In this document: positions 1 to 64,000 of the stretch, one piece after another
Position numbering within the stretch: position 1 is the stretch's first letter
Layout of the letters: the number at the start of each line of letters is the position of its first letter
Source of the DNA: a phage
DNA length: 64,000 nucleotides
Sequence record: PZ445488.1
Reading direction: 5' to 3' (one strand)
The notes under the pieces: model-generated
What the model saw: the letters and a program-made list of their open reading frames with translations, nothing else
The model's database searches: none
What the model was told of the DNA's origin: nothing
Position numbers and translations under genes: made by a program

Positions 1-699
1 AACATAATCAAAATCACGTTCAAACACATGGGCACTTACCATGGTATGAGTATAATCACCAACTTCTACACCGCATTCGTTAGCGATATAATGAAGTAAT
101 TTTCCTTGGAGATAAAAATCCAACTGCATAACAACAGCACAGTTCTGAGAACGCATATGACAGTGGGTATAAAGCTTACCATCACGAATATAATAAGTTA
201 CTGAGTCAGTACATGGATATTCAAGTGTTTCGTCCGAATCAAGCAAAGCCTGATCAGAACTTTCTAGAATTTGGAACACAACTCTTCGAGAGTTAGGTTT
301 TTCTTTAAGTTCTTTTAGAAGAGTTGGTAATTGGGCCGCAATGCGAGGACCATAGAAAGTGTTGAAGTTCGCCGGCAAAACATCTGATTTTGGTTTAGAA
401 ATAAATTTAGCGACATTAGGATATGCCTTAAACGCTTCTTCTGCGTTGGTACCACCAGAAATCATAAACTTCCAGAAGTCTTCGGCATATTCATAAGAGA
501 TGCGGTTAATACGTGGGTCGGTCATTTTGAATGATGATGGAGTGTCAACAACTACTGTCATAGACCCAATTTCATTACAACGTCCAATACGAGAATCAGT
601 TACGAATTCCGGGTTTTCTAAAATTTCACGATTGACTGCTTTAAATGCGGTTTGAAAATCTGCGGCTTTGATATATTTCATTGTGTTATGTTTTCCCAT
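1..699 (-). CDS. 42: dNMP hydroxymethylase-family protein (thymidylate-synthase fold; gp42-like), 3' end beyond window
   Basis: Minus-strand ORF from ATG 697-699 (GAGG about 5 nt upstream) running off the window start, so absent from the ORF track. Translation MGKHNTMKYIKAADF...PCTDSVTYYIRDGKLYTHCHMRSQN...GDYTHTMVSAHVFERDFDYV matches TS/dCMP-hydroxymethylase motifs. Confidence 0.6.
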   Translation of the reverse strand, partial: MGKHNTMKYIKAADFQTAFKAVNREILENPEFVTDSRIGRCNEIGSMTVVVDTPSSFKMTDPRINRISYEYAEDFWKFMISGGTNAEEAFKAYPNVAKFISKPKSDVLPANFNTFYGPRIAAQLPTLLKELKEKPNSRRVVFQILESSDQALLDSDETLEYPCTDSVTYYIRDGKLYTHCHMRSQNCAVVMQLDFYLQGKLLHYIANECGVEVGDYTHTMVSAHVFERDFDYV

Positions 700-741
700 G
701 TTTACCTCAATACAATTTATTATATACTCAATTCATAAAGC

Positions 742-981
742 TTATTTGAATTTCTTGGCAATGTTGATATAACGTAAAGCTTCAGAATCTATACTTCCAA
801 GAACACTATGAAGAAATGCATCAGCGTAGTATTCCAATTGAACAGGTTCTTTAATCACTTTAGCCGCTTTGGTTTCAAACAGGCCCATCAGGGCCTTTTT
901 AAGAATTTGTTCGTTAGTGTTCAGTTTCATAGTCAAAATCTCTTCGTTAAGTTTATAATTAAAACTTTTTCTAGAAATCAT
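742..981 (-). CDS. hypothetical protein (79 aa)
   Basis: ORF track; lies between the gp42-like gene and the U32 gene; no motif recognised; not membrane-like, so not an obvious Imm. Confidence 0.4.
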   Translation of the reverse strand: MISRKSFNYKLNEEILTMKLNTNEQILKKALMGLFETKAAKVIKEPVQLEYYADAFLHSVLGSIDSEALRYINIAKKFK

Positions 982-2138
982 TCCGGGTACCTCAAAGCGT
1001 CATCAGAGCTAGTTATATCAATAATAGATATGGAGTTTTCTGCTAACCCGTTTTTAGATAATTGACGTTTATAATATCTTTCACAATATGTACACGTCGT
1101 CCCGCAGATTTCATTAGCACAATCGAAATCTGGATGTCTGAACCACCTTTTTTCTAAAAAGCCATCTAACAAAGAGGTTTCAATATTTACTGTATGTGAA
1201 AACTCAGTTTCGTTTTCAAGAGTGAAAATAGTCTCTAAAGGCTTCCACAGTTCTAACAAATTACCTTCAAACTTTTCAGAAGCGTATGCTTCAAGAACTT
1301 TCAAAATGTAGTCTGTGCTACCTGTACGTCCTGAAACTTTGAATTGAGTGATACCAATATCATTATAAAGTTTCAAATCTTGAGGACGAACAAAACGAGT
1401 TCTCAGCCAGTTAAATGGGTCTGTATCACGAGCTTTAATACAGTGTTGCATTGGATATCCATTTAAGGATTTAGCATCATCAGCGGTAACATCAGTACTA
1501 TGGAAAATATAGCAAGAGTCACGATAGCTACAATGTGTTGTATACCCTTTACCAGCATTAGAACAGAACTCATTTACAAGAACTTCAAATATTATATTGT
1601 TCTTATTGCAAAACTCTGCTGCACGCTTCAGGAAAGAAACTGAACGGTTCTTATGAATTCCGCAGCAGACCTTTTTGATATTATATTGGTCATGCAAGTA
1701 TTTGATTTGAGTTACAGCATCGACATGTAGAATTGTTGAAACTTCAATCTCAATATCTTTATTGACTTCACGAACAATTTCCATAACAACAGGGTTAGCG
1801 ATAGTAATACGCCATACGCCTATTGACCAAAGATACTGAACATAATCCTGAATAGCTTTCTTCTTCCACTCAACTAGTTCTCTTTTTGAACCAGGATTTA
1901 TCGTGTTGAGTGTATAGTTAAAGCAAATACCTAATTCGTTACAACGTTTAACGTAATCTTCTAACATCTTTTTGTCAACGTCAGGAAGCCTAAAATCAGG
2001 TCTGGCTGCTACAAAAGCCATTTCTCTTGTAGAGCCGTATACTTCGTTTATCAAGCTATTAGGATAAGTTTTATTGAGCTCTACGATTTTATCAAGAAGA
2101 GCTAAATCAAAATTCGTTCCGATTTTAAAAGTATTCAT
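978..2138 (-). CDS. peptidase-U32-family protein (Fe-S, TrhP/RlhA/UbiU-like putative hydroxylase fold)
   Basis: 386 aa; ATG at 2138. Segments ANPVVMEIVREV, IFEVLVNEFCSNAGKGYTTHC and GITQFKVSGRTGS parallel U32 blocks (SDPGLIMLVRE, ELEIFVHGALC.AYSGRC, GVHSLKIEGRTKS); Cys-rich C-terminus CANEICGTTCTYC. Confidence 0.6.
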   Translation of the reverse strand: MNTFKIGTNFDLALLDKIVELNKTYPNSLINEVYGSTREMAFVAARPDFRLPDVDKKMLEDYVKRCNELGICFNYTLNTINPGSKRELVEWKKKAIQDYVQYLWSIGVWRITIANPVVMEIVREVNKDIEIEVSTILHVDAVTQIKYLHDQYNIKKVCCGIHKNRSVSFLKRAAEFCNKNNIIFEVLVNEFCSNAGKGYTTHCSYRDSCYIFHSTDVTADDAKSLNGYPMQHCIKARDTDPFNWLRTRFVRPQDLKLYNDIGITQFKVSGRTGSTDYILKVLEAYASEKFEGNLLELWKPLETIFTLENETEFSHTVNIETSLLDGFLEKRWFRHPDFDCANEICGTTCTYCERYYKRQLSKNGLAENSISIIDITSSDDALRYPE

Positions 2139-2195
2139 TTTTTTTGCATCTCACGTTAATTGATGCGATGGTTTTTGCAGGTCTTACTTAAATTA

Positions 2196-2597
2196 TTATA
2201 GATTAGGTTTATATGATTTAAATGTTTCGAATTCGCCTTTATTCATAAGAGCTTTGAATTCGTCAGGACGCATAGCTTTGTCGTCGATAATCCAATCATA
2301 TACTGGTTTATGTGTTAGCAAATTATGGTACTTCAAGCCAATGTTTGCCAAGTTCTGAATCAGACTTGGGAGAATGTCAATTGCTATACGACCAGGACCT
2401 ACTGACTTCATACCACGAGCCGTGTAAAGCGTTATGGTATGCCCTGCATCATACAGGGCATTAATGGCAGACACCATTTCGACGTCTGGTTTGAAGTTCA
2501 CGTAATCACGATTGTTATTCCATTCCGTGATGCAATCATCGATATCAAAACAAAGATTAAGCATGTTTTCTACATGGTGCATTAGATTCGTTCCCAT
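2196..2597 (-). CDS. HAD-superfamily phosphatase (sugar-phosphate phosphatase candidate)
   Basis: 133 aa; HAD motif I FDIDDCIT and TARG motif; ATG at 2597 or 2582 (ATGA-type overlap with upstream stop). Confidence 0.6.
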   Translation of the reverse strand: MGTNLMHHVENMLNLCFDIDDCITEWNNNRDYVNFKPDVEMVSAINALYDAGHTITLYTARGMKSVGPGRIAIDILPSLIQNLANIGLKYHNLLTHKPVYDWIIDDKAMRPDEFKALMNKGEFETFKSYKPNL

Positions 2598-4270
2598 TGA
2601 TGAGTGATATCGCCACCGATTGGACGATAGGAAACACCAGTTTCTTTATCAGTTAGTACCCATTTACCAGGATTTTTTGTAATCAGAGTAGCCGTTACAG
2701 GTTCTGCTACGTCATAACTAATAGAGCCGTCTTGAAGTACACGGCCCATGTTATGTAATTGCTTAGTCAGAAGTTCCATACCTTTATAATATGCGGCCAC
2801 CGCTTTAAGTGGATTATTCTTGAAATAACCACCTAATGCAATCCAGATAATTGCTACTGCCAAATGATGATACTCATTAAACGAACTCATCTTTCCATAT
2901 TTGTAAACTAATGGATTGATGTTAATAGTCACATTACAAGTTGTTTCATCAATAGTAAACTGACCCCAGGTCGGATTAGCATTGAATTCATCATAACCTG
3001 AAACAGCATAAAGCACTTTAGCTTCATCGTACAATTTTGGCCCGTAAATCTTGGTTTCACCAAAATATCCACGAGGGTCGATAAACTTGACTTCACCATT
3101 ATCAGTAATCATAGTATTACTGAAGTTCGGGTCGCCGTGAATAACAGAGTACTGTCCCTGAGAACGGTTATGATAACGAATAAGATGTTCTAAAGCTTGT
3201 TTCAACATTGGCTTCAGACGTCCAATCTTAGTGTAGTTCACGTGTGTGATTTTACCAAATGAATCAATCAATGGCTGAATGCTTTCACAACGATCAATAA
3301 CTTTCGTATAGAACTCTTTAGTGAAATCACGGCGAACAGTTTCAGGACTTACAAAATAAGTGTCTGTGCTGAATTTCAGTGCATCTAAAATTGCATCAAC
3401 AATTTGTGGACGAGCAAGACTTGATTTGGATTTAATATATTCAAATGCCGGCTTACCTTTAATGCGTTCCATAATAAAGTGGCCGCCAGGATGATAACTT
3501 ACAATCCGTGGAACTGAATCTGATTTAACTTTCTTATACCAATTGACTTCATCTTTTTGAAGTGCAACGCCCTGTTCTGTTAAAGCAATCTTTGTTACCG
3601 TTTCTTCGCCAATTTCAACTGCATTAAAACTACGATTAAGTTCACGAACTTCATGAGCTTTTTCAAGTTTAGGCATATCACCTAAATCAATTAGATTCAT
3701 AAGCTCTGATTTATTGAATGCACTACCGTAAAGGAATTCTACGAAATCACGTCCTTTGCAGTATTCGTGAATTTCCTCATCAGTAGAACCCATGTAGAAT
3801 TCCCAGTCTTTGAACTGATAAATTCCTACAACATTACCACCTGTTGAACCTACGTTAGTGATATTTTCACCATCGAAATTATATCGACATTCATCACCCT
3901 TAACATAGATTGCGTTAACATTCCAAGACCATGAACCAAAGTCAGGAATAATATCACACCAGTTAACAATTACGTTATGGCCATCTAAATCTTTGTATAA
4001 TTTAGCAAGAGCATAAGCAGAACCATACGCTTCATCAACTGTACGAATAGTCACATTGAACCCTTCTTGCTCGCAATAAGCTCGAACAGTTTCAGCAAAT
4101 TTTGAATGAACTACTACAATAATTTCATCTGCGCCAAGGTCAGAATAAATTGTATACAAATTGCTCAGAATAGTGTCTTGTTTATAGTTAACAAGCACCT
4201 TAGGAATATGGTGCGTTATTGGATACAAACGAGTTGCCAGTCCAGCACCAAGAATAACAGCTTTTTTCAT
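2582..4270 (-). CDS. bifunctional sugar-1-phosphate nucleotidyltransferase (N-term, RmlA/LicC/MurU-like) and anomeric sugar kinase (C-term, APH/choline-kinase fold)
   Basis: 562 aa; N-term KAVILGAGLATRLYPIT (GxGTRLxPxT pyrophosphorylase motif); C-term VIHGDPNFSNTMI...FIDPRGYFG (APH-type catalytic loop and DFG-like motif); ATG at 4270 with GAGGA RBS. Confidence 0.7.
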   Translation of the reverse strand: MKKAVILGAGLATRLYPITHHIPKVLVNYKQDTILSNLYTIYSDLGADEIIVVVHSKFAETVRAYCEQEGFNVTIRTVDEAYGSAYALAKLYKDLDGHNVIVNWCDIIPDFGSWSWNVNAIYVKGDECRYNFDGENITNVGSTGGNVVGIYQFKDWEFYMGSTDEEIHEYCKGRDFVEFLYGSAFNKSELMNLIDLGDMPKLEKAHEVRELNRSFNAVEIGEETVTKIALTEQGVALQKDEVNWYKKVKSDSVPRIVSYHPGGHFIMERIKGKPAFEYIKSKSSLARPQIVDAILDALKFSTDTYFVSPETVRRDFTKEFYTKVIDRCESIQPLIDSFGKITHVNYTKIGRLKPMLKQALEHLIRYHNRSQGQYSVIHGDPNFSNTMITDNGEVKFIDPRGYFGETKIYGPKLYDEAKVLYAVSGYDEFNANPTWGQFTIDETTCNVTININPLVYKYGKMSSFNEYHHLAVAIIWIALGGYFKNNPLKAVAAYYKGMELLTKQLHNMGRVLQDGSISYDVAEPVTATLITKNPGKWVLTDKETGVSYRPIGGDITHQWERI

Positions 4271-4311
4271 GTTGTGGTCCTCATTGGTAAGTAGGTGTAT
4301 TGTACACTATT

Positions 4312-4455
4312 CTAGTTAAAGCATTCATACTTTGCTTGTAGTCCAATCATAATCCATCCGATTATAAGAGTCGGAATCATTACTGGAGCCGTTAAGCTCC
4401 AGTAGATAGTCATGACAAGCATCAATAGTAAAAGTCCTATTGTTATTGCTTTCAT
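4312..4455 (-). CDS. small hydrophobic protein (47 aa, 2 predicted TM segments)
   Basis: Hand-translated MKAITIGLLLMLVMTIYWSLTAPVMIPTLIIGWIMIGLQAKYECFN; its ATG overlaps the stop of the SIS gene (ATGA); below the ORF-track size cutoff. Confidence 0.35.
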   Translation of the reverse strand: MKAITIGLLLLMLVMTIYWSLTAPVMIPTLIIGWIMIGLQAKYECFN

Positions 4456-5087
4456 TGTTCGCCTCGTAACATGGCACCTAGTGCACCACCAGGGTGGAAC
4501 TTAAGGAAGTCATTAGAGGTAAATCCGCGTTCAGACGAAAGGTTGATAGCGAACGTATCGATAAGCGCTAACAACAATGTAGTGGACATTGTAGGAGCCA
4601 GAGAATTCTCATCAACCTCTACCGCGATACCGGTACAGAATGTATAATCAAAAAGAGCTTCGTATTCTTGTGGAATGTCCGGGTTACAATGCAACAGAAT
4701 CTGTTTGACATTTGGACGAATCATTTTAAGATGCTTAGCCACGCCTATCATTTCTTCAGTCTTACCAGAACGACTAATATGAATCAACACATCATTAGGC
4801 GCAATGAATCCTGCATCACCGTGAGAATAATGCCCAGTGTTCAAGTACATACTCGGGATACCGAGCGAAGCAAATGTCTCAGAAGCTTTAGTTGCAATAT
4901 TAGCATTCTTACCAACACCTGTAATAATTACTCGGCTTTCATAATTACTAAGTCCAGGGCGTCGAAGAGTTTCTAGAATAGCATTATAACGAGCAGGGTT
5001 TTGACTAATTACTTTGGCCATAGCGGCCAAAGAAGAAGCTTGTTTTATGATTGCGTCAATAGCGATAGTAATAGGAGTAGTTTTCAT
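4452..5087 (-). CDS. SIS-domain sugar-phosphate isomerase, KdsD/GutQ-type (arabinose-5-phosphate isomerase-like), no CBS domains
   Basis: 211 aa; VIITGVGKNANIATKASETFASLGIPS...HISRSGKTEE...LAPTMSTTLLLALIDTF...FHPGGALG aligns block-by-block with the KdsD SIS domain; ATG at 5087. Confidence 0.7.
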   Translation of the reverse strand: MKTTPITIAIDAIIKQASSLAAMAKVISQNPARYNAILETLRRPGLSNYESRVIITGVGKNANIATKASETFASLGIPSMYLNTGHYSHGDAGFIAPNDVLIHISRSGKTEEMIGVAKHLKMIRPNVKQILLHCNPDIPQEYEALFDYTFCTGIAVEVDENSLAPTMSTTLLLALIDTFAINLSSERGFTSNDFLKFHPGGALGAMLRGEQ

Positions 5088-5127
5088 ATTTCTCTCATTT
5101 AATTAGTTTACCGTCCATGACATTATA

Positions 5128-7839
5128 TCAAAAATCGAACATATCGAACAGAGATGCTTTCTTCTCGTAATCGAGTTTCGCTGCTGATGTGAATCCTTCA
5201 AGTGGTTTAATAAATGTCTTCTCAAGGAGAACAGTGTAGTCCATCCAATGAAGTACGTCGTCTTTAATTAAATCTGTGATTTCAGTACCAGAAGGCCATG
5301 CGATACATTTATCACCGAATGGGTTTCCATCACGTAAAGGCAGAACGTATACCTTTTCGCCTTCTACAACTTGTGGAGCATCAATATTACCTTTGATAGC
5401 TCTGTTATATGTCAGAATTCCACGAATATGGAACGGGCATTTAGGACCAGGGAATCCACCAACGTCATATTTAGCAATGTTATTCGCAGAAGATACCGAC
5501 GCGATGCTAATATAATTCAATTGACGGAATTCTTTTTCAAACTCTTTAAAATATTCTTGTAATGATTCTTCACCTTCTTGAAGCATACGACGAATACATT
5601 CTTTAAGAGCTTTCTGTACTGCTTTAGGGGTCGAAGATTTCTGTGTTTCGAGACCCATGATTTTGAGTTTAGGCTCAGCGTATCTGGTTCCTTCCATATC
5701 CCACACGTTTAATGCATAACGTTTCTTACCAGTCCAGAATCCACCAATACCTTTAGAACCGAGTGGAGGACCAGCAATAGCTTCTCGGTCCATGAACATC
5801 AAATGTTGCTTATTATTCATGTATTCACACATTTCACGGAAACCTCTATCAATAGCCGGTTCCATACGTTCACGAGCAAACTTATCTAAGAAGTCTACCC
5901 AATGGTTGGTATCACGGAATTTAGATTCACCAACCTTATCGATAATTTTATCAGCAGATACGTAAATAGAGTCTGTATCACCATAAAGAACGAAAGCTTC
6001 ACCTTCTGTACCACAAACTTCATTCAGATATTCATTAACTTTACGTTCAATCCACTGTAAAGCCATTTGCCCGAATGTTGTGATTGCAGTAGCATTACGC
6101 AAATCATAATAACGGAACCAAACGTTACCAAGTGCACCATAAAGCGAGTTGATGAGCAATTTACGGTTAATTTGTGCAGTCATACCTGCAACTTCAGTAC
6201 GTTGAGCTCTAAACAACATTTCATTAAGAGATTTAGCAGACAACTTTTTAATCTTTTCTTTAATCTCGTCAGTGAAGTCGAAACGATAATCAACATCTAA
6301 TGGTTCGTCAACAGAAAGATTAGGATTATGTAACGCCTCTTTAATTATTTCACCATTACGTTGAGCCGCAAGCATATAACCTTTATGTTCTTTACGTTGA
6401 TTAAAGACCTTAGTGATTTCAGTTGGAACTACACCATCACGGTCTTTATAATACATCATGCCGTTAGGAGAGCAACTGTACACATCTGAAGGACGTTCAG
6501 CGATTGCGTTAATATAATCATGCAATGGAGCTACTTTAAACGTTCCTGCTATTGTTTCTGGGCTAATATTCACTTGGCGAATAATACTTGGATACAGAGA
6601 TGTAAGGTCGAAACTCATTACATATTTGTATCGATTTGGAATAGGTTCCTTAACAAAAGCGCCAGGATAAGGTTGAACCGGGTGAGAACGACCTTGTGGA
6701 ATCACCTTGTTCTGCTCTTTAAGGCTATTAAAAATAATAGCATCCCATGTTTTAATTGGGCTGAACACAGATTGAATCTGTATCTTAGCATAATAACCCA
6801 TGTCCAAACTCAAGTTGATGAACTGGCGCTTAGCATCAATTTGCAATACACGATACACGTCGATAATGTTATAAGAAATATATCGTTGGTGATTGCTTTC
6901 ACGAAGCTTAGAAATAGGGCCGTCATATTTCAGTTTACCGACATTCAATTCAAATTCTGAAATGTAATCCAGAGAATACGACGGTTGGTTTGTGAAAGAG
7001 AATTTTTTGTAAAGGTCAATGTAATCAAGAACAGAAATACCGAACAATGTAATGATTTCACGAGAACCATACATGTTTTCGATAACTTTAACACGAGTTT
7101 TACGATGTGGTGATAAACGTTTCGCAGTAGATTCGCCAAAAATATTCTTGATTCGGTTATACACATATGGAATATCAAATGACTCAACGTTCCATCCGGT
7201 TAAAATGACAGGAGTTTTCTGTTGCCAGAAGTTGAGATATTCCATCAACAATTCTTTTTCGTTATCGAACGGCATATAAATGATTTTATCGATAATTTCG
7301 GATGGAACTTCATCACCACCTTGTTCTTGAAGCTTAGCCGCAATTTCGATAGACCATTCTTCTACATTACCATATGGAGAATTCAAAAGGTCGAATACGT
7401 AGAACCTGTCGTCAATTGAGTCATAATGGGTGATAGCATCAATCGGATGTTTTGCTTGTGACGGCTCAGGGAACCCATCCGGAGATGTTACTTCGATATC
7501 GAAGTTAGCCACACGAATTTTTGTATGGTCGTATTTGATTTCATAGTTATAAGTGTCAGACAAATACGACAATTTGAAATCGTCCATACCTAATGCTTCA
7601 AGACCGATATCTTCCATGCGTTTAATCCATTGGGAGGCATCACGCATATTAGCGAACAACTTACGAGTACACGGCTTACCGTAGATATCGAAATATTTCG
7701 TAGCCTGACTTTCTGGACAATGAGCAAACAATGATGGTTTATATTCTACTTCACGAGTACGTTCACGGCCATTAGAATCGATGTAACGTTCAAAAATTGA
7801 ATCACCAATCTGTTCAACCGTTAAGTAAAATTCTTTCAT
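5128..7839 (-). CDS. 43: DNA polymerase gp43 (family B, with 3'-5' exonuclease)
   Basis: 903 aa; N-terminus MKEFYLTVEQIGDSIFERYIDSNGRE and motifs YGDTDS and KILLNSLYG-like match the T4/RB69 polymerase (RB69 gp43 is 903 aa, from memory); ATG at 7839. Confidence 0.97.
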   Translation of the reverse strand: MKEFYLTVEQIGDSIFERYIDSNGRERTREVEYKPSLFAHCPESQATKYFDIYGKPCTRKLFANMRDASQWIKRMEDIGLEALGMDDFKLSYLSDTYNYEIKYDHTKIRVANFDIEVTSPDGFPEPSQAKHPIDAITHYDSIDDRFYVFDLLNSPYGNVEEWSIEIAAKLQEQGGDEVPSEIIDKIIYMPFDNEKELLMEYLNFWQQKTPVILTGWNVESFDIPYVYNRIKNIFGESTAKRLSPHRKTRVKVIENMYGSREIITLFGISVLDYIDLYKKFSFTNQPSYSLDYISEFELNVGKLKYDGPISKLRESNHQRYISYNIIDVYRVLQIDAKRQFINLSLDMGYYAKIQIQSVFSPIKTWDAIIFNSLKEQNKVIPQGRSHPVQPYPGAFVKEPIPNRYKYVMSFDLTSLYPSIIRQVNISPETIAGTFKVAPLHDYINAIAERPSDVYSCSPNGMMYYKDRDGVVPTEITKVFNQRKEHKGYMLAAQRNGEIIKEALHNPNLSVDEPLDVDYRFDFTDEIKEKIKKLSAKSLNEMLFRAQRTEVAGMTAQINRKLLINSLYGALGNVWFRYYDLRNATAITTFGQMALQWIERKVNEYLNEVCGTEGEAFVLYGDTDSIYVSADKIIDKVGESKFRDTNHWVDFLDKFARERMEPAIDRGFREMCEYMNNKQHLMFMDREAIAGPPLGSKGIGGFWTGKKRYALNVWDMEGTRYAEPKLKIMGLETQKSSTPKAVQKALKECIRRMLQEGEESLQEYFKEFEKEFRQLNYISIASVSSANNIAKYDVGGFPGPKCPFHIRGILTYNRAIKGNIDAPQVVEGEKVYVLPLRDGNPFGDKCIAWPSGTEITDLIKDDVLHWMDYTVLLEKTFIKPLEGFTSAAKLDYEKKASLFDMFDF

Positions 7840-7897
7840 TATTTTTCCTTTAGACGAGTTATTGTCTTTTGTTTGTTGATGAACTTATTATACTCCA

Positions 7898-7917
7898 AAT
7901 GGGACCGAAGTCCCATT
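7898..7917 (-). promoter_or_regulatory. UUCG-tetraloop RNA hairpin (AAUGGGAC-UUCG-GUCCCAUU) between regA and gene 43
   Basis: Perfect 8-bp inverted repeat read on the minus strand, no U-run after it; could be an RNA stability or translational-operator element upstream of 43. Confidence 0.3.
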
Positions 7918-7920
7918 GCT

Positions 7921-8289
7921 TTAATTACCAATTGTATATTTTGCTTTCAAAGTCCAGTCATCTTTCTGTTTAAAAGAGATAACACGGAAGTTATTAGTCA
8001 GGCCAAACAGATCTTCACGAGCAGAGTCTTCAATAACAATCAAGCCCCAGTCTTCAAGCAACTGAGCAATCGAATCACGACGCTGATAGTCTTCACCATC
8101 AATATCAACCTGACGTCCATCCATACGCAACATTTCTTTAAAGTGGACAATATAGTACTTACCTTGCTTTTGGAGGATATGACAAGACTGGTAAAGGACT
8201 TTATCTTTGTTATTAGCGATGCCCATACGGGTTAGAGTCTCTTTGACTTTCAGAAAATCTTCAGGGTTCTTCAATTTAATTTCAATCAT
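7921..8289 (-). CDS. regA: translational repressor RegA
   Basis: MIEIKLKNPEDFLKVKETLTRMGIANNKDKVLYQSCHILQK... matches T4 RegA (122 aa) when started at the internal ATG 8289; the track start at 8298 adds three residues. Confidence 0.9.
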   Translation of the reverse strand: MIEIKLKNPEDFLKVKETLTRMGIANNKDKVLYQSCHILQKQGKYYIVHFKEMLRMDGRQVDIDGEDYQRRDSIAQLLEDWGLIVIEDSAREDLFGLTNNFRVISFKQKDDWTLKAKYTIGN

Positions 8290-8291
8290 TT

Positions 8292-8855
8292 TTACCATTC
8301 CAATGCTAATTTTTTAAATTGTTTTTGTTCTTTTACGTTTTTAGTAACTTCTTTGAGAAATTCATCAGTGACCATGGCCTTCAGTTCTTTAAGGACTATT
8401 GGCAACTTGTTATTTTTTTCAAGGAGCCGCTTATACTCGGTAGCATCATTCATGTTGATTGTGTAATGTTTCATCAACAGTTTGATAACTAGTAACTCTG
8501 AAGTGTCTTCGACTAGTTTAGCCCATTTAGAGAATCGACGACCACGCGGAATTGCCGCCATCATATAGTTGAAGTGCGCTTCATCACTTAATTCAGAACC
8601 GACTAAGTTCATCATGTAAACGGCTGGCATACATTCTGGAAACTGTGATAATGAGTTCTCAACCATAAATTTTGAGTAGTCGACCTGAGCAATTGACATA
8701 GATTTCTTTTCATTAATAGCATTAATGATTTTAAAGAATTCATTCTCAGGTTTTTCTTTAAACATATCAGCACATTTTTGAATCGCATCAGCGTCATTAG
8801 ACTTCCATGCAATTTGGTGCTCGTTAAGCTGGACGTCATCATCGAATAAGTTCAT
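8292..8855 (-). CDS. 62: clamp-loader subunit gp62
   Basis: 187 aa; synteny between 44 and regA; ATG at 8855. Confidence 0.8.
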
Positions 8856-8856
8856 A

Positions 8857-9819
8857 TTATTTCCAAGTCAGTTCGCAGGTCAGTTGAAGAAGCATATACA
8901 TAACATGTAATTCAATATTACATGCTAGTCCATGAAACTTATTATTTTCGCCTGCAATTTCGTAAAGCGAAATAATACTTTTACCGGGTGCAACTTGGTC
9001 ATAACATTCTGAAACTAATTTATCGATGAACCATGAATAATCTGCAGCATATTTTGGAGCTAATGCACGAAGCTGTTTGATATCTTTGTTCTTCATTGCT
9101 TCGATAACATCAGAGACTGTGCCACGGTCATTAGTTACGATAGACAGAATACCTGCATCAAGAACACCTTTAGACGAGTACTGGTCTAATTGGCCAATTG
9201 TGCGACGAAAGTCTGGGAAGTTCTTTTTAACCAGAGCTGCAACAACTTTCATATCAGCGATTTCGATATTTTCGTTCTTACAGATTTCAACCATACGATG
9301 AATCATTTTCTTCATCATCGAGATTTTATCTTCTTCAGTCGGACGACCGAATTCGATAACTCGACAACGACTACGTAATGGTTCAATAATTCCATCAATA
9401 TTGTTAGCAGTGATAATAATAGAGCAGTTACTAGAGAATTCTTCCATAAACGTACGAAGGTGACGTTGTGATTCGGCAAGGCCACTACGGTCAAATTCGT
9501 CAATAACAATAACTTTAGGCTTGCCTTCCATTGAGACTGAACGAGCGAATGCAGTTAACGGACCACGCACAAAATCAATCTTACAATCAGAACCGTTGAC
9601 GAACATCATTTCGGCATTGATATCATTACATAATGCTTTTGCTACGGTTGTTTTACCTGTACCAGGAGAAGGAGAGTGCAAAATAATATGAGGAAGTTTT
9701 CCTTTAGATACTAAAGACTTGAATATTTCATGGTCATACGCAGGCAGAATACATTCGTCAATGGAAGAAGGACGATATTTCTGTTCTAGAATGTGTTCTT
9801 TGGAATTGATAGTAATCAT
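8857..9819 (-). CDS. 44: clamp-loader ATPase gp44 (AAA+)
   Basis: 320 aa; Walker [11 protein letters not shown], Walker [12 protein letters not shown] motif (PLRSRC); ATG at 9819. Confidence 0.92.
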
Positions 9820-9844
9820 GTAATTTTCCTCATTATCATTAAAC

Positions 9845-9862
9845 TGGAGGATTTCTCCTCCA
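9845..9862 (-). promoter_or_regulatory. RNA hairpin UGGAGGA-GAAA-UCCUCCA in the 45-44 intergenic region
   Basis: 7-bp inverted repeat followed on the minus strand by GUUUAAUGAUAAUG; possible attenuator or processing site. Confidence 0.3.
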
Positions 9863-9894
9863 TAATCGTACTACATTAAACGTAAAGCTTTGAC

Positions 9895-10581
9895 TTAGAA
9901 GTCGTGAGTAGAATCGGCTTCCATTGCAATAACATAACTTACTTGAGAGCTTTCAAACTTGGCTGCAACTTTATCACCAGCTCCCCACAACATTACTTTA
10001 TAGTTACCTGGCTGGATTTTCATATTAGCCATGTTGATTACGAAGTTAAAGTTGTTAGAACCATCATAATCGGTAAGAGTCAAAGAATACTTAGGACGAG
10101 TCAAGCCAGAATCTTCAACTTTATTGTAACCATTGATAACAATTTTACCATCTTTATTTGTAATAGCAATTGTATCAATCTGAAGACCACGTGAAACTCG
10201 AAGCAATTGTTGAAGGTCTTCGGCTTTAATTTCAGTAATCACAGAAGCCACTGGGAATTGAATTGGCTTATTAGGAAAAACAATGGTGCTCTTGTCGGCA
10301 GCAGGCCAATAAACTGTGGAACGTGTATCTGCAATTTTAATATTGCCATCAGTGTGCATTGAAATTTCAGCATCATCAGACACTAGACTCAAAATGCTTA
10401 AGAAGCTATTCAAATCATAAAGTGCTACGTCAAAATCAATTTCATCAGAGATATTTGCTTCTGCATAAGTGGTGCCATTAACTGCACGAGTCATAATAAA
10501 TTTACCTTGACTCAGCAGAATACCGGAGTTAATAGAGGCAAAGTTTTTCAGAATAGCGATAGTATCTTTAGACAGTTTCAT
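9895..10581 (-). CDS. 45: sliding clamp gp45
   Basis: MKLSKDTIAILKNFASINSGI... and C-terminal ALEADSTHDF match T4 gp45 (228 aa) from ATG 10581; the track start 10596 is a TTG extension. Confidence 0.92.
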   Translation of the reverse strand: MKLSKDTIAILKNFASINSGILLSQGKFIMTRAVNGTTYAEANISDEIDFDVALYDLNSFLSILSLVSDDAEISMHTDGNIKIADTRSTVYWPAADKSTIVFPNKPIQFPVASVITEIKAEDLQQLLRVSRGLQIDTIAITNKDGKIVINGYNKVEDSGLTRPKYSLTLTDYDGSNNFNFVINMANMKIQPGNYKVMLWGAGDKVAAKFESSQVSYVIAMEADSTHDF

Positions 10582-10623
10582 TTTATTTCCTTTCAAGACA
10601 ATTCAAAGTTTATAACAAATTTA

Positions 10624-11040
10624 TTATGCATCAACCATCTGCTTTTTAATAGCTTCAGGCAGTGATTCAATATATTCTGGAATTTTAGAAGCAACAATTT
10701 CGCCAGCTGCAATTAATTGTTCGTCTGCATCAACACAGTAGAAATCTTCCAGACGCTCAGAACCGTCTTTATCAAGAACGATTTTTCCACCGGCTTCAAT
10801 AGAATCTTTATAGTGCTTACGCATCAGATGAATCCACATATCAGATACATCGTTATCAATAAAACCATAAATCATAAAACGAGTTTCTTGTGGCAAAGAT
10901 TGAAGCTTTTTAGCACTTGCGTCATCACAATGCAGGACCCATGCTTTACGAACACGATTATGGTTATGCGGGTTAGCGTCAGTACGGATAGAAGTAACTT
11001 TCAGATCAGCAGCAGTGAAACCTTTAGCAGTAGTAAACAT
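10624..11040 (-). CDS. rpbA: RNA polymerase-binding protein RpbA-like (by position)
   Basis: 138 aa between 45 and 46 as in T4; assignment by synteny only. Confidence 0.45.
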   Translation of the reverse strand: MFTTAKGFTAADLKVTSIRTDANPHNHNRVRKAWVLHCDDASAKKLQSLPQETRFMIYGFIDNDVSDMWIHLMRKHYKDSIEAGGKIVLDKDGSERLEDFYCVDADEQLIAAGEIVASKIPEYIESLPEAIKKQMVDA

Positions 11041-11052
11041 ATTATTTCTCTC

Positions 11053-11253
11053 TTATTCGTAGAAGTCAGTAACTGTCCATGCGGAATTGCGATTAGACAT
11101 TATTTTATTATACTCATCTTTAAAAGCAGATTTGAGCATTTGTTCAGTAACAATATGTTCTTCACCTGAAAACGTATTGGTCAAAACATATTTTTTAATT
11201 TCAGGGACAACGAGAAGATGTTGTCCGGTTGAATACTCCATGTTGTTCTCCAT
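11053..11253 (-). CDS. hypothetical protein (66 aa; T4 45.2 position)
   Basis: ORF track; ATG at 11253; compact early array. Confidence 0.5.
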   Translation of the reverse strand: MENNMEYSTGQHLLVVPEIKKYVLTNTFSGEEHIVTEQMLKSAFKDEYNKIMSNRNSAWTVTDFYE

Positions 11254-11260
11254 TTAATTT

Positions 11261-11294
11261 GATGTGGTCATTATAACCACATCGTGTTAAAGCG
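11261..11294 (-). promoter_or_regulatory. candidate MotA-dependent middle promoter (MotA-box-like CGCTTTA, 12-bp spacer, TATAAT) with the -10 in the loop of an 8-bp palindrome
   Basis: Minus strand reads aaCGCTTTAacacgatgtggtTATAATgaccacatc; palindrome GATGTGGT/ACCACATC; sits directly upstream of the 11253 start. Confidence 0.4.
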
Positions 11295-11295
11295 T

Positions 11296-12984
11296 TTATG
11301 AAACAGTCATTACCGTAAATCGTCCAACTTTGCTCATCTGAAGATGTTGTCCATAACGTTGAGGGTCATGGTCTCGATGAGAGATAATGAACACATTAGT
11401 ATTTTGTAAACTTCCAAGAATGGTATCTATAGCCTTAACAGCCTCAGAATCGACAGCACCATCAAAAACCTCATCAAGAATCAGAGTGTTGATTTTAACG
11501 CCAGAGACCTTTTCAGCAATATCTCGCCATGTAAACAACAATGCGATATCGATACGTGCCTTTTCACCTTGACTAAATGAAGCATAACTGAACTCTTCAC
11601 GGCCACGTGATTTTATAGATTCATTGAATTCTTCGTCAATAGAAAACACGTAATCAGCTTCCATGATTTTAAGATAGTGGTTAATCTGCTTGTTGAACAG
11701 AGGCACATATTTTTTAATGATAGCACCTTTAATACCAGAATCTTTTAACATATCTGTGATAATACCACGATGGTATTTTTCAAGAACGATATCCGATTTT
11801 GTTTTAATGATTTTATCAAGTTCTTTTTGAAGCAAAGCTATCTCATCGGCGTGGTCGATAAATTCCGCCGAGGCTTGCTCTATTGCAGCTTTAACTTTCT
11901 TAGCTTTATCAATAGTGGCAATCATTGCTTGTTTCTTGGTACGGATATCGGATGCAAGGTCCTGTTTAGTCTTAACATTAGCTCGATATTCGTCCACTAG
12001 GACACTCAGATTATCTCTGTGGCAGGTAAGTTGCTCGAATGAGTGATTACATTCATGAAGCTTATCGGTAATCTTAGAGACAATAGGGTCACCCTGGTGC
12101 AACTGTGATGCGCAAGTAGGACATGTACCGCCATCATGATACATCTTAATAACTTTGTTATATGAGTCAATTTTAGATTTAATCAAGAATGCTTCTTGTC
12201 CGATCTTGTTGAATGCCTCAGTAGGGTCTTCGTCAAGAACGATATTAAGTAGACGCTCGTTAGCTTCTTCAATTTCTGCTTTTAATGAACGAGCTTCTTT
12301 GGCTAGGTCGTCATACATATTCTGTAGACGCGCTACATTATCGCCAGATAATTTCTTTTGACGTTCGATATTCTCGTTATAAATCTTAATTTGTTGGATA
12401 ATACCATCTTTCTTGGCATCGAGAACTTGTCCCTGGGAATTAAGTTCTCGAACTTGAGACTTATTGATTTTATCCATTTCAGCTAGTGTTCCAACTTCTA
12501 ATAAGTCTTCAACAAGCTTTCTGCGAGCAGGGGTGCTAAGAGCCATGAAAGGGGTATACCCTGCCGTCCCAAGCACAACGATCTGTTTAAAAGACGCGTA
12601 TGACATTCTGATGCTACGTTCAAATTCTTCTTGGAAGTCACGACTGCTGGCAGATTCATCAAGACGAACACCGTCAACGGAGATTTCGAAAATATTAGGC
12701 TTTTGGCCTCGTTTAATGAAGTATTTTTTATCATCGAATTCCATCCAAAGCTCAACTAAGAGCTCTTTCTTGTTCGTGCTATTAATGATTTGTCCTTTCT
12801 TAACATCACGAAATGGTTTACCGAAAAGTCCGAAAGTAATGGCTTCTAACATCGTAGATTTACCACCGCCATTTTTACCAGTGATTAATGTCTTTTGGAC
12901 TTTATCTAATTGGATATCAATAGGATTCCCACCTACCGACATGATGTTTTGATAACGAACACGATTTAATTTAAATGATTTCAT
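11296..12984 (-). CDS. 46: recombination endonuclease subunit gp46 (SbcC/Rad50-like ATPase)
   Basis: 562 aa; N-terminal Walker A ITGKNGGGKST, coiled-coil middle with CxxC hook (CPTCAS), C-terminal signature and Walker B; ATG at 12984. Confidence 0.92.
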   Translation of the reverse strand: MKSFKLNRVRYQNIMSVGGNPIDIQLDKVQKTLITGKNGGGKSTMLEAITFGLFGKPFRDVKKGQIINSTNKKELLVELWMEFDDKKYFIKRGQKPNIFEISVDGVRLDESASSRDFQEEFERSIRMSYASFKQIVVLGTAGYTPFMALSTPARRKLVEDLLEVGTLAEMDKINKSQVRELNSQGQVLDAKKDGIIQQIKIYNENIERQKKLSGDNVARLQNMYDDLAKEARSLKAEIEEANERLLNIVLDEDPTEAFNKIGQEAFLIKSKIDSYNKVIKMYHDGGTCPTCASQLHQGDPIVSKITDKLHECNHSFEQLTCHRDNLSVLVDEYRANVKTKQDLASDIRTKKQAMIATIDKAKKVKAAIEQASAEFIDHADEIALLQKELDKIIKTKSDIVLEKYHRGIITDMLKDSGIKGAIIKKYVPLFNKQINHYLKIMEADYVFSIDEEFNESIKSRGREEFSYASFSQGEKARIDIALLFTWRDIAEKVSGVKINTLILDEVFDGAVDSEAVKAIDTILGSLQNTNVFIISHRDHDPQRYGQHLQMSKVGRFTVMTVS

Positions 12985-13220
12985 ATGTATTCTCTTCGAA
13001 TGAAGTCCTCTACATATTTTAACATGTCATCCCTATCAGCAAAATATTCATCTAGTTCTGCATACATAACAACACCTGGGGCGTACTCACAGGTAACATA
13101 CATTGTTCCAAAGAAACGAGGAGTTGATTCCTCGTAATTCTCAGTCCATTCAACTATACCAATATAACCGTCACCAACACTAAATTCATGACGATGGATT
13201 TCATAATCAGTCTTCGTCAT
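12981..13220 (-). CDS. hypothetical protein (T4 46.1 position)
   Basis: ORF track frame; start moved to ATG 13220 (GAGG 9 nt upstream); the track start 13235 is TTG. Confidence 0.45.
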   Translation of the reverse strand: MTKTDYEIHRHEFSVGDGYIGIVEWTENYEESTPRFFGTMYVTCEYAPGVVMYAELDEYFADRDDMLKYVEDFIRREYI

Positions 13221-13464
13221 TATACGCATCCTCAATACACGCTTCAGCCATTTTAAGAATAGAGCCAGGAGTATCGTTGTCCATTATATTAAAGCTAAAT
13301 TCAATAGCCCAGTCGGTACAGACATGAACGGCTTTAACTTCATTGCCTTCAACGCGTAATGGCTCAATCCAATACTTGATAGTGTTCTCGAATCCATCAT
13401 CATCTTTAACGTCTATTTCAACTTCAAGCCCGAGCCCAGCATTGTTAAATTCATCTAAAGTCAT
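13207..13464 (-). CDS. hypothetical acidic protein (85 aa)
   Basis: ORF track; ATG at 13464 overlaps the gp47 stop. Confidence 0.5.
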   Translation of the reverse strand: MTLDEFNNAGLGLEVEIDVKDDDGFENTIKYWIEPLRVEGNEVKAVHVCTDWAIEFSFNIMDNDTPGSILKMAEACIEDAYNDED

Positions 13465-14480
13465 TGTGTTGCCTCAATATAAAGTTCGTTGGAATATTTG
13501 ACCAGCGCTTCTCTGTCTTCGTCTGAGATATCTGGAATCGCGTCAATATATTCTTTAATGATATCTTGAAGTGATTTAATCTCGATTTCCTGGTCGTCAT
13601 CAGATTCAACACTGTTATCAACTTTAGAAACCATACGAAGAGAGTGAACTACTTTTTCAAGTTCAGATTCAAACTTAGTCAACTCTGAATCAATTTCTGA
13701 TACTATAACACGTACGGCTAGATTAGTATAATCAGAATAATTAATTTTGCCTTTAAACGGATAAGTGATTCGTCGATGCCATGTTGTTTCATTAGGAATA
13801 AATTCCATACGTTCAACATCAGTGTCAAATACCCAGAATCCGCGCGGATCGTTCTCATCACCTGCAGTAAGGGTCCATGGTGTCCCAATATATTTGACGT
13901 TAGCAGCTTCAGAGATTGTGTGGAAGTGGCCAGACCAGACTTGTTTATAGGTCTTTAAGAAATCAGGTTCAAGCCCATGAGACTTCATTCCTTTATAGAA
14001 ATAAAAACCGTTCAGTTCCCAGTGACCAACACAATACGCAGCAGAAGAAGTCTTGATGTGCTCTAAGATTTCACCTGTATTTTCTTCACACATCCACGGA
14101 ACGATATCGATCAGACATCCGTCAAAATCTACAGTAGTTGGATGTTCGTAAATAGTAAAGTTTTCAAATTGAGTTAACAATTCAGAAACAGTGTTAGGTG
14201 TTATTGTATTCTTAAACGCCATGTCATGGTTTCCTATCGTGACATGAACGTGAATGCCTGCCTTAGAAATCATATCAACGATTTCACGATTGAATTCCAT
14301 TGTACGATGTGTTATTGCTTTACGGACGTCGAACCAATCACCGTACTGAATCCAAGTTTTAATCCCGTGTTTCTTAGAGTATTCAATTGCTTGACGAATA
14401 CCATCGCGTTGAATATCTTGAACCCATGGGTCGTCTTGTTTGACTCCAATATGGAAGTCGCCTAAGTGCAAAATTTTCAT
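13461..14480 (-). CDS. 47: recombination endonuclease subunit gp47 (SbcD/Mre11-like phosphoesterase)
   Basis: 339 aa; MKILHLGDFHIG and GNHD metallophosphatase motifs; ATG at 14480. Confidence 0.92.
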   Translation of the reverse strand: MKILHLGDFHIGVKQDDPWVQDIQRDGIRQAIEYSKKHGIKTWIQYGDWFDVRKAITHRTMEFNREIVDMISKAGIHVHVTIGNHDMAFKNTITPNTVSELLTQFENFTIYEHPTTVDFDGCLIDIVPWMCEENTGEILEHIKTSSAAYCVGHWELNGFYFYKGMKSHGLEPDFLKTYKQVWSGHFHTISEAANVKYIGTPWTLTAGDENDPRGFWVFDTDVERMEFIPNETTWHRRITYPFKGKINYSDYTNLAVRVIVSEIDSELTKFESELEKVVHSLRMVSKVDNSVESDDDQEIEIKSLQDIIKEYIDAIPDISDEDREALVKYSNELYIEATQ

Positions 14481-14526
14481 ATTATTTCCTCATTAGTTAA
14501 TTCATTCTATCATCCGTTTATAAAGC

Positions 14527-14550
14527 AAAAAAGGAACTCCGAAGAGTTCC
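14527..14550 (-). terminator. rho-independent terminator (GGAACUC-UUCG-GAGUUCC + U6)
   Basis: 7-bp stem, UUCG tetraloop, followed on the minus strand by TTTTTTGC; immediately 3' of the small ORF at 14550..14723. Confidence 0.6.
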
Positions 14551-14723
14551 TATCCACATAGTACACCATACAGAGGCTCATTTGAACTTTTAAATCGAAT
14601 GGGCTTGTATGTAATAGTTCCTTCGGCTTTAGCTTTATCATAAGACTCTTTAAAACGTCTCATTCTTTCTGCTTTGCCTTTACGGATTTTATCGAAATTT
14701 TCAGAAGTCGGGATGTTCGTCAT
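14550..14723 (-). CDS. small basic protein (57 aa)
   Basis: Hand-translated MTNIPTSENFDKIRKGKAERMRRFKESYDKAKAEG...; ATG at 14723; its stop lies within the terminator stem; below the ORF-track cutoff. Confidence 0.35.
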   Translation of the reverse strand: MTNIPTSENFDKIRKGKAERMRRFKESYDKAKAEGTITYKPIRFKSSNEPLYGVLCG

Positions 14724-14762
14724 GCATAATCACCTCTCAGAAAATACCTAAATCGATTTCTC

Positions 14763-14969
14763 TCATCGTTTCCACCATTTCTTAACTTGAAATGAATCAA
14801 CCCACACGAGTTGTTTTGGGTCTGCCTTTACAATAGGCGGACAAATTTCTGTAATAGAACCGTCGTGATATTCCTTTTCAGAAATTTTAACACAAAGAGG
14901 ACCTCCCAATTTAAGGGTGAACCCTGCATTCAGCTTCAGACGTTTAAACTTTGTTTGAACTAGCGCCAT
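14763..14969 (-). CDS. hypothetical protein
   Basis: ORF track frame; ATG 14969 (GAGG 9 nt upstream) preferred over the TTG at 14984. Confidence 0.4.
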   Translation of the reverse strand: MALVQTKFKRLKLNAGFTLKLGGPLCVKISEKEYHDGSITEICPPIVKADPKQLVWVDSFQVKKWWKR

Positions 14970-15267
14970 TAATGATGTCCTCAATAGCCTGACGAGTAGT
15001 AACCCACTGGATTTTAATTAACTTGTCATTATATGGTTGTCGTAGAATATCCCGAGATTTCTTAATAGCATATTCGTAAGCTTCGAAGTTGTTTTGAATT
15101 GCTGCTTCTTGAGCATGAGCATAAAGACGGTTTAGTTCAAAACGATTCTTTTTAAGAATCTTTTCGGATTTTTTACGTGCTTCAGCTTCATTTTTCTTTT
15201 GGATTTCTTGTAGCATTTTAGCTACTGCATCTTCTGCTTCTTTATTTTCAATAATCTCGGTAGTCAT
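14944..15267 (-). CDS. hypothetical protein (107 aa, Lys/Glu-rich coiled coil)
   Basis: ORF track; ATG at 15267. Confidence 0.5.
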   Translation of the reverse strand: MTTEIIENKEAEDAVAKMLQEIQKKNEAEARKKSEKILKKNRFELNRLYAHAQEAAIQNNFEAYEYAIKKSRDILRQPYNDKLIKIQWVTTRQAIEDIINGASSNKV

Positions 15268-15268
15268 A

Positions 15269-15484
15269 TTATCTCATTAAATTAAAATAAAAACGTCCAT
15301 CCTCTTCAATACAGAACTCATACTCAACCGGAGTCCCATTTATCGAAAATGACACGTCATGTGGGTTCAAAGGGTCGATGTCAAAATTAATTTTAAATTC
15401 ACGACCCAACAGTTTTACCAAATAAGGGATTGCTTCGTCAAAAGGTTCTTCTAAGTAGTTAGAGATGTCAATTGTCATCCTCAT
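15269..15484 (-). CDS. hypothetical protein
   Basis: ORF track frame; start placed at ATG 15484 because the longer track ORF would run 95 nt into gene 55. Confidence 0.4.
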
Positions 15485-16025
15485 ATAAAAAATCCAAACT
15501 AGGCGAATCGCTAACAACTTCCTTCTTTTCAGCCCCAGGAGCTTTATAAGCGGATTCTTCATAATGCGTCATTTTATCGTAGATGTCTTGAATAAACGTT
15601 TCATCTACCAACGCTACCATATCATCGTCATGACTGTCGTAGACATTATGAACGAAGTAACTATATTTCTTTGCAACTTCCTTACGTTCTTTTTTGATAC
15701 GTTGGACAAAAGCATTAAAACAAGCTCGAGTTATGTATGCATGTGGGTTATTGTACTTAGTTTCGTCGAAATTATGAAGTCCCTTAATAGAGGCTTCAAT
15801 CCCATCTGCAATCATCTCCTGCTTCCAAGACTGGGTATATCCTGAAAAGTTGAAACGTTTGGACAGGCCTTCGGCAATAAGCATAATTGCTAAACCGATG
15901 GTATCATTCTGACGAATAATTTTGTTTGGGTCTTTATTATTTAAGAGCTCCTTTTTCCACTCGATTATAGCGGCGAGAAGCTCTTTATTATTCACATAGT
16001 TATTTTTAGGTTTTTGTTCAGTCAT
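15468..16025 (-). CDS. 55: late-transcription sigma factor gp55
   Basis: [60 protein letters not shown]... matches T4 gp55 (185 aa) from ATG 16025 with AAGAGG RBS; the track start 16043 is TTG. Confidence 0.9.
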
Positions 16026-16046
16026 AAGTACCTCTTGGCTCAATTC

Positions 16047-16081
16047 ATAGGTCTATTATATCATAATATTTAGAGACCTAT
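16047..16081 (-). promoter_or_regulatory. early promoter with extended -10 (TGATATAAT) in the loop of an 8-bp palindrome (AGACCTAT/ATAGGTCT), upstream of gene 55
   Basis: Minus strand reads GATAGGTCTCTAAATATTATGATATAATAGACCTATG. Confidence 0.45.
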
Positions 16082-16097
16082 CTTAAAGCACGAGATA

Positions 16098-16367
16098 CTA
16101 TCGGAGCAAACAATAAGCCTGAAACACTTTTTCCATTAAACGTTTGAACTCATGTATATCAATATAAAGCTCAGTAAGACCGGCATTATAAAGAAAATCT
16201 AAAAAGTTCTCATGTGTTTCGTTATAGTCGCCTTCATTTAATTGAGATACATGAGTTTCCCAAAAACCAACACCTTTAACGAATGGAAAATACGTGACTT
16301 TCATGTATTCGTCAACATAAAATTCGCCCAGCTTTTCTTCAGTTATACTGATTCGAGTTAATTTCAT
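16098..16367 (-). CDS. hypothetical protein (89 aa)
   Basis: ORF track; ATG at 16367. Confidence 0.5.
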   Translation of the reverse strand: MKLTRISITEEKLGEFYVDEYMKVTYFPFVKGVGFWETHVSQLNEGDYNETHENFLDFLYNAGLTELYIDIHEFKRLMEKVFQAYCLLR

Positions 16368-16591
16368 TCTAGTTCCTTTGCTGCTTCAAGAGCAGCATCA
16401 AGCGAATCAAATTGGTCAACGAAATCAATATTCAACGCATCGTCAACCGTAGCATATAGCCACCATTGTTTAAATTCATATTCTAGAATAAATCCAGGAC
16501 CTTCGATCTGAGGAAGACCTAGACTATTTGTACCAACTTCGTAACCAGCTAGACGCAGATCATTAATCAAAGTTTCTGTTAGTACGCTCAT
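16364..16591 (-). CDS. hypothetical protein (75 aa, acidic)
   Basis: ORF track; ATG at 16591. Confidence 0.5.
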   Translation of the reverse strand: MSVLTETLINDLRLAGYEVGTNSLGLPQIEGPGFILEYEFKQWWLYATVDDALNIDFVDQFDSLDAALEAAKELE

Positions 16592-16920
16592 TTTACCGCC
16601 TTAACAATTTTCAAGTCAGCGAATTTTTTCTTACGTTGATTTTTCATACGACGGATAGTTTTTTCAGAGATTTCATGTTTCTGATAAGCTTTAGATTCAA
16701 CACCAAATGCAGCAACGTCAAATTCAGAAAGAATATATTGTACTAGAATTTCGCGAATAGAATTACGTCCAATTTTCTGGTCGTGTTTTTGCATGATTTC
16801 ATAAAGACGGAATTCCCACGCGTCAAGAACTTGAGGAGTAACAATACCACCTTTTTCTAGAAGACTAACAACTTTATCGAAAGCGAAAGAGTTCACTACG
16901 TTTTTGATTTTAGTAGACAT
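16588..16920 (-). CDS. hypothetical protein (110 aa)
   Basis: Start placed at ATG 16920 (AGAGGA RBS); the upstream ATG 16959 lies inside the promoter -10. Confidence 0.5.
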   Translation of the reverse strand: MSTKIKNVVNSFAFDKVVSLLEKGGIVTPQVLDAWEFRLYEIMQKHDQKIGRNSIREILVQYILSEFDVAAFGVESKAYQKHEISEKTIRRMKNQRKKKFADLKIVKAVK

Positions 16921-16939
16921 ATTATTTTCCTCTGTTATT

Positions 16940-16983
16940 TTATTATCCAACGAGAGCATTATACTCTGCTCTCAAGAGTTTGT
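16940..16983. repeat. 44-bp exact repeat, copy A (identical to 46351..46394)
   Basis: ttattatccaacgagagcattatactctgctctcaagagtttgt occurs identically about 29.4 kb away; contains TATAAT between inverted GAGAGC/GCTCTC. Confidence 0.85.
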
Positions 16984-16986
16984 GCG
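16958..16986 (-). promoter_or_regulatory. promoter-like element (TATAAT -10; degenerate -35 CGCACA) within repeat copy A
   Basis: Same -10 and spacer as the 46369..46397 promoter, but the -35 TTTACA is replaced. Confidence 0.3.
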
Positions 16987-17226
16987 TTATTTCGTGATAA
17001 GATAATGTAAATAGTTTGCTTGACGAACACTGATATCAACACCCATATCAAAGATACCTTTATAGAACGGGTATTTGTTTTCAGTAGAATCTAGACTAAA
17101 AGCCTTTCCGCCACAACTAACGGTAATAGCATCAGTTAAAGTGTCATATGCAAACTTAATAGTTGAGCCGTTCACTACGACTTCAAGACGTTTTTTCGAT
17201 GTAATAATGTCTAATTCTTGTTCCAT
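16987..17226 (-). CDS. hypothetical protein (79 aa)
   Basis: ORF track; ATG at 17226 with GAGGAAAA RBS. Confidence 0.5.
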   Translation of the reverse strand: MEQELDIITSKKRLEVVVNGSTIKFAYDTLTDAITVSCGGKAFSLDSTENKYPFYKGIFDMGVDISVRQANYLHYLITK

Positions 17227-17254
17227 GATATTTTCCTCATTTTAAGACGATAGG

Positions 17255-17284
17255 AAGATAACACTTCTTCCTACCATCGTAAAC
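17255..17284 (-). promoter_or_regulatory. early promoter candidate (GTTTAC, 18 bp, TATCTT) within palindrome TAGGAAGA/TCTTCCTA
   Basis: Minus strand reads GTTTACgatggtaggaagaagtgtTATCTTcctatc. Confidence 0.35.
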
Positions 17285-17286
17285 TA

Positions 17287-17487
17287 TTAACCGAACTTTT
17301 TAGCGCCTTTCCAGCCTTCGTACATAATTGCGCAAGTCAATAGCACAGCATGTTGGCATTCTTTGTATTTGTAAATCCAGAACCAGCGTAAAAAGTCTTC
17401 ATCCTCAACACCGTTGAGTTTCATATTGGCAAAGAATTCGGCACGTTCTTCACGAAGTTGCCATGACACAATATTTTCAGGATTCAT
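17287..17487 (-). CDS. hypothetical protein
   Basis: ORF track frame; ATG 17487 preferred over the GTG at 17499. Confidence 0.4.
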   Translation of the reverse strand: MNPENIVSWQLREERAEFFANMKLNGVEDEDFLRWFWIYKYKECQHAVLLTCAIMYEGWKGAKKFG

Positions 17488-17711
17488 TTTGTGTTCCACG
17501 CCCCATTTTCATCGATGAACTTAATCCAGTCATTTACAGACCATTTAGTTGTATCACCCTTTGGATTAACATTTAAAGTATATAATCCCTGCTTAAAAAG
17601 CATTCGTTTGATATTCATAATTTCCTCAACTGTAACGATAACATTCGTTAGCTTTACGTTTGGCTTCAGTATGAGAAGTATTATAATCATACTCTTCTTT
17701 ACTGTAAACAT
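17484..17711 (-). CDS. hypothetical protein (75 aa)
   Basis: ORF track; ATG at 17711. Confidence 0.45.
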   Translation of the reverse strand: MFTVKKSMIIILLILKPNVKLTNVIVTVEEIMNIKRMLFKQGLYTLNVNPKGDTTKWSVNDWIKFIDENGAWNTK

Positions 17712-17919
17712 CTTTTTTCAACTTACGAACCTCTTTGCGGAGTTGTCGATTCATTTCATTCTTGACTTCAGAATCAACACCTTTCATACGTTTCCATTTA
17801 TCTGAGCGGAAGATGTTTTCAACCATGTCTTTGTGGCTAACACCGTCAGGAGCTTTACGCTTACCAAAATAGTCGTAATCGCGAACTTTCAAATCTTTAC
17901 GACGATATGTTTTACCCAT
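17626..17919 (-). CDS. hypothetical basic protein
   Basis: ORF track frame; ATG 17919 (GAGG 5 nt upstream) preferred over the GTG at 17949. Confidence 0.45.
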   Translation of the reverse strand: MGKTYRRKDLKVRDYDYFGKRKAPDGVSHKDMVENIFRSDKWKRMKGVDSEVKNEMNRQLRKEVRKLKKDVYSKEEYDYNTSHTEAKRKANECYRYS

Positions 17920-17926
17920 AAGTACC

Positions 17927-18175
17927 TCAGAGGTTGATTGATACGACACGTTTGATAAAATTCACTTCACTTACTGAAAGGTCTTTGAGACCGATTGATT
18001 CTAAACGCTGAGTAAGCGTCAACATCGGGATATAATCCCATTGTGTTTTAGTCGTTTGATAAGTACGGACGCCATTAGCAATTTCAACATGTAAATCGGA
18101 AATGGTAATGAATACCAGTCGCTCGTCATTAACTTTAAGGGTTAGAACAACTTTCTTTGAATCTAAACTAATCAT
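17927..18175 (-). CDS. hypothetical protein (82 aa)
   Basis: ORF track. Confidence 0.45.
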   Translation of the reverse strand: MISLDSKKVVLTLKVNDERLVFITISDLHVEIANGVRTYQTTKTQWDYIPMLTLTQRLESIGLKDLSVSEVNFIKRVVSINL

Positions 18176-18354
18176 GGCTTAATTTCCTTCGCAATTGAAC
18201 AGAAGATACCACGGTCACAAAGCATTTCACCAATTTCTGGATATTTGATTGAACGGTACCAAACATCCAGGCTTGAAACTCTGGTTATCTGTACTGCATT
18301 ACCGTTGACAGAATAATACTGGTCAACCTTAATTTCTTTATCTTCAATTGTCAT
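18172..18354 (-). CDS. hypothetical protein (60 aa)
   Basis: ORF track frame; ATG 18354 with AGAGGAAAATAAA RBS. Confidence 0.4.
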   Translation of the reverse strand: MTIEDKEIKVDQYYSVNGNAVQITRVSSLDVWYRSIKYPEIGEMLCDRGIFCSIAKEIKP

Positions 18355-18382
18355 TTTATTTTCCTCTATAGTAGATGGTTTA

Positions 18383-18411
18383 ATCTTAACACATCTATTG
18401 AGGATGTAAAC
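18383..18411 (-). promoter_or_regulatory. early promoter candidate (GTTTAC, 17 bp, TAAGAT)
   Basis: Minus strand reads GTTTACatcctcaatagatgtgtTAAGAT, upstream of the 18354 start. Confidence 0.35.
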
Positions 18412-18503
18412 TGTTTTATGAAAATATTTTTGATTTGAGAGGGGCACAAGGAGATAGTGAAGTGAGGATTCCAATAGATTATATTAGAAATGGGATAAAG
18501 AAG

Positions 18504-18520
18504 ACCAGGCGGCACCTGGT
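18504..18520 (-). terminator. weak terminator-like hairpin (ACCAGG-UGCCG-CCUGGU) followed by a U-rich tract
   Basis: Immediately 3' of the nrdH stop; the U-run is interrupted (CUUCUUUAU). Confidence 0.3.
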
Positions 18521-18843
18521 CAATCTTCTATGATATCAGAGTCGTATCCTAATGAAATCAAGGACTTTTTAAACTCTGCAATATTCTTTTGTTTCTTATC
18601 ATTTAAAAATATGACAGGATAACGAATATTAAGTGAAGTGAATCCTGCACGTTTAGCAAGAGATACGATTAAAGGACGATCATATTCAATCTTACCATTA
18701 TTAGTGAGGACTTTATAAAATGTATAAGGAGCATTGAGCTCCTTTAAAAGTTTTGTAACAGTATAACATCCTGGACAACGACCTACTTCTTCAGGGATGC
18801 CATAAATTTCAATCTTGTTCTTTAAGTTCGAGTTTTGTTCCAC
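18520..18843 (-). CDS. nrdH: glutaredoxin-like protein NrdH
   Basis: CPGCY redox motif and glutaredoxin-like length; start proposed at GTG 18843 with AAGGAA RBS, because the track start would overlap the upstream gene by 160 nt. Confidence 0.55.
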   Translation of the reverse strand: MEQNSNLKNKIEIYGIPEEVGRCPGCYTVTKLLKELNAPYTFYKVLTNNGKIEYDRPLIVSLAKRAGFTSLNIRYPVIFLNDKKQKNIAEFKKSLISLGYDSDIIED

Positions 18844-19126
18844 GAGAAATAATTCCTTGATAAGCCCAATAAGGAGGATTAACAGAATCATCACCAGAGT
18901 TTTCTTCAGGAAAATAAACCTGGATAACAAATCCAGATGCATCAAATGTAAAATAAACTGTAGGCAGTTCACCTAACAATTCGACACGAGCATTAATTTC
19001 TTCGAGATCTCGTTCGCGTTCAGCCCAAAAACTAGGATTTAGATTACATTCGTAAAAATAATAGTCATTACCGAACATATCAAACCCATTCCAACTCTCT
19101 ACCACGTACCGCTCAAAACTAATCAT
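18809..19126 (-). CDS. hypothetical protein (105 aa)
   Basis: ORF track. Confidence 0.5.
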   Translation of the reverse strand: MISFERYVVESWNGFDMFGNDYYFYECNLNPSFWAERERDLEEINARVELLGELPTVYFTFDASGFVIQVYFPEENSGDDSVNPPYWAYQGIISRGTKLELKEQD

Positions 19127-19128
19127 AA

Positions 19129-19344
19129 TTAAGCCTTTTTATCAAGAACAGAATTCAGTCTGTTAGTAATTTTATCCAGACGCTCATTGAACTCATTAGA
19201 AGATAAGCCCTTTTCTGGAGAAATTAAACTAATCACGAAAAATACACCAGTAAAAGGAATAAGAAAAATAGCTCCAACTGCCATAAACAAAAAGAACGTT
19301 ACAGTTGTAAGAAAATCAGCTAAACCTTTACGAAATTTATACAT
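19129..19344 (-). CDS. small membrane protein (71 aa)
   Basis: ORF track; hydrophobic core FFLFMAVGAIFLIPFTGVFFVISLI. Confidence 0.45.
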   Translation of the reverse strand: MYKFRKGLADFLTTVTFFLFMAVGAIFLIPFTGVFFVISLISPEKGLSSNEFNERLDKITNRLNSVLDKKA

Positions 19345-19458
19345 ATTTACCCTTAATTAATTAACCAAGCATTGATAAGCACTAAACCATATTGCGAATA
19401 AAATTCTGGACCAAAATGAAAAATCATATCATTTATAGTATCCATAATGTAATTCAAT

Positions 19459-19929
19459 TTAATCATGTTTCCACACCCCATCGGTATTTGACCAAAGTCG
19501 CTGATTATCTGATCCTCGCCACAGCTTTTTGGTCGGAAGATTTTTCTCATACTTCCCATCAATAATAACATCAACATATTTAAGCATTTCTAGCTGTTTA
19601 ATATCTTCAAACTTATATCCTGTCCACAACCAAATGCTTTTATTGGGATAAAGATTTTTTACTGTTTGAACAATGTAATGAATAACATCTCGGTTATCAG
19701 GATAGAGAGGGTCTCCTCCGGTTATAGTTAATCCTTCTATATAATCATTATTCAAACATTCAATTAATTGTTCTAGTGTTTCACCAGTGAATGGAATACC
19801 ATTTCTAGCGTTCCATGTTGATTTATTATAACACCCTTCGCATTTATGCAAACAACCTGTAACGAAAAGAACGACCCTACAACCAGGGCCATTCACAAAA
19901 TCGCAAGGATAAAATCTATCATAATTCAT
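19459..19929 (-). CDS. nrdG: anaerobic ribonucleotide reductase activating protein NrdG (radical SAM)
   Basis: 156 aa; Cys-rich N-terminus (CDFVNGPGCR, CLHKCEGC); same length as T4 NrdG. Confidence 0.9.
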   Translation of the reverse strand: MNYDRFYPCDFVNGPGCRVVLFVTGCLHKCEGCYNKSTWNARNGIPFTGETLEQLIECLNNDYIEGLTITGGDPLYPDNRDVIHYIVQTVKNLYPNKSIWLWTGYKFEDIKQLEMLKYVDVIIDGKYEKNLPTKKLWRGSDNQRLWSNTDGVWKHD

Positions 19930-21743
19930 TGGTGTTTAACCCTATGCATGATTTCTTTATTTTTACCGAGATTAAATCCGCGTTCGTTCGGATTTCCAAG
20001 ATAACCGCATGTTCTTCTTATGGTGTTCATCTTTTTAGGATCAGTTTCTCCACAAACTGAACAAACAAATCCGTTTTCAGTAGGAGTCATTTCATGGGTA
20101 CTTCCACACGTAAAACATTTATCTACTGGCATATTAACACCAAAATAATCTAAATGTTGTGCAGCATAATCCCACACAGCCTCAAGACCTTTTAGGTTAT
20201 TTTTCATATCAGGAAGTTCAACATAAGAAATGTGACCACCTGTCGCAATGAAATGATATGGCGCTTCACGAGAAATCTTTTCAAACGGAGTAATATTTTC
20301 TTCTACTGAAACATGGAAACTATTAGTGTACCAGCCTTTATCAGTGACATCCTTTACACTTCCATATTTTTCTGTATCAAGTTTACAGAAACGATAACAC
20401 AAGTTTTCAGCAGGAGTAGAATATAAACTAAAAGCAAATCCAGTTCTTTCAGTCCACTGTTTAAGATGAGCATTCATTTTAGTTAAAATTTCTTGTCCAA
20501 TATCACGACCAACAAGAATATTCAATTCATGAATACCAATATATCCTAAAGACACTGAACTTCTACCGTTTTTAAATAACTCAATTATATCATCGTCGGG
20601 TTTAAGACGAACACCAAATGCACCTTCTTGGTAAAGAATAGGAGCAACAGTAGCTTTAACTCCTTTTAAGGAACTAATTCTACACATCAAGGCTTCAAAG
20701 CACAGATCCATTCGTTCATTAAATAACTCAACAAATTTCTGTTCATTGAACTGTGTTCCAATATAAGAATCTAACGCGATGCGAGGAAGATTCAGTGTTA
20801 CAACACCGAGATTATTACGTCCATCAAGAATTTCATTACCAGTCGAATCTTTCCATACACTCAAGAAACTACGGCAGCCCATTGGAGAAACAGGAATAGA
20901 TGAGCCGGTGATAGCTTTATTATTCTTAACAGAAATAATGTCAGGATACATTCTTTTGCTTGCACACTCTAGAGCGAGTTGCTTAATATCATAGTTCGGA
21001 TCGTCTTTATAAAGATTAACACCCTCTTCGACAAACATAACAAGTTTAGGGAAAATAGGAGTTATTCCATCACGACCAAGACCTTTAATCCGATTTTTCA
21101 GAATTGCTTTCTGAATCATTCGTTCGGTCCAATCAGTTCCAGTACCAAATGTAATTGTTACAAAAGGCGTTTGCCCGTTTGAACTAAAAAGAGTATTTAC
21201 CTCATACTCATAAGCTTGAAATGCGTCATATACATCTTTTTCTGTTTTAGATTGAGCATAATTCAGAATGTCTGGTATTTGCCATTTTTCTGCATCTTCA
21301 ACATGTTTAGCGTATGTACGTTTAACATAAGGAGAAAGAACTTTATCGACATTCGCAAATGTAGTTCCGCCGTACTGATGTGAAGCAACTTGTGCAGTAA
21401 TTTGTGCCATAATTGCAGTAGCAACACCAATCGATTTAGGCGTTTCAATTTGAGCATTGCCCAATTTAAATCCGTTCTCAAGCATCCCCTTTAAATCGAC
21501 TAAACAGCAATTGGTAAACGGAAGAGCAGGAGAATAATCAATATCATGCATGTGGATAATTCCACTTTCATGCGCATTCATAATAAAAGACGGGACCATA
21601 TTTTTGGCAATGTGCTTAGACACAATACCAGCCATAAGGTCCCGTTGAGTTGGAAAAACACGAGAATCTTTATTAGCATTCTCGTTCAAAAGATCTTTAT
21701 TAGTTTTATAAATTAATCCTTCAATTTCTTTTTCAATTTTCAT
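19926..21743 (-). CDS. nrdD: anaerobic ribonucleoside-triphosphate reductase NrdD
   Basis: 605 aa; C-terminal Cys cluster (CFTCGSTHE...CSVCG) and glycyl-radical motif RTCGYLG. Confidence 0.95.
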   Translation of the reverse strand: MKIEKEIEGLIYKTNKDLLNENANKDSRVFPTQRDLMAGIVSKHIAKNMVPSFIMNAHESGIIHMHDIDYSPALPFTNCCLVDLKGMLENGFKLGNAQIETPKSIGVATAIMAQITAQVASHQYGGTTFANVDKVLSPYVKRTYAKHVEDAEKWQIPDILNYAQSKTEKDVYDAFQAYEYEVNTLFSSNGQTPFVTITFGTGTDWTERMIQKAILKNRIKGLGRDGITPIFPKLVMFVEEGVNLYKDDPNYDIKQLALECASKRMYPDIISVKNNKAITGSSIPVSPMGCRSFLSVWKDSTGNEILDGRNNLGVVTLNLPRIALDSYIGTQFNEQKFVELFNERMDLCFEALMCRISSLKGVKATVAPILYQEGAFGVRLKPDDDIIELFKNGRSSVSLGYIGIHELNILVGRDIGQEILTKMNAHLKQWTERTGFAFSLYSTPAENLCYRFCKLDTEKYGSVKDVTDKGWYTNSFHVSVEENITPFEKISREAPYHFIATGGHISYVELPDMKNNLKGLEAVWDYAAQHLDYFGVNMPVDKCFTCGSTHEMTPTENGFVCSVCGETDPKKMNTIRRTCGYLGNPNERGFNLGKNKEIMHRVKHQ

Positions 21744-22213
21744 TTTAAACTCTTTCTAAGCTGCTTTTTGAATGAAGCTATTAATTGTGTTTTAGTATCA
21801 GATTCATTATATTCAAATCCTCTTTGAAGCATCTCAGTCATCATTTCCTCTTTACCTAGTCTTGAGAACTCTTTAGTTTTGTCTGGAACAAAATTAGGAT
21901 GGATATTATTATCAGAATAATCTTGTTTCAAATAAGCAAGAAGAGCTTCAAGCCATTCGAGGTAGTCGACATCACGACCTTTAAGACCAGAACGGTTGAA
22001 CTTATGCTTCATTTGGCCTTCTGCTGCGTTGCACAGATTACAGAGTAATCCACGAACTCTACCGGCTTTTGGCCCGTTTAACTCGTGGTCGTGGTCAAGA
22101 TGGTTACCTTGAACATCAGGGTCTAATTCACGGTGGCAAATAGGACACTTACCGTTCTGTGCATCATAAAATTTTTGTTTTTCTTCTTTATATTTTGCGC
22201 CTGATAATAACAT
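21740..22213 (-). CDS. 49: endonuclease VII (Holliday-junction resolvase) gp49
   Basis: 157 aa; zinc and active-site motifs CPICHRELD...HLDHDHELNGPKAGRVRGLLCNLCN; ATG at 22213. Confidence 0.9.
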   Translation of the reverse strand: MLLSGAKYKEEKQKFYDAQNGKCPICHRELDPDVQGNHLDHDHELNGPKAGRVRGLLCNLCNAAEGQMKHKFNRSGLKGRDVDYLEWLEALLAYLKQDYSDNNIHPNFVPDKTKEFSRLGKEEMMTEMLQRGFEYNESDTKTQLIASFKKQLRKSLK

Positions 22214-22218
22214 GATAA

Positions 22219-22250
22219 ACCCTTACCTTAAATAGATAAGGGTATTTATA
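22219..22250 (-). promoter_or_regulatory. gene 49 late promoter (TATAAATA) abutting a hairpin (ACCCUUA...UAAGGGU) that sequesters the gene 49 Shine-Dalgarno
   Basis: Minus strand reads TATAAATAcccttatctatttaaggtaagggtttatcATG; the 3' arm contains AAGGG 5 nt before the AUG. Confidence 0.55.
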
Positions 22251-22252
22251 AT

Positions 22253-22423
22253 TTAGTAAATGTTATAAAAGTTACGATGAGAACGTTTAGCTTTGCGAAG
22301 CTGACGTTTAGTAGGACGAACTGTAAATGGTTGTCCAGAGAAAAAATTCGGATCGGTTTTAATAAGCAAATACCAATCACGCTTGCCATTTTTTAATAAA
22401 CGGTACAATAATTTAACTTGCAT
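22253..22423 (-). CDS. hypothetical basic protein (56 aa)
   Basis: ORF track frame started at ATG 22423; the track start 22450 is TTG. Confidence 0.35.
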   Translation of the reverse strand: MQVKLLYRLLKNGKRDWYLLIKTDPNFFSGQPFTVRPTKRQLRKAKRSHRNFYNIY

Positions 22424-22472
22424 AATAATCTCTTCCCATTTCCATATCAATTAATTCATTTATTGAAGGTTC

Positions 22473-22502
22473 ATCATAACATGGTTCTTCGTCGTTGTAA
22501 AC
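22473..22502 (-). promoter_or_regulatory. early promoter candidate (GTTTAC, 18 bp, TATGAT)
   Basis: Minus strand reads GTTTACaacgacgaagaaccatgtTATGAT, in the 100-bp gap upstream of the 22423 start. Confidence 0.4.
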
Positions 22503-22551
22503 CGTTTCGACGTCTGGCTCGACAGTCTCCCATCGAGCCGAATACCATGGT

Positions 22552-22908
22552 TTAACCCCGGAGTTTATTGAGCTCTTCATAATCAATCCAGGATTCTAGC
22601 CCTGATGGCAGGTCACATTCAATGTTCCACAGAAGCTCTTCAATGGCTTGCAGGCGATTATATTCTTCAACGGTAATGGTAACCATTGGTGCAACCGGTT
22701 CTGCCTTTTTAACCATCATGTCGTTCATCAGGACGTAAAGGTCATCACGAACGACAGTGTCGTTCCAACCCCATGATTTGGCTTCGTAAGCTAATGATGA
22801 AGGGAGCACATTTAAAACTTCAATAATAGTTGGAGCATCAGGACCAAGTTCATTGGCACAAACTTCGTATACATCTTGGAAATCTTTAAGATTTAATGAA
22901 TATGTCAT
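22552..22908 (-). CDS. hypothetical protein (118 aa)
   Basis: ORF track; ATG at 22908. Confidence 0.5.
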   Translation of the reverse strand: MTYSLNLKDFQDVYEVCANELGPDAPTIIEVLNVLPSSLAYEAKSWGWNDTVVRDDLYVLMNDMMVKKAEPVAPMVTITVEEYNRLQAIEELLWNIECDLPSGLESWIDYEELNKLRG

Positions 22909-22926
22909 TTAAAATATTCTCGCAGT

Positions 22927-23223
22927 TTATTGTTCTACCCAGGCACAGGAAACTTCGAAATCAGGACCACCGTATTCCCAGTGATATTCACCAACAGGAA
23001 TCCAGTCACCGTGCTCGTTTTCTTCATAGTCCTCAGCCTCAAGGCCAACGAATCGCCATTGGACACCGATGATTCGATTACCCATTAATATATGAAATTC
23101 ACCCCATGGATTATCGATAGCATATTGGATATCGTTCTTAGCACGAGAACACATTTCTTGATATAACAAAGCTTCTAATTCGCCCTGATCATAAGGGCCC
23201 GGGAAAGTTAAATCAATACTCAT
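22927..23223 (-). CDS. hypothetical protein (98 aa)
   Basis: ORF track. Confidence 0.5.
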   Translation of the reverse strand: MSIDLTFPGPYDQGELEALLYQEMCSRAKNDIQYAIDNPWGEFHILMGNRIIGVQWRFVGLEAEDYEENEHGDWIPVGEYHWEYGGPDFEVSCAWVEQ

Positions 23224-23483
23224 TTAAAATATTCTCGTAGTTGGTCAAATCCACCAATATGACTTCCATCAGGAGCAAATACTTGAGGCATAGTCAATCC
23301 AACTTGTGATTCACGTCCAAGCTTAACCAGAAGCTCAGCAATTTTCTCATCATCAAAAACACCTTTTTCTGGCATAACATTAATGAATTCGAATGGCTGT
23401 TTCTTAACAGTCAGCAATCGTTTCGCATTATCACAATAAATGCATTTATGAATAGTAGAGTCATACCCGTACACTTTAAACAT
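23220..23483 (-). CDS. nrdC: thioredoxin/glutaredoxin NrdC
   Basis: MFKVYGYDSTIHKCIYCDNAKRLL...GGFDQLREYFK matches T4 NrdC (87 aa) from ATG 23483; the track start 23498 adds MKGKI. Confidence 0.85.
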   Translation of the reverse strand: MFKVYGYDSTIHKCIYCDNAKRLLTVKKQPFEFINVMPEKGVFDDEKIAELLVKLGRESQVGLTMPQVFAPDGSHIGGFDQLREYFK

Positions 23484-23889
23484 TATTTTTCCTTTCATCG
23501 ATTAAATATGCAATGCCAAATACAATACATGTAATAAAACCTGTGATACAGATAGAAACCAACAACACTGTACCAAAGAACCAAATCAAGTTATTTTTAG
23601 TAGTTTGTTTGATATCCATCTCACGAATTTCTATAGCTATCGTATCACCTTTATTCAGAAGCGTATAAAACGACGGTGATACACGCCTGTCAAAAACTCG
23701 TCCTTGCTCATCTTTATAGACTGCAATAAATTCTAATTTAGAATATTTTCCTGTAGATTGGCCTGAGATTAATTCCACTACCTCCACAGGAATTACTTTA
23801 GTTTCCATGTAAGTATTCTGACTGTTCCAAATGAATGGAATAATGGCAAAAACTAAAGCTGCGATAAAACAACGAAGGCTATATCTCAT
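23476..23889 (-). CDS. membrane protein (137 aa)
   Basis: ORF track; N- and C-terminal hydrophobic segments. Confidence 0.5.
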   Translation of the reverse strand: MRYSLRCFIAALVFAIIPFIWNSQNTYMETKVIPVEVVELISGQSTGKYSKLEFIAVYKDEQGRVFDRRVSPSFYTLLNKGDTIAIEIREMDIKQTTKNNLIWFFGTVLLVSICITGFITCIVFGIAYLIDERKNNV

Positions 23890-24194
23890 TATAATATTCT
23901 CTCAAATTTGTGGAAGCATTTACGGCATTTCAATTTCAAGTTATCAGTGGTCCAGTTAACCAGTTGGACTTGGATAGTTCCACATTCCGGGCATGGATGT
24001 TTTGCTGCTGATTTGGCAGCATTTTCACGTCGTTCAACCATTTTCATTATTTCGTTCCATGCCGGAGGAACGAACTCTTCTTCACCGTGGATTTTATCTC
24101 GCTGAACAAATTCAATCTTTGAACTATCGTCAATAAACTTAACCAAGCAGTGGTTAGTGTTCATATCAATATCCTCTAAAAGACGTAGTTTCAT
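23889..24194 (-). CDS. zinc-ribbon protein (101 aa)
   Basis: ORF track; CPECG...CRKCF pair near the C-terminus. Confidence 0.5.
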   Translation of the reverse strand: MKLRLLEDIDMNTNHCLVKFIDDSSKIEFVQRDKIHGEEEFVPPAWNEIMKMVERRENAAKSAAKHPCPECGTIQVQLVNWTTDNLKLKCRKCFHKFERIL

Positions 24195-25144
24195 TATAAC
24201 ACCTCAATGGCATTTCGTAAACCATCCGCTTTTGCATTCAGAGCTTTTAATGATTTAGTTTGTTCTGCAATCTGGGCTTCGACTTCTTTCAGACGTGATT
24301 TGAGGTATTCACGTTCTTCGCTCAGGTTATCAACCTTTTCTGCTTTAGGTTCTTTAATAGGCTTAGACTTAAACACATTAGGATTCTTCAGCTTAATTCG
24401 GGTGCGAGAACTATATAACATTGAACCGTTATCTTCGGATTCGTCGAACGTTTCAACAACATCCATAGTCTCTAACAATGTAATAAGTTTATAAGACAAT
24501 GAACGAACGGTTTTGTTATGCTTATTAATTTCTTCAGCTTTCATGGTACCGAGATTACGTGAGTAGTAATAAGGAACCTGGATATCAATTGATAATGATG
24601 CGTTACCATTACCGGTTGGTTTGAATACTGCAGTAACCCAATCTTTAACATGAACTTTATTTGTACGGCCATCACCGCCAGTGAATAATTTACGAGAATG
24701 TTTAAAAAGCATATTCACTTGGTTATTGAATTCACAAGCAAATTTATCAGCAAATTTAGTTTCAGGAATGGTAGATAACCAATCAGCCAAATGAGTCTTT
24801 TTAACATCATTAACAATAGTGAATTCAACCAAATCGGTTTTAGATGTCACAGATTTAATAAAGCTCGGCTTCATAAAGTTTTTAATGTTATCGCGAGCTA
24901 CAGTAGAAGATAATAAACGAGAACGTTTGAACCATTGAAGCAGTGTCCCTAATGAATGAGAATACGCATTCTGAGTATCTTTACAGATATGATTTTCTTG
25001 ACCTGTGTATGTACCAAAATCGCGAAGAATACCACTTACTACATCTCGGTGTGGAACATCAAATCCTAGTGCACCAACAGCGCGCTTGGCATGAACGTTA
25101 GCGATAAGACCGGCAAAGTATTCAATGTAATGTGAACGTGTCAT
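24194..25144 (-). CDS. hypothetical protein (316 aa) with C-terminal coiled coil
   Basis: ORF track; ATG at 25144; first of three similarly sized genes, each preceded by a palindromic promoter. Confidence 0.55.
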   Translation of the reverse strand: MTRSHYIEYFAGLIANVHAKRAVGALGFDVPHRDVVSGILRDFGTYTGQENHICKDTQNAYSHSLGTLLQWFKRSRLLSSTVARDNIKNFMKPSFIKSVTSKTDLVEFTIVNDVKKTHLADWLSTIPETKFADKFACEFNNQVNMLFKHSRKLFTGGDGRTNKVHVKDWVTAVFKPTGNGNASLSIDIQVPYYYSRNLGTMKAEEINKHNKTVRSLSYKLITLLETMDVVETFDESEDNGSMLYSSRTRIKLKNPNVFKSKPIKEPKAEKVDNLSEEREYLKSRLKEVEAQIAEQTKSLKALNAKADGLRNAIEVL

Positions 25145-25173
25145 AATATTTTCCTCTCGTTAAGATAGATTCA

Positions 25174-25202
25174 TTATACTCCAACCATCCTTGGTTGTAA
25201 AC
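25174..25202 (-). promoter_or_regulatory. early promoter (GTTTAC, 17 bp, TATAAT) with palindromic spacer CAACCAAGGATGGTTG
   Basis: Minus strand reads GTTTACaaccaaggatggttggagTATAAT; 26 bp shared with the copy at 26193..26221. Confidence 0.5.
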
Positions 25203-25206
25203 CGTT

Positions 25207-26166
25207 TTATGATTTTAATGCATTCATTGCATTAAAAAGTTTAGAATACTGCAACTGGAGATTCGTTACAACACTTTGAGCATCACGAAGCTTAGCTTGT
25301 GCTTTGTCAAGTTCAACGGACAGTTGGTCCATAGTGGCCTTGATTTGATTGTAATGGTAATCTTCGACCGGAAGAAGGTCATTAGAAACATTTAGTTTTA
25401 CTGCAGACAGTTTGCACACATTTGGCAAACCTTTAAACATTGATTTACCCGAAGTAGAATATGAACCTAGAACTTCAGCATTACCAATTGGGGTTGCAGT
25501 AATTGACGCTTCAAATGTTGCATTTTCCTTTTTAAGATTTTGATAGTATTCAGAGTCTTTGTGCCACCATGGCGCAGGAACCTTTTTACCAATAGATACA
25601 CGAGCCTGGATAGCGATATGGCCCTTATTCTTGATAGGGTCGATAATATTAAGCTCACGAGAATAAATTGCTTTAATCTGGTGGATATTATCACCTAAAA
25701 CTTCCAACGCTTGGTGGAATACACGAGCAACGTTATCATTCTTAGGTTTATACGTAAGAGTGAACTCGTTCTCACTGATAACCATGATTTCCAACTTATC
25801 GTAAGTATATTTCAAATGTTTCATGTTAATTGCTTGAGGACGAATACGAGAAGCAATGGCCATCAGATTGTTAAGGTTATTCCGGAACTGCTTAGCGAAA
25901 TATTGTCCTTCACCGCCAATACAAAAATTACGAAGTTTCTGTTTGGCTAATAAACGGCTGAACTCACCATTTTTAATGAACTCTTTAACGGGCGTGTTAG
26001 TAACACATTCAAATTGAGTAAACATACGAGAAGTAATCCCATAATACGAACAGACTTCCTCAATCTCTTCAGGAGTTTTTACAGGCATACGGATAGGATT
26101 AGGTCCTGGAGTATATGCGTTCGAGGTAAATTCTTTGATAAGTTCTCTACGTGTAATAAAAGCCAT
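25207..26166 (-). CDS. hypothetical protein (319 aa) with C-terminal coiled coil
   Basis: ORF track; ATG at 26166. Confidence 0.55.
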   Translation of the reverse strand: MAFITRRELIKEFTSNAYTPGPNPIRMPVKTPEEIEEVCSYYGITSRMFTQFECVTNTPVKEFIKNGEFSRLLAKQKLRNFCIGGEGQYFAKQFRNNLNNLMAIASRIRPQAINMKHLKYTYDKLEIMVISENEFTLTYKPKNDNVARVFHQALEVLGDNIHQIKAIYSRELNIIDPIKNKGHIAIQARVSIGKKVPAPWWHKDSEYYQNLKKENATFEASITATPIGNAEVLGSYSTSGKSMFKGLPNVCKLSAVKLNVSNDLLPVEDYHYNQIKATMDQLSVELDKAQAKLRDAQSVVTNLQLQYSKLFNAMNALKS

Positions 26167-26192
26167 TTTATATTCCTCATGTTGAAAAATTT

Positions 26193-26221
26193 ATTATACT
26201 CCAACCATCCTTGGTTGTACA
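26193..26221 (-). promoter_or_regulatory. early promoter (TGTACA, 17 bp, TATAAT), paralog of 25174..25202
   Basis: Identical 26-bp core attatactccaaccatccttggttgta. Confidence 0.45.
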
Positions 26222-27217
26222 TCATTCCTTAAGAAGTTTTACTACTTGAATAAGATTAGCTCGTTCTGTTTTATTTTTACCATTTAAGCCTGCTAATCGT
26301 GAGATTTCATCGTCAGTCTGTTGAATAGTTACATTAAGTTCGTTAATCAAAGCTTCAAAGTATTTGATTTGCTCAGCATGTTTTGATTCAAATTTCTGAA
26401 CCGGAATAACGTCTTGGTTCAGTTCATCAATAAGGTCTTTAAGAGCATCTTCTTGGTTGATATCATATTCAACTTCTTTTATTTCTTCAACGAGCTCGTC
26501 TTTATATCTAACGTCTTTTAGTCCTGGAGCTGGTCCTGAAATCTCTTCTTTAAGAGTACAAACATACCCAATACGGTATCCAATGCCGTCTCGCTTGATA
26601 TCAACTTCGTCGATAAATCCACAATGTTTAAGACCAGAGCCGATTATGTCAAAATATCCTTGACGTCGTCCTTCAAACGTTACACGAACTACTAAGACAG
26701 TTTTACCACCAACCTTTTGAAGCTCACATTTATAAAAGTCTGTTGAACCTGAATAACGTGGATGAGTTTTAAAGTTCATCTGACGATCTAGGCCCATTTG
26801 TAAACGTGCTGTTACGGCCATAAAACGTGTTTGGTTCTCGTTAAGATGAGCAACAATCCATTTCAAAGGCATTTTACACTGTTCACGACCGAACAAATCA
26901 GTACGTCCTAGATTACGCAGGATATTGTTAGAGTTAATCATCGACAGAACGTTAAGTTTATTCAGCGCGCTGAAGATTCCATCAGCCATTGATTTTCCAT
27001 AACCTTTACACGCTTTAATAAGTGCTCGCGGCAGATTAGTATAGATTTCAGACGGCATATGAAAATCAAATTTACTAGTCAGTAATTGATGAACTTGGAT
27101 AGCAATTTGCTCATAATTAAGTGCTCTGCGATCGTTATGGTCTTTAAACCACACTTTAATCTGTGAAGCACATAAACCGTTAATTTCATGTTTTACCGCA
27201 TCAGATGTAATACTCAT
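26222..27217 (-). CDS. hypothetical protein (331 aa) with C-terminal coiled coil
   Basis: ORF track; ATG at 27217; preceded at 27253..27276 by a degenerate copy of the CCAAGGA(T/C)GG promoter element with a shortened spacer. Confidence 0.55.
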   Translation of the reverse strand: MSITSDAVKHEINGLCASQIKVWFKDHNDRRALNYEQIAIQVHQLLTSKFDFHMPSEIYTNLPRALIKACKGYGKSMADGIFSALNKLNVLSMINSNNILRNLGRTDLFGREQCKMPLKWIVAHLNENQTRFMAVTARLQMGLDRQMNFKTHPRYSGSTDFYKCELQKVGGKTVLVVRVTFEGRRQGYFDIIGSGLKHCGFIDEVDIKRDGIGYRIGYVCTLKEEISGPAPGLKDVRYKDELVEEIKEVEYDINQEDALKDLIDELNQDVIPVQKFESKHAEQIKYFEALINELNVTIQQTDDEISRLAGLNGKNKTERANLIQVVKLLKE

Positions 27218-27279
27218 AACTATTTCCTCAGATTGAATTGGAACTCAAAACCATTATAACCCGTCCTTGGGTAAAGCGT

Positions 27280-27807
27280 TTATGCGTGAACCGTCTTTAA
27301 ACGTTCTTCAAATTTCCGAAGAGTACTAATACGTTCTGCTTTCTGTTTTGTATAGTTTGCAATACGTTCTGAAGTGAGAGCGTATCGTTCGTTTACTGTT
27401 TCTTTCATGAAGTCAGGGATTTCACGAGAAGCTTTAATTTCATCAAACTTGTCGAGTACTGCCTGGTCTTCAGCGATTAAATTTTCATACATCTCGATAT
27501 CTTTCTTGATAAACTCGATATCTTCCTGAGTTACTTTGGATAAACGAGATGCTTTATCCTTTTTGTACTGCTCGTTAGTTTCACGAGACCAGAATAATGT
27601 ACGTTTTTTGTTAGTGTTTTTGTAGACTTCCACAATTCCAACTGAATCGATGATAACAATCCAATTCCAGCGAGATTTGAAAATCTGACCTCCATCCACG
27701 GTAATCTCGTTACCATAAGCAACGTCATTAAAGAACTTGCTCTGTGCTTCAGATTTAAATTTACCGTCGTTATAATTTACCAGGTTGAAAATATCTTTAG
27801 CGTTCAT
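27280..27807 (-). CDS. hypothetical protein (175 aa)
   Basis: ORF track; ATG at 27807 with GGAGGTAAAAC RBS. Confidence 0.55.
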   Translation of the reverse strand: MNAKDIFNLVNYNDGKFKSEAQSKFFNDVAYGNEITVDGGQIFKSRWNWIVIIDSVGIVEVYKNTNKKRTLFWSRETNEQYKKDKASRLSKVTQEDIEFIKKDIEMYENLIAEDQAVLDKFDEIKASREIPDFMKETVNERYALTSERIANYTKQKAERISTLRKFEERLKTVHA

Positions 27808-27834
27808 GTTTTACCTCCAGTAGTTGATAGGTCT

Positions 27835-27863
27835 ATAATAACATAACCATAGACCTTGTAAAC
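27835..27863 (-). promoter_or_regulatory. early promoter (GTTTAC, 17 bp, TATTAT) inside palindrome AGGTCTAT/ATAGACCT
   Basis: Minus strand reads GTTTACaaggtctatggttatgtTATTATagacctatc. Confidence 0.5.
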
Positions 27864-27865
27864 AA

Positions 27866-28153
27866 CTAAAAGAAACTTTTTTCGGTATTTTTTCCACTGA
27901 ACCAAACAGACTTCGGGATTTTTTGTAATTTTTCAGATTTAAGTTTCTCTTCCTGTTCTTTCTTATATACACTCTTGTCGTACTGGAGCATCTCTATGGC
28001 ATTCTTTTGCAAATGATCTAAGGTAATTAAGGCTTTAGTTTTTCCTTTCAAGGAAGAGTCCTGGCGAACTTCCTCGCTATATTGCATCGTAGAACTAACC
28101 ATACGATGTGCATAGAGTTCGACTGCGGCTTTAATTTTTTGCATAAAATCCAT
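27866..28153 (-). CDS. hypothetical protein (95 aa)
   Basis: ORF track. Confidence 0.45.
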   Translation of the reverse strand: MDFMQKIKAAVELYAHRMVSSTMQYSEEVRQDSSLKGKTKALITLDHLQKNAIEMLQYDKSVYKKEQEEKLKSEKLQKIPKSVWFSGKNTEKSFF

Positions 28154-28290
28154 AACATATCCTCTTTGATTTGTACATCATTATTTTAAATATTTCTATG
28201 CCCTCAGTAGGTTCCTGGTGTCCTTCTTTGAGGTAAGCCATATGATTATTCATCTTTATGGCTTTTGTTACCTCAGGACTTCCTGTAAGC

Positions 28291-29292
28291 TTATTTCAGT
28301 AAAGTTACTTCAGAGATTTCCTCCCAACCATCTTTATCAGTTGAAATAAAATCTGCTACATAAAGAGCCGTACGTAATGATACATTGCGAAGACGAGATA
28401 CGTTAGCCTTCATCCAGGACAATGCTTTGTACGTTTCAGCATCAGTCAAGCCACGTTTCTGCATCATGTCAGTAGATAATATTACATCTTCAACTCGAAC
28501 CATAATCTCTTCATTAGAGTGTACTCCAAGGTCCAAATACACTGAACGAGATACTAAAGCTTGAAGGTGTGGAGCAAGTTTCGAACCGCGTTCTAACTCT
28601 TTATCAATATCAACGTTTGTAATGAAAACGATAGTACCTTCAAACTCAAATTCTTTATCGATACCCTTATCCTCGAGATAAGATGACGCAGTGCTCCAAC
28701 AAACTTTGCGTTTATCTCCGGTATCTAATGCTGCTTTAAGAAGGTTCAGGATGTCCATATCTGAGAATACGTCAACGTCATCGATTAAGAGAACGCTGTC
28801 TTCATCACGGTTGAGCCAAAGTTGTTCGTAAAGGCCAATACCGGAGATTTTACCATTAATGCTTTTGTATTTGATGAAACCATTATCATTAGCATTATTA
28901 AGTGCTTTATCCAGAGAATACGTCTTACCAATACCAGCTGCACCTGAAATAATGAGTGAACGAATTTTGCCATCAATAATGCCATTCGTCATCATGTTCA
29001 TTACTTTAAAGCGTTTGTTGATACGAGTTTTCATATCTTCAGTGCTTTCAACAACTGCAACTGGTGACGTCTCAACTCCTTCCATTACGATGTCTGATTT
29101 GAAGACCCATACTCCACGTTCAGAACCATCAATCATAACGAAAATTTTACCGTCACCTAAGTGGGAACATTCAGGATTAAGCTTTGCCGGGAACCATGTC
29201 TTTGTGGCAACATAAGAACCAGAGATTTCGTTATTACGATAGATACCTTTTTTGATTTGAACGTTGAACATTTTATTCTCCAATTTACTCAT
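28291..29292 (-). CDS. P-loop NTPase (AAA-like ATPase)
   Basis: 333 aa; Walker A GAAGIGKT and Walker B LLIDDVD; ATG at 29292. Confidence 0.6.
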   Translation of the reverse strand: MSKLENKMFNVQIKKGIYRNNEISGSYVATKTWFPAKLNPECSHLGDGKIFVMIDGSERGVWVFKSDIVMEGVETSPVAVVESTEDMKTRINKRFKVMNMMTNGIIDGKIRSLIISGAAGIGKTYSLDKALNNANDNGFIKYKSINGKISGIGLYEQLWLNRDEDSVLLIDDVDVFSDMDILNLLKAALDTGDKRKVCWSTASSYLEDKGIDKEFEFEGTIVFITNVDIDKELERGSKLAPHLQALVSRSVYLDLGVHSNEEIMVRVEDVILSTDMMQKRGLTDAETYKALSWMKANVSRLRNVSLRTALYVADFISTDKDGWEEISEVTLLK

Positions 29293-29309
29293 TTCGTTTC
29301 GATAGGTCT

Positions 29310-29338
29310 ATAGTATCATATCCTAAAAGCATGTACAC
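29310..29338 (-). promoter_or_regulatory. early promoter (GTGTAC, 17 bp, TACTAT) followed by GACCTATC palindrome arm
   Basis: Minus strand reads GTGTACatgcttttaggatatgaTACTATagacctatc. Confidence 0.45.
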
Positions 29339-29367
29339 TACTTTTTAAAAATATTTTAACCCCCTAA

Positions 29368-29385
29368 GGGGACCCGAAGGTCCCC
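29368..29385 (-). terminator. UUCG-tetraloop hairpin GGGGACC-UUCG-GGUCCCC (terminator or stability element)
   Basis: 7-bp GC-rich stem 3' of the 29390..29656 gene; near-identical hairpins at 47276..47291 and 7898..7917. Confidence 0.4.
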
Positions 29386-29389
29386 ACAT

Positions 29390-29656
29390 TTACTTATCAC
29401 ACTTAGCAACATAATTAGGCATATCACAGAATACAGAGCGAGTAACTACTCGTCCCTTTGACCATGCTTCAGTTGCTTGTCCGGCCGTGCTATTAATATA
29501 GCTTGATTTAATGTTCTCAATACCCTGAGAATGTGATGCATTTACCGAACCGTTAGAAGGCGCAGGAGCCGGTGGTAACCAGTCTCCTGCGCCCGTGGTA
29601 GCACCAACAGAGAATGCCATCATTACTGCGAATAAACCAATTACTAATTTTTTCAT
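29390..29656 (-). CDS. small secreted/periplasmic protein (88 aa, signal peptide)
   Basis: MKKLVIGLFAVMMAFSVGATT... signal-peptide-like N-terminus; ATG at 29656; a late promoter motif lies 28 nt upstream. Confidence 0.55.
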   Translation of the reverse strand: MKKLVIGLFAVMMAFSVGATTGAGDWLPPAPAPSNGSVNASHSQGIENIKSSYINSTAGQATEAWSKGRVVTRSVFCDMPNYVAKCDK

Positions 29657-29683
29657 ATTTACCTCAAGTTAATGGTTATTTAT

Positions 29684-30673
29684 CTATTTATAGTAAGAAT
29701 TATGATTTTCGAGATAGACTTGCTCAAGGAAATCATCCCAGAAACTCATATCTACTTTTTGTTGCATACCATTCTTGGCAGCTTGTTCTGACGCATGTTC
29801 AACTTGGTCAACGATATCTTCTAGGAATTCTTGTACAGTTTTAAACGTATGTTTACCAAGCTTAACATCGAGAATAAATGGAGCATCTTGAAGTGGGTAA
29901 ACCAGGTCGCCGGTTTTGTAAATTTCCAATAATTGAAGTCCACCACGACATGCATGACTCAATGCTTTCCAGTCAATACCTTCGTTAGCTTCTGCCTTAC
30001 GAGCACGTTCACCATAGTTCTCTTCCAGTTTAACCAGGATGGCATTGAACTCTTTATTGGTTAACGTGTCTTGGAATTTACGGTCTAACAGATTATAGAA
30101 TGTTTGCTTACCTGTTTTCTCGTTTTCGGTTTCAACCCACGAAGCAAATTCACCTACAGGCAGAACATTCTTCATATGTGATAAACGAATTACTGCACCA
30201 TTATCAAAGTATTGTCCCCATTCATTAGAACGTTTAAGGGCTTGACGAAGAACAGCCAGTCGAGAACCCTTGACACCGTATTTAGAAGCTTGCTTACGGA
30301 CATACCCTAAATAAGATTTCATGTTAGTGGTATAGAAACGAGACCTGTTATCTTGAATATACTTCCATACATCAGGCAAATCAGATTTAACTACTAGACT
30401 TGGTGGAGTGTGAAGCATATCTAATGCGACGGTTTCACCATCCGCAGCTAGTTTAAAGAAATATTTGAGACTATACAACTCATGGTCTACGTCGTCTTTT
30501 GTGTTCTTAGAAGATGTGTTATTCGTGTTCTTGCTCATGTGTTCTTTAACGTTACCGGTCAAGATATCACGAGCATGAGGGACATAAATTTCTTTAAAAT
30601 CGACGTCAGATTCAGGAGTAGACGTTCCATAAAGGTGGCTACCAAAGTAGCTTTTCATAATTGTTTTCATCAT
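29684..30673 (-). CDS. predicted nucleotidyltransferase (Pol-beta superfamily GS...DxD motif)
   Basis: 329 aa; N-terminal YFGSHLYGTSTPESDVDF fits the minimal nucleotidyltransferase signature. Confidence 0.5.
   Translation of the reverse strand: MMKTIMKSYFGSHLYGTSTPESDVDFKEIYVPHARDILTGNVKEHMSKNTNNTSSKNTKDDVDHELYSLKYFFKLAADGETVALDMLHTPPSLVVKSDLPDVWKYIQDNRSRFYTTNMKSYLGYVRKQASKYGVKGSRLAVLRQALKRSNEWGQYFDNGAVIRLSHMKNVLPVGEFASWVETENEKTGKQTFYNLLDRKFQDTLTNKEFNAILVKLEENYGERARKAEANEGIDWKALSHACRGGLQLLEIYKTGDLVYPLQDAPFILDVKLGKHTFKTVQEFLEDIVDQVEHASEQAAKNGMQQKVDMSFWDDFLEQVYLENHNSYYK
29685..29692 (-). promoter_or_regulatory. late promoter motif TATAAATA (minus strand)
   Basis: Exact T4 late-promoter octamer 28 nt upstream of the 29656 ATG, overlapping the end of the upstream gene. 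Confidence 0.45.
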
Positions 30674-31143
30674 TTAGCCTTATATTCAAGAGTAGGACAG
30701 ACTTTTTCTTTACGAGCTTTAAGGTATTCACCTATTAATGATTTCTTACGTTCAATAGGCTCAAGTCCATTTTTAATTCGTTCTTGGTTTTGCGCAATGA
30801 GCTCAATTTCTTTATAATATTTTCTGTCGTTATATTTGTCTAACAACCAAGACGGACCAATTACCAACCCGGTAGCAATAAAAGCCATGACTGCTACAAT
30901 TAAAATGCCTACACCAATTGAGGCTGGAACTAATGTCCATAGACTGCTAAAAACAAAGAATTTAGTTAAAATTTCCTGGCCAATGATTGTGACTGCTGCT
31001 AAAATCGCAAATCCAATAATTGAAACAGCCAATACCGGGATTAACGTTTTCCAAAAATAAGCACATAATGTTTTCGGACGATTCCACGTACTATTGAACG
31101 CGGCATAAATTTTAAAGTGCCAAGAGTTTTCATTGATAATCAT
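30670..31143 (-). CDS. integral membrane protein (157 aa)
   Basis: ORF track; several hydrophobic segments. Confidence 0.5.
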   Translation of the reverse strand: MIINENSWHFKIYAAFNSTWNRPKTLCAYFWKTLIPVLAVSIIGFAILAAVTIIGQEILTKFFVFSSLWTLVPASIGVGILIVAVMAFIATGLVIGPSWLLDKYNDRKYYKEIELIAQNQERIKNGLEPIERKKSLIGEYLKARKEKVCPTLEYKAK

Positions 31144-31152
31144 AATAATTCC

Positions 31153-31683
31153 TTATTTCAAAGTCGGGATAATAGAATCGAGATAAGCTTTAAGAGCAAC
31201 TGCTTCATCTTTGTCTAATGTAACGATATGTTGACGAAGGTCATCAATTTGGCGAATAACTACGACATCACCGTCTTCATAAGAAGGATTAACGCCTAGG
31301 ACCGTTGTATAGTCAGGGCGGTCCTGATTTGTAATAAAAGCATTACGGCATTTAGCCCATTGAAGTTTGGCTTTTTTGACTGTTTCAGATTCCATGAATT
31401 CTTTCACCTTAGTGACAAATGTTTTCCAATTATTAATAGAAAAACATTTGTCTTCAGTTTCGATATTAACCCCACTATAAAGTCCGTGATAAAAACGAAC
31501 TTGAAGGTCTTCATCAATGTTAATTACAGATGCATGGCCGGGTGGATTGAGTTTCAAAATCTTGTCCAGTTCCATAGGAAGAATAGTAACAGCATCATCT
31601 TCTTGTGTCAGAACGTAAGCATAACCACGTTTTTCGATACATAAATCACCAAACAACTCGGTTGTTTCAATTACAATTTTCAT
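31153..31683 (-). CDS. hypothetical protein
   Basis: ORF track frame from ATG 31683 (MKIVIETT...); the track start 31695 is TTG. Confidence 0.55.
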   Translation of the reverse strand: MKIVIETTELFGDLCIEKRGYAYVLTQEDDAVTILPMELDKILKLNPPGHASVINIDEDLQVRFYHGLYSGVNIETEDKCFSINNWKTFVTKVKEFMESETVKKAKLQWAKCRNAFITNQDRPDYTTVLGVNPSYEDGDVVVIRQIDDLRQHIVTLDKDEAVALKAYLDSIIPTLK

Positions 31684-31684
31684 A

Positions 31685-31864
31685 TTATTCACCAATTAAA
31701 GTTTCAACAAAATTCACCAAAGCATTCTGGCACGCATCAACCTGATTTTCATAAAAGTCTCCGTTATCATTTACCGCGTGATAAGCTACATCATTCAAAT
31801 CTGAATCGGCTTCACGTAGGTCACGGATAAGGCCCATCAATTTATTAGCTTGTTCACGGGTCAT
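31685..31864 (-). CDS. small protein (59 aa), paralog of the 32243..32422 product
   Basis: Hand-translated MTREQANKLMGLIRDLREADSDLNDVAYHAV...; shares its N-terminal pattern with MTRKEKISKLMFLIEEYANS...; below the ORF-track cutoff. Confidence 0.4.
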   Translation of the reverse strand: MTREQANKLMGLIRDLREADSDLNDVAYHAVNDNGDFYENQVDACQNALVNFVETLIGE

Positions 31865-31999
31865 TTTACCATACTCGTTTCAATAAGATTCACTATGCCG
31901 TTTACCATGTTATAAGTAAACATCGGATAATTGTATTGTACTACAACATAAGCGATAAGCAAAAGTTTCATTTTGTTCTCCGTTCATTTTGGTAGGACT

Positions 32000-32029
32000 A
32001 CTATAACATAATCCTACCAAGATGTAAAC
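32000..32029 (-). promoter_or_regulatory. early promoter (GTTTAC, 18 bp, TATAGT) inside palindrome GGTAGGA/TCCTACC
   Basis: Minus strand reads GTTTACatcttggtaggattatgtTATAGTagtcctacc. Confidence 0.45.
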
Positions 32030-32235
32030 TACCGATTGTGTTTTAAATGTTGATAAAGTTCTTCAACTTGTTTTGGGTCCAAAACAATTAGATCATTTTC
32101 TTGACGAAGATAAATCCATCCCTTATCCCCAGGGCCATTTTTACAAAACATCACCACCATATCATCATCTTCAGCGCTTTCAGGTAAAAGTTCAAGTACA
32201 CCGTCTTCAGATTTTCCAGTATAATCGTAAAGCAT
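32029..32235 (-). CDS. hypothetical acidic protein (68 aa)
   Basis: ORF track frame started at ATG 32235 (GAGGA 6 nt upstream). Confidence 0.45.
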   Translation of the reverse strand: MLYDYTGKSEDGVLELLPESAEDDDMVVMFCKNGPGDKGWIYLRQENDLIVLDPKQVEELYQHLKHNR

Positions 32236-32242
32236 AATGTCC

Positions 32243-32422
32243 TCACATAATCTCGTTAACATACATTTGCAATTCGGTGTGGGCGTCGGCCATCTTTTTC
32301 ATAGCTCTGTTAATGTCGATGTCTCCATCTTCGCAACCATGAGCATTTTCCCAATCGGATACAGAATTAGCATACTCTTCAATCAAAAACATCAACTTAG
32401 AAATCTTTTCTTTACGTGTCAT
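32243..32422 (-). CDS. small protein (59 aa)
   Basis: ORF track frame started at ATG 32422 (AGAGGAGAA RBS); the track start lies inside the promoter element. Confidence 0.45.
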   Translation of the reverse strand: MTRKEKISKLMFLIEEYANSVSDWENAHGCEDGDIDINRAMKKMADAHTELQMYVNEIM

Positions 32423-32449
32423 AACGTTCTCCTCTAGTAAGTAAGGACT

Positions 32450-32478
32450 ACTATAACACAACCTGAGGAGAAGTAAAC
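32450..32478 (-). promoter_or_regulatory. early promoter (GTTTAC, 17 bp, TATAGT)
   Basis: Minus strand reads GTTTACttctcctcaggttgtgtTATAGTagtcc. Confidence 0.45.
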
Positions 32479-32489
32479 TGATAGATGCC

Positions 32490-32516
32490 AAAAAGCCCCA
32501 ACCATAAGGAAGGGGC
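32490..32516 (-). terminator. rho-independent terminator (GCCCC-UUCCUUAUGGUU-GGGGC + U5)
   Basis: 3' of rI; its stem is nearly identical to the terminator at 47968..47995. Confidence 0.6.
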
Positions 32517-32523
32517 TAGTAAA

Positions 32524-32826
32524 TTAGATAGATGTAGGCTCTAATTTTATTTTCATGAACTCAGCAAATTGTCTGGCAGTTTTTATGCCTTGTTCATGAC
32601 ATTCAAATGCATCATCACAGGGGCTATTTTTGTAATGCTTTGCCATATACTTATAGAATTTTTCAGAATTCTCGACATTTTGAATTTCAAACAAAGTATA
32701 TACGTTTTTAATCCCTGATTCCATAAAGTTATCAAAATATGGGTCAATATGTGCAGTACCAACGATAGGAGTTGTTGCTGCAAAAAACCCCAGCATCGCT
32801 ATGACAGCTATCGCTCTTAAGGCCAT
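32524..32826 (-). CDS. rI: lysis-inhibition regulator RI (antiholin)
   Basis: MALRAIAVIAMLGFFAATTP...DPYFDNFMESGIKNVYTLFE resembles T4 RI (signal-anchor plus periplasmic domain); lies next to tk as in T4. Confidence 0.85.
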   Translation of the reverse strand: MALRAIAVIAMLGFFAATTPIVGTAHIDPYFDNFMESGIKNVYTLFEIQNVENSEKFYKYMAKHYKNSPCDDAFECHEQGIKTARQFAEFMKIKLEPTSI

Positions 32827-32838
32827 ATAGGCCTCCTG

Positions 32839-33051
32839 TTAATTTTGGCCAGTATTTATTTTTCGCCTTTGGACGGCCTTAACATCTGCGAGGTATTTTT
32901 CCAGCTTGCGCTTGCGTGTATAATCAGCTTTAGAACCGGTTTGACGGATATCCTCGTTTAAATGAGAAATAGAATGTCCTAATTCTCTTCGGATTTCGTC
33001 CAATTGGGTTACAGTAAGATTACGAAGTTGTCTTTCGTTTAATTGCTGCAT
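32839..33051 (-). CDS. hypothetical protein (70 aa)
   Basis: ORF track; ATG 33051 with AAGAGG RBS. Confidence 0.5.
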
Positions 33052-33075
33052 ATATACCTCTTGGTTAGATATTAG

Positions 33076-33083
33076 TATTTATA
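33076..33083 (-). promoter_or_regulatory. late promoter motif TATAAATA (minus strand)
   Basis: Exact octamer 25 nt upstream of the 33051 ATG, overlapping the tk stop. Confidence 0.4.
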
Positions 33084-33660
33084 ACAACCCTGTCAAATCA
33101 TTCCAATGCTTCCGGCATAATGACACGTATCTATCGGTATCACCAATTTCAATTTGACTGCCATCTGTAATTGGAAGTCCGTCTTCCGTGACTCTAGCTA
33201 CCATTGTGGCCTTTTTACCGCAATGACAGACACCTTTAAGTTCAACAAGCTTATCGGCAATAGCCATTAATGCTTGAGAACCTTCAAATAGATTACCTTT
33301 AAAATCTGTTCGTAGTCCATATGCCATTACTGGCACATTGTATACGTCAACAATACGACTAAGTTGATACACCTTTTCAGTAGTTAAGAACTGAGCTTCG
33401 TCAACAAATACACAGTGAATATCCTTTTGTGCTGCAGCCCATTTATAGAATTCAAAGATATCCATGTCTTTTGTAATTATATTGGCATCCTGACGAATAC
33501 CAATACGAGAGACTATTTCACCTTTTGAATCACGAGTATCAATAGCCGGTTTAAGAACTAATACACCCATGCCACGTTCTTTATAGTTATGTGCGGCAGT
33601 AAGTAATGAAGCAGACTTACCAGCGTTCATAGCGGCATAGGTAAAAATTAAACTAGCCAT
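33079..33660 (-). CDS. tk: thymidine kinase
   Basis: 193 aa; P-loop AAMNAGKS and zinc-ribbon cysteines (CHCGKKA...CRKHW). Confidence 0.93.
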   Translation of the reverse strand: MASLIFTYAAMNAGKSASLLTAAHNYKERGMGVLVLKPAIDTRDSKGEIVSRIGIRQDANIITKDMDIFEFYKWAAAQKDIHCVFVDEAQFLTTEKVYQLSRIVDVYNVPVMAYGLRTDFKGNLFEGSQALMAIADKLVELKGVCHCGKKATMVARVTEDGLPITDGSQIEIGDTDRYVSLCRKHWNDLTGLL

Positions 33661-33850
33661 AAGAGTCCTTAGTTAAATTTTCTAAATATGTTTCTAAATC
33701 ATTTTCAGCTTTATTGATAGATTTTACTAATTCGTAATATGTTTCGGCATCTCCATATTCAGAAGATATTTCAAAAGACAAATCCTTTTCTAAACTAATA
33801 ATTTCACCAACTAAAAATAATATTTCGTTCTTTTGTTCGCGAGTAATCAT
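33653..33850 (-). CDS. small acidic protein (65 aa)
   Basis: ORF track; paralog-like to the adjacent 63-aa ORF. Confidence 0.45.
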   Translation of the reverse strand: MITREQKNEILFLVGEIISLEKDLSFEISSEYGDAETYYELVKSINKAENDLETYLENLTKDSYG

Positions 33851-34038
33851 AAGGAATTTATATAATTAATAAGTTCTTGTTCTTTATTATCGAATTCTTT
33901 AGAAAGTTCTTCGTACTCGTTTTCACTAAAAGGACCGCATTCATTACAAACTTTTTCCAATTCACTATTTTTATCCATAACTTCGTGGATAAGAGAAAAG
34001 AGTTTGTCTTTTTGTTCTTTACTTAAACTCATAACCAT
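33847..34038 (-). CDS. small acidic protein (63 aa)
   Basis: ORF track. Confidence 0.45.
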   Translation of the reverse strand: MVMSLSKEQKDKLFSLIHEVMDKNSELEKVCNECGPFSENEYEELSKEFDNKEQELINYINSL

Positions 34039-34256
34039 GTCACCTTTAAGCAGTATTCTTCTACATGCTGTTTACGACCTTTCTTATCAATAAAGGTATA
34101 TTCAACGAATGTTCCGATGTAGTCTTTATCTACATCATGTGGACTATTAATTGGACATTTGGTACGACAAATGCGTTCCCATTGACGAATAATTACTGCC
34201 TTATTCTTTGGGTCATATGGATGCGGATAATGTATATTCATAATAATGGTTCCCAA
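34029..34256 (-). CDS. hypothetical protein (75 aa)
   Basis: ORF track. Confidence 0.45.
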   Translation of the reverse strand: MGTIIMNIHYPHPYDPKNKAVIIRQWERICRTKCPINSPHDVDKDYIGTFVEYTFIDKKGRKQHVEEYCLKVTWL

Positions 34257-34705
34257 TCAACAATCACAATTTCTAGTTTAGTGGAATACGTATCTAAAAT
34301 CTCTTCGATGACATCCCAGTTTCCACCACCTATACCTGCACCAATTCTTGGCATATAAATTACAGGCTTTGCTATCTTATTCTTTCCGAATTTATTTAAT
34401 TCTATTATACAATTCATTAAAGCAGAGTACTCAAAATTAGGTCCCGGCTCAAACTGCGTATAAAGATTAAAGCAATAAGCTTTATGGGTCTTGAAATATT
34501 TTTCATAAACCGAATAGGAACCGAGTTTAGTCTCATCGCCGAATTCGGTTTGGAGCTTATCGGCTTCTAAAATCTTTGGAAAGGCCTTCGCTAATTGCCC
34601 GGCTACTCCTGCGCCCATTGTATGGAAACAGTTACAACCATGAGCAACATTTTTACCTTCAGAAAACAGGGCGACAATATCGCCCTTGATATAGTTTTTA
34701 ATCAC
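34238..34705 (-). CDS. macro-domain protein (ADP-ribose binding / hydrolase family)
   Basis: 155 aa; VAHGCNCFHTMGAGVAGQLAKAFP and GAGIGGG blocks typical of macro domains; the start is GTG per the ORF track. Confidence 0.6.
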   Translation of the reverse strand: MIKNYIKGDIVALFSEGKNVAHGCNCFHTMGAGVAGQLAKAFPKILEADKLQTEFGDETKLGSYSVYEKYFKTHKAYCFNLYTQFEPGPNFEYSALMNCIIELNKFGKNKIAKPVIYMPRIGAGIGGGNWDVIEEILDTYSTKLEIVIVDWEPLL

Positions 34706-35045
34706 TTGCTACAAGTCCTCTAGTATAAGAGTCAACTAGACGGTCCACCATAGAATTGCATGCTGCCTTATCTTTAGGTTCCGCCACCGAGCATTCTAAT
34801 ATTTGCCATTTTTTATAGTATCTTTTAATTAAGGTAGATGCCTTGAACCTACTAGACGCCCCATCTTTTTCTCCGTCTTTATACGCATATAACAATTTTT
34901 GTGAAAAATCTACTTTACACTCTTGACTTTTACCACAATAATCAGACGCCGTTCTGTTTGTATACTCCGTTACATCAGTATATGTAGTATTAGCAAGAGC
35001 GTTAAATGAAACCAAGCTAACTATTAAAGCCAACATTTTGGTCAT
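34698..35045 (-). CDS. secreted/periplasmic protein (115 aa, signal peptide)
   Basis: MTKMLALIVSLVSFNALA signal-peptide-like N-terminus. Confidence 0.5.
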   Translation of the reverse strand: MTKMLALIVSLVSFNALANTTYTDVTEYTNRTASDYCGKSQECKVDFSQKLLYAYKDGEKDGASSRFKASTLIKRYYKKWQILECSVAEPKDKAACNSMVDRLVDSYTRGLVASD

Positions 35046-35584
35046 TCTTTTATTTCCAGTAGTTTATTTGATTTAAGGTAATTAGCCTTTTCTAGGACTT
35101 CAGAAGCATATTTACTTCCAGCACTTGTCTTCCATCCCGCATTATATGAGGATATAGCTTTTCTTATATCCCCGTTATGTATATTTAACCAATAAGAAAA
35201 TTCGATATAAGCCCATCTTGCTGAATTAGACCGCTTAGATAGCATTTTCTTAATTTGGGCATCAGTCATATTATAACCAAGCTGGTTAATTCTTGCCCTC
35301 ATTGTTGGTAGATAGTTTTGGAACATTCCATACGCATGGTGACCTTTCTTATCTTTAAGATTAATACCTGCGGATGATTCTTGCCATAGTATTGCGGCCA
35401 TTATGTATCCAAGTCCTTTCTTATGCATATTTTCATGCGTTTTAAATTTTCCGTCCTTAGAAAACTGTTCCCCAAACTGATAAGCATAATTCAAGTTATC
35501 GAGTTGGACATTACTAAAAGTATGCTCGGAGCTATGTGCTGATAACGAAAGAGCAAATAGACCAGCGAGTAGTGCTTTTCTCAT
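35042..35584 (-). CDS. periplasmic lytic transglycosylase (SLT domain)
   Basis: Signal peptide MRKALLAGLFALSLSA; SLT motifs AAILWQESSAG, AYGMFQ and YNAG. Confidence 0.65.
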   Translation of the reverse strand: MRKALLAGLFALSLSAHSSEHTFSNVQLDNLNYAYQFGEQFSKDGKFKTHENMHKKGLGYIMAAILWQESSAGINLKDKKGHHAYGMFQNYLPTMRARINQLGYNMTDAQIKKMLSKRSNSARWAYIEFSYWLNIHNGDIRKAISSYNAGWKTSAGSKYASEVLEKANYLKSNKLLEIKE

Positions 35585-35592
35585 GTTTACCT

Positions 35593-36051
35593 CTAGATTT
35601 TAATCACTGCTTTAGAAGCTTTTCCTGGTAGTCGTTTACTGTTAATAATAGCCATTCTGCATTGAAGAGTCTTCATTTTGAATGCTGGATTTTCGCGACA
35701 GACTGTAAGTCCTAACCAAAGATTTCCATCAGTTATTTCTAAACGGCCTGGGCGATATTCGACACCTTCGACAAAATCTTCATCAACATCTGGACGTGCC
35801 GGCATTGATAAAAATTCTGCAACTTCTTTAACATGATTTTTTACTTTATGAAATAATTCAAAAACGTAATTCTCATCTATTTCTCTCTGGATGGCACGAT
35901 CTAAGAGATGTTGAGAATACTTGATATGAAAGCCTGGTAGTCCAAGAGACTTTGCAGCATCTTTTATACCGGCATTTATTTTGCGGAACTCCGTTTCAAA
36001 GATTCGACGGAGTTTATTACGGCGGATAAAAACTTCCGAATTGATAGACAT
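35593..36051 (-). CDS. regB: site-specific endoribonuclease RegB
   Basis: MSINSEVFIRRNKLRRIFETEFRKIN...YSQHLLDRAIQREIDENYVFELFHK... matches T4 RegB (about 153 aa); ATG at 36051. Confidence 0.85.
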   Translation of the reverse strand: MSINSEVFIRRNKLRRIFETEFRKINAGIKDAAKSLGLPGFHIKYSQHLLDRAIQREIDENYVFELFHKVKNHVKEVAEFLSMPARPDVDEDFVEGVEYRPGRLEITDGNLWLGLTVCRENPAFKMKTLQCRMAIINSKRLPGKASKAVIKI

Positions 36052-36079
36052 TTTGATTTCTCCTCTAGTTGACAGGTCT

Positions 36080-36108
36080 ATAGTAACACAACTAGAGGAG
36101 AAGTAAAC
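36080..36108 (-). promoter_or_regulatory. early promoter (GTTTAC, 17 bp, TACTAT) with the -10 in the loop of a 10-bp palindrome (CCTCTAGTTG/CAACTAGAGG) that also contains the regB RBS
   Basis: Minus strand reads GTTTACttctcctctagttgtgtTACTATagacctgtcaactagaggagaaatcaaaATG. Confidence 0.5.
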
Positions 36109-36112
36109 TACT

Positions 36113-36328
36113 TTATTGATAAAACGGAGTTAAAGCCCAAGATTCTTTAGATACCATATCGGTGAAATGTCTCATCTCTTCGATTTGGCGACGACGCTGG
36201 TCAGCATAATCTTCTTCACCTTCTTCCTTACAATCTTCAAGGTCTTCTTCAAGATACTTTAAGTATTCACTACAAATTTTGTTGACCTTTTCTTGAAAGT
36301 CCAATAACCCAGTAATAGTAGAAGCCAT
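36113..36328 (-). CDS. hypothetical acidic protein (71 aa)
   Basis: ORF track. Confidence 0.45.
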   Translation of the reverse strand: MASTITGLLDFQEKVNKICSEYLKYLEEDLEDCKEEGEEDYADQRRRQIEEMRHFTDMVSKESWALTPFYQ

Positions 36329-36594
36329 TAGTATTTTTCCTCAGGTCGAAATACTGCACGACACGCCCACATGCTGGCTTCTTTTAGATGTTGCTTAGCA
36401 TACTTAAGAGCCTGTACTGCATCCATATCTTCTTTGGTTTGTTGCTCTGTTTCATTTTCTTTCAAGATATAGGCTTCTTCAATCAGAGCATCAAACAACA
36501 ATCCAAGACGGACTTCTGCATCTTTAATAGCGTTCACTTTACCGATTTTATCATCGGTATGCGGCTTGTAGCCTTTGATGTCTTCAATCGACAT
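36328..36594 (-). CDS. hypothetical protein (88 aa)
   Basis: ORF track frame started at ATG 36594 (GAGGA 9 nt upstream) to resolve the overlap with the 36584..36808 ORF. Confidence 0.45.
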   Translation of the reverse strand: MSIEDIKGYKPHTDDKIGKVNAIKDAEVRLGLLFDALIEEAYILKENETEQQTKEDMDAVQALKYAKQHLKEASMWACRAVFRPEEKY

Positions 36595-36808
36595 AAGGAA
36601 TTTCCTCATCGGTGGCAAGGTCATATTCGACCAATTGGATAGGCTCATTAATACCATATCCACGTACAATGATATCAGTTGTCGGATAGTTTCCAGTAAT
36701 ATCACCCATTCTAAATGCTTCAGTGAATGATTGCTCGCCAGAGCAACTAAACCAGGCGGCAAAACATTTTAAAACATCTTCAGACCCTTCTATAATCAAT
36801 TTAGCCAT
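36584..36808 (-). CDS. hypothetical protein (74 aa)
   Basis: ORF track; start abuts the GrcA-like stop. Confidence 0.45.
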   Translation of the reverse strand: MAKLIIEGSEDVLKCFAAWFSCSGEQSFTEAFRMGDITGNYPTTDIIVRGYGINEPIQLVEYDLATDEEIPYVD

Positions 36809-37170
36809 TATAGGCTCTCAGTAAAGGTACGAGCGATAACGTCGCGCTGCTGTTCCGGAGTCAGAGAGTTAAAGCGAACTGCATAACCGGATACACGGAT
36901 GGTCAGCTGAGGATATTTTTCCGGATGCTTAACTGCATCTTCCAGAGTTTCGCGACGCAGAACGTTAACGTTCAGGTGTTGACCACCTTCAATTTTAACT
37001 TTAGGTTGATGTTCAATTTCAATTTCACGGGCATTCAAACCGTAGAAAATTTCCGGGTCTACAATAGCGTCTTCTTTAAAAGTCTTAGAGACAATAATCC
37101 GGGCTTGAGTACCGTCTTCAAAATAAATAGTGCCTTTGTGTGTGCCTTCAAGAATTTGATATGCTTTCAT
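36808..37170 (-). CDS. grcA: autonomous glycyl-radical cofactor (GrcA/YfiD-like; T4 Y06I-type)
   Basis: 120 aa; glycyl-radical motif RVSGYAVRF; the C-terminal about 60 aa ([59 protein letters not shown]) match E. coli GrcA as I remember it. Confidence 0.85.
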
Positions 37171-37176
37171 ATAACC

Positions 37177-37485
37177 TCAATTAGAAAATAAATTTATCCA
37201 AGTTTTTTCTTTAATCAAAAATGGGTCAGAATTAAACGCCATTAAACTTTGAGTGATTAATCCCTTAAACGGCCCATCAATAAATTCCATTTTGAAATGC
37301 GGAATACTAGTCATCAACCGTGCATTAGGAGCAGTACAAAGAACCTGCTGCCCTGCGAACGGACCTTTAGTCAAACGATATCGTTTAGGTTTAAAATGGT
37401 AAATCTCGTAATTTTCTACAAGAGCCCTTTTATTGCATACTGGGCTGTTATAACAATACTCAAAAACTTCAATAGTGGTCATCAT
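37177..37485 (-). CDS. hypothetical Cys-rich protein
   Basis: ORF track frame; start moved to ATG 37485 to remove the overlap with the upstream gene. Confidence 0.4.
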   Translation of the reverse strand: MMTTIEVFEYCYNSPVCNKRALVENYEIYHFKPKRYRLTKGPFAGQQVLCTAPNARLMTSIPHFKMEFIDGPFKGLITQSLMAFNSDPFLIKEKTWINLFSN

Positions 37486-38021
37486 TGCATTCCAATCACA
37501 AAAAATTGAGGACGAGCAATACCGCCGATGCAATATTTGCTTTTGCAACAGTGTTGGACTGTTTTAATATGGACATTGTAAATCTTATCCATATCAGGAG
37601 CTTTAATAGGCTCGTCAATTATGTACAGAATACGAGAAAGCGTTAATCCACGGAATTTAGAACCTTCATTGCCAATAAAACTACGGACAGAATCAGTAAA
37701 TAAACGGAATCGAATATCATCGCTAGAATAACGAGAAAATTCTTTTTTAATGTTGCCAGCAGAAATTTTAGCATAGGCTGAAGTATTAGAAAGAACAATA
37801 ACTGTTCCACCGTCATACAGCCAATTAACAGCAAAATTAGTTACTGCAGTCGATTTACCTGATTGTCGGCCGCCGTCTAAACGAAGTGTACAGTACTGCT
37901 TGAGTACGTCTTCAAACGGTGGGATATAACCGTTCTTACAAATTTCTTCTACTCTAGCATCAGAATGGTGTGTAAAAGCATTCATCAGGGATAGATAAGG
38001 TCCAGTTAAAAATGTTCTCAT
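37482..38021 (-). CDS. P-loop-containing protein (179 aa)
   Basis: ORF track; Walker-A-like GGRQSGKST. Confidence 0.5.
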   Translation of the reverse strand: MRTFLTGPYLSLMNAFTHHSDARVEEICKNGYIPPFEDVLKQYCTLRLDGGRQSGKSTAVTNFAVNWLYDGGTVIVLSNTSAYAKISAGNIKKEFSRYSSDDIRFRLFTDSVRSFIGNEGSKFRGLTLSRILYIIDEPIKAPDMDKIYNVHIKTVQHCCKSKYCIGGIARPQFFVIGMQ

Positions 38022-38193
38022 TTAGTTTCTCTTAAGGTTGGGGCCATTCCGTGGCACATGTTAGGTCCTTCGACTCGCTATGTAAACCCATTACCGCATT
38101 GCGCTCGACCTTATTACAGGTTGGAAAAGGTACATCACTTAGAGGACTCGACGTTCATAAGGAGAGGTTGCGTTTCCCTTTATTAGACAAGAA

Positions 38194-38523
38194 TTATACT
38201 CTAGGCTTTTGAGCTTGTTTGGTATTGGATTCCCATGCGGCTTTGGTAATTTTGTTAGCGGCATAGCCAAAGGCATTAGATAGAACACCTTTAGAGTTGA
38301 ATACATCCAATCCAATAAGTACACCTGCTGTGTTAAATTTAGGAGCAAAGTATGCATTAGTTTTAGAAAGAGCTTTTTTCAATTCAGGGTCTTGAACCAA
38401 GCCATCAAAAACGCCTTTACTATTTACTTTATATGTTACTTTGGGATTTTTACCTTCTTCGATAGCAGCTTTCTGTTCAGCAGATAATGTAACTTCAGTG
38501 ATAAATTCTTGATACATTTTCAT
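38194..38523 (-). CDS. internal-protein-like capsid-targeted protein (ipII/ipIII class)
   Basis: N-terminus MKMYQEFITE matches the T4 internal-protein capsid-targeting leader MKTYQEFIAE; adjacent to denV as in T4. Confidence 0.55.
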   Translation of the reverse strand: MKMYQEFITEVTLSAEQKAAIEEGKNPKVTYKVNSKGVFDGLVQDPELKKALSKTNAYFAPKFNTAGVLIGLDVFNSKGVLSNAFGYAANKITKAAWESNTKQAQKPRV

Positions 38524-38529
38524 TTTTCC

Positions 38530-38943
38530 TTAGTAAATTGATTTACCATAGTATTTGTACCAAGTCAGTCGTTGAGCAATTTTTTCATCTAAGCGTGCTT
38601 GACTTATCGCAATGGACGCTTCGGAAGGGACATAATTATTACGAAATTCGGCAGGGATGTCGGAAATATCCTGGACTGTCGTGTCCTTGATTTTGAAACC
38701 ACGTTTCAAGCATTCAGCGATTAGCTCGATTTGTCGTAAACGTAAAAATTCAAGTTTGTCGTAAAAGAATGTTACGTGACCTGTGCCTAAGATAAATGTT
38801 GGAGAGATTTTAAAATCCTTTACACGTTTACCGTTTTGAACATGTTTACGGACTGCACCAAATACGCGTGGTAATTCACGATACTCAGCCATAAGATGTT
38901 GGTCGGTCAGTTCAGAAACAAGTGTTAAATTGATACGGGTCAT
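38530..38943 (-). CDS. denV: endonuclease V (pyrimidine-dimer DNA glycosylase) DenV
   Basis: [35 protein letters not shown]... matches T4 DenV (138 aa) from ATG 38943; the track start 38955 is TTG. Confidence 0.9.
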
Positions 38944-38970
38944 AATTTCCTCCAAGTAGTTGATGAATGT

Positions 38971-39000
38971 ATAGTATCAAAGTCCTTGGAGGAAGTAAAC
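38971..39000 (-). promoter_or_regulatory. early promoter (GTTTAC, 18 bp, TACTAT) inside palindrome CCTCCAAG/CTTGGAGG that contains the denV RBS
   Basis: Minus strand reads GTTTACttcctccaaggactttgaTACTATacattcatcaactacttggaggaaattATG. Confidence 0.5.
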
Positions 39001-39001
39001 A

Positions 39002-39283
39002 CTATTTTTCTGAAGCGCCTGAAATATATTTTTCAAGACGTTGTTTCATTAACGAGCCGTTCTTAGCGATTTCTTCCGGTTTATCGCACATACGCAACAG
39101 TGCTTCAAGCTTAGCGATATCGCTGGTACGTTCAAATTTGCGAGTATCTATCTTACTGGCAAGTTCAGAAATACGTGCTAATAGACTTTCGGCTTCAACC
39201 AAAGCTGCACCTAGCTTAGTTGCAAATGTGTCAGTAGCTTCGTTAAGAATAGATTCTGATAAAAATTCACTATATGTTTTCAT
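39002..39283 (-). CDS. internal-protein-like capsid-targeted protein
   Basis: From ATG 39283: [20 protein letters not shown]...; the ATG overlaps the lysozyme stop (ATGA). Confidence 0.55.
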
Positions 39284-39768
39284 ATATACGCTTTCCAAGT
39301 TCCTGTTTTAAATGTTGAGATTACGCGTTTCGCGCGATTAGGTGTCTGACGATACCATTTAGATTGGGCTAGATTTACTGCCGCTTCATCCCAACGTTTC
39401 TGTTGAAGCATACGAAGAGAATTAGTAAAACCAGCAACGCCTGCTACACCCATTTGGAAGACCATATTGACCAATGCACATCGACGAACTGCATCTAAAG
39501 AATCATATACCGGTTTAAGTTTAGCATTACCCAAGATTCCGCGAACGGCTTTATCGACGTCTTCATTAAATAGCTTTTCAGCCTCATCAAGGGTAATTGT
39601 ACCGTTGCATTTACGACCGATCATTCTGTCAAGTTCAGCTTTAGCTACGGCTAAAGACGGGTTCTTTGTTACTAAATGGCCTATGCCAATCGTCCAAAAG
39701 CCTTCAGTGTCTTTGTATAAAGTCAGTCTAAGACCTTCGTCATTACGAAGCATTTCAAATATATTCAT
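39280..39768 (-). CDS. e: lysozyme (endolysin) gene e
   Basis: 162 aa; [32 protein letters not shown]... is about 80 percent identical to T4 lysozyme by eye; ATG at 39768. Confidence 0.95.
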
Positions 39769-39770
39769 AA

Positions 39771-39794
39771 TACCTCCTACGTTTATAGGAGGTA
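39771..39794 (-). promoter_or_regulatory. RBS-sequestering hairpin upstream of lysozyme e (UACCUCCUA-UAAACG-UAGGAGGUA)
   Basis: 9-bp perfect inverted repeat; the 3' arm on the mRNA contains AGGAGG 5 nt before the AUG; classic T4 gene e architecture. Confidence 0.55.
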
Positions 39795-39802
39795 TTTATT
39801 AC

Positions 39803-40261
39803 TTATAGGAGGGTAGTGAGCACCTTATATAATGATTTGCCCATCACATATTCCCATTGAGAAGGTTTAATTAAAGCGAATGCATCAAATTCAGGAATCT
39901 GTCGTCCGTCTGGGAATGTATGATAGGAATTACAAACACTGTTTCTGAATTGCTCGTGCTCTACAGGGATGGTATATAGGAACAGATGAATATTCTTATT
40001 GTCTGAGTAATGATGTTCACCTAGGTCTTTCAGGAAGGCAGGGTCATATTGTGTAAACCCAGTTTCTTCTTCGCATTCACGAATAGCGGCTTCAATAGGA
40101 GATTCGCCAGGTTCGACACGGCCTTTAGGAATATCCCAGCGATGAGCTAATGCACCTTTAGGACGAGAACCAGTTACACGCCCCATGAATAATTCTTTAT
40201 CTTCGGTAAGGAAAATAATACCGGCTGATAGCTCTTTCACTTTATTTTTCTTACTCATCAT
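39803..40261 (-). CDS. nudE: Nudix hydrolase NudE
   Basis: 152 aa; Nudix box GRVEPGESPIEAAIRECEEETG. Confidence 0.85.
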   Translation of the reverse strand: MMSKKNKVKELSAGIIFLTEDKELFMGRVTGSRPKGALAHRWDIPKGRVEPGESPIEAAIRECEEETGFTQYDPAFLKDLGEHHYSDNKNIHLFLYTIPVEHEQFRNSVCNSYHTFPDGRQIPEFDAFALIKPSQWEYVMGKSLYKVLTTLL

Positions 40262-40502
40262 CTCGGTCCCATGATTTGGCCATTAATTCGGACATAAATT
40301 CTTCAATGCGCGTTTCTTTAGATGGACTTTCACTATTAGAGACCACAAGTTTGTAATCTGCAATAGGACAGAACATATCAAGGTCCGTATTAAGGTCGTC
40401 TTTGATTTTTTCTTCTGACACATCTTTATCGTATGTGTACAGATAACTATCACATGATTCTGATTTAATGTAAATTGCTATACTCATCTCAAATTCCTGC
40501 AT
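40251..40502 (-). CDS. hypothetical acidic protein (83 aa)
   Basis: ORF track. Confidence 0.45.
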   Translation of the reverse strand: MQEFEMSIAIYIKSESCDSYLYTYDKDVSEEKIKDDLNTDLDMFCPIADYKLVVSNSESPSKETRIEEFMSELMAKSWDRDDE

Positions 40503-40975
40503 TCGGTAATAAAACGTTCAACTTCATTATTCTTGGCTTTTATCTTGTCTTTATGTTCTTGTAAACCACTTTTAATAAGATTAATAATGATGGCGGCGGT
40601 ACCGCCGCCAATGATGCCACCAACAACACTTACGATACTAGATGCTAATAAGATAGCAATAATATCAACAAAACCGAAAGAACTCACCTTAGTACTGAAA
40701 AACCATACCGACGGTACAAATATAATCCATCCTGTTATCCATTGGCACTTATTGAAAAACTTTTCAAGCTCAGCTTGAGTTGTTCGTATTACTTCATCGA
40801 TAGGTTGATATCCATTAATGTATCTGTTCACGATAATACCTGCTGGCTGGTCGATTTTAAATTCTTGGCAAATACGTTTCACTAAGTAGGATGGACATCC
40901 TGTCCAATCCACTGAATAGTACGAAATACCTTCGTTGCCATCGTCTATATTAGACCAATATGTTTTGTTAATCAT
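40484..40975 (-). CDS. membrane protein (163 aa)
   Basis: ORF track; two C-terminal hydrophobic segments. Confidence 0.5.
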   Translation of the reverse strand: MINKTYWSNIDDGNEGISYYSVDWTGCPSYLVKRICQEFKIDQPAGIIVNRYINGYQPIDEVIRTTQAELEKFFNKCQWITGWIIFVPSVWFFSTKVSSFGFVDIIAILLASSIVSVVGGIIGGGTAAIIINLIKSGLQEHKDKIKAKNNEVERFITECRNLR

Positions 40976-41661
40976 TACCAGCCTTCCATAGGGAATTCCA
41001 GATAAACTTGAGCATTGACACGAATTTCATTGGTAATCTTTTTAACTCGGTCTGTATTACGAGATACACGTCCGAACCAACGCCATCCGTTACTAGTTGC
41101 ACGAGAACCAGTGTGCCATGTTTGCCAATCAAACTGAAGAAGAGTACGATCTGGAGCTTCCCATTTCTCTAGTTCGCCTTTTTCGATTTTTTCGAGGACT
41201 TCTTTGTGCCACTGGCGATAGATAAGTTCGCCATCAGGAATCTGACTGAACTCTGCAGTTCCTGTTGCAAAATGAGTAGGACACACATCAGCGTTAACAA
41301 GACCAAGAATATGTTCAGACAAATAGCGAGGATTGTCATAGTCAGGTTGTCCTGCAGTAATAAAATGTTGACCAACCGGAATATCCGGGCGTGGTACGTC
41401 ATCATGGTGATAACCAGGAATAGCAGGATACCAACCAGGCATCAGCATATGGACTCGTGAATCAAATACTACATCTGAGTCTTTCCAATCGTCAGGGAGA
41501 TTTTGGATAAAGCTACGAGTAATTGGACCGCCGTTATCAAAAGCAAAATTCAAATCGCAATTAAAGAACATAGGCTCGTTTTTAATCTGGTCATTTTTAA
41601 TCGCATGAGCAAAACCACCTACTGCACGAGCTTGACTATTAAACACTTTAGAACTATTCAT
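40975..41661 (-). CDS. hypothetical protein (228 aa), His-rich motifs
   Basis: ORF track; function not assigned. Confidence 0.55.
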   Translation of the reverse strand: MNSSKVFNSQARAVGGFAHAIKNDQIKNEPMFFNCDLNFAFDNGGPITRSFIQNLPDDWKDSDVVFDSRVHMLMPGWYPAIPGYHHDDVPRPDIPVGQHFITAGQPDYDNPRYLSEHILGLVNADVCPTHFATGTAEFSQIPDGELIYRQWHKEVLEKIEKGELEKWEAPDRTLLQFDWQTWHTGSRATSNGWRWFGRVSRNTDRVKKITNEIRVNAQVYLEFPMEGW

Positions 41662-41662
41662 A

Positions 41663-41968
41663 TTATTTTCCTCGACATTCTTTAATGAAATTTTCTAGAT
41701 TGGTAGATTCAATAGCTTTTTTACGAGCTTCTGCGTGTTCTTCTTCAGACAATTTACATTTATAATTGACCCAGACGTTATGGTCGAAACTAGTCGTGGC
41801 ATATAATAACAATGCTCCAACGAATAGCAAAAACGGCGATAAGAATACAAAACCAGGAACACCATCCATACTGTAAGCCTTTTGTAATACTGCAACAGAA
41901 AGAGCTGCGTAAAAAAGTGATACAAATATTGTTAAAAGACCAATTCGGTTGGTTTCGCCTAATTTCAT
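41663..41968 (-). CDS. membrane protein (101 aa)
   Basis: ORF track; ATG at 41968 with GAGGAGAA RBS. Confidence 0.5.
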   Translation of the reverse strand: MKLGETNRIGLLTIFVSLFYAALSVAVLQKAYSMDGVPGFVFLSPFLLFVGALLLYATTSFDHNVWVNYKCKLSEEEHAEARKKAIESTNLENFIKECRGK

Positions 41969-41997
41969 AATATTCTCCTCATGTTTTAATAGGACTA

Positions 41998-42026
41998 CTA
42001 TAACATAGTCCTATCAGTTTGTACAC
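41998..42026 (-). promoter_or_regulatory. early promoter (GTGTAC, 17 bp, TTATAG) within palindrome ATAGGACTA/TAGTCCTAT
   Basis: Minus strand reads GTGTACaaactgataggactatgTTATAGtagtcctat. Confidence 0.45.
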
Positions 42027-42227
42027 TTATTTTGACATTTCTTCGATGTCACGACGATACCCATCACGAACTTCACGAAGAGCTTCAAGGCCACACATAG
42101 GCTCGATACCAGTAATGTGAACTTGATTAATCTGATACTCTACATCTTCTAACTGAGCGAAAACATAACGACGTTCTGCTGCACAACCAGGTTTAGCTTT
42201 ACCGAAACGTTTATTCAAAGTAGTCAT
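42027..42227 (-). CDS. hypothetical protein (66 aa)
   Basis: ORF track frame from ATG 42227 (GGAG RBS). Confidence 0.45.
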   Translation of the reverse strand: MTTLNKRFGKAKPGCAAERRYVFAQLEDVEYQINQVHITGIEPMCGLEALREVRDGYRRDIEEMSK

Positions 42228-42265
42228 TTTTATATCTCCATTCACTCATTTGTTTTGATAGGTCT

Positions 42266-42295
42266 ATAGTATCAACAACTACAGACCTTGTAAAC
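42266..42295 (-). promoter_or_regulatory. early promoter (GTTTAC, 18 bp, TACTAT) + GACCTATC arm
   Basis: Minus strand reads GTTTACaaggtctgtagttgttgaTACTATagacctatc. Confidence 0.5.
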
Positions 42296-42307
42296 TGTTT
42301 TGTGAAA

Positions 42308-43264
42308 TTATTTGAAAGGTTTTACCATATGAAAGTTTTGTTTGAAACGCTTGACGTAATCGTCGTGTCCTAAGCTTTGGTACATACTTACTACTTTGCT
42401 ATAATTTTCCCAAGCGAACTCACGGAACCATCCTGATGTGATTGATGTACAGACCTTTTCAAGGGCCATCATAAAACTATCACGTGGATGGATTTCAAAG
42501 TTATTAGGAATCTGAGAACGTTCTAACGCTAGTACACATGATTCTTCGTATACGCCGGCCAATTTGACCATTTCTGGTAATGATTCGAACTTCTCGCGTG
42601 AGGTCATGACTTCAGAACCATCTTTCATATAAAATGTATACGCTGGACGGTCTGTTAGTGCAATGGCTTCATGAATAGTATCATGGTCATATGTATAGAT
42701 GTCATCTTTAAAGAACGCACTTTTAGAAGTGTCAAGAACTGGGTGAGCATAATTCAAGGTTTCTTTCTGGCGTTTCAGCATAATTTCAGTAAGTTCATCG
42801 TTCAGTGTAACACCTTTACCACGAAGATACTGAATATGGTTCATAGTCTTTAAAAAGAATGGATTATTTTTCTTGAAACGATGAGACATCTTAATTGCAA
42901 GACATATCTCAGGAGTTGCCCAGTAAAACCCGTTCAAACGGTCTTTAGTCAAATTTTTCTTGGCGTATTTTAAAAGGTCATAAGAAGACGTGAAATCTTC
43001 AGGAGTGAGTTCACCGACTAGTTCGCGAACGTTAGTGATAGCCGGAACGATGTATGCTTCAAAATGAGTTTCGCGTCCATTATGGAAGCATTTGAAAACT
43101 TGGACATCAGGGTTATCTTGGTGAACATATACACCCATCATTTGATTTTTGAATGCATTCCAAGAACCTTGGTCCGCAATAAAGTCCCAATCACTATTTT
43201 TAATAGCGCTAGAATCAATAAGACCGTGATAGTGAAGTGCACGAGAACCAATAACTAACATCAT
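42308..43264 (-). CDS. hypothetical protein (318 aa)
   Basis: ORF track; weak nucleotidyltransferase-like GS...DWD pattern, not called. Confidence 0.55.
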   Translation of the reverse strand: MMLVIGSRALHYHGLIDSSAIKNSDWDFIADQGSWNAFKNQMMGVYVHQDNPDVQVFKCFHNGRETHFEAYIVPAITNVRELVGELTPEDFTSSYDLLKYAKKNLTKDRLNGFYWATPEICLAIKMSHRFKKNNPFFLKTMNHIQYLRGKGVTLNDELTEIMLKRQKETLNYAHPVLDTSKSAFFKDDIYTYDHDTIHEAIALTDRPAYTFYMKDGSEVMTSREKFESLPEMVKLAGVYEESCVLALERSQIPNNFEIHPRDSFMMALEKVCTSITSGWFREFAWENYSKVVSMYQSLGHDDYVKRFKQNFHMVKPFK

Positions 43265-43292
43265 AATATTTTCCTCGGATTAATTCATTAAC

Positions 43293-43532
43293 TTAAATTT
43301 CGCGACATGCGATATTATATTCATCCCAGAGGTCGTCATGTGAAGCCTCTACCAATGGAACGATTGTGCCGTTTATGTCTTCATTATAAGGGCAAATTGT
43401 ACAGTGCGCATCTTCGAATCGGATGTCTTTGTGTTCAGATTTTTTATAACGCATATCGAATATCTTTGCAAACTTTTCACGAGTAATAGTTTTAGCAACT
43501 ACTTCGGTTCCGATACTTTCGTAATAAATCAT
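43293..43532 (-). CDS. hypothetical Cys-containing protein
   Basis: ORF track frame from ATG 43532 (GGAG 7 nt upstream); an in-frame ATG at 43544 lacks an RBS. Confidence 0.45.
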   Translation of the reverse strand: MIYYESIGTEVVAKTITREKFAKIFDMRYKKSEHKDIRFEDAHCTICPYNEDINGTIVPLVEASHDDLWDEYNIACREI

Positions 43533-43561
43533 TGTGGACTCCATTTGTTTTGATAGGACTA

Positions 43562-43590
43562 CTATAACATAGCCCTATCTTGTTGTAAAC
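43562..43590 (-). promoter_or_regulatory. early promoter (GTTTAC, 17 bp, TTATAG) within GATAGG-CTA palindrome
   Basis: Minus strand reads GTTTACaacaagatagggctatgTTATAGtagtcctatc. Confidence 0.45.
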
Positions 43591-43594
43591 TGTT

Positions 43595-43792
43595 TTAGCA
43601 AGAATAACTAGATGATACCCAGCCTTGAACAGTGATACTATTGTGGGATAATGAGATCGCGTCCTGGAGATTCAGACCTGCGTTATCTTCAATCCACAAT
43701 GTAACTTCTTCACGCTCTTCGGTTGCAATCTGGAACAGGTTTTCCAGGGCAGCTACTGCCGTACGTACAGCACAATCTAATTCACGAGACAT
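43595..43792 (-). CDS. small protein, member of a tandem paralog family (C-terminus WVSSSYSC)
   Basis: ORF track; shares its C-terminal motif with the next two ORFs. Confidence 0.4.
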   Translation of the reverse strand: MSRELDCAVRTAVAALENLFQIATEEREEVTLWIEDNAGLNLQDAISLSHNSITVQGWVSSSYSC

Positions 43793-43801
43793 ATGATTTC
43801 C

Positions 43802-44074
43802 TTAACAAGTGTGAGAAGATGCAACCCAACCACCATCTTCAAGGCTCAGGTTGTAGTCGTATTGGTAAACGTCAGCCCATTCAGCCTGGCCGTTTTTTGT
43901 ACAACGTTCAAGATCGGCTTTAAGATGTCCGGGTGAATGATAGGTTCCACCCATGCCATAAGCTGGATACAAGTTGAATGTTGTGTTTTGTTTATCAGCA
44001 ATTTCTTTGGCAGCCTCAATAGCTGCATAGATTTTTGCTACAGCTTCAGCCAGTTCGGTTTGTTCTTTAGACAT
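43802..44074 (-). CDS. small protein, tandem paralog (C-terminus WVASSHTC)
   Basis: ORF track. Confidence 0.45.
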   Translation of the reverse strand: MSKEQTELAEAVAKIYAAIEAAKEIADKQNTTFNLYPAYGMGGTYHSPGHLKADLERCTKNGQAEWADVYQYDYNLSLEDGGWVASSHTC

Positions 44075-44083
44075 AATGATTCC

Positions 44084-44389
44084 TTAGCACAACGCAGAAG
44101 ACGAAACCCAAGCACCTTCAGTAATAACGTATCCATTACCTTCACGCTTAACATCGCCGCCATTATTTTCAATTTCATCTTTCATCCACTGGGATACGAT
44201 TTCACCCTTAGGATAATAAGTACGACCGCTACCATAATCACCTACAGAAAATGATACGGCATATTGGTCTGCGATCTTTGTTGCTTCTTCTTCGATACGT
44301 TCAGCTTGATTCAGAAGTTTATAAATTGCATCTGAAGCGGATTTGGCATCATTAAACTCTGGTACTTTAATTTCAATAATCTTACTCAT
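44084..44389 (-). CDS. small protein, tandem paralog (C-terminus WVSSSALC)
   Basis: ORF track. Confidence 0.45.
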   Translation of the reverse strand: MSKIIEIKVPEFNDAKSASDAIYKLLNQAERIEEEATKIADQYAVSFSVGDYGSGRTYYPKGEIVSQWMKDEIENNGGDVKREGNGYVITEGAWVSSSALC

Positions 44390-44745
44390 TTTCTACATTC
44401 CTTAATAAAGTTTTCGATTGTTTCATTTTCACGTCTAGCTAGGAGTTCATTATAACTAATCATTTGAGAAGCGTAAACCTTTTTATTTTTCTTGTTGTGG
44501 TTTATAAAATCGTAGTAAAAATAGACTACAGTAAAAAATGATGCGATGGATGCAAAGGCTTGGGTATACCGTAAGTCCTGCCATTGGTCTGTGAATCCAC
44601 CAGTGTTCCCTATAAATCCTAACACAACGCCGTCAATAAGAAATCCAACTAATCCAAAGGCAAATCCCATGCCAATACTCATAATAAAAATTAGAATGTT
44701 CTCACCAAGAGAAGGCCATACGGTTAAGAGTTGAGGCTTTTGCAT
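44386..44745 (-). CDS. membrane protein (119 aa)
   Basis: ORF track; hydrophobic core. Confidence 0.45.
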   Translation of the reverse strand: MQKPQLLTVWPSLGENILIFIMSIGMGFAFGLVGFLIDGVVLGFIGNTGGFTDQWQDLRYTQAFASIASFFTVVYFYYDFINHNKKNKKVYASQMISYNELLARRENETIENFIKECRK

Positions 44746-45149
44746 CTTATTTCCTTAACGAATTCCATAGCTTCTTCATATTCATACTTTTTAACAGCTT
44801 CATCATACTGAGCTTGGGCTTTTGCGCACTGAACTTTCCATTCTCTTAATCGGGCTCTGTGATGACGTCCTTGGTACCAATATCCCATCCAGTTAATAGG
44901 CATTAATAAAAACGGTACAATAAGTGGTGCGACGAACATTAATGAAAATGCTGCATCGGACGATATAACTTCACTAGAATCTAAAACGGCTCCTATAATC
45001 ATAAAGATTAAAAATGCTAAAGCTAAAATAGGGCCAAATAGTACTTCATTTGGGATTAATTTACGCTTGTATTCATACGCCCAGGGCTTACTTGGCATGT
45101 ACAGGGTTGGCTTTGACATATTCTCTACATTCCATAATAAATTGCTCAA
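44724..45149 (-). CDS. membrane protein (start uncertain)
   Basis: ORF track; overlaps the upstream ORF, so an internal Met (about 45098-45119) is likely the true start. Confidence 0.45.
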   Translation of the reverse strand: MSNLLWNVENMSKPTLYMPSKPWAYEYKRKLIPNEVLFGPILALAFLIFMIIGAVLDSSEVISSDAAFSLMFVAPLIVPFLLMPINWMGYWYQGRHHRARLREWKVQCAKAQAQYDEAVKKYEYEEAMEFVKEIRCKSLNS

Positions 45150-45705
45150 GGATTAAATTGTTAGTGAAATTAGGACTAACAACCATAGTTTCATAAAGCG
45201 CATCAATAGAACTTAAAGCATCAACTCTTTTAAGCAAAGGCTTGCCTTCATACATAGTTTCAGAATCGACGATTAACGTAAAGTAGTATTTTTTATTATC
45301 GACTAGAACTTCTGTATCGATATAAAACATATTAGACCTCAGAAGCTTATCTCTAAAACCATAATAATCTTCAGAGCGTTCGCTGATATATTCCCATTCA
45401 GTGTTTAAACAACAAACAGACCACGTAGGAGCAACGAAATCAGTGAATCTAATATCATGGTCTGCAACTAGTTTAGCAATAGCTCCGATATCATTAATCA
45501 TGATACCTGGGGCTAATAAAGATTTTCGGTTATTTGCATATTCAGTTGTCTCATAAGAAGACGACCAGTACCATTTACGTCCAGTTGCAACATATCGTAA
45601 TGAATCAACTAAAGACGTAGGTGGATTTACCTTATTTCGGAACTCTTCGAACATTGAGTCAATATCATTATTTTGGTTTCGCATGTTAACTCCTTTATTA
45701 TCCAA
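45088..45705 (-). CDS. hypothetical protein (205 aa)
   Basis: ORF track. Confidence 0.5.
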   Translation of the reverse strand: MDNKGVNMRNQNNDIDSMFEEFRNKVNPPTSLVDSLRYVATGRKWYWSSSYETTEYANNRKSLLAPGIMINDIGAIAKLVADHDIRFTDFVAPTWSVCCLNTEWEYISERSEDYYGFRDKLLRSNMFYIDTEVLVDNKKYYFTLIVDSETMYEGKPLLKRVDALSSIDALYETMVVSPNFTNNLILEQFIMECREYVKANPVHAK

Positions 45706-45733
45706 AAGGAGGACCGGAGTCCTCCGTATTATT

Positions 45734-46327
45734 TTATTTCAAAGAGTTAATATATTCTTGTACATCAGCAGAAGTGGTTTCGACACCGGTTGGAGTGCCA
45801 TTGAACGTTTCAACACGAGTCAGAGTGTCTTCGATATCAACCTTGGTCAGTGCAGCGATTTCAATTACATCATCAGCCGTAGAGATACCAAGGGCATTAG
45901 CTGCTCGAGTTTCACGAATGTATTCGAGTTTGATTGCCAGGTTCTGACGAGCATCGTCAAGTTCAACCACCTTACGAGCAATTTCAATTCGCATAGCGGC
46001 ATACCCGTCAGCTTTTGTATTAAGTTGTTCGGCAGTTCGACGATACAGAAGACCAAGCTTAGCATGCATAGTAACATCTTGTCCTTCAGCCAGGAGCTTA
46101 CGAATTTCACGTTCCTTAGAAGCGGCTTGCTTGTTCTTTTCATTAACAAGTTCGCGAATACGTTTTTCTTCGTTAATAGATTTAACAGAAGCCGTTTTTA
46201 GTTCTTTGATTTGGGTAATCAACTTATCTGCAGCTGCGTTATACTGTTCTTCGACAGTCAGATTTTTAGCCATAACAGTACCCAGTTTAGTGCGGATGAA
46301 TTCAACAAGTTTCTTCAGTGTGTTCAT
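45734..46327 (-). CDS. coiled-coil protein (PspA/IM30-like pattern, tentative)
   Basis: ORF track frame from ATG 46327 (AAAGG RBS); largely heptad-like, Ala/Lys/Glu-rich. Confidence 0.5.
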
Positions 46328-46350
46328 ATTATTACCTTTCAATTGGTGGT

Positions 46351-46394
46351 TTATTATCCAACGAGAGCATTATACTCTGCTCTCAAGAGTTTGT
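46351..46394. repeat. 44-bp exact repeat, copy B (identical to 16940..16983)
   Basis: See copy A. Confidence 0.85.
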
Positions 46395-46397
46395 AAA
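46369..46397 (-). promoter_or_regulatory. early promoter (TTTACA, 17 bp, TATAAT) with the -10 between inverted GAGAGC/GCTCTC
   Basis: Minus strand reads TTTACAaactcttgagagcagagTATAATgctctcgttgg. Confidence 0.5.
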
Positions 46398-46625
46398 TTA
46401 TTTTTTAATCAAATTAACATAAAACTTGGCGTCTTCCGGGTGCATTCCTTCGCAGTATTCTTCAACCATGAACTTCTTAACAGCTTCATAAGGACCACTC
46501 AGATTAAGCTCAGTTGTCCAGAACTTGGAATCTTGTACTGAATCGATACGAACTTCAGGGTGACGGTTGCGAATAACTTCTTCTGTGTATTCATAATCAA
46601 CGACATCAATACTAACTTTAGCCAT
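46398..46625 (-). CDS. hypothetical protein (75 aa)
   Basis: ORF track; ATG 46625 with AGAGGAGAAAC RBS. Confidence 0.45.
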   Translation of the reverse strand: MAKVSIDVVDYEYTEEVIRNRHPEVRIDSVQDSKFWTTELNLSGPYEAVKKFMVEEYCEGMHPEDAKFYVNLIKK

Positions 46626-46654
46626 TTTGTTTCTCCTCTTGATTTGATAGGTCT

Positions 46655-46683
46655 ATAGTAACACCGTCCATGGTGTTTGTACA
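46655..46683 (-). promoter_or_regulatory. early promoter (TGTACA, 17 bp, TACTAT) + GACCTATC arm
   Basis: Minus strand reads TGTACAaacaccatggacggtgtTACTATagacctatc. Confidence 0.45.
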
Positions 46684-47187
46684 TCATTTATTTTTAATTT
46701 TGCAAATTTTTCCAGCTTCGATACATGCAGCATAGATGATGCTCTGGGCAATTTTATTGCTAGTAGACCTTGCAATCACACTAAGAACAATTTCTTTTTC
46801 TTCACCACCACAACCCCAGGACCTTTGCTCATGAGTACCTTTAACTACGGCTGAAACTTCAACAGAACGTCCGCCATCAGAAGTTTTAACATCTACAACC
46901 CAATCGCCATCTTTCTCTTCAACCTGTGGTTTATCCCAAGAAATACTAATATATGATTCACTGTCAATAGAAGTCGCCGGGTTTTTCTTTACTGTAAGGC
47001 CTTCACTTTCCAGCCATTCAATAGTATTTGCGCATAAATCAGAAGAACACCTCATCGGAAACCGGCAAGATTTTTCACCTTTAGCTGCAGTGTTATACAT
47101 CTTTTCTAAAATACGCTTTTGCACGTTTTTAAAAATAGTTTCAGCAGATTCTTCAGATTTTTTATTCAGTTCAGTGTAAAGACTCAT
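46684..47187 (-). CDS. hypothetical protein (167 aa)
   Basis: ORF track frame from ATG 47187 (AGAGGAAAAT RBS); the track start 47376 would read through the promoter and terminator. Confidence 0.5.
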   Translation of the reverse strand: MSLYTELNKKSEESAETIFKNVQKRILEKMYNTAAKGEKSCRFPMRCSSDLCANTIEWLESEGLTVKKNPATSIDSESYISISWDKPQVEEKDGDWVVDVKTSDGGRSVEVSAVVKGTHEQRSWGCGGEEKEIVLSVIARSTSNKIAQSIIYAACIEAGKICKIKNK

Positions 47188-47215
47188 AATATTTTCCTCT
47201 GTGGTTGATAAATCT

Positions 47216-47244
47216 ATAGTATCACATCTAGGGAAGAAGTAAAC
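47216..47244 (-). promoter_or_regulatory. early promoter (GTTTAC, 17 bp, TACTAT)
   Basis: Minus strand reads GTTTACttcttccctagatgtgaTACTATagatttatc. Confidence 0.5.
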
Positions 47245-47275
47245 AACTTTTTCAGTAAGTTGTAGACCCCCTAAT

Positions 47276-47291
47276 GGGGACCGAAGTCCCC
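47276..47291 (-). terminator. UUCG-tetraloop hairpin GGGGAC-UUCG-GUCCCC (terminator or stability element)
   Basis: 3' of the 47297..47923 gene; paralogous to the hairpin at 29368..29385. Confidence 0.4.
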
Positions 47292-47296
47292 ATTCT

Positions 47297-47923
47297 TTAC
47301 TTACGAGTTTTTGCATACTGAGCAGCGTCAGCAGCCAAACGACCTGCTTGTCGAAGTTTTTCTTTAATCTCATCATGAAGTGGTTGAGTATACTTCAAAC
47401 CTTCGATAGTCAAATAAAGACGATAAAGGTCTGGGGTATCAAGGTTGTTGATATGTTGGCCATTACGAAGACTATTGAATTCACGAACGAGTGAAGATGT
47501 ATCAGATTCAATATCACGAACAAGCGAAGATAGTTGTTTATATTTTTTTTCCAGGCTAGAAGTATCAAACTTAAGAGCAGGAGCTTTAGGAGTTGCTTTT
47601 ACTTCCGGCTTAGGCTCAGGTTTTGCTACTGCTTTAGGGGTCGCAGGTTTAGGAGTGGTAGGAGCAGGTTTTACTTTAGGCGAACCAGATTTAGCAGAAA
47701 CACCACCACTAACAATATCTTTGAATGCTTTAGAAGCTCTGTAATATTCTTTTTGGCTGGAAGTGTCGATACCGTACATGGCTTGAACGTTTTTGAAAAA
47801 CTCTGTACTAGTTTTTGTACCAGAAATAGCATCGTAAGCAGCTTGCCATTTCTCTTTTGTCATACGTACACCGGCTTCGGTGATTACTTCCGTTTCGGCT
47901 AAAAATTCATTAAAAGTATACAT
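47297..47923 (-). CDS. internal-protein-like capsid-targeted protein (Lys/Pro/Ala-rich)
   Basis: 208 aa; N-terminus MYTFNEFLAE resembles the T4 internal-protein leader; a late promoter lies 36 nt upstream. Confidence 0.55.
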   Translation of the reverse strand: MYTFNEFLAETEVITEAGVRMTKEKWQAAYDAISGTKTSTEFFKNVQAMYGIDTSSQKEYYRASKAFKDIVSGGVSAKSGSPKVKPAPTTPKPATPKAVAKPEPKPEVKATPKAPALKFDTSSLEKKYKQLSSLVRDIESDTSSLVREFNSLRNGQHINNLDTPDLYRLYLTIEGLKYTQPLHDEIKEKLRQAGRLAADAAQYAKTRK

Positions 47924-47958
47924 TGATGGTCCTTAGAAAGTAGGTTTATTGTTTACTA

Positions 47959-47966
47959 TATTTATA
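47959..47966 (-). promoter_or_regulatory. late promoter motif TATAAATA (minus strand)
   Basis: Exact octamer directly after the terminator and 36 nt upstream of the 47923 ATG. Confidence 0.45.
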
Positions 47967-47967
47967 C

Positions 47968-47995
47968 AAAAAAGCCCCAACCTTTCGGAAGGGGC
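47968..47995 (-). terminator. rho-independent terminator (GCCCC-UUCCGAAAGGUU-GGGGC + U7)
   Basis: GC stem followed on the minus strand by TTTTTTTG; closes the tRNA / small-RNA region. Confidence 0.6.
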
Positions 47996-48038
47996 TATAT
48001 ACCTTGTCGGGGTTTCCACCTACTAGGTAAGTGTTTGT

Positions 48039-48130
48039 ACGAAACGCCGGGATTCGAACCCGGTTATTAAGCAGTTGACGCTACTCAATATTTTTAAAAG
48101 GCCATATCTCTACCATATCCGAACGTCCCG
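48039..48130 (-). ncRNA. tRNA-like element (canonical T-arm and acceptor-like ends; cloverleaf not resolved)
   Basis: Minus strand has CCGGG-TTCGAAT-CCCGG followed by CGTTTCG, which can pair with an upstream CGGGACG, but no consistent D or anticodon arm could be folded by eye. Confidence 0.3.
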
Positions 48131-48298
48131 TCAAAAACGCTACTCGGCTTACGGCAAAGATATTTCCTCGAATCGATAATTCTGTGCGCCGTTTCTGCTG
48201 TGATGTAAGGGGATATTAACGAATCATAAAGATTTATTAAGACCAGTCCTTACTCAGGGAACATCAGTCCGACGACTTGCCGGTAGCGACCCGGCTTC

Positions 48299-48643
48299 TT
48301 ATTTTGGCATATCATCAATTTGCTCTCGACGCCGATGCCATAGATTAATCGCTTCATAAACACATTCAGCATTTGGTATATGGCGACAATAGTATAGTGA
48401 TTCGCGTTTCTGGAACCGATGTTGCAATGGGATTTCGTTTAAAAGGTCTTTACGGTCAAAGTATTCAAAACTAGTTAACCCGGAACGGTTTTTAAGAAAC
48501 TTCCAATGGCCAAATTCATTTTGGAAATAAACGTAATCAGCGTGTTGATATAATGAATTAATCAACCGGTCGGAAATAACTGTATCCTGTTCGTTAAAAT
48601 AAAACGTTAAATCATGAACTACCAGATAAATATTACCTTTCAT
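48299..48643 (-). CDS. hypothetical protein (114 aa)
   Basis: ORF track frame from ATG 48643 (GAGGAAAAT RBS); the track start overlaps tRNA-Arg. Confidence 0.45.
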   Translation of the reverse strand: MKGNIYLVVHDLTFYFNEQDTVISDRLINSLYQHADYVYFQNEFGHWKFLKNRSGLTSFEYFDRKDLLNEIPLQHRFQKRESLYYCRHIPNAECVYEAINLWHRRREQIDDMPK

Positions 48644-48661
48644 ATTTTCCTCACTTGAAGT

Positions 48662-48738
<77 letters not shown>

Positions 48739-48741
48739 AAT

Positions 48742-48816
48742 TGGTGACCCTGGCTGGTTTCGATCCAGCTACCTATCAGTTATGAGCTGACAGCTCTCCC
48801 ATTGAGCTACAGGGCC
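48742..48816 (-). tRNA. tRNA with anticodon CAU (Met, or Ile after lysidine modification)
   Basis: Hand-folded: acceptor GGCCCTG/CAGGGTC, D-arm GCTC-AATGGGA-GAGC, anticodon loop CTCATAA, T-arm GCTGG-ATCGAAA-CCAGC, encoded CCA; 3 nt from tRNA-Arg. Confidence 0.75.
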
Positions 48817-48895
48817 TTAATAACTTTCTATTATGAAAGGCACTTTAGAGCACCTTTGGTAATAGAGGGTATGAATTAATAATAACACATAATTC

Positions 48896-49411
48896 TTAAA
48901 GCAAATCAATCATTTTAACAGTTGGCAAAACAATTTCTTCTTCAATATAAGCAAATTCGACACGTTCAACTACACGCAAGAAATCGTAATCATAGTATTC
49001 AGAAGCATAGCCAAGAATATCAATAAGTCCTTGAGATATCTCATCGCCTTTCACAAAGAACAGGTCGAATACGCGGGCTTCGTCTTCTTCAGATTTATCA
49101 CCAAGGTCTACTTCGATGCCAAAGACCTTTTTAATAAATTCCGGTTGGAGTTGGTCTGAGAACAGTCCTTCAACCAGATATTCGTAGATAATAAGCGAGC
49201 AACGACCGAATGGTGTATTACCGCAATAACGTTCGGCTTTGGTGCTAGAATGACGGCTCTTAAATTTCTTCAAGAGATATTTAAACTGTTGGAGCTCATG
49301 CTCTTCCACTTCAAACAATGTTTTGGTTTTATAGTTGTCACCATCACTTTCATAGGTAGTGACATCAATTACGTAGCCCTTAGGAATTGTACTGCCTAAT
49401 CGAATATTCAT
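48896..49411 (-). CDS. hypothetical protein (171 aa)
   Basis: ORF track. Confidence 0.5.
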   Translation of the reverse strand: MNIRLGSTIPKGYVIDVTTYESDGDNYKTKTLFEVEEHELQQFKYLLKKFKSRHSSTKAERYCGNTPFGRCSLIIYEYLVEGLFSDQLQPEFIKKVFGIEVDLGDKSEEDEARVFDLFFVKGDEISQGLIDILGYASEYYDYDFLRVVERVEFAYIEEEIVLPTVKMIDLL

Positions 49412-49415
49412 TTAA

Positions 49416-49706
49416 TCACCGTACCATATTAATGTAATTATATTCAATGCAACGTAATTTCAAAGGATTCTTGAAAATATCATATTCAAGAGGGCCTTTT
49501 TCTGTTTCAATAAAGAAATCAAAGTTAACTGTGTTAAATTTATCATCTTCACAGAGTAATTTAACCTGTGAAGACGAACGGTCAATGTAAACCTTTTCAA
49601 CTTCAAAATATGTTAAAATGCCATAATCATCGACTAGTGCTTTAGCTGCACGTTGATCGCTTTCGTATCCATTCTCGACAGATTTTACTTTAGCATAAAG
49701 AATCAT
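49416..49706 (-). CDS. hypothetical protein (96 aa)
   Basis: ORF track. Confidence 0.45.
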   Translation of the reverse strand: MILYAKVKSVENGYESDQRAAKALVDDYGILTYFEVEKVYIDRSSSQVKLLCEDDKFNTVNFDFFIETEKGPLEYDIFKNPLKLRCIEYNYINMVR

Positions 49707-50083
49707 GAGTGTTCCACCACTTCAAAGGTATGAGCATCAACAATATGATACCAGTCAAAATTTTCTTCTGCGTTTTTATAAATTTCGCGAAGAGCTTCAA
49801 CAGTTTTTCCTGTAGCAACAAGGTCGTCAATACCACCAAGAGGATAACAGTCATAACCAGCAAACAGAAGGAAATTAATAGTTTCTGTAGGTTCTGGATG
49901 CAAAACACCATTATCATCTACCACTTCAAAGAAAGTGTAAGAAGGAGTACAAGTTTTAATCCAGGCCCATGCTTGAGCTGCTGAATCAAACGGATTACGG
50001 AATAAACGACAATCCGGGTCTTTAGAAGGATTTGCTTCAAAATCCGCATATATGTGATATTTCATTTTACTCACCTTTTGCAA
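49703..50083 (-). CDS. hypothetical protein (126 aa)
   Basis: ORF track. Confidence 0.5.
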   Translation of the reverse strand: MQKVSKMKYHIYADFEANPSKDPDCRLFRNPFDSAAQAWAWIKTCTPSYTFFEVVDDNGVLHPEPTETINFLLFAGYDCYPLGGIDDLVATGKTVEALREIYKNAEENFDWYHIVDAHTFEVVEHS

Positions 50084-50273
50084 TTTTATCCATAACGATA
50101 GCGATTAAGCCGATTAGAAATGCTACTACCAATGAGATAGAGTTTTCAGTTGTTGTCAGTAGTCCACAAATGAATCCTACAAACATCGAAAAACTAAAAG
50201 CCATTGAAGCAATTACTACAGCAACATTACGAATCAGTTCAGCGCGTTTCATTTTATTTCTCCATTTACTCAT
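50067..50273 (-). CDS. small membrane protein (68 aa)
   Basis: ORF track; two hydrophobic segments; ATG 50273 with GGAG RBS. Confidence 0.45.
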   Translation of the reverse strand: MSKWRNKMKRAELIRNVAVVIASMAFSFSMFVGFICGLLTTTENSISLVVAFLIGLIAIVMDKIAKGE

Positions 50274-50289
50274 TTGATTTGATAGGACT

Positions 50290-50316
50290 ACTATAACATA
50301 GTCCTATCATGTAAAC
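50290..50316 (-). promoter_or_regulatory. promoter-like element (GTTTAC, short 14-15-bp spacer, TATAGT) in palindrome GATAGGACTA/TAGTCCTATC
   Basis: Same element family as 50618..50647, but the spacer is about 3 bp shorter; probably weak or inactive. Confidence 0.3.
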
Positions 50317-50318
50317 TA

Positions 50319-50582
50319 TTAAATACCAGCTTCGCGTTTAACATAATCGACGTAAGCTTGGATAGCTTTCTTGCTGGTAATTTTTACCTGGCCTCGTCCG
50401 TTGCCTTCTTTAGAGTTTTTCTTAACAACTACATTACCATCTTTAACACCCCATACATGGACATAAGTACCGATGTTTCGGTCGTAGAACATTGCATGGT
50501 CGTTGTTGTAAGAGAATGATTCGTAGTTCTCTGACAGAGTAGAAGATTGAGATTCAGCGATAAATTCTTTATAGGTTTTCAT
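50319..50582 (-). CDS. internal-protein-like capsid-targeted protein (ipI class by position)
   Basis: 87 aa; N-terminus MKTYKEFIAE is a near-exact match to the T4 internal-protein leader; next to 57B as T4 ipI is. Confidence 0.55.
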   Translation of the reverse strand: MKTYKEFIAESQSSTLSENYESFSYNNDHAMFYDRNIGTYVHVWGVKDGNVVVKKNSKEGNGRGQVKITSKKAIQAYVDYVKREAGI

Positions 50583-50617
50583 TTGTTTTTCCGTTTGGTT
50601 GTTGATTTGATAGGACT

Positions 50618-50647
50618 ACTATAACATAGTCCTATCAGCATGTAAAC
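50618..50647 (-). promoter_or_regulatory. early promoter (GTTTAC, 18 bp, TATAGT) in palindrome GATAGGACTA/TAGTCCTATC
   Basis: Minus strand reads GTTTACatgctgataggactatgtTATAGTagtcctatc. Confidence 0.45.
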
Positions 50648-50650
50648 TAC

Positions 50651-50938
50651 TTACAGAAGAGTTTTTGCAATAATTTTAAGCTGAGCTACAGAAATATGCT
50701 TAGCTTTAAACAGTGCGGTCTCTTCGGCCGGAGAGATAACAACAGTAGCGCCATCTTTCTTAGCAGACCATCCGTCCCCTAAGTAAACAGTACCTTTTAC
50801 TTCTTCACCATCAACCAGACTAATCATCGGTTTACCCTCACGTCCTTTATTTGCTTTAATAACTTCGGAAGTAAGGGTTGCTTCGGTCAGAGTAGAAACG
50901 TTAGCAACAGGTGATATAAATTCTTTATAGGTTTTCAT
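50651..50938 (-). CDS. internal-protein-like capsid-targeted protein (second tandem copy)
   Basis: 95 aa; N-terminus MKTYKEFISP. Confidence 0.55.
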   Translation of the reverse strand: MKTYKEFISPVANVSTLTEATLTSEVIKANKGREGKPMISLVDGEEVKGTVYLGDGWSAKKDGATVVISPAEETALFKAKHISVAQLKIIAKTLL

Positions 50939-50972
50939 TTTATTTCCTTGAGGTTGTTTATTTGATAGGATG

Positions 50973-51002
50973 ATAGTATCACACCATCATCCTTATGTAA
51001 AC
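50973..51002 (-). promoter_or_regulatory. early promoter (GTTTAC, 18 bp, TACTAT) in palindrome AGGATGAT/ATCATCCT
   Basis: Minus strand reads GTTTACataaggatgatggtgtgaTACTATcatcctatc. Confidence 0.5.
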
Positions 51003-51015
51003 TGTTTTGTGAAAA

Positions 51016-51701
<686 letters not shown>

Positions 51702-51705
51702 TTTA

Positions 51706-52440
51706 TTACCTTAAGATTGTTTCAATTTTAGAATAAAGCTCTTCTAAAGAGCCGTCGTTTGTAATAACTAAATCGCCTTCTTCAATAGGCAACCCAGCTT
51801 CTGTAATATGTTTATCGGTGGATTCCGTACCAGAGCGAACCACATGAATAACTGTAGCACCCATCGCTCTAGCGGTTTCCATTTCATGGACTTGGCGTGT
51901 ATCGGTTACAACATAGTAATCGAAATCACTTCCAATATAATCCATATAATTTAATGCAAAAAGTTTAACCCAATACATACGGTCAAATAAATTAACGACA
52001 ACATCCGTACCGAGGGCTTGCATAAGACGGCGGATTGACCATGTGTCGTTGATATTATTTATAGCTTCACGCAGGGCTTCATATGGTTTAATATCTAGAT
52101 ATGAATATCCACCTTCTAACGATGATAATACTTTAACATTATTAATTGGTAAATATTGACTTTGTAAATAAATTAGCGCTTCTTCCAATAATTCAATAAC
52201 ATCCAACTTATTGAGATTTAATGGTGTTTCACGGTCATATCCAACACCTTCAAAGTATTCGTATTTCAACTCGGTGAATACGTTGGGGTTTTCAGCATGT
52301 TTACGCTCCCAGGCTATTGCTAGAGCGTCTTTAATTGGATATGCCAATTGGTATTTTACGGATTTAAAGTTTGAATTGATGTAATCAGCAGTAGTGTCTT
52401 TACCACTACGTTTGATGCCACTTAAAAAGATTAGCTCCAT
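51706..52440 (-). CDS. 1: deoxynucleoside monophosphate kinase gp1
   Basis: 244 aa; P-loop GIKRSGKDT; synteny 57A-1-3-2-4. Confidence 0.85.
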   Translation of the reverse strand: MELIFLSGIKRSGKDTTADYINSNFKSVKYQLAYPIKDALAIAWERKHAENPNVFTELKYEYFEGVGYDRETPLNLNKLDVIELLEEALIYLQSQYLPINNVKVLSSLEGGYSYLDIKPYEALREAINNINDTWSIRRLMQALGTDVVVNLFDRMYWVKLFALNYMDYIGSDFDYYVVTDTRQVHEMETARAMGATVIHVVRSGTESTDKHITEAGLPIEEGDLVITNDGSLEELYSKIETILR

Positions 52441-52493
52441 AGGTTTTCCTCATATAATTTATGAATGATTATAACATACAGAGCTAGAAGCGA

Positions 52494-53084
52494 TTAACGC
52501 AAAGAAGGGTGTCTAGAAATGGATTTAGATTCGACCGCTTGACGTGGTTGTTGAGATACAATGACTTCGCCGTCTTTTTCTATCGTCATATACGCGAAGT
52601 GAATAGTTGCTACGCACGTAACGGCAGGGTCAGAATCTTCAGTGTAACTAAATTCAATTTCGCTCAGATCGGAAATCCATGGTTTATAGAAATTCGCAGT
52701 CAAAACTACTTCGGTCTTATTGTTGTTTAAAATGTGCAAAGTAACAAACTCAGGACCATCGGCATGTGCCGTATTATGTCCGGTTATATAGTTATTAGTG
52801 CTGAGCATCCATTTATACATGTTCATCCAGGACGTCATGTCTTCATCAACTATAAATCGTACAATAAAAGGGTCATATTCAAATGTAGTGCCTGCACGCA
52901 TTGCACGCCCTAGCCCCATTGTGCCTGTCACAGTTTCAACAACAGGAATTCTCACACCTGGCAGTGGAGCCGTTTGGGCATTGAGCACAAAACCTGAAGT
53001 TCGTGTACTATCCGGGATATCCACAACAAAGTTTGTTATATTTGTTTGGTTAAAAATCTGTCTCGCTGGACGAGTCATAAGCAC
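52494..53084 (-). CDS. 3: tail completion / sheath stabiliser gp3-like (by synteny)
   Basis: ORF track; position between genes 1 and 2. Confidence 0.5.
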   Translation of the reverse strand: MLMTRPARQIFNQTNITNFVVDIPDSTRTSGFVLNAQTAPLPGVRIPVVETVTGTMGLGRAMRAGTTFEYDPFIVRFIVDEDMTSWMNMYKWMLSTNNYITGHNTAHADGPEFVTLHILNNNKTEVVLTANFYKPWISDLSEIEFSYTEDSDPAVTCVATIHFAYMTIEKDGEVIVSQQPRQAVESKSISRHPSLR

Positions 53085-53180
53085 CTCAAAAACGCTTTAA
53101 TAAAAATGCAGTATAATGGTTTTAGGTCTCTTCCATTAATCCGGTTCAACAGAATATCAGAAGAACGGAAGAGAATAGAA

Positions 53181-54002
53181 TTAAGATTTCCAAACAGTAT
53201 TCGCAGAGAAACGTTTTCCTTTTGACATAAACTGCTGAGTAGGTAACATGATTATGTTAGCCCAGTCTTTAGGAGCGATTTCTGTTATTGTTCCTCTAAT
53301 GTGGCCTGGCAGGTATGCTTTAATCATTTTGTCAGCACCTTGAAATCCTTTCACCTTGCTCCAGTCTATCTTCAACTTTGTGTTATTAGTAATAGTAGTT
53401 GTGCTAGCATATTGCTTCAGCAATTCTTCAAGAAACTGTTGTCGTGCTTTAGGTGGGATATAGTGCAAGTTTAACCCATACATCAAATTATGTTTACCTA
53501 ATCCTAAATAAATAATCAAAGGATATCTGTCCCAATACGGCAGAGTATCTTTATGTTTAGCATCATACACGTAAGTATAAATTTTGCCTGGCGTAGGCTT
53601 GACTACTTTATGACCTTTTACACTTTTCTTAATTGTTTCAACAAACCACTTAGATGATTTGTTGTTTACTGCTGCGCCTTCATTTCTAATCTTTTCTCGT
53701 ATTGAACTGCGAAACGAGTTTATCATCAGAAGTTGACGTTCTTGCTTATTAAGTTTATTTTTAGGTTTAGATTCAAGCGTTTCAATTTTCTGTGCAGTCT
53801 TAATAGATGATGCATATCTAGACATTGCAGATGTAAACGACGAGTATTTTATTCCTTTTGATTCTGCAAATGCTTTTGCAGTGATTCCTTTCTCTTTAGC
53901 TTTCTTGTATTCTAATCCTATCTCAATCCATTTTCTTTCATTCATAGACTGAGCAATCTTAGGGGCTTGTACGCCTTCAGATATAATTTGGAATATGCTC
54001 AT
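53181..54002 (-). CDS. 2: DNA end-protector protein gp2
   Basis: 273 aa; length and position match T4 gp2. Confidence 0.7.
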
Positions 54003-54004
54003 AA

Positions 54005-54454
54005 TTACCCCTTGTATCCGAGTTTCCTAAGTCCGTCTTCGGTTAGAACTCGAAATTTTATATTTCTCTTTTCAGCAACAGCTGAAGCAGCTTTCCATTT
54101 GTCACAGTTCACAGACCAGGTGTATATTTCATTCATATAACGTTTCTTTGCTGCGGTAGTAAGATTTGCAGGCTTAATAGGTGGTTGAGTTTCTTTCTTT
54201 GGTTTTATTTCTACAAAGAACTCTTGACCTGATGCATCTTTCATCCATATATCCATAAAGTATCGACGTTTTTTACCTTCTGCGTTACAGAAATATGGAA
54301 TTACTGCCGTTTCGCTGCCCCATGCAATAATTTCTGGATTTTTATCTAACCATTCGAAAAAGAATTTTTCCCAGTTTGAACGGTACGTTATTTTGGTATG
54401 GTCTCCACGGTATTTTTTTAAATTTTTTGGGACCCATTTACCAGAGTAGGCCAT
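54005..54454 (-). CDS. 4: head completion protein gp4
   Basis: 149 aa; ATG at 54454; divergent late promoters lie just upstream. Confidence 0.75.
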
Positions 54455-54465
54455 GTTGTCCTCCT

Positions 54466-54473
54466 TATAAATA
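54466..54473 (+). promoter_or_regulatory. late promoter motif TATAAATA (plus strand) for gene 53
   Basis: Exact octamer about 43 nt upstream of the gene 53 start. Confidence 0.55.
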
Positions 54474-54480
54474 GTATTAT

Positions 54481-54488
54481 TATTTATA
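54481..54488 (-). promoter_or_regulatory. late promoter motif TATAAATA (minus strand) for genes 4-2-3
   Basis: Exact octamer 27 nt upstream of the gp4 ATG; divergent from the gene 53 promoter. Confidence 0.5.
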
Positions 54489-54515
54489 CCAATTTAATAT
54501 TGGAAGGAGACTATT

Positions 54516-55091
54516 TTGTTATTTACATTCTTCGACCCAATAGGATATAGTGCTAAAACAGTTGATAAGAATGCACCTACTATTCCTATGACAGACATAT
54601 TTCGTAACTATAAAGAGTACTTTAAACGTGTTGCTGCCAATTATAGATTACGTTCTTATTACATTAAAGGCTCTCCACGTCCTGAAGAACTAGCAAACAT
54701 AATTTATGGCAACCCTCAATTATACTGGGTCCTTTTGATGTGTAATGATAACTATGATCCGTATTATGGTTGGATTACATCTCAGGAAGCAGCGTATCAA
54801 GCGTCTATTCAGAAATATGCAAATGCTGGTGGAGACCAAATTCTTTACCATATTAACGAGAACCGTGAGAAATTTTACAATTTAGTTTCATATCCAGACG
54901 AGCCTTTAGTGTGGTATGATAAAGGTGATGAAGCTCGTAAGTATCCGCAATATAAAGGACCTTTAGCTGCAGTAGATACTTATGAAGCGGCAATATTAGA
55001 TAATGAAAAACTTCGTAAAATAAAAATTGTTGCAAAAGAAGATATAAACTCGTTTATTACTGATTTGATTCGTGAGATGGAGATTGCATAA
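54516..55091 (+). CDS. 53: baseplate wedge protein gp53
   Basis: MLFTFFDPIGYSAKTVDKNAPTIPMTDIFRNYKEYFKR... matches T4 gp53; TTG start with GGAGA RBS. Confidence 0.85.
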   Translation: MLFTFFDPIGYSAKTVDKNAPTIPMTDIFRNYKEYFKRVAANYRLRSYYIKGSPRPEELANIIYGNPQLYWVLLMCNDNYDPYYGWITSQEAAYQASIQKYANAGGDQILYHINENREKFYNLVSYPDEPLVWYDKGDEARKYPQYKGPLAAVDTYEAAILDNEKLRKIKIVAKEDINSFITDLIREMEIA

Positions 55092-56827
55092 TGGAAATGA
55101 TTAGCAGTAGCCTTAATTGGTTCGTGGGTGTTGTTGAGGACAGAATGGACCCATTAAAACAAGGGCGAGTTCGAGTTCGAGTCGTTGGTCTTCATCCAGC
55201 ACAGAGAGCACAAGGTGATGTACAAGGTATTCCTACAGAAAAACTTCCGTGGATGACTGTTATTCAACCTATTACGTCTGCATCAATTTCAGGTATTGGT
55301 GGTTCTGTTACAGGTCCTGTTGAAGGAACTCGAGTATATGGTCATTTCTTAGACAAATGGAAAACAAACGGGATTGTACTTGGTACATACGGCGGAATCG
55401 TACGTGAAAAGCCTAATAGACTTGAAGGTTTTTCAGACCCGACTGGCCAATATCCGCGACGTTTAGGTAATGATACGAACGTATTAAACCAAGGTGGTGA
55501 AGCTGGTTATTATTCAAACTCTAACGTAATTCAAGATAACAACTTGGATTATGGTATAAACCCAGATGATACAGATTTAGCAAATATTCCAGAAGATGAT
55601 GACCCTAATTTTACAATAACAGAAATGTTACGTCGTGACGAAGGACTTCGTGATAAAGTGTATTGGGACCATCTAGGGTATCCTACAGTAGGTATTGGAC
55701 ACCTTATCGTAATGGAAAAGACCCGAGATATGTCTCGAATTAATAAATTGTTATCTGATCAAGTAGGGCGTGAAGTAACAGGAAATCCCGGGACTATTAC
55801 ATTAGAAGAAGCAACAGCGTTATTTGAGAAAGACCTTGCTAAGATGCAGAAAGATATTCGTTCTAATTCTAAAGTAGGTCCTGTTTATGCCAAAATGAAT
55901 AGGTCTCGCCAAATGGCATTAGAAAACATGTGCTTCCAAATGGGTGTTGGCGGTGTAGCAAAATTCAATACTATGCTTAAAGCAATGGCCGCAGGCGATT
56001 GGAAAACTGCATACAAATCTGGGCGTGATTCGTTATGGTTCCAACAGACTAAAGGACGTGCTTCACGCGTAACAACAATTATTTTAACTGGTAACATGGA
56101 ATCATACGGTGTTCCTGTTAAAACACCACCTTCGCCTGGTGTTGGTGCCGATTTAGTTACTAGAAATACAGATCCAGAAGATCCGGCTAGTCCTCCTGTT
56201 CCATTAGATTCACGTATCCTTTTTAAAGAACCGGAATCAAGTTATCGTGGTGAATACCCGTATGTTCATGCTATGGAAACAGAAAGCGGACATATCCAAG
56301 AGTTTGACGACACTCCAGGTAATGAACGTTATCGCTTAGTTCATCCAACAGGGTCATATGAGGAAGTTTCTCCATCCGGTCGTCGTACTCGTAAAACTGT
56401 AGAAGACCTTTTTGACATCACTAATGGCGATGGGAACTTCTTGATTTCTGGTGATAAACTTGTTAACGTTGGTGCTAATGAAATATATTATAACATGGCA
56501 GACCGCCTCCATCAAATAGATGGCAGCGACACAATCTTTATTCGTGGTAACCAAACTAAAACTGTTGAAGGCGATGGAACTCTTTACGTTAAGGGCAATA
56601 TCAAAATAGTTGTTGACGGAAATGCAGATATTCTTGTTAAAGGTGATGCTAAAACTCAGGTTGAAGGGAATCATGATTACACCGTCAACGGAAACGTTAA
56701 ATGGACTGTTAATGGTAATGTTGATATGACTGTTGCCGGGAATTGGGCAGAAACAATGTCTACAATGAGCTCAGTAGCTTCAGGACAATACACAATTGAT
56801 GGTAGCCGTGTGGATGTCGGGTTATAA
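55091..56827 (+). CDS. 5: baseplate hub + tail lysozyme gp5
   Basis: 578 aa; internal lysozyme domain (DEGLRDKVYWDHLGYPTVGIGHL, like gene e); C-terminal beta-helix VxGxxxxx-type repeats. Confidence 0.95.
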   Translation: MEMISSSLNWFVGVVEDRMDPLKQGRVRVRVVGLHPAQRAQGDVQGIPTEKLPWMTVIQPITSASISGIGGSVTGPVEGTRVYGHFLDKWKTNGIVLGTYGGIVREKPNRLEGFSDPTGQYPRRLGNDTNVLNQGGEAGYYSNSNVIQDNNLDYGINPDDTDLANIPEDDDPNFTITEMLRRDEGLRDKVYWDHLGYPTVGIGHLIVMEKTRDMSRINKLLSDQVGREVTGNPGTITLEEATALFEKDLAKMQKDIRSNSKVGPVYAKMNRSRQMALENMCFQMGVGGVAKFNTMLKAMAAGDWKTAYKSGRDSLWFQQTKGRASRVTTIILTGNMESYGVPVKTPPSPGVGADLVTRNTDPEDPASPPVPLDSRILFKEPESSYRGEYPYVHAMETESGHIQEFDDTPGNERYRLVHPTGSYEEVSPSGRRTRKTVEDLFDITNGDGNFLISGDKLVNVGANEIYYNMADRLHQIDGSDTIFIRGNQTKTVEGDGTLYVKGNIKIVVDGNADILVKGDAKTQVEGNHDYTVNGNVKWTVNGNVDMTVAGNWAETMSTMSSVASGQYTIDGSRVDVGL

Positions 56828-56830
56828 ATA
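56823..56830 (+). promoter_or_regulatory. late promoter motif TATAAATA (plus strand)
   Basis: Exact octamer overlapping the gp5 stop, 16 nt upstream of the 56846 ATG. Confidence 0.5.
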
Positions 56831-56845
56831 ATTCAGAGGTAAATT

Positions 56846-57307
56846 ATGAAGAAATCCAAAACCATACAATTCCGTTACATTTATAAATCAACAGTAACCA
56901 ACCCAAAGGGGTTGGTTCGAATATATATAGGAAAGCATGAATCCAGATATTTTAATCTAGAGGATGATAATTACGTAGGAAGCGGGGATTATATACAAAA
57001 GATTAAAAACAAACCAGGCTATGCTATAGATTTCGAAATTATCGAATTCGTTTCAACACTCGATGTTTTAAATGAAAGAGAAAAATTTTGGATATCTGAA
57101 TATAGAAAAACAGGCCAGTGTGTTAATATAAAAGACGGTGGAGATGGATTTTCTTCAAACGATTTAAAACGAATGTGGTCTAATCCTGAGTATCGAGAAA
57201 CTCAACTTAAAGCTTTGGCAAAAGGAAAATCTACAAAAGAATTTTCAGAAAAATTTCAAAAATTAATAAACTTAGATGTTCGGAATCTGAATATCGAAAG
57301 AAAATGA
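56846..57307 (+). CDS. GIY-YIG homing-endonuclease-like protein (seg family), catalytic N-terminal part
   Basis: GIY-YIG signature YIYKST...VRIYIGK; first copy of a WSNPEYRE-type DNA-binding repeat; ends in an ATGA overlap with the next ORF. Confidence 0.6.
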   Translation: MKKSKTIQFRYIYKSTVTNPKGLVRIYIGKHESRYFNLEDDNYVGSGDYIQKIKNKPGYAIDFEIIEFVSTLDVLNEREKFWISEYRKTGQCVNIKDGGDGFSSNDLKRMWSNPEYRETQLKALAKGKSTKEFSEKFQKLINLDVRNLNIERK

Positions 57308-57708
57308 GTAATGCGATGAAAACTGCTTTTGAAAATGATCCCACATTAAAAATTCGTATTTCTAATACTGTCAAATCTTTATGGAAATCCGATGAATATA
57401 GAAACAAATTAATTAATCATCCAGGAAAAATAGAAGGAACGAAAAAATCCTGGAATAATCCTTTAATAAGAAAATCAAGATTAGATACTAGAAATAAAAA
57501 ACTAAGATCAGTTGAACCTTGGATTAGTATTGAAAAAGTCAAAAAACTTTGGGAGGATTTGGGAAAACCTCATCCGCAGAAATATAAATGGTTTAGAGAA
57601 AAAGCAATTGAACATAATCTACCGGATGTAAGTTATAACGCAATTTTAAAAGCATTGAAAAAATGTGATTATAAATTTACACCATTGGAGAATTCAATAA
57701 TTGGCTAA
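57304..57708 (+). CDS. seg-family endonuclease C-terminal DNA-binding part (separate ORF or frameshifted remainder)
   Basis: Repeats WKSDEYRNK and WNNPLIRKS continue the motif of the preceding ORF; its frame is open about 26 codons upstream of the ATG. Confidence 0.5.
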   Translation: MSNAMKTAFENDPTLKIRISNTVKSLWKSDEYRNKLINHPGKIEGTKKSWNNPLIRKSRLDTRNKKLRSVEPWISIEKVKKLWEDLGKPHPQKYKWFREKAIEHNLPDVSYNAILKALKKCDYKFTPLENSIIG

Positions 57709-58216
57709 TATACTTCCTTTAAATACCGACTTAGGAGAAGACATGGAAGGGGCGTCTATTGACGTCCTTTTTACTCCACAGTTAGAAACAACCGAAACTT
57801 TAGTGTCAATAAATATAACAGATTATGAACCGACACAAGGCATTACGGTGGACGGTAATCGTTTATATGGAACATATGAAAGTGTGTTTAGCTTTTCTTC
57901 TGATGCATTGAAATACCGATTAAATGATGATTTTGAAACCGCATCTTCATGGGATGATTTACCAAAAGATGAGTCAACACAGTTATATTTGTGGAGAGCT
58001 CCTCAGAATCTTCGTAAAGTGTTTAGTTATACGGTTGAAATGATTTATAACCACCAAGAAGAAAGTTCATCAGGCGGTTCTAGAAGTGACTCTGGTACAG
58101 AACCTCCACCGGCTCCAGTACAAAAAACTCTTACTAAGGTTTATACAAAAACTATAGTAGGAAATTGGAGCAAATGGGCTCATCAATTACGAAACTATGT
58201 TTATGTGAGGCCGTGA
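57701..58216 (+). CDS. hypothetical late protein (gp5.1 position)
   Basis: ORF track; between the seg-like ORFs and PAAR gp5.4. Confidence 0.5.
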
Positions 58217-58218
58217 AA

Positions 58219-58512
58219 ATGTCTGGTTTAAGTTACGACAAGTGCGTTACAACAGGTCATGAAGCATGGCCTCCTACTGTAATAAATGCTTCCCAATCTA
58301 AAGTGTTCACCGGCGGTATTCCTGTTCTTGTGGCAGGAGACCAAATAACACCTCATACAGAAATTAAAAAACCATACGAGACTCATGGAGGTGTTACTGA
58401 ACCTCGTACATCTAAAGTATACATCACCGGTAAAAAGGCCGTTCAAATGGCTGATCCAATTTCATGCGGTGATACTGTTTCTCAGGCCTCGTCAAAAGTC
58501 TTTATAAAATAG
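58219..58512 (+). CDS. 5.4: PAAR-repeat spike-tip protein gp5.4
   Basis: From ATG 58219: [14 protein letters not shown]...; 97 aa as in T4 gp5.4; the track start 58165 is TTG. Confidence 0.8.
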
Positions 58513-58520
58513 GAATTAAA

Positions 58521-60491
58521 ATGGCAAACACTCCTGTAAATTATCAATTAGCCAGAACAGCGAATGCTATTCCCGAGATTTTTATCGGTGGTACATTTGC
58601 CGAAATCAAACAAAACATTATCGAATGGCTCAATGGGCAGAATGAATTTCTTGATTATGATTTTGAAGGTTCACGCTTAAATGTATTGTGCGACCTTTTA
58701 GCATATAATACTCTTTATATCCAACAGTTCAGTAATAGTGCAGTGTATGAAAGTTTTATGCGTACTGCAAACTTGCGTAGTTCTGTTGTACAAGCGGCTC
58801 AAGATAACGGATATCTGCCTTCATCTAAATCAGCAGCACAAACAGAAATTATGCTCACATGTACGGATGCATTAAATAGAAACTATATCACTATTCCACG
58901 TGGTACTCGTTTCCTGGCGTATGCTAAAGGTACTTCTGTAAATCCATATAACTTTGTTTCCACCGAAGACGTCATTGTAGTTAAAGACAAAAATAATCAA
59001 TATTTCCCACGTCTTAGGTTAGCTCAGGGACGTATTGTTCGCACTGAATTAACATTTGATAAATTAAAACCTATCATTATTCGTGATAAGAACATTGACC
59101 GTAATTTGGTTAAATTGTATGTTGACGGAGCAGAATGGATTAACTGGACTCGCAAATCGATGGTTCATGCTGGTTCTACTTCAACCATTTATTATATGCG
59201 AGAAACTGTTGACGGGAACACTGAATTTTATTTTGGTGAAGGTGAAATCTCTATTAACACATCAGAAGGTGCTTTAACATCCAACTACATTGGTGGCCTT
59301 AAACCTGTCCAGGGTTCTAAAATCGTAATTGAATATATTTCTACTAATGGTGCTGAAGCAAATGGTGCAGTAGGATTCTCTTATGCTGATACATTAGCTA
59401 ATATCACAGTTATTGGAATTAATGAAAACCCAAGTAATAACCCTGACTTCGTTGGTGCGGATGGTGGTGGCGACCCTGAAGATATTGAACGTATCCGTGA
59501 ATTAGGTACAATTAAACGTGAAACTCAACAACGATGTGTGACTGCAACCGATTACGACACATTCGTCTCTGAACGATTTGGTTCTATTATTCAAGCGGTT
59601 CAGACATTTACGGATTCATCTAAGCCTGGGTACGCATTTATTGCTGCTAAACCTAAGTCTGGGTTATATTTGACTTCCGTCCAACGAGACGATATTAAAA
59701 ATTATCTTAATGAGTATAACTTAGGGACGATAACTCCTGTTGTTATTTCTCCTGATTATTTGTTTATTAAAATGAATATTCGCGTTACGTATGCATTGAA
59801 CAAATTACAAGAATCTGAACAATGGTTAGAAGGCCAAATTATTAATAAAATCGACCGGTATTATATTGAAGACGTGGAAATTTTTAACTCGTCATTCGCA
59901 AAATCTAAAATGCTAACATATGTCGATGACGCAGATATTTCTATCATTGGTTCGTCTGCGACTATTCAAATGGTTCGCGAGGTACAGAACTTCTACAAAA
60001 CACCTGAAATAGGTATTAAATACAATAACCAGATTAAAGATAGAACATTAGAATCTAACGTGTTTTCATTTGATAGTTTACGCGTTGACCCTGAAACAGA
60101 AGCTACTATTAAATACGACGTTCGCATTGTAGGTTCAGATAGAAATGACCGTGGCATTGGACAAGTTATCATTGGTCCGTTTGCAGATGGCGACGTTATA
60201 GAAAACGCTTATATTCAACCATATACTGGTGACGATTTTAATAAACTTCATGTTACGGACGGAAGAAACAAATATTACTCTATAGGTGAAGTAAATTATC
60301 CGGCTGATTCAATTTATTGGAATATAGCTAAAATTGATTTAACTTCTGATAGGTTTGAAGTTCAAACTATTGAACTCTATTCAGACCCAGCTGATGATGT
60401 TATCTTTACTAAAGACGGGTCATTAATTGTATTTGAAAATGACTTACGTCCACAATATTTAACCATAGATTTGGAGCCTATTTCACAATGA
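58521..60491 (+). CDS. 6: baseplate wedge protein gp6
   Basis: 656 aa; size and position match T4 gp6. Confidence 0.9.
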   Translation: MANTPVNYQLARTANAIPEIFIGGTFAEIKQNIIEWLNGQNEFLDYDFEGSRLNVLCDLLAYNTLYIQQFSNSAVYESFMRTANLRSSVVQAAQDNGYLPSSKSAAQTEIMLTCTDALNRNYITIPRGTRFLAYAKGTSVNPYNFVSTEDVIVVKDKNNQYFPRLRLAQGRIVRTELTFDKLKPIIIRDKNIDRNLVKLYVDGAEWINWTRKSMVHAGSTSTIYYMRETVDGNTEFYFGEGEISINTSEGALTSNYIGGLKPVQGSKIVIEYISTNGAEANGAVGFSYADTLANITVIGINENPSNNPDFVGADGGGDPEDIERIRELGTIKRETQQRCVTATDYDTFVSERFGSIIQAVQTFTDSSKPGYAFIAAKPKSGLYLTSVQRDDIKNYLNEYNLGTITPVVISPDYLFIKMNIRVTYALNKLQESEQWLEGQIINKIDRYYIEDVEIFNSSFAKSKMLTYVDDADISIIGSSATIQMVREVQNFYKTPEIGIKYNNQIKDRTLESNVFSFDSLRVDPETEATIKYDVRIVGSDRNDRGIGQVIIGPFADGDVIENAYIQPYTGDDFNKLHVTDGRNKYYSIGEVNYPADSIYWNIAKIDLTSDRFEVQTIELYSDPADDVIFTKDGSLIVFENDLRPQYLTIDLEPISQ

Positions 60492-63400
60492 CAGTAAAAG
60501 CGCCAGCAGTCACGAGTCTCAGATTATCTAAATTGTCCGCAAACCAAGTTCAAATTCGCTGGGATGAGGTTGGCGCTAATTTCTACTATTTTGTGGAAAT
60601 AGCTGAGACCAAAACAGCTAACGGGGAAGTAATTCCACGTAATAGCTATAGATGGACTAATTTAGGATATACCGCTGATAACAATTTCTTTGAGTCTGGT
60701 TTAAATTCATTAACAACATATATGATGCGTGTGGCTACAGCAGCGGAGGGATTTGAGCAGTCTGATTGGAGATATACCGAAGAGTTTGAAACATTTGAAA
60801 TAAACGCTTATACATTCCAACATATGATTGAAATGCAATTAGCTAATGAGTTTATTTCTGAAAAATTTACAAAAAATAATACAAACTACGTTGATTTTAA
60901 TAATGACACGATCATGGCAGCACTGATGAGCGAGTCGTTCCAATTTAGTCCTGCATACACCGATGTGTCATCGATTAGAAATTTTATAATTGGCGAAAAT
61001 CAGTATCATGAAATCCAGGGGCATATCCAAGATGTATGTAAAGATATAAATCGAGTATATCTAATGGAATCTGAAGGAATTCTTTACCTTTTTGAAAGAT
61101 TCCAACCTATTGTAAAAGTGTCTAATGATAAAGGCCAAACATGGAAAGCGGTTAAATTGCTTAATGACCGTGTAGGATATCCACTTTCACGAACTGTATA
61201 TTACCAATCAGAATATACGACGTATTTGCTCGGCTATGATAAGATTTTTTACGGGCGTAAATCATCCGATATTCGTTGGTCTGCTGATGATGTTCGTTTC
61301 AGTTCACAAGATGTAACATTTGCTAAAATCGGGGATCGATTAAATTTAGGTTTTGATGTAGAGATTTTCGGTACATACGCGTCATTACCAGGAAACGTAT
61401 CACGTATTGCAGAAGCTATTACTTGTAATGATGACTATGTTTATATTGCGGCCAGAGATAAAGTTCGCTTCGTTAAAACCAGTAACGCTCCTATTGATTC
61501 AGATCCATTATCTCCGACCTATTCCGAACGGTTGTTTGAACCTGAGACGTTTACAATAACAGGCAACCCTAAAGCAGTTTGTTATAAAATGGATTCTGTT
61601 GGTGGAAGAATATTCGCTCTTATTATTGGTGAAGTCGAAAACGTTAATGACGACCCAAGAACAAAGCCTATTTTAGATTCCGTTGATAAAGGTGTATACG
61701 TTTTAGACCATGACGCTGGAACATTTAAAAGGATATTTGGTAATACCGAAGAAGAACGCCGTCGTATAGAACCGGCTTTCACCAATATGTCTACTGACGG
61801 TGTTGAGCTTTATATCTCTTCTAGTAATTTTAAATTTTTGGAATCTGATATTGTTGACGACCCAGAAACGCAATCTAAGTATGGACTTTTAGGAGCAGTT
61901 AAGTACGAATATCCTAGAGAATGGCTCGCAGATAAACATTACCATATGATGATTTTCGCATCAAACGAAGAAAGTAATTGGGAAACTTTTTCACCAACTC
62001 CTATGCAGTATTATGCAGAACCTTTCTTTAGTTATTCTAGAAAATCAGGCACACGTTCTTGGATTAATAACTCTGATAGAGCGGTAGTGATTTATTCTGA
62101 TTTGCTTTACACAAAGGTAGTGGAAAGCCACCCTAGCACTTCACCTGATCGTAAAGTTCATGAATACTGGAATGATGGCGATTGTAAGATTGTTATGCCG
62201 AATATAGAATTCACTGGATTTAAAAAATACGCATCTGGTATGTTGTTTTATAAATCATCAGGTGAAATAATTTCATATTACGATTTTAGTTATCGTGTTA
62301 GAGATAACGTTTCTATAATTTGGAAGCCCACTAATGTATTTTTGACCTCCTCATTACAAAACCAAGAAAAAGAAACTTCTTGGGTTCCTGTTGAAGAGAC
62401 AGGTCTAGCTGACCCGGATTTACGCCCATTACTCACTACAATGATGCCAGAGTCTTATCTGTTGGATAATACAAACTTTGAAGCATTTTGTGAAGCGTAT
62501 ATTCAATATCTTTCTGATGGATACGGGACTCATTATAATAACTTATTGAATTTGATTAAAAATAAATACCCACGAGAAGAACACGCATGGGAATATCTTT
62601 GGTCCGAAATTTATAAACGGAACATTTATTTGAATGCTGAGAAACGTGATTTAGTTTCTAGGTTCTTTGAGTCCAGAAGTTATGATTTTTATTCTACTAA
62701 AGGAACTGAAGCGTCGTATAAGTTTTTGTTTAAAGTTCTTTATAACGAAGACGTTGAAGTGGAAATTGAGTCATCTGCTGGAACAGAGTACGATATCATA
62801 ATTCAATCTGATTCTATAAGTGAAGATTTGGTTGGACAAACTATATACACCGCTACAGGTAGATGTAATGTTACATATTTAGAAAGAAGCTATTCTAAAG
62901 GTAAATTACAATGGACTGTGACTATTCATAACCTTTTAGGTAGGCTTTTAGTCGGTCAAGAAGTAAAAGCCGAAAGACTAGCAGATTTTGAAGGTGAAAT
63001 AGTTCGCGGTATTAAAGGTAAAGAACTTGCCCAAAACACTATCGATTATTTTAATCGTGGTAGAGCTTATTACGTCATGAAAATAAAGTCAAATCTTCCG
63101 TCCTCTCGTTGGAAATCTGACGTACTACGTTTTGTACATCCGGTAGGATTTGGATTTATTGCAATAACCTTATTAACAATGTTTATTAATACAGGATTAA
63201 CGCTTAAACATGTTGAAACTATTATTAATAAATATAAAAATTATAAGTGGGATTCCGGACTGCCTACGGAATATGCAGACCGCGTCGCTCGTTTAGACCC
63301 TCAAGGTAATGTAGAATTCAATCCTGTTACAGGTGAAGTAATTTATGATGCTGGGCCTTATGCCGGTATCGAATACCCTTTACCTGCAAATTATAACGAA

Positions 63401-63586
63401 GAAAATGATAACTCTATTTTCCAAGGACAATTACCGTCCGAACGACGCAAGCCAATGAGCCCATTATTTGACGCATCAGGTACAACGTTCTCTAGATTTA
63501 GAGAGCTTGTTAATGAAAGATTGTTAGATAACGTGGGAAATCCTAGAGACCCGATTAATCCACCACAGGTTAAATTAGATGAATGA
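60488..63586 (+). CDS. 7: baseplate wedge protein gp7
   Basis: 1032 aa, identical in length to T4 gp7; synteny. Confidence 0.9.
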   Translation: MTVKAPAVTSLRLSKLSANQVQIRWDEVGANFYYFVEIAETKTANGEVIPRNSYRWTNLGYTADNNFFESGLNSLTTYMMRVATAAEGFEQSDWRYTEEFETFEINAYTFQHMIEMQLANEFISEKFTKNNTNYVDFNNDTIMAALMSESFQFSPAYTDVSSIRNFIIGENQYHEIQGHIQDVCKDINRVYLMESEGILYLFERFQPIVKVSNDKGQTWKAVKLLNDRVGYPLSRTVYYQSEYTTYLLGYDKIFYGRKSSDIRWSADDVRFSSQDVTFAKIGDRLNLGFDVEIFGTYASLPGNVSRIAEAITCNDDYVYIAARDKVRFVKTSNAPIDSDPLSPTYSERLFEPETFTITGNPKAVCYKMDSVGGRIFALIIGEVENVNDDPRTKPILDSVDKGVYVLDHDAGTFKRIFGNTEEERRRIEPAFTNMSTDGVELYISSSNFKFLESDIVDDPETQSKYGLLGAVKYEYPREWLADKHYHMMIFASNEESNWETFSPTPMQYYAEPFFSYSRKSGTRSWINNSDRAVVIYSDLLYTKVVESHPSTSPDRKVHEYWNDGDCKIVMPNIEFTGFKKYASGMLFYKSSGEIISYYDFSYRVRDNVSIIWKPTNVFLTSSLQNQEKETSWVPVEETGLADPDLRPLLTTMMPESYLLDNTNFEAFCEAYIQYLSDGYGTHYNNLLNLIKNKYPREEHAWEYLWSEIYKRNIYLNAEKRDLVSRFFESRSYDFYSTKGTEASYKFLFKVLYNEDVEVEIESSAGTEYDIIIQSDSISEDLVGQTIYTATGRCNVTYLERSYSKGKLQWTVTIHNLLGRLLVGQEVKAERLADFEGEIVRGIKGKELAQNTIDYFNRGRAYYVMKIKSNLPSSRWKSDVLRFVHPVGFGFIAITLLTMFINTGLTLKHVETIINKYKNYKWDSGLPTEYADRVARLDPQGNVEFNPVTGEVIYDAGPYAGIEYPLPANYNEENDNSIFQGQLPSERRKPMSPLFDASGTTFSRFRELVNERLLDNVGNPRDPINPPQVKLDE

Positions 63587-64000
63587 TTCAAGTGTTGTCT
63601 ATCGTTCGATAGTTACTTCAAAATTTAGAACTGAAAAAATGTTGAATTTCTACAATTCAATAGGTGATGGTGATAATAAAAACACCATCTTTATAACGTT
63701 TGGTCGGTCTGAACCATGGGCTGCTAATGAAAATGAGGTGGGCTTCGCCCCGCCGTATCCAACAGACTCGGTTTTAGGCGTAACAGATATGTGGACTAAC
63801 ATGATGGGTTTAGTTAAAGTTATCCCATCTATGTTAGACTCGGTTATTCCTAGACGTGACTGGGGAGATATTCGTTATCCAGACCCTTATACATTCAAAA
63901 TAAATGATATAGTCGTATGTAATACAGCCCCTTATAATGCTACTGAAGTCGGTGCCGGGTGGTTAGTATATCGTTGCGTAGATGTTCCTGATGTTGGGAT
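63579..64000 (+). CDS. 8: baseplate wedge protein gp8 (5' part; continues beyond window)
   Basis: ATG at 63579 overlaps the gp7 stop (ATGAATGA); MNDSSVVYRSIVTSKFRTEKMLNFYNSIGDGDNK...; not in the ORF track because it has no stop in the window. Confidence 0.85.
   Translation, partial: MNDSSVVYRSIVTSKFRTEKMLNFYNSIGDGDNKNTIFITFGRSEPWAANENEVGFAPPYPTDSVLGVTDMWTNMMGLVKVIPSMLDSVIPRRDWGDIRYPDPYTFKINDIVVCNTAPYNATEVGAGWLVYRCVDVPDVG

Follow-up and report, generated by a model that had tools for sequence, protein, structure and literature searches.

The DNA analysed here (the window) is a 64,000 nucleotide stretch from an RB69-like phage of the T4 type, a Mosigvirus. We focused on three consecutive minus-strand genes bracketed by nrdC.2 and nrdC.8. 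These are w316 (24194..25144), w319 (25207..26166) and w331 (26222..27217), encoding proteins of 316, 319 and 331 aa, respectively. The three open reading frames are exactly those listed in a preliminary description of this DNA. The locus is 100% identical to a fragment of Escherichia phage CEV1, and 96-98% identical to many Mosigviruses. Synteny with T4 runs from gp49 to nrdC.11. The proposed placement in the nrdC region is borne out by gp49 (21740-22213), nrdC (23220-23498), NrdC.10, NrdC.11 and regB (35599-36051), the last encoding a protein with 77% identity to T4 RegB. Intergenic spaces measure 55-62 bp, with promoter -35 elements abutting or overlapping the upstream stop codon.

The genes had been described as unrecognisable. 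They are not; w316, w319 and w331 are homologues of T4 nrdC.3, nrdC.5 and nrdC.6. The w316 product aligns over its full length with T4 NrdC.3 (also 316 aa; 57% identity, E 1e-119) and is the orthologue of that protein. It belongs to phrog_1435, and homologues, in three allele groups, occur in 654 phage records. The w319 product is NrdC.5-like, with just 24% identity to T4 NrdC.5 (E 1e-11). Nevertheless, it is a full-length member of Pfam family DUF7235 (PF23882; 406 bits, gathering cut-off 30; E 1e-121, profile positions 1-307). T4 NrdC.5 matches the same profile (421 bits, E 5e-126). The w331 product belongs to the NrdC.6 family (phrog_2257), sharing 29% identity with T4 NrdC.6 (E 1e-18) and 32% with NrdC.6 of WG01 (E 5e-26). 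Relatives of w331 are scarce: a search of 1.84 billion proteins gave only 6 cluster representatives. None of the three products showed homology to structural or replication proteins.

Homologues of w316, w319 and w331 occur together in 132 phage records. The order nrdC.8 - C6 - C5 - C4 or C3 - nrdC.2 is constant in Tequatrovirus, Mosigvirus and Dhakavirus. Hence, most of the block is long-resident sequence that diverges fast, and not foreign cargo acquired recently. The suggestion that these are horizontally exchanged accessory genes therefore needs dividing. It holds in that dispensable genes lie behind repeated promoter cassettes in a hyperplastic region, with the middle gene present or absent. 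It does not hold as a recent foreign origin for most of the block, given an order kept in three genera.

We considered whether w316, w319 and w331 are tandem paralogues, produced by duplication of one promoter-plus-gene unit. The genes are alike in size and in their cassettes, and their products share C-terminal helices with ...L..A...LLK-like tails. In hhalign profile comparisons, the NrdC.3 and NrdC.4 families are homologous (97%, E 1e-11) and NrdC.4 versus NrdC.5 is borderline (85%, E 7e-6). However, trimming the C-terminal helix lowers the latter to 29% probability. BLASTP detected no pairwise similarity among the three proteins. The NrdC.6 family showed no detectable homology by hhalign to the NrdC.3, NrdC.4 or NrdC.5 families. 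Furthermore, the identical cassettes stand either side of one gene and do not mark a duplicated unit. We consider descent by tandem duplication doubtful.

The C-terminal helices had been described as coiled coils in all three proteins. This is weakly supported, and every Pfam coiled-coil match fell below threshold. By a crude ad hoc score, the best heptad-amphipathic windows are C-terminal in each protein, with w331 the weakest. The w316 product is laid out as a globular N-terminal region followed by a C-terminal amphipathic helix. In AlphaFold models of low confidence, a single long terminal helix spans residues 275-315 of w316 and 267-318 of w319; the models are poor, with mean pLDDT of 51.1 and 39.8, respectively.

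For the middle gene, the earlier guess of an anti-defence role gains a concrete precedent through the DUF7235 relative in T4. Briefly, cells with the Dsr1 defence become infectable again through T4 nrdC.5, which is thus a counter-defence gene (Srikant, Guegler and Laub 2022). The w319 product resembles T4 NrdC.5 in family, length, C-terminal helix, genomic neighbourhood and dispensability. It differs in sequence and in having its own early promoter; T4 nrdC.5 follows nrdC.6, with no promoter between. By analogy, w319 probably acts against Dsr1-type sirtuin defence. At 24% identity, the anti-Dsr1 activity of T4 NrdC.5 may not carry over. More broadly, we infer that the products of all three genes are host-range or counter-defence factors. 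The NrdC.3, NrdC.5 and NrdC.6 families would be candidates for host-range screens.

Sigma-70 early-type promoters precede w316 and w319 on the minus strand. The w316 promoter (25173..25201; 11/12 consensus matches) consists of a -35 element TTTACA (25196-25201), a 17-bp spacer and a -10 element TATAAT (25173-25178), with a predicted start site at about 25166. The w319 promoter (26193..26221; 10/12 matches) has a -35 element TGTACA (26216-26221) that begins directly after the w331 stop codon, a 17-bp spacer and TATAAT at 26193-26198, with a predicted start site at about 26186. For comparison, the T4 early consensus in Comeau 2014 is TTTACW-N17-TAYWAT. The two promoters are the top sigma-70-like sites in the 7 kb scanned, the w316 copy being the best. 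They share an identical run, previously given as 26 bp. The run is real, and its length is 27 bp. The resulting direct repeat, TACAACCAAGGATGGTTGGAGTATAAT, lies at 25173-25199 and 26193-26219 (minus strand, 1020 bp apart) and provides homology for recombination. Within it, the 16-mer CAACCAAGGATGGTTG occurs in exactly two copies, both on the minus strand (25182-25197 and 26202-26217). Allowing up to 2 mismatches, shuffled sequences gave a mean of 0.08 matches, and two matches in 0 of 100 shuffles.

The third promoter is of a different type. It had been described as a copy with a shortened spacer, and there are indeed 13 bp between GCTTTA and TATAAT. However, this is not a defective early promoter but a MotA-type middle promoter (27253..27279, minus strand). 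A MotA-box-like sequence, aACGCTTTA (27272-27279), is followed by the 13-bp spacer, TATAAT (27253-27258) and a predicted start site at about 27246. The published distance from MotA box to -10 is 12 +/- 1 bp. The site was missed by a scan for the sigma-70-like -35/-10 pattern. By flank and sequence, the region is orthologous to the T4 nrdC.8-nrdC.7 intergenic region. The latter contains the mapped MotA-dependent middle promoter PnrdC.7, with a start site at 53325; our coordinate check places the T4 -10 element seven bases upstream of this start. Shared features are the nrdC.8 3' flank, the GCTTTA core of the MotA box, a spacer of 12-13 bp, TATAATGG and a spacer hairpin. The genes served differ, being nrdC.6-like in the window and nrdC.7 in T4. 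The third promoter is the orthologue of PnrdC.7, and its own activity is predicted. From promoter sequences and the T4 orthologue, we infer that w316, w319 and w331 are each expressed from their own promoter, in the early or middle period of infection.

All three promoter spacers contain a hairpin on the minus strand. Hairpin 1 (25182..25197), in the w316 promoter, is an exact palindrome, CAACC(A)-AGGA-(T)GGTTG, and lies 10 nt past the w319 stop codon. Hairpin 2 (26202..26217), in the w319 promoter, is identical. Hairpin 3 (27259..27272) reads ACCC-AAGGAC-GGGT and lies between the MotA box and -10; relative to the orthologous T4 hairpin, TACC/GGTA, it has two compensatory stem changes. All three promoters had been described as built on the same palindromic core; the third copy lacks the 16-mer and has a related hairpin. 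Each hairpin sits upstream of where its own promoter is predicted to start transcription. Consequently, only read-through RNA from upstream would contain it. The loop sequence AAGGA is also simply Shine-Dalgarno-like.

We compared 14 distinct hairpin variants from Tequatro-, Mosig- and Dhakavirus loci. The stem covaries. Seven stems occur, 92.9% of cells are paired and 4 of 5 pairs have changed on both sides. The covariation score was 0.611 compared with 0.147 in shuffles, and 0 of 500 shuffles scored as high. As a control, sliding the partner by 1-3 columns reduced the paired cells to 23-53%. By contrast with the stem, the loop context C[AAGGAY]G reads the same in 14/14 variants. One variant, CTTCC/GGAGG, keeps pairing only through G.U on the sense strand, which points to RNA. 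The hairpin was within the minimum-free-energy fold of 7/7 intergenic RNAs folded. The hairpins are weak, with 4-7 pairs per stem; folding energies of the complete intergenic RNAs are about -7 to -14 kcal/mol, and the z-score was below -2 in only 2 of 7. As a class, ANGGAN hairpins show no enrichment within T4 positions 1-66 kb (11 versus 9.9 in shuffles).

The whole arrangement is the already described PeSL/PmSL architecture, a "plug-and-play" type of cassette (Arbiol 2010; Comeau 2014). PeSLs and PmSLs are promoter-early and promoter-middle stem-loops of T4-type phages. As published, the stem-loop lies most commonly between -35 and -10 or overlaps -10, the elements occupy hyperplastic regions with crossovers inside them, upstream transcription is terminated or attenuated, and recombination between neighbouring cassettes gives mini-circles. 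A mini-circle from the two window repeats would measure 1020 bp. The window cassettes agree in promoter type, stem-loop position, hyperplastic location with its boundaries and association with indels. They also show the described compact order of upstream stop codon, promoter, stem-loop, Shine-Dalgarno site and ATG. As described, dispensable ORFs lie between repeated copies, and indel crossovers fall inside the cassette. The stems differ. Published examples are GN-loop-CN, AGNA-loop-TCNT and A3-4G3-loop-C3T3-4; those of the window are short, are not G/C tracts and carry no terminator-like tail. In addition, the window loop is invariant over covarying stems, whereas the accessible parts of the published description include no conserved loop.

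Presence and absence among related phages, proposed earlier as a check, bears on exchange directly. w319 is found in some Mosigviruses and absent from others; in 21 related records it is missing, and the outer two genes are joined directly. We inspected AV110, F2 and ESCO47. The single junction of AV110 connects the left flank of copy 2 to the right flank of copy 1 through the 27-bp repeat. The ESCO47 junction carries a hybrid hairpin, CAACC...GGATG. The absence of w319 with an AV110 crossover inside the repeat is as the PeSL/PmSL model predicts. The identical 27-bp cassettes around w319 mark exactly where a natural presence/absence polymorphism begins and ends.

Taken as a whole, the locus is probably best explained as three self-contained modules, each one accessory gene behind a PeSL/PmSL-type cassette. 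Each cassette comprises the upstream gene's stop codon, the promoter, the spacer hairpin, a Shine-Dalgarno site and the start codon. In RNA read through from upstream, the hairpin would mark where the preceding cistron ends. A factor reading the exposed GGA might bind there, and so insulate or down-tune the downstream module. Homologous recombination between cassettes would allow modules to be lost, gained or swapped with neighbours undisturbed. If so, the locus is a clean natural example of T-even accessory or counter-defence genes arranged as own-promoter units that recombination adds or removes, with an exact crossover visible within the 27-bp repeat. The gene that is exchanged is distantly related to T4 nrdC.5, the only gene of the block with a demonstrated function (against Dsr1).

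The strict retention of a GGA-presenting loop over seven stems suggests that the role of the PeSL stem-loop goes beyond generic attenuation. As the factor reading this loop, we would place host CsrA before plain attenuation of the kind proposed for PeSLs, and RegB last. In the attenuation reading, the hairpin is only the terminator or attenuator part of a classical PeSL; it would lower or stop upstream transcription, and the loop would have no reader of its own. The position right behind the upstream stop codon is that of PeSLs. Furthermore, in the published work, an RB49 PeSL stem-loop lowered lacZ expression to an extent similar to that of the rrnB T1 terminator. However, the window stems have few pairs, no T-run follows the hairpins and a terminator scan found no terminator-like site there. 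Hence, the classical PeSL terminator role is not evident. A pure stability element would also not need C[AAGGAY]G to be constant over 7 different stems. We think attenuation alone unlikely. An element acting in duplex DNA, either the operator of a dimeric regulator or a structural feature of the promoter spacer, would fit the constant placement of the palindrome within the spacer, ending 0-5 bp before -10 whether the promoter context is early, middle or late-like. Against this, the half-sites vary freely while complementarity is retained, AAGGAY at the conserved centre lacks symmetry, pairing in one variant is kept only via G.U and the distance from loop to -10 ranges from 2 to 9 bp. We consider a role in DNA highly improbable.

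Two readings take the loop as a target in RNA. In the first, the phage endoribonuclease RegB would cleave read-through early RNAs within the loop, at GG|AU, and also at the GGAG after copies 1 and 2. The phage encodes its own regB, and RegB cleaves small RNAs efficiently if GGA is unpaired and the fourth base constrained, a geometry that A[AGGA]U shares. The loops of copies 1 and 2 carry GGAU, and GGAGUAUAAU, with its GGAG, directly follows both. However, the fourth base is C in the third window copy and in many relatives, and is never G. GGAC is not a reported RegB target, and secondary structure usually protects RNA from RegB. This makes cleavage by RegB quite improbable, less probable than either of the readings ranked above it.

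The remaining reading is that C[AAGGAY]G hairpins are putative sites for host CsrA, or another reader of GGA in a loop. We offer this tentatively and with low confidence. CsrA/Rsm sites follow the consensus RUACARGGAUGU, where a hairpin loop presents the GGA, or A/U-CANGGANG-U/A. Consistent with this, the window hairpins resemble CsrA/RsmA sites in their short stem, ANGGAN hexaloop and C-G closing pair. At the sequence level, each short hairpin has GGA in its loop and fits CANGGANG. All invariant positions (C, A, G, G, A, G) are the specified positions of CANGGANG, and the sole variable loop base (Y) is its N. Conversely, the ACA upstream of GGA, 100% conserved in CsrA SELEX, is missing from the window copies, which read CCAAGGA. 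A literature search found no report of CsrA binding to T4 mRNAs. In location, the window hairpins also depart from CsrA sites, being 3' of one cistron and inside a promoter rather than in that promoter's own leader. If CsrA is the reader, its sites would occur only on read-through early transcripts, and a T-even phage could treat the same gene differently depending on the promoter from which the RNA originates. Alternatively, abundant early RNAs could soak up CsrA. Either would link a host post-transcriptional regulator to expression of a counter-defence cassette. The T4 copy upstream of nrdC.4, CCACAAGGAUGUGG, matches 10 of 12 SELEX positions, and ACAAGGAUGU occurs only in the T4 copies upstream of nrdC.4 and rIIA.1. 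An extra cassette in the window, at 46654-46683, has the loop AUGGAC and is still compatible with CANGGANG.

Three adjacent genes of about 320 residues, each behind a promoter cassette, occupy the nrdC region of the window. The preliminary description of this arrangement stands, with small corrections. What is new is an exact recombination junction, a third cassette whose promoter has changed class and a covarying hairpin with an invariant GGA loop. The source of the window is an RB69-like member of the T4-type phages (Mosigvirus). A fragment of Escherichia phage CEV1 is 100% identical across 3.4 kb around the locus, and many Mosigviruses are 96-98% identical over the same 3.4 kb. All genes of the locus are on the minus strand. 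In transcription order, these are nrdC.11 (29684-30673), nrdC.10 (28291-29292), nrdC.8 (27280-27807), w331 (26222-27217), w319 (25207-26166), w316 (24194-25144), nrdC.2 (23889-24194), an nrdC.7-like gene (23476-23889), nrdC (23220-23498) and gene 49 (21740-22213). Here, w316, w319 and w331 are the three ORFs of interest, whose lengths are exactly as first described.

The three genes had been considered unrecognisable. Instead, they encode homologues of T4 NrdC.3, NrdC.5 and NrdC.6. Judged by sequence, w316 is the orthologue of NrdC.3 (57% identity, full length, E 1e-119). Distant homology links w319 to NrdC.5 (24% identity, E 1e-11) and w331 to NrdC.6 (29% identity, E 1e-18). Pfam family DUF7235 matches both w319 (E 1e-121) and T4 NrdC.5 (E 5e-126) over their full length. 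All three families are narrow. Homologues of NrdC.3 occur in 654 phage records, nearly all from coliphages and their relatives, and those of w319 in 161. A scan of IMG/VR with the NrdC.5 profile identified only 5 loci. For w331, an exhaustive HMMER search of 1.84 billion proteins returned 6 cluster representatives and no remote link.

Pairwise BLASTP detected no similarity among w316, w319 and w331, and earlier hhalign comparisons of shallow alignments detected no relationship among the families. Using profiles made from T4, HP3, WG01, ESCO47 and retrieved proteins, hhalign finds NrdC.3 and NrdC.4 homologous across the N-terminal 210 columns (97%, E 1e-11). The match between NrdC.4 and NrdC.5 is borderline (85%, E 7e-6), dropping to 29% after trimming of the C-terminal helix. 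The NrdC.6 profile matched none of NrdC.3, NrdC.4 or NrdC.5. An amphipathic C-terminal helix and a similar tail are common to all four families, and the best heptad windows of w316, w319 and w331 are at the C-terminus. AlphaFold2 models of w319 and w316, made from shallow alignments of close relatives and of low confidence (mean pLDDT 39.8 and 51.1, respectively), predict one long terminal helix. Foldseek comparison of the w316 model with BFVD retrieved its own family only; other matches had TM-scores of at most about 0.3 and are not interpretable. T4 nrdC.6 as annotated (275 aa; locus L002 from NC_000866, approximately 5996-6100, minus strand) has no terminal helix and appears frameshifted near its 3' end. 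Read in another frame, which ends ISIQQYDDEIFRLSGLSSKAKSEREKLIKIVDLLKS before the stop codon, the sequence agrees with the C-terminal helix of w331 and with NrdC.6 from HP3 and ACG-C40 (295 aa). Either the frameshift is genuine or the T4 reference is in error.

Each of the three proteins is assigned to a PHROG family of unknown function. Profile searches of the PDB, NCBIfam and PADLOC returned nothing significant. The only functional datum for these families concerns the early gene nrdC.5 of T4. When it was expressed, a T4 deletion mutant could again infect E. coli carrying dsr1, a sirtuin defence gene (Srikant et al. 2022). We found no later literature on the mechanism of T4 NrdC.5. The earlier interpretation holds in part: the genes are accessory and exchangeable, and an anti-defence role has a precedent in T4 nrdC.5, but the cassette elements and gene families are of already known kinds.

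The intergenic spaces upstream of w316, w319 and w331 are 62, 55 and 62 bp long. An identical 27-bp sequence, TACAACCAAGGATGGTTGGAGTATAAT, is found upstream of both w316 (copy 1) and w319 (copy 2). With their left flanks, these repeats form TTTACA-17-TATAAT and TGTACA-17-TATAAT, respectively, the top two sigma-70-like sites in the 7 kb scanned. Both agree with the T4/PST early consensus TTTACW-N17-TAYWAT, as given in Comeau et al. 2014. The final codons of w316 contain a further promoter-like site, TTTACG-17-TATAAT with a TG preceding its -10 (24193-24221, minus strand). Both the stop codon of w316 and the start codon of nrdC.2 overlap this -10 (TATAATG).

Upstream of w331, the third element reads aACGCTTTA-CCCAAGGACGGGT-TATAAT, with a gap of 13 bp. 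This gap is unfit for a -35/-10 pair but suits a MotA box, which is positioned 12 +/- 1 bp from the -10. By position, the element is orthologous to the nrdC.8/nrdC.7 intergenic region of T4 (CCGCTTTA-TACCAAGGATGG-TATAATGG), which carries the mapped middle promoter PnrdC.7 with start site 53325. No promoter features are annotated in the T4 GenBank records; by coordinate check, 53325 is seven bases downstream of the end of the PnrdC.7 -10 hexamer. We assign the third element, from its spacing and its orthology to PnrdC.7, as a predicted MotA-type middle promoter and reject a degenerate early promoter on the same grounds. The spacer is short, as originally noted, but this marks a change of promoter class rather than a defective copy.

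Comparable cassettes have been described. In Arbiol et al. 2010, promoter-early stem-loops (PeSLs) of RB49 and phi1 are repeated intergenic cassettes of hyperplastic regions. Each comprises an upstream stop codon, sigma-70-like promoter, stem-loop, Shine-Dalgarno site and ATG. Comeau et al. 2014 also apply the concept to two pairs, T4/PST and KVP40/nt-1, adding MotA-type PmSLs (promoter-middle stem-loops). The cassettes in the window share all sequence-level features of PeSLs and PmSLs. Here, the stem-loop is a palindrome that fills the promoter spacer, 4-10 nt past the stop codon of the preceding gene. The start site predicted for that promoter is further downstream; hence, the palindrome would be present only in read-through RNA.

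We collected equivalent hairpins from T4, HP3, ACG-C40, ESCO47, F2, AV110, WG01 and 15 IMG/VR loci. These include 14 distinct variants and seven different stems (CAACC/GGTTG, CATCC/GGATG, CTTCC/GGAGG, ACCC/GGGT, TACC/GGTA, CCAC/GTGG and AGCC/GGCT). The loop is AAGGAT or AAGGAC in all variants, with a C-G closing pair. In a 22-column alignment, 92.9% of cells are paired, four of the five stem pairs have changed on both sides and none of 500 shuffles scored as high for covariation. When the partner is slid by 1-3 columns, pairing falls to 23-53%. Compensatory changes separate the window from T4 both after nrdC.8 (ACCC/GGGT versus TACC/GGTA) and before nrdC.3 (CAACC/GGTTG versus AGCC/GGCT). One variant pairs only via a sense-strand G.U, which points to RNA, not duplex DNA. 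All seven intergenic RNAs folded include the hairpin in their minimum-free-energy structure, although their overall stabilities are modest. An Rfam search gave a single, sub-threshold chance match.

The hairpins are not followed by a T-run and a scan for terminators gives no hit there; an intrinsic terminator is set aside as unlikely for want of the T-run. The sole convincing site of that type in the 7 kb scanned is a G+C-rich palindrome, GGGGACC-CGAA-GGTCCCC (29358-29385), with T-runs on both strands, between nrdC.10 and an 88-aa ORF (29390-29656). Restriction of the element to the nrdC array is rejected. In T4 (approximately 2444, minus strand; locus L031), a hairpin of the same class, CTTTACCAC[AAGGAT]GTGGTATAAT, separates gene 60 from rIIA.1. 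A related cassette, TGATGTACA-AACACC[ATGGAC]GGTGT-TACTAT, precedes a 75-aa ORF (46398-46625) in the window (46654-46683, minus strand); its left flank, AATGATGTACAA, is common to copy 2. The AAGGAY loop also occurs in an intragenic hairpin, AGTTTTCT[AAGGAC]GGAAAATT, within vs.1 just downstream of regB (approximately 35440-35475, minus strand). The T4 equivalent (approximately 62145) is ATTTTCT[AAGGAT]GGAAAAT.

RNA structure is already known to separate read-through from promoter-proximal transcripts at T4 genes e, soc and 49. Our preferred candidate reading is that a protein-read RNA hairpin would make the same distinction here. Attenuation, as proposed for PeSLs, might also operate, but the invariant loop and missing T-run count against it as the whole story. 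Alternatively, the hairpin might be a Shine-Dalgarno-like decoy or standby site.

If a protein does read the loop, CsrA might be responsible. SELEX with CsrA gave the consensus RUACARGGAUGU, the GGA being in the loop of a hairpin, and the structural consensus is A/U-CANGGANG-U/A. Each invariant hairpin base coincides with a specified base of CANGGANG, the single variable loop base falls at an N, and the AUGGAC loop at 46654-46683 still fits. The T4 copy upstream of nrdC.4 agrees at 10 of 12 SELEX positions, but the window copies do not contain ACA. RegB, which the window encodes, might also be considered. Its targets are GGAG/U in early intergenic regions, preferably with an unpaired GGA and a constrained fourth base. 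In these hairpins, however, that fourth position is often C. Elsewhere, early promoters with -35 elements starting at 36107 and 38999 (minus strand) have spacers complementary to the Shine-Dalgarno region of the downstream gene (TCTCCTCTAGTTG...CAACTAGAGGAGA before regB and TCCTCCAAG...CTTGGAGGA at 38999). On the basis of complementarity, the ribosome-binding site could be hidden in read-through RNA and not in promoter-proximal RNA.

All three genes are present in 132 phage records. In 21 records, a w331-type gene is joined directly to w316. The sole intergenic region of AV110 consists, base for base, of the copy-2 left flank, the 27-bp repeat and the copy-1 right flank. F2 has the same arrangement. 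In ESCO47, a hybrid hairpin, CAACC...GGATG, has the 3' arm of Dhakavirus WG01. This hybrid is consistent with a crossover of two stem variants at a point inside the hairpin.

The nrdC block as a whole is old. Its alleles are strongly diverged, with local mosaics, and NrdC.3 alleles form three groups, whose identities to w316 are approximately 56%, approximately 75% and 90% or more. Abbreviating nrdC.1 to nrdC.8 as C1 to C8, the order is C8-C7-C6-C5-C4-C3-C2-C1-nrdC in Tequatrovirus, C8-C6-C5-C4-C2-C1-nrdC in Dhakavirus and C8-C6-(C5)-C3-C2-C7'-nrdC in Mosigvirus. The nrdC.7-like product is a membrane protein. Its gene adjoins nrdC in Mosigviruses and follows nrdC.8 in T4; hence, the PnrdC.7 orthologue would drive the nrdC.6-like gene. 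In F2 (locus L012, 166-1179), an nrdC.11 94% identical to that of T4 is beside Mosigvirus-type nrdC.10 to nrdC.3 (77-98%). This boundary is a between-genera mosaic junction within the nrdC region. In ACG-C40 (locus L011, 5805-6216), a natural deletion has left the beginning of nrdC.5 fused to the final 72 codons of nrdC.3. A retrieved 299-aa protein (P0052, on 3 contigs), picked up by the seed searches for NrdC.3 and for NrdC.5 alike, may be a chimera of the same sort. Together, these cases indicate that the block is dispensable and readily recombines internally.

What the first reader, a model, noticed from the sequence alone, without database searches (positions are those of the whole stretch)
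29390..30673. Predicted nucleotidyltransferase followed by a late-expressed small secreted protein
The 329-aa ORF starts with a minimal nucleotidyltransferase motif (GSHLYGTSTPESDVDF). Directly downstream, an 88-aa signal-peptide protein has an exact TATAAATA late promoter 28 nt upstream and a UUCG hairpin after it. A late periplasmic protein inside an early-gene block is unusual and could act in superinfection exclusion or lysis timing.
Basis: inference. Interest (0 to 1): 0.4.

Follow-up and report, generated by a model that had tools for sequence, protein, structure and literature searches.

The report
NrdC.11 nucleotidyltransferase plus orphan exported-protein gene
This stretch of an RB69-like T-even coliphage holds the already known NrdC.11 RNA-repair-type nucleotidyltransferase and, slotted in behind it, a small orphan gene for an exported protein of unknown function that is probably made early as well as late, so the arrangement is ordinary for this phage group.

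Summary
The window is an RB69-like T-even phage (Mosigvirus), 100% identical here to Escherichia phage CEV1.

- **329-aa ORF:** it is the ortholog of T4 NrdC.11, a RlaP-family (PF10127) nucleotidyltransferase annotated as such since 2006.
- **88-aa ORF:** it is a real gene under purifying selection. It has a conserved Sec-type N-terminus, an indel-prone Gly/Ser linker and a conserved 55-residue core with two cysteines. It is an orphan (phrog_2243), found only in Mosigvirus and Gaprivervirus.
- **Position:** it sits between the nrdC.11 stop codon and the UUCG hairpin plus early promoter that directly follow nrdC.11 in T4-type phages and RB69.
- **TATAAATA box:** it is exact, well placed and kept in all 10 copies examined. 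However, 7 of its 8 bases are forced by the Tyr-Lys-stop end of nrdC.11.
- **Timing:** no terminator separates the gene from nrdC.11, whose T4 ortholog is an early transcript. The Gaprivervirus copy carries a MotA-type middle promoter instead. "Late-expressed" is therefore at best half the story.
- **Context:** a late box before a periplasmic protein inside an early block is not unusual, since rI.1/rI 3.4 kb upstream has the same layout.

Function remains unknown. Interest is low to moderate.

The parts
29684..30673 (-). nrdC.11 ortholog: RlaP-family (PF10127) Pol-beta-type nucleotidyltransferase, 329 aa. The motif GSHLYGTSTPESDVDF is at residues 11-26. Its start overlaps the stop of the upstream membrane-protein gene (ATGA).
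   Evidence: RlaP, 6.3e-13, 49.4 bits against a cut-off of 23. (phrog_388, 2.6e-126). (about 79% identical to RB14 nrdC.11, same neighbours). (3707 homologs; the 120 listed all carry PF10127). PMC12776372 places T4 NrdC.11 in RlaP cluster 5.
29685..29692 (-). Exact T4-type late-promoter box TATAAATA, overlapping the last nrdC.11 codons (TAT AAA TAG). The predicted late start is near 29679, giving a 5' UTR of about 23 nt.
   Evidence: Kept in 10 of 10 Mosigvirus copies that have the small gene. Reads TATAAATG in 7 of 7 sampled phages in which the small gene does not directly follow nrdC.11. Placement statistics. No transcript data are available.
29662..29665 (-). Shine-Dalgarno GAGG, 5 nt before the ATG of the small gene.
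   Evidence: invariant in the nine Mosigvirus upstream sequences printed.
29390..29656 (-). 88-aa orphan gene (phrog_2243). Residues 1-19 are a Sec-type signal peptide (n-region KK, h-region LVIGLFAVMMAF, c-region SVGA). Residues 20-33 are a variable Gly/Ser/Pro linker. Residues 34-88 are a conserved basic core with a predicted helix at 46-66 and Cys77/Cys86.
29559..29593 (-). CEV1-specific 35-nt segment, a 15-nt core between perfect 10-nt inverted repeats. It is the reverse complement of the sequence in sister phages and rewrites the linker from AGGNQSS to DWLPPAP, in frame.
   Evidence: The reverse complement differs from phage JK36 at 3 of 35 positions; the forward sequence differs at 14 of 35.
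29368..29385 (-). UUCG-tetraloop hairpin GGGGACC-UUCG-GGUCCCC. It is the conserved stem-loop that follows nrdC.11 in T-even phages. Here it is followed by UUAGGGGGUUAAAAUAUUUUU, a poor U-tract, so termination is probably leaky and the hairpin may mainly protect the RNA 3' end.
   Evidence: Covariation: 100% paired, 5 of 7 pairs compensatory.
29310..29338 (-). Early-type promoter (GTGTACA, 16 nt, TACTAT) for nrdC.10. Together with the hairpin it forms a PeSL-type stem-loop plus early-promoter cassette.
   Evidence: repeat D2, a 57-nt promoter module also found at 27826-27882. The same module is duplicated around ORF102c in RB69 and AV112. PeSL concept from PMC2839356 and PMC4122927.
28291..29271 (-). 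nrdC.10 ortholog, an AAA-type ATPase of unknown function. It is the next transcription unit.
   Evidence: (phrog_1250).
32000..32028 (-). Nearest upstream early-type promoter (TTTACA, 17 nt, TATAGT, with TG). It is the likely origin of the unit DUF7438 gene, mobD.1, membrane protein gene, nrdC.11, small gene.
   Evidence: 10 of 12 match. (repeat D3, a shared -10 module). No Mot box and no convincing terminator on the minus strand between 32000 and 29657. ORFs overlap or lie at most 27 nt apart.

Best explanation
The finding covers the 3' end of an early transcription unit in the variable tk-nrdC region of an RB69-like T-even phage (Mosigvirus; CEV1).

**329-aa protein.** It is the ortholog of T4 NrdC.11, a RlaP-family Pol-beta nucleotidyltransferase. 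By analogy with the bacterial RlaP enzymes characterised in vitro, it most likely adds one or two nucleotides to damaged RNA (tRNA) 3' ends as part of phage RNA repair. This step is inferred.

**88-aa ORF.** It is a lineage-restricted accessory gene. It lies exactly between the nrdC.11 stop codon and the UUCG hairpin plus early promoter that directly follow nrdC.11 in T4-type phages and in RB69. This is shown.

It encodes a Sec-type signal peptide with probable cleavage after V-G-A19, a disordered indel-tolerant Gly/Ser linker, and a conserved basic core of about 55 residues. The core has one predicted helix and a C-x8-C loop that could form a disulfide in the periplasm. The sequence features are shown; export and cleavage are inferred.

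**Expression.** No terminator lies upstream, so the gene should be co-transcribed with nrdC.11 from the early promoter near 32000. The exact TATAAATA overlapping the nrdC.11 stop codon probably adds late transcripts starting near 29679. That would give early-plus-late expression, as for rI. This is inferred.

**Function.** The most likely mode of action is a small soluble periplasmic binder or inhibitor of an envelope target, in the manner of T4 Spackle or RI. The target is unknown.
For: **Identity of the phage and of nrdC.11:**. RlaP biochemistry and the placement of T4 NrdC.11: PMC12776372. NTase annotation since 2006: PMC1524935.

**The slot is modular**:
- T4-type phages: the small gene is absent and the hairpin plus early promoter directly follow nrdC.11 (in WilhelmHis other small annotated ORFs follow).
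- RB69 and AV114: ORF102c only.
- CEV1-type phages: the small gene only.
- AV112: both.
- VR7 and VR25: the small gene plus other ORFs.

**The small gene is real:** dN/dS is 0.04-0.26 in the core, and 49 columns are invariant across sequences sharing 64% identity, including V17 and A19 at the -3 and -1 positions and both cysteines.

**Signal-peptide features:** two lysines, a 12-residue h-region with Kyte-Doolittle hydropathy 2.96, then V-G-A.

**Orphan status:**

**Early read-through:** packed or overlapping ORFs and no terminator; T4 nrdC.11 and mobD.1 RNAs are early.

**A late component is plausible:** the box is exact and kept in 10 of 10 copies. Exact boxes in this window are almost always promoter-placed while 7-of-8 variants never are. 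The late sigma factor gp55 and the gp45 clamp are encoded in the window.

**Hairpin covariation:**
Against: - No transcript, export or activity data exist for this phage group.
- SignalP could not be run. The 21-residue uncharged stretch rich in Gly, Ala, Ser and Thr could be an uncleaved signal anchor or an RI-like signal-anchor-release domain rather than a cleaved signal peptide.
- The box could be an accident of coding. TAT-AAA-T is fixed by Tyr-Lys-stop, and only the last base differs between phages with and without the gene. The phages that carry the gene probably trace back to a single insertion event.
- The AlphaFold model of the small protein is unreliable (pLDDT 50), so the helix and the disulfide loop are weak inferences.
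- The Pfam match covers only the N-terminal 138 residues of NrdC.11. No solved structure matched by sequence.
Confidence: 0.6

Rival explanations
1. The small protein is a true late gene, driven essentially by the TATAAATA box, and acts in superinfection exclusion or lysis timing.
For: The box is exact, 28 nt before the ATG (32 nt in sister phages), and kept in 10 of 10 copies. Exact boxes in this window are strongly promoter-placed. Phages without the small gene directly after nrdC.11 carry the broken form TATAAATG. T4 RI, a small periplasmic lysis-inhibition protein, has the same late-box arrangement 3.4 kb upstream.
Against: No terminator separates the gene from the early-transcribed nrdC.11. 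The Gaprivervirus ortholog has a Mot-box middle promoter and no late box. The known T4 exclusion proteins Imm and Sp are early (own knowledge). There is no sequence similarity to RI or to any functional family.
Confidence: 0.15
2. The TATAAATA is a coding by-product with no role. The gene is expressed only early or middle, as the last cistron of the nrdC.11 unit.
For: Seven of 8 bases are dictated by Tyr-Lys-stop and are present in all sampled T-even nrdC.11 genes that end in YYK. The box count in the window equals chance. The phages that carry the box are closely related. The Gaprivervirus copy lacks a late box. Nolan et al. 2006 predicted late promoters only before T4 late-gene orthologs and found novel ORFs to be co-expressed with early genes (PMC1524935).
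Against: In this window only 1 of 8 exact boxes lacks a gene start within about 40 nt downstream on its strand, and 0 of 25 one-mismatch variants are promoter-placed. This suggests that exact boxes are either used or purged. An exact box with gp55 and gp45 present is generally regarded as close to sufficient for late initiation (own knowledge).
Confidence: 0.25
3. The N-terminus is not a cleaved signal peptide. It is a membrane anchor or an RI-like signal-anchor-release domain, so the protein acts tethered to the inner membrane or is released conditionally.
For: There is a 21-residue uncharged stretch, LVIGLFAVMMAFSVGATTGAG, rich in Gly, Ala, Ser and Thr. RI in the same window has a comparable N-terminus and is known not to be cleaved (own knowledge of Tran et al. 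2007).
Against: The strongly hydrophobic core is only about 12 residues. V at -3 and A at -1 are invariant across both genera. A flexible linker follows the predicted cleavage site.
Confidence: 0.2
4. The 88-aa ORF is not a gene but a chance ORF in an intergenic spacer.
For: It is short, has no known homologs outside two phage genera, and gives a low-confidence structure model.
Against: dN/dS is 0.04-0.26 with many synonymous changes. The frame is kept despite linker indels and an in-frame inversion. The Shine-Dalgarno is conserved. The gene occurs in two different genomic contexts.
Confidence: 0.02

Closest known systems
T4 NrdC.11 / RlaP family (PF10127) nucleotidyltransferases, e.g. Pseudomonas PfRlaP and PaRlaP
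   Same: The 329-aa protein is about 79% identical to T-even NrdC.11 and has the same neighbours (mobD.1 upstream, nrdC.10 downstream). It scores above the Pfam cut-off and has the G-S-x12-D-x-D motif.
   Different: The phage clade forms a separate cluster (cluster 5) from the characterised bacterial enzymes. It is not next to an RNA ligase gene here. The C-terminal 190 residues are not covered by the Pfam match. Activity is untested.
T4 RI antiholin (PF24205), with its rI.1/rI late-plus-early promoter arrangement
   Same: Both are small (about 90-100 aa) proteins with a hydrophobic N-terminus, a periplasmic domain and two cysteines. Both are encoded on the early strand with a TATAAATA 24-28 nt before a start codon. 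rI is present in the same window at 32826..32524.
   Different: There is no sequence similarity and no Pfam Antiholin match. RI is conserved across T-evens, whereas the 88-aa gene is accessory.
T4 Spackle (Sp, gp61.3), the periplasmic inhibitor of the gp5 tail lysozyme that mediates superinfection exclusion
   Same: From general knowledge only: a small secreted protein with a signal peptide and a disulfide that acts as a periplasmic binding inhibitor.
   Different: No direct comparison was made and no family hit was found. Sp is an early gene found widely in T-evens.
PeSL cassettes (promoter-early stem-loop) of T4-type hyperplastic regions
   Same: The UUCG stem-loop is followed within about 30-50 nt by an early promoter. 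The module is repeated in the region and flanks ORFs that vary between sister phages (PMC2839356, PMC4122927).
   Different: The small gene lies upstream of the cassette and has no cassette of its own on its 5' side, so it borrows the transcription of nrdC.11.
T4 late promoters inside early regions (gene 49, rI.1/rI and others)
   Same: Exact TATAAATA 15-35 nt before a start codon on the early strand.
   Different: This box overlaps the stop codon of the preceding gene and is largely dictated by that gene's last codons.

Membership tests
RlaP / PF10127 nucleotidyltransferase (T4 NrdC.11 clade) | Pfam PF10127 score above the gathering threshold | tested here: met
   49.4 bits against 23, E 6.3e-13, residues 4-138; the 120 homologs listed all carry PF10127.
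RlaP / PF10127 nucleotidyltransferase (T4 NrdC.11 clade) | Pol-beta signature hG[GS]x9-13Dh[DE]h | tested here: met
   Residues 10-26, FGSHLYGTSTPESDVDF. The third carboxylate was not mapped.
RlaP / PF10127 nucleotidyltransferase (T4 NrdC.11 clade) | Orthology and synteny with T4-type nrdC.11 | tested here: met
   79% identity to RB14 nrdC.11, located between mobD.1/membrane protein and nrdC.10.
RlaP / PF10127 nucleotidyltransferase (T4 NrdC.11 clade) | Adds 1-2 NMP to RNA 3'-OH ends | not testable with these tools
   Shown only for the Pseudomonas enzymes (PMC12776372).
RlaP / PF10127 nucleotidyltransferase (T4 NrdC.11 clade) | Gene adjacent to an RNA ligase or RNA repair operon | tested here: not met
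   The neighbours are mobD.1, a membrane protein, the small ORF and the AAA protein NrdC.10. This feature gave the family its name but is not required for membership.
T4-type late promoter | Exact TATAAATA | tested here: met
   29692..29685, minus strand.
T4-type late promoter | Placed a short distance before a gene start that has a ribosome-binding site | tested here: met
   28 nt to the ATG, with GAGG 5 nt before it. Same class as 6 of the 8 boxes in the window.
T4-type late promoter | The phage encodes the late sigma factor gp55 and the gp45 clamp | tested here: met
   (phrog_234, 3.9e-68, ORF 16043..15468). (gp45 domains, ORF 10596..9895).
T4-type late promoter | Conserved wherever the downstream gene is present | tested here: inconclusive
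   Kept in 10 of 10 Mosigvirus copies. Absent from the Gaprivervirus copies, which have a Mot-box promoter. Seven of the 8 bases are constrained by coding.
T4-type late promoter | Late, gp55-dependent transcript 5' end about 6 nt downstream of the box | not testable with these tools
   No transcript data were found for Mosigvirus.
Sec (SPase I) signal peptide | Positively charged n-region, h-region of 7-15 hydrophobic residues, small residues at -3 and -1 | tested here: met
   MKK, then LVIGLFAVMMAF, then S-V-G-A|T. V17 and A19 are invariant in 14 sequences from two genera.
Sec (SPase I) signal peptide | Predictor score (SignalP) or experimentally shown cleavage | not testable with these tools
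   No predictor is available. The GenBank label 'signal-peptide domain-containing protein' seen in neighbouring records belongs to the 157-aa membrane protein, not to this gene.
Rho-independent terminator | GC-rich stem-loop | tested here: met
   7-bp stem with a UUCG loop.
Rho-independent terminator | U-tract immediately after the stem | tested here: not met
   In the window the stem is followed by UUAGGGGGUU. T4-type and Gaprivervirus copies do have U6. A leaky terminator or RNA-stabilising role is more likely here.
PeSL (promoter-early stem-loop) cassette | Stem-loop followed closely by an early promoter, repeated and flanking variable ORFs | tested here: met
   Definition from PMC4122927.
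T4 antiholin RI family (PF24205) | Sequence or profile similarity of the 88-aa protein | tested here: not met
   No Pfam hit. BLASTP against the window's RI gives E 0.21 over 10 residues.

The most novel reading that the evidence does not exclude
The 88-aa protein founds a new family of T-even periplasmic effectors restricted to Mosigvirus and Gaprivervirus. It would be a small disulfide-stabilised binder made both early and late that blocks an envelope step, for example entry of superinfecting phage, a host periplasmic enzyme, or the holin/antiholin balance. The nrdC.11 stop codon would have been recruited (TGA changed to TAA/TAG) to complete a late promoter for it.
Probability: 0.25. Interest if true: 0.5.

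Novelty: new member of a known kind. Interest (0 to 1): 0.2.

Why it matters
The result matters modestly.

- **Nucleotidyltransferase.** It is already known (T4 NrdC.11, RlaP family). Its only current interest is that bacterial RlaP enzymes have recently been shown to repair RNA 3' ends, which makes the phage enzyme a testable part of T-even RNA repair.
- **Small exported protein.** It is one of many uncharacterised accessory genes in the variable regions of T-even phages. If it proved to be an exclusion or lysis-timing factor, it would add a member to the short list of phage periplasmic effectors (Sp, RI).
- **Gene shuffling.** The locus shows cleanly how such genes are slotted in. The gene sits between a stop codon and a stem-loop plus early-promoter cassette, and it borrows the upstream operon's transcription. 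A one-base change in the neighbour's stop codon may have given it a late promoter.
- **Annotation.** Many GenBank records label nrdC.10 and nrdC.11 as "thioredoxin", which is wrong.

Tried and rejected
- **Remote homology for the 88-aa protein.** Pfam, PHROGs, NCBIfam and PADLOC gave only phrog_2243 (unknown function) and sub-threshold noise. The word-indexed search of 5.8 billion proteins gave 17 clusters, all from the same family. A profile HMM search of 1.84 billion cluster representatives found only the family's own cluster. IMG/VR gave 2 loci.
- **Structure of the 88-aa protein.** AlphaFold2 on the family alignment gave pLDDT 50.5 and pTM 0.18. This is too poor for a fold search, so none was run.
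- **Similarity to RI.** None.
- **Solved structures related to NrdC.11 by sequence.** None at E <= 0.01.
- **Diverse alignment for an NrdC.11 model.** The homolog search listed only sequences at least 98% identical, so no structure was predicted.
- **Independent signal-peptide annotation.** The label in phage mobillu turned out to belong to the neighbouring 157-aa membrane protein.
- **Mot-box (middle) promoter upstream of the unit.** None on the minus strand between 29.6 and 33 kb.
- **Rfam.** Only the two tRNAs matched.
- **Transcriptome data for Mosigvirus or RB69.** None found. The T4 genome review (PMC150520) is not held.
- **RB69 predicted late promoters** (PMC1524935, supplement 5). None lies at the nrdC.11 end, which is expected because RB69 has TATAAATG there. 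The listed site Pl:58753 corresponds to the rI.1 box.
Full report
**What the window is.** The 2.2 kb around the finding is 100% identical to Escherichia phage CEV1 and 97-98% identical to many Mosigvirus (RB69-like T-even) genomes. All genes here run on the minus strand. The window contains DNA polymerase, the gp45 clamp, the late sigma factor gp55, nrdD, gene 49, the nrdC.x block, rI, tk, two tRNAs and baseplate genes, which is the T4 layout.

**Check of the observation.**
- The 329-aa ORF runs 30673..29684 and carries GSHLYGTSTPESDVDF at residues 11-26.
- The 88-aa ORF runs 29656..29390.
- TATAAATA lies at 29692..29685, exactly 28 nt before the ATG. GAGG lies 5 nt before the ATG.
- The hairpin GGGGACC-UUCG-GGUCCCC lies at 29385..29368.

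**The nucleotidyltransferase.**
- It matches Pfam RlaP (PF10127) at 6.3e-13, above the curated cut-off, and phrog_388 "nucleotidyltransferase" at 2.6e-126.
- It is about 79% identical to the nrdC.11 product of T4-type phages and has the same neighbours.
- Nolan et al. 2006 already assigned nrdC.11 to the COG3541 nucleotidyltransferases (PMC1524935).
- A 2025 preprint places T4 NrdC.11 in RlaP cluster 5. It shows that bacterial RlaP enzymes add one or two NMPs to damaged RNA 3' ends and restore tRNA function (PMC12776372).
- This half of the finding is therefore already known. The activity of the phage enzyme itself remains inferred.

**The small ORF is a real, orphan, exported-type gene.**
- Homologs exist only in about 100 Mosigvirus records and a few Gaprivervirus records (VR7, VR25).
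- A profile search of 1.84 billion cluster representatives found nothing else.
- No functional family matches.
- Between genera, dS is about 0.6-0.9 and dN 0.16 in the core. Within Mosigvirus, dN/dS is about 0-0.04.
- Forty-nine columns are invariant. They include V17 and A19 (the -3 and -1 positions of the predicted signal peptidase site), W65 and both cysteines.
- The N-terminus has two lysines, a 12-residue hydrophobic core (Kyte-Doolittle 2.96) and V-G-A|T.
- Residues 20-33 form a Gly/Ser/Asn/Pro linker with frequent indels, giving variants of 86 to 98 aa.
- The mature protein would be about 7.2 kDa, with a basic core (pI 8.7-9.4).
- AlphaFold gives only a low-confidence helix at 46-66 (pLDDT 50), so no fold comparison was attempted.
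- SignalP was not available. An uncleaved anchor or an RI-like releasable anchor cannot be excluded.

**Genomic logic of the slot.**
- In T4-type phages (RB14, WilhelmHis, Pu-Krd-SF3), nrdC.11 ends TAT TAT AAA TGA. It is followed at once by a UUCG hairpin, a U-tract and an early promoter, which in RB14 and Pu-Krd-SF3 drives nrdC.10.
- RB69 and AV114 have the same junction, then an extra cassette (ORF102c) flanked by duplicated promoter modules.
- CEV1-type phages have the 88-aa gene inserted precisely between the nrdC.11 stop and that hairpin.
- AV112 has both cassettes.
- VR7 and VR25 have a different set and lack nrdC.10.
- The hairpin is conserved as a structure. All 49 cells are paired in seven lineages, and 5 of 7 pairs show compensatory changes.
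- Hairpin plus early promoter matches the published PeSL cassettes that mediate module shuffling in T4-type variable regions (PMC2839356, PMC4122927). The promoter module is repeated nearby.
- The hairpin therefore belongs to the nrdC.11/nrdC.10 boundary rather than to the small gene. In Mosigvirus its U-tract is interrupted (UUAGGGGGUU), so termination is probably leaky.

**When is the small gene expressed?**

Evidence for a late component:
- The box is exact and is kept in all 10 Mosigvirus copies examined. It lies 32 nt from the ATG in the others; CEV1 lacks 4 nt.
- Although the number of boxes in the window equals chance (8 against 7.4), 6 of 8 lie 15-35 nt before an ORF ATG (P about 7e-8). 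A seventh lies 42 nt before the TTG start of gene 53. None of 25 one-mismatch variants TATAAAT[C/G/T] is so placed.
- gp55 and gp45 are encoded in the window.

Evidence against "late" as the defining feature:
- The ORFs from the early-type promoter at 32028..32000 down to the small gene overlap or lie at most 27 nt apart, and no convincing terminator intervenes.
- In T4, nrdC.11 and mobD.1 RNAs are classed as early (PMC9697503 supplement).
- The Gaprivervirus ortholog is preceded by TGCTTCA-N12-TATAGT, a MotA middle-promoter match, and has no late box.
- Seven of the 8 box bases are imposed by the Tyr-Lys-stop end of nrdC.11. Only the stop codon differs. It is TGA in 7 of 7 sampled phages in which the small gene does not directly follow nrdC.11 (after a YYK ending), and TAA or TAG in 10 of 10 with it. 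That association is striking, but it probably reflects a single insertion event.

My reading is early read-through with a probable late boost, as is known for rI.

**Is it unusual?** No. In the same window, 3.4 kb upstream, rI.1/rI (Pfam Antiholin, a periplasmic protein) has a TATAAATA 24 nt before its start that overlaps an early-type promoter. Gene 49 also has a late box. In T4, rI.1 is classed as early RNA and late protein.

**Function.** Nothing beyond inference is possible. By analogy with the two characterised small periplasmic T4 proteins, Spackle and RI, the most likely mode is a soluble periplasmic binder or inhibitor. Exclusion, lysis timing or counter-defence are all open. The gene is dispensable for the genus, because RB69 and AV114 lack it.

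**Verdict.** The locus combines known kinds of element: the NrdC.11/RlaP enzyme, a PeSL cassette, a T4 late box, and one uncharacterised accessory exported protein. Interest is about 0.2.

Noticed in passing
window 29559-29593 (minus strand), inside the small gene: CEV1 carries a 35-nt segment, a 15-nt core between perfect 10-nt inverted repeats GGCGCAGGAG/CTCCTGCGCC. It is the reverse complement of the sequence in sister phages (3 mismatches reversed against 14 forward). This is the signature of a quasi-palindrome template-switch mutation. It stays in frame and rewrites the linker from AGGNQSS to DWLPPAP.
   Followed up: yes
window 29680-29692 compared with L001, L005, L007-L011: CEV1 lacks 4 nt (TAAA) present in nine other Mosigviruses between the TATAAATA box and the small-gene start. 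This changes the nrdC.11 stop from TAA to TAG and the box-to-ATG distance from 32 to 28 nt.
   Followed up: partly
nrdC.11/nrdC.10 junction: window 29293-29683; L002, L003, L004, L012, L013, L023: The slot is a modular hot spot, occupied differently in different lineages. In T4-type phages the hairpin and early promoter directly follow nrdC.11. RB69 and AV114 have ORF102c. CEV1-type phages have the small exported protein. AV112 has both. VR7 and VR25 have three small ORFs and no nrdC.10. ORF102c is flanked by duplicated early-promoter modules.
   Followed up: yes
window, all TATAAATA sites (22250, 29692, 33083, 47966, 52063, 54466, 54488, 56823): Exact late boxes occur at chance frequency but are almost all promoter-placed: before gene 49, the small gene, rI.1, a phrog_2280 ORF, gene 4, gene 53 and the ORF after gene 5. 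None of 25 TATAAAT[C/G/T] variants is so placed. This suggests exact boxes are purged unless used.
   Followed up: partly
window 33069-33096 (minus strand): An early-type promoter (TTGACA, 16 nt, TAATAT) overlaps the TATAAATA box upstream of rI.1/rI. This gives the antiholin operon a dual early/late arrangement, and it corresponds to the RB69 predicted late site Pl:58753.
   Followed up: partly
GenBank records of relatives (e.g. MK962754, MN850622, OR352942): nrdC.10 (AAA ATPase) and nrdC.11 (nucleotidyltransferase) are widely annotated as 'thioredoxin', apparently carried over from the gene-name prefix nrdC. In PV204681 the small ORF itself is labelled 'nucleotidyltransferase'.
   Followed up: no
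window 30670-31143 (minus strand): A 157-aa predicted membrane protein (phrog_944, like RB69ORF104c) occupies the position of the mobD homing endonuclease of T4. Its stop overlaps the nrdC.11 start (ATGA), which suggests translational coupling.
   Followed up: no
window 56846-57307 (plus strand): A 153-aa ORF directly after gene 5, with a TATAAATA 15 nt upstream, partially matches a homing-endonuclease PHROG (phrog_314, 6e-18, profile positions 178-311 of 574).
   Followed up: no
L003 3715-3745 and L013 (Gaprivervirus VR7, VR25): The Gaprivervirus copy of the small gene has its own MotA-type middle-promoter match (TGCTTCA-N12-TATAGT) and a canonical UUCG terminator with a U6 tract. The same gene is therefore wired to a different expression class in another genus.
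   Followed up: partly

What the first reader, a model, noticed from the sequence alone, without database searches (positions are those of the whole stretch)
31685..32478. Tandem duplication of a promoter + small-ORF cassette next to rI
Two adjacent units each consist of a palindromic early promoter (32000..32029 and 32450..32478) followed by a 59-aa ORF with a related N-terminus (MTREQANKLMGLI... and MTRKEKISKLMFLI...). The first unit also has a 36-aa hydrophobic micro-ORF (31861..31971). This looks like cassette duplication followed by divergence.
Basis: seen in the sequence. Interest (0 to 1): 0.45.

Follow-up and report, generated by a model that had tools for sequence, protein, structure and literature searches.

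The report
Two old paralogues, not a fresh duplication
Next to the lysis-inhibition gene rI of a T4-like (RB69-group) coliphage lie two short early operons, each carrying one copy of a small acidic protein family (Pfam DUF7438) behind a T4-type early promoter; the copies are ancient paralogues and the promoters are known "PeSL" regulatory cassettes, so the arrangement is ordinary for this kind of phage.

Summary
The ORFs, the micro-ORF and both early promoters are at the stated coordinates, on the minus strand. The two 59-aa proteins are homologous along their whole length. Both match Pfam DUF7438 (E 1.8e-14 and 5.4e-16), and a profile-profile comparison gives E 5e-6, although pairwise BLASTP does not (E 0.22).

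A tandem duplication of a promoter-plus-ORF cassette is not supported:
- The units differ in anatomy: P-B-DUF7189 versus P-mobD.2-A-mobD.1.
- The only DNA similarity is a 15-nt promoter core, which occurs six times in the window.
- A and B are the least similar pair among four DUF7438 copies here; the other two are the tk.1 and tk.2 orthologues.
- B has orthologues at the same position in Tequatrovirus; T4 mobD.2a is a frameshifted remnant. One Tequatrovirus, PhiZZ23, has a weaker A counterpart.

The micro-ORF is the T4 mobD.2 orthologue. Only the unit-1 promoter is truly palindromic: a 12-bp stem around the -10 box (z -7.1) with four compensatory pairs between genera. This is the "-10-overlapping" subclass of PeSL cassettes described by Arbiol et al. 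2010. The function of DUF7438, a predicted Rop-like helical hairpin restricted to T4-like phages, remains unknown.

Verdict: a real but ordinary feature of a hyperplastic region.

The parts
32524..32826 (-). rI antiholin gene; upstream neighbour in the direction of transcription
   Evidence: Pfam Antiholin E 2.9e-24 and PHROG 'lysis inhibition'. 52% identical to T4 rI.
32490..32517 (-). Intrinsic terminator after rI (AGCCCC..GGGGCU followed by UUUUU); the stem-loop part of the unit-2 PeSL
   Evidence: RNA fold -15.8 kcal/mol, z -2.5. The same 28-nt element flanks an insertion in phage LF82-8 as a direct repeat.
32450..32478 (-). Early promoter of unit 2 (GTTTAC-N17-TG-TATAGT); SD GAGGAG at 32434..32429
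   Evidence: Promoter and leader are homologous to the T4 mobD.5 promoter and leader. No significant hairpin of its own.
32243..32422 (-). ORF B, 59 aa, DUF7438; orthologue of the intact form of T4 mobD.2a
   Evidence: Pfam PF24219 E 5.4e-16. 44-46% identical to the 57-aa gene at the same position in PhiZZ23 and EcNP1. dN/dS 0.05-0.06. Found in 640 phage records.
32029..32235 (-). DUF7189 gene, 68 aa from the ATG at 32235 (the mechanical ORF starts at 32262); second gene of unit 2
   Evidence: Pfam PF23819 E 3e-30 over residues 10-77. Annotated as 207 nt in relatives. dN/dS 0.04-0.09.
32000..32029 (-). Early promoter of unit 1 (GTTTAC-N18-TG-TATAGT); the -35 box overlaps the stop codon of the DUF7189 gene
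   Evidence: Orthologous to the T4 promoter upstream of mobD.2.
31989..32020 (-). 12-bp inverted repeat (TTGGTAGGATTA / TAGTCCTACCAA) enclosing the TGn and -10 box; a PeSL stem-loop of the '-10-overlapping' subclass
   Evidence: -18.3 kcal/mol, z -7.1. Across 11 orthologous sequences 99.2% of cells are paired and 4 pairs show compensatory changes; slid controls give 25-66%.
31861..31971 (-). 36-aa micro-ORF; orthologue of T4 mobD.2; its stop overlaps the start of A (ATGA)
   Evidence: phrog_3515 E 1e-20. 65% identical to T4 MobD.2, with QYNYPMFTYN conserved. dN/dS against T4 is 0.08.
31685..31864 (-). ORF A, 59 aa, DUF7438
   Evidence: Pfam PF24219 E 1.8e-14. AlphaFold2 predicts a helical hairpin, pLDDT 83. 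dN/dS 0.04-0.16. A positional counterpart exists in PhiZZ23; it is absent from T4 and EcNP1.
31153..31683 (-). mobD.1 (y05I)-like gene; third gene of unit 1, starting 1 nt after the stop of A
   Evidence: Pfam T4_y05I_N E 2.2e-41 and T4_y05I_C E 1.5e-19.
33653..33850 (-). Third DUF7438 copy; T4 tk.1 orthologue
   Evidence: Pfam E 1.9e-14. 120 bits against T4 Tk.1.
33847..34038 (-). Fourth DUF7438 copy; T4 tk.2 orthologue
   Evidence: Pfam E 8.4e-19. 119 bits against T4 Tk.2.
41990..42005 (-). Further copy of the promoter core TGTTATAGTAGTCCTA, with a 12-bp hairpin
   Evidence: z -5.6.
43554..43569 (-). Further copy of the promoter core, with hairpin
   Evidence: z -6.5.
50283..50298 (-). Further copy of the promoter core, with hairpin
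   Evidence: z -6.3.
50611..50626 (-). Further copy of the promoter core, with hairpin
   Evidence: z -6.8.

Best explanation
The segment is part of the rI-to-nrdC.11 hyperplastic region of a Mosigvirus (RB69-group T4-like phage). It is 100% identical to a fragment of Escherichia phage CEV1.

It holds two back-to-back early transcription units on the minus strand:
- Unit 2: rI terminator, early promoter, B (DUF7438), then a DUF7189 gene.
- Unit 1: an early promoter whose -10 box sits inside a 12-bp hairpin, then the mobD.2 microprotein, A (DUF7438), mobD.1-like and onward. The three genes overlap or abut (ATGA overlap, then a 1-nt gap), so they are probably translationally coupled.

A and B are old, separately conserved paralogues of a small family. 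The family consists of acidic proteins of about 60 aa, predicted to form a helical hairpin. It has four copies in this window and five in T4, clustered on both sides of tk-rI.

The promoters resemble each other because both belong to a repeated class of composite promoter/stem-loop cassettes (PeSLs; Arbiol 2010, Comeau 2014). PeSLs are thought to supply recombination points for swapping small early ORFs. The resemblance does not come from copying the pair as one unit.

Shown here: the anatomy, the homology, the orthology, the repeat family and the base-pair covariation.

Inferred:
- The hairpin acts as an attenuator or structural element in RNA read through from upstream, while transcripts started at the nested promoter lack the 5' arm.
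- DUF7438 proteins are non-essential early binders or inhibitors of host or defence proteins that diversify by paralogy.
For: - Identity of the phage and annotation of neighbours.
- Family membership of A, B, C and D.
- Full-length homology of A and B.
- A/B is the weakest pair, and the NJ tree shows separate clades for B, mobD.3, mobD.4, tk.1, tk.2 and Mosigvirus A.
- Positional counterparts in Tequatrovirus, and T4 mobD.2a as a frameshifted B.
- DNA similarity limited to the 15-nt promoter core.
- The 16-mer core occurs 5 times exactly and once with 1 mismatch; 0.6 matches are expected even at 3 or fewer mismatches.
- Hairpin statistics and covariation.
- PeSL definition, including stem-loops overlapping the -10 box, and demonstrated terminator and promoter activity: PMC2839356 section 14; PMC4122927.
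- Cassette turnover at this very locus:
  - LF82-8 has an insertion flanked by a 28-nt terminator repeat.
  - The same promoter and leader drive B here but mobD.5 in T4.
  - A is present or absent among Tequatroviruses.
  - tk.2::tk.1 chimeras exist.
- Purifying selection on all four small genes, dN/dS 0.04-0.16.
- Narrow, never-fused family: 13 clusters among 1.84 billion representatives.
- Helical hairpin prediction and acidic net charge of -5 to -9.5.
Against: - No expression data were examined. Promoter activity, start sites and the role of the hairpin are inferred from sequence and from work on RB49/phi1.
- The hairpin has no U-tract, so classical intrinsic termination is not expected.
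- The covariation comes essentially from two clades, so it reflects few independent events. One A.C mismatch (SHSML-52-1) occurs alongside several G.U intermediates.
- The deep branching of a 60-aa family is unreliable. The PhiZZ23 'A-type' gene did not cluster with Mosigvirus A in the NJ tree. Its assignment rests on position, a best hit of E 1e-5 and a shared C-terminus.
- The proposed protein function has no direct support. Foldseek gave no significant match.
Confidence: 0.8

Rival explanations
1. One reading: a recent local tandem duplication copied promoter plus small ORF as one cassette, and the copies then diverged.
For: Two adjacent promoter-led units each contain a DUF7438 gene of exactly 59 aa with similar N-termini. 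The promoters share 15 identical bases.
Against: - There is no DNA similarity outside the promoter core. Aligned codons of A and B are 43% identical.
- The units have different gene content.
- A is closer to tk.1, tk.2 and mobD.4 than to B.
- B has a positional orthologue in Tequatrovirus, and A has a weaker positional counterpart in PhiZZ23.
- The promoter core is a six-copy repeat.
- The core differs in the B promoter of sister Mosigviruses.
Confidence: 0.04
2. An ancient in-situ duplication of a promoter-plus-DUF7438 unit occurred before the genera split. Later insertions (DUF7189, mobD.2) and sequence decay erased the DNA trace.
For: - The family sits in tandem arrays: T4 mobD.4, mobD.3, mobD.2a; tk.2, tk.1.
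- Recombination between adjacent copies is seen in chimeras P0013 and P0044.
- A and B are neighbours in both genera.
Against: - In the other arrays the copies are not each preceded by a promoter; one promoter serves mobD.5 to mobD.2a in T4.
- The unit-1 promoter directly precedes mobD.2, not A.
- The unit-2 promoter and leader are shared with T4 mobD.5, an unrelated ORF. Promoters and ORFs therefore assort independently.
Confidence: 0.15
3. The two ORFs are unrelated, and the N-terminal resemblance is chance or compositional.
For: Pairwise BLASTP E 0.22. tblastn with either protein does not find the other in the same genome.
Against: Both exceed the DUF7438 gathering score twofold over the full profile length. 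hhalign of the subfamily profiles gives E 5e-6 over 52 columns. C links both, with E 4e-6 to A and 0.004 to B.
Confidence: 0.02

Closest known systems
PeSL (promoter-early stem-loop) regulatory cassettes of T4-type phages (Arbiol et al. 2010, PMC2839356; Comeau et al. 2014, PMC4122927)
   Same: - A strong sigma70-type early promoter is combined with a stem-loop, ending in an SD and start codon.
- It is repeated within the genome, in hyperplastic regions, next to small ORFs of unknown function.
- It is associated with indels between close relatives.
- The 2010 paper explicitly lists stem-loops overlapping the -10 box as a common subclass, as in unit 1, and stem-loops upstream of the -35, as in unit 2.
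   Different: - PeSLs were described for RB49/phi1, PST/T4 and nt-1/KVP40. In the two PeSL papers read here the RB69-group (Mosigvirus) version, with arm GATAGGACTA, is not described.
- Activity and mini-circle formation are untested here.
- The two PeSLs of the finding share only 15 nt, which is short for homologous exchange.
Pfam DUF7438 (PF24219); T4 genes tk.1, tk.2, mobD.3, mobD.4, mobD.2a
   Same: A and B match the family model end to end. They have the same size, the same acidic helical-hairpin character and the same genomic neighbourhood around tk-rI.
   Different: A-type has no intact T4 counterpart. B-type is intact here but frameshifted in T4. No member has a known function.
T4 nested-promoter/RNA-hairpin arrangements at genes e, soc, 49 and I-TevI (reviewed in PMC3014915)
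   Same: A promoter lies inside the region encoding the 5' arm of a hairpin. Long read-through transcripts can therefore fold, while promoter-proximal transcripts cannot.
   Different: In those cases the promoter is a late promoter and the helix sequesters the SD or AUG. Here the promoter is early, and the 12-bp stem ends 8 nt upstream of the GGAG, leaving it unpaired.
ColE1 Rop/Rom and phage DMS3 Aqs1 (small helical-hairpin proteins)
   Same: The predicted fold of A superposes on Rop over 55 residues (TM 0.86-0.90). Aqs1 is a 57-aa phage helical hairpin that inhibits host proteins.
   Different: Foldseek E is about 1 and sequence identity 11-27%. A helical hairpin is a generic shape, so this is not evidence of relatedness or of shared function.

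Membership tests
Pfam DUF7438 (PF24219) | Score above the curated gathering threshold (25 bits) over the whole 57-position model | tested here: met
   A 54.3 bits (residues 1-56), B 59.1 bits (4-58), C 54.2 bits, D 68.1 bits.
Pfam DUF7438 (PF24219) | Stand-alone protein of about 60 aa in T4-like phages | tested here: met
   All 46 hits and all 13 representative clusters are 37-65 aa, single-domain and from T4-like phages.
PeSL cassette | Sigma70-type early promoter (-35 and -10 boxes, 16-18 nt spacer) followed by an SD and start codon | tested here: met
   GTTTAC-N18-TATAGT..GGAG..ATG for unit 1 and GTTTAC-N17-TATAGT..GAGGAG..ATG for unit 2. Sequence match only.
PeSL cassette | Stable stem-loop adjacent to or overlapping the promoter | tested here: met
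   Unit 1 has a 12-bp stem over the -10 box, z -7.1. Unit 2 has a terminator hairpin 12 nt upstream of the -35, z -2.5. The unit-2 promoter itself is not palindromic (z -1.24).
PeSL cassette | Repeated within the genome, concentrated in hyperplastic regions | tested here: met
   Six copies of the 16-nt core in 64 kb, against 0.6 matches expected at 3 or fewer mismatches. About half of the strong minus-strand early promoters carry a stem in register or nearly so.
PeSL cassette | Association with insertions, deletions or replacements between close relatives | tested here: met
   LF82-8 has an insertion flanked by 28-nt stem-loop repeats. A is present or absent, and the same leader precedes different ORFs.
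PeSL cassette | Promoter and terminator/attenuator activity in vivo; mini-circle formation | not testable with these tools
   Needs reporter assays, transcript mapping and inverse PCR.
'Helicase loader' (RefSeq/PHROG label on ORF A orthologues, phrog_4859) | Similarity to a known helicase-loader family (T4 gp59 or DnaC-type), or size and architecture compatible with one | tested here: not met
   The Pfam scan at E up to 1 returns only DUF7438. The profile search of PDB sequences gives nothing relevant. The model is a 59-aa two-helix hairpin. The label appears to be propagated annotation.

The most novel reading that the evidence does not exclude
The DUF7438 array (A, B, tk.1, tk.2, mobD.3, mobD.4) may be a diversifying set of small acidic helical-hairpin inhibitors aimed at host or anti-phage-defence proteins. 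The PeSL cassettes around them, whose stems are kept by compensatory substitution and whose arm sequences are more alike within a genome than between genera (GATAGGACTA in this Mosigvirus, GACAAGAyTA in T4), would then be the recombination system that reshuffles this repertoire.
Probability: 0.25. Interest if true: 0.5.

Novelty: new member of a known kind. Interest (0 to 1): 0.25.

Why it matters
The result mainly corrects an interpretation. What looked like a fresh cassette duplication is a pair of old paralogues in a curated family of unknown function, sitting behind known PeSL-type promoters.

It has three modest uses:
- It gives a clean orthology map for a poorly annotated stretch of T-even genomes: B is an intact mobD.2a, the micro-ORF is mobD.2, and A is lost in T4.
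- It flags wrong product names in public records.
- It adds base-pair covariation evidence that the -10-overlapping PeSL stem is under selection.

The function of DUF7438 and the role of the stem remain open.

Tried and rejected
- Pairwise BLASTP of A against B and tblastn of each protein are too insensitive for this family. Profiles were needed.
- The search for related loci with the mobD.1-like protein gave one locus. A degenerate micro-ORF pattern gave six. Diversity therefore came from the annotated phage collection.
- Rfam found nothing real; the single hit is a miRNA family at E 0.83.
- The PDB sequence profile search and Foldseek gave no significant relatives.
- Literature searches for DUF7438 and for the T4 gene names returned nothing relevant.
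- The outer 8-bp inverted repeat TTCTCCTC/GAGGAGAA in unit 2 could mask the SD of B in read-through RNA. It was considered and set aside because the fold is no better than shuffles (z -1.24) and the 5' arm is not conserved in the homologous T4 leader.
- The hairpin-in-promoter architecture at first looked new. It was rejected as novel after reading Arbiol 2010 section 14.
- A sequence-specific operator reading of the palindrome was rejected because arm sequences differ between promoters (TAGGACTA, GACAAGA, GAGAGC, AGGTCTA) while pairing is kept.

Full report
**What the window is.** Bases 31100-33700 are 100% identical to a fragment of Escherichia phage CEV1 and 97-98% identical to many Mosigvirus (RB69-group) genomes. 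In the RefSeq annotation of Shigella phage SHSML-52-1 the region reads, on the minus strand: tk, a hypothetical gene, rI, four small genes, a y05I-like gene, a membrane protein and a nucleotidyltransferase. All features discussed here are on the minus strand, so transcription runs from high to low coordinates.

**Check of the observation.**
- A is 31685..31864, 59 aa.
- B is 32243..32422, 59 aa.
- The micro-ORF is 31861..31971, 36 aa.

Both promoter sites have the T4 early form:
- GTTTAC-N18-TGT-TATAGT at 32029..32000.
- GTTTAC-N17-TGT-TATAGT at 32478..32450.

All four small genes are under purifying selection among Mosigviruses, with dN/dS of 0.04-0.16. The micro-ORF against T4 gives 0.08. 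These are therefore real genes.

**Are the two small proteins related?** Pairwise BLASTP says no (E 0.22, and out of register). Profile methods say yes:
- Both match Pfam DUF7438 over the full 57-position model. A scores 54.3 bits (E 1.8e-14) and B 59.1 bits (E 5.4e-16), against a cut-off of 25 bits.
- Profiles of the A and B subfamilies align over 52 columns with hhalign E 5e-6.

The homology is real and covers the full length.

**The family has more copies than two.**
- An HMM built from the copies finds a fourth member in the window. ORF C (33653..33850) and ORF D (33847..34038) are the orthologues of T4 tk.1 and tk.2, at 120 and 119 bits.
- In T4 the family comprises tk.1, tk.2, mobD.3, mobD.4 and a 38-aa mobD.2a.
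- Among all pairs, A against B is the weakest (18.5 bits). A is closer to tk.2, tk.1 and mobD.4 (25-31 bits), and B is closest to T4 mobD.2a (30 bits).

**Synteny across genera.**
- Mosigviruses: rI, [terminator + promoter], B, DUF7189, [hairpin promoter], mobD.2, A, mobD.1.
- Tequatrovirus PhiZZ23: rI, rI.-1, [terminator + promoter], mobD.5, mobD.4, mobD.3, B-type (57 aa, 44% identical), [hairpin promoter], mobD.2, A-type (61 aa, 33% identical, same C-terminus ETLIG), mobD.1.
- EcNP1 and T4 lack the A-type gene.
- In T4 the B-type gene carries a 1-nt deletion. This leaves mobD.2a (38 aa) plus a remnant ORF that encodes the B C-terminus.
- Dhakavirus and Gaprivervirus representatives have only a mobD.3-type copy and DUF7189 next to mobD.1.

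B was therefore already a distinct gene at this map position before Mosigvirus and Tequatrovirus diverged. The same is likely for A, on weaker evidence. An NJ tree gives separate clades for B, mobD.3, mobD.4, tk.1, tk.2 and Mosigvirus A. The PhiZZ23 A-type gene did not join the Mosigvirus A clade, and deep nodes in a 60-aa family are not reliable.

tblastn finds B-type genes in 640 phage records, 485 of them at under 60% identity. It finds A-type genes in 155 records, always at one place per genome.

**Were the promoters copied with the ORFs?** No evidence supports this.
- The units are not collinear. The unit-1 promoter directly precedes the micro-ORF, not A.
- The micro-ORF is the orthologue of T4 mobD.2 (65% identity; phrog_3515 E 1e-20).
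- At the DNA level the units share only TGTTATAGTAGTCCT. Codon-aligned A and B are 43% identical.
- That core occurs five times exactly and once with one mismatch in the window: at 31993, 32443, 41990, 43554, 50283 and 50611. Only 0.6 matches are expected even when up to three mismatches are allowed.
- In sister Mosigviruses the B promoter reads TATAGTAAACC or TATAGTAGACC, so the identity seen here is strain-specific.
- The unit-2 terminator, promoter and leader (..GTTTACTT..AGAGGAGAAC..ATG) are homologous to those upstream of T4 mobD.5, an unrelated ORF.

Promoters and ORFs therefore assort independently.

**The 'palindromic promoter'.**
- Unit 1 has a 12-bp inverted repeat, 32020..32009 with 32000..31989. 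Its 8-nt loop is TGTTATAG, so the -10 box lies in the loop and the 3' arm. The fold is -18.3 kcal/mol with z -7.1.
- In 11 distinct orthologous sequences from two genera, 99.2% of cells pair. Four of the 12 pairs show compensatory double changes, and slid controls give 25-66% pairing.
- The unit-2 promoter region folds no better than shuffles (z -1.24). Its stem-loop is instead the rI terminator just upstream (32517..32490; -15.8 kcal/mol).
- Stems in the same register occur at several other early promoters in the window, with at least four different arm sequences. They also occur at 3 of 16 candidate early promoters in 61 kb of T4.

This is not new. Arbiol et al. 2010 define PeSLs as composite early promoter plus stem-loop cassettes. 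[quoted passage not shown] They show terminator-like and promoter activity in reporters, and recombination between PeSLs (PMC2839356). Comeau et al. 2014 extend this to the T4/PST and KVP40/nt-1 pairs (PMC4122927).

**Evidence of cassette turnover at this locus.**
- Phage LF82-8 carries a roughly 620-bp insertion with a 185-aa ORF between rI and B. It is flanked by perfect 28-nt direct repeats of the rI terminator.
- The A-type gene is present in PhiZZ23 but absent in EcNP1 and T4.
- Database proteins P0013 and P0044 are tk.2::tk.1 chimeras, the product expected from unequal recombination between adjacent paralogues.

**What the proteins might do.**
- The family is narrow and never fused to another domain. 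A profile search of 1.84 billion representatives returns 13 clusters, all 37-62 aa. A word-indexed search returns 46 proteins, all from T4-like phages.
- AlphaFold2 predicts a two-helix hairpin for A (helices 3-29 and 35-58; pLDDT 83).
- Foldseek against the PDB gives no significant hit. The best full-length superpositions are ColE1 Rop (TM 0.86-0.90, E about 1) and similar generic hairpins, including phage Aqs1.
- All four copies are acidic, with net charge -5 to -9.5.
- No paper in the library mentions the family or these T4 genes.
- My working inference is that they are non-essential early proteins that bind host or defence proteins, possibly as dimeric four-helix bundles. This rests only on size, charge, timing and paralogue diversification, and my confidence is low.

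**How the DNA element most likely works.**
- Shown by sequence: the promoter consensus, the stem, the covariation, and the tight packing of micro-ORF, A and mobD.1 (an ATGA overlap, then a 1-nt gap).
- Inferred from the PeSL work: the stem forms in RNA read through from unit 2, because no terminator separates the units, and attenuates or structures it.
- Inferred from geometry: transcripts starting near 31993, inside the 3' arm, lack the 5' arm.
- This geometry parallels the nested late-promoter hairpins of T4 genes e, soc, 49 and I-TevI (PMC3014915). Here, however, the GGAG lies 8 nt downstream of the stem and is not sequestered.

**Verdict.** The paralogy is real. A recent tandem cassette duplication is not. 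The feature is a new member of known kinds (DUF7438 and PeSL) and is of low to moderate interest.

Noticed in passing
L002 (T4 NC_000866) 6050-6166 and downstream to about 5996, minus strand: T4 mobD.2a (38 aa) is the N-terminal half of a B-type DUF7438 gene. A 1-nt deletion relative to PhiZZ23 and EcNP1 shifts the frame, and a 33-aa remnant ORF still encodes the C-terminus (..KEEMKIMVDAHTKLQNFIENVI). T4 therefore carries a pseudogene where other T-evens have an intact 57-59-aa gene.
   Followed up: yes
L008 (phage LF82-8) 1544-1571 and 2167-2194: A roughly 620-bp insertion carrying a 185-aa ORF lies between rI and B. It is flanked by perfect 28-nt direct repeats of the rI terminator stem-loop, the signature expected of PeSL-mediated cassette insertion.
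   Followed up: partly
proteins P0013 and P0044: These are chimeric DUF7438 proteins with a Tk.2 N-terminus and a Tk.1 C-terminus (for example in phage UFV-AREG1). This suggests unequal recombination between the adjacent paralogues that deletes one copy.
   Followed up: no
window 31685..31864 orthologues; T4 mobD.4 and mobD.1 orthologues in RefSeq records: Product names look like propagated errors. 'Helicase loader' is given to the 59-aa DUF7438 protein (phrog_4859). 'Molybdopterin-guanine dinucleotide biosynthesis protein MobD' is given to T4 mobD.4 and to mobD.1 orthologues, apparently from the gene symbol mobD, which names a mobile endonuclease.
   Followed up: partly
window 50283..50298 and 50611..50626; ORFs 50319..50582 and 50651..50938 (minus strand): Two nearly identical promoter/hairpin copies of about 30 nt lie 328 nt apart and bracket an 87-aa ORF beginning MKTYKEFIAE. 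The next ORF also begins MKTYKEFI. From memory this resembles the N-terminal capsid-targeting sequence of T4 internal proteins, so these may be internal-protein gene cassettes separated by PeSLs.
   Followed up: no
window about 46345..46400 (minus strand) versus T4 about 7191 (L018): The window promoter ATTTACaaactCTTGAGAGCagagTATAATGCTCTCGTTG is about 33/40 identical to the T4 promoter upstream of motB (..CTTGGGACCagagTATAATGGTCCCGTGG). It lies at a different map position, upstream of a 202-aa ORF. The stem keeps pairing through two compensatory changes.
   Followed up: partly
window copies at 41990, 43554, 50283, 50611 and 31993 versus T4 57966 and 20588: Hairpin arms are more alike within a genome than between genera: GATAGGACTA in this Mosigvirus and GACAAGAyTA in T4, upstream of mobD.2 and of dmd. 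This suggests concerted evolution or gene conversion of the repeated promoter element.
   Followed up: partly
window 33653..34038 versus 32524..32826 and 31153..31683: The tk.1 and tk.2 orthologues are nearly identical to T4 (61/62 and 58/61 residues). Neighbouring rI is 52% identical to T4 and the mobD.1-like gene about 46% identical to Tequatrovirus orthologues. This mosaic pattern suggests recent exchange of the tk.1-tk.2 segment between genera. Mosigvirus ChristianSchoenbein has only one, divergent, tk.2-like copy.
   Followed up: no
L002 (T4) start of mobD.1, about 5829 minus strand: The first 12 or so codons of T4 mobD.1 (MMSEAKRLVLEV) align loosely with the 5' end of the A-type gene of PhiZZ23 (MTSEQAFKLRELIE). 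T4 may have lost A through a deletion that fused its start to mobD.1.
   Followed up: no
window 32465..32472 and 32427..32434 (minus strand): An 8-bp perfect inverted repeat, TTCTCCTC / GAGGAGAA, would pair the promoter spacer with the SD of B in any RNA read through the rI terminator. The fold is not better than shuffles (z -1.24), and the 5' arm is not conserved in T4.
   Followed up: yes
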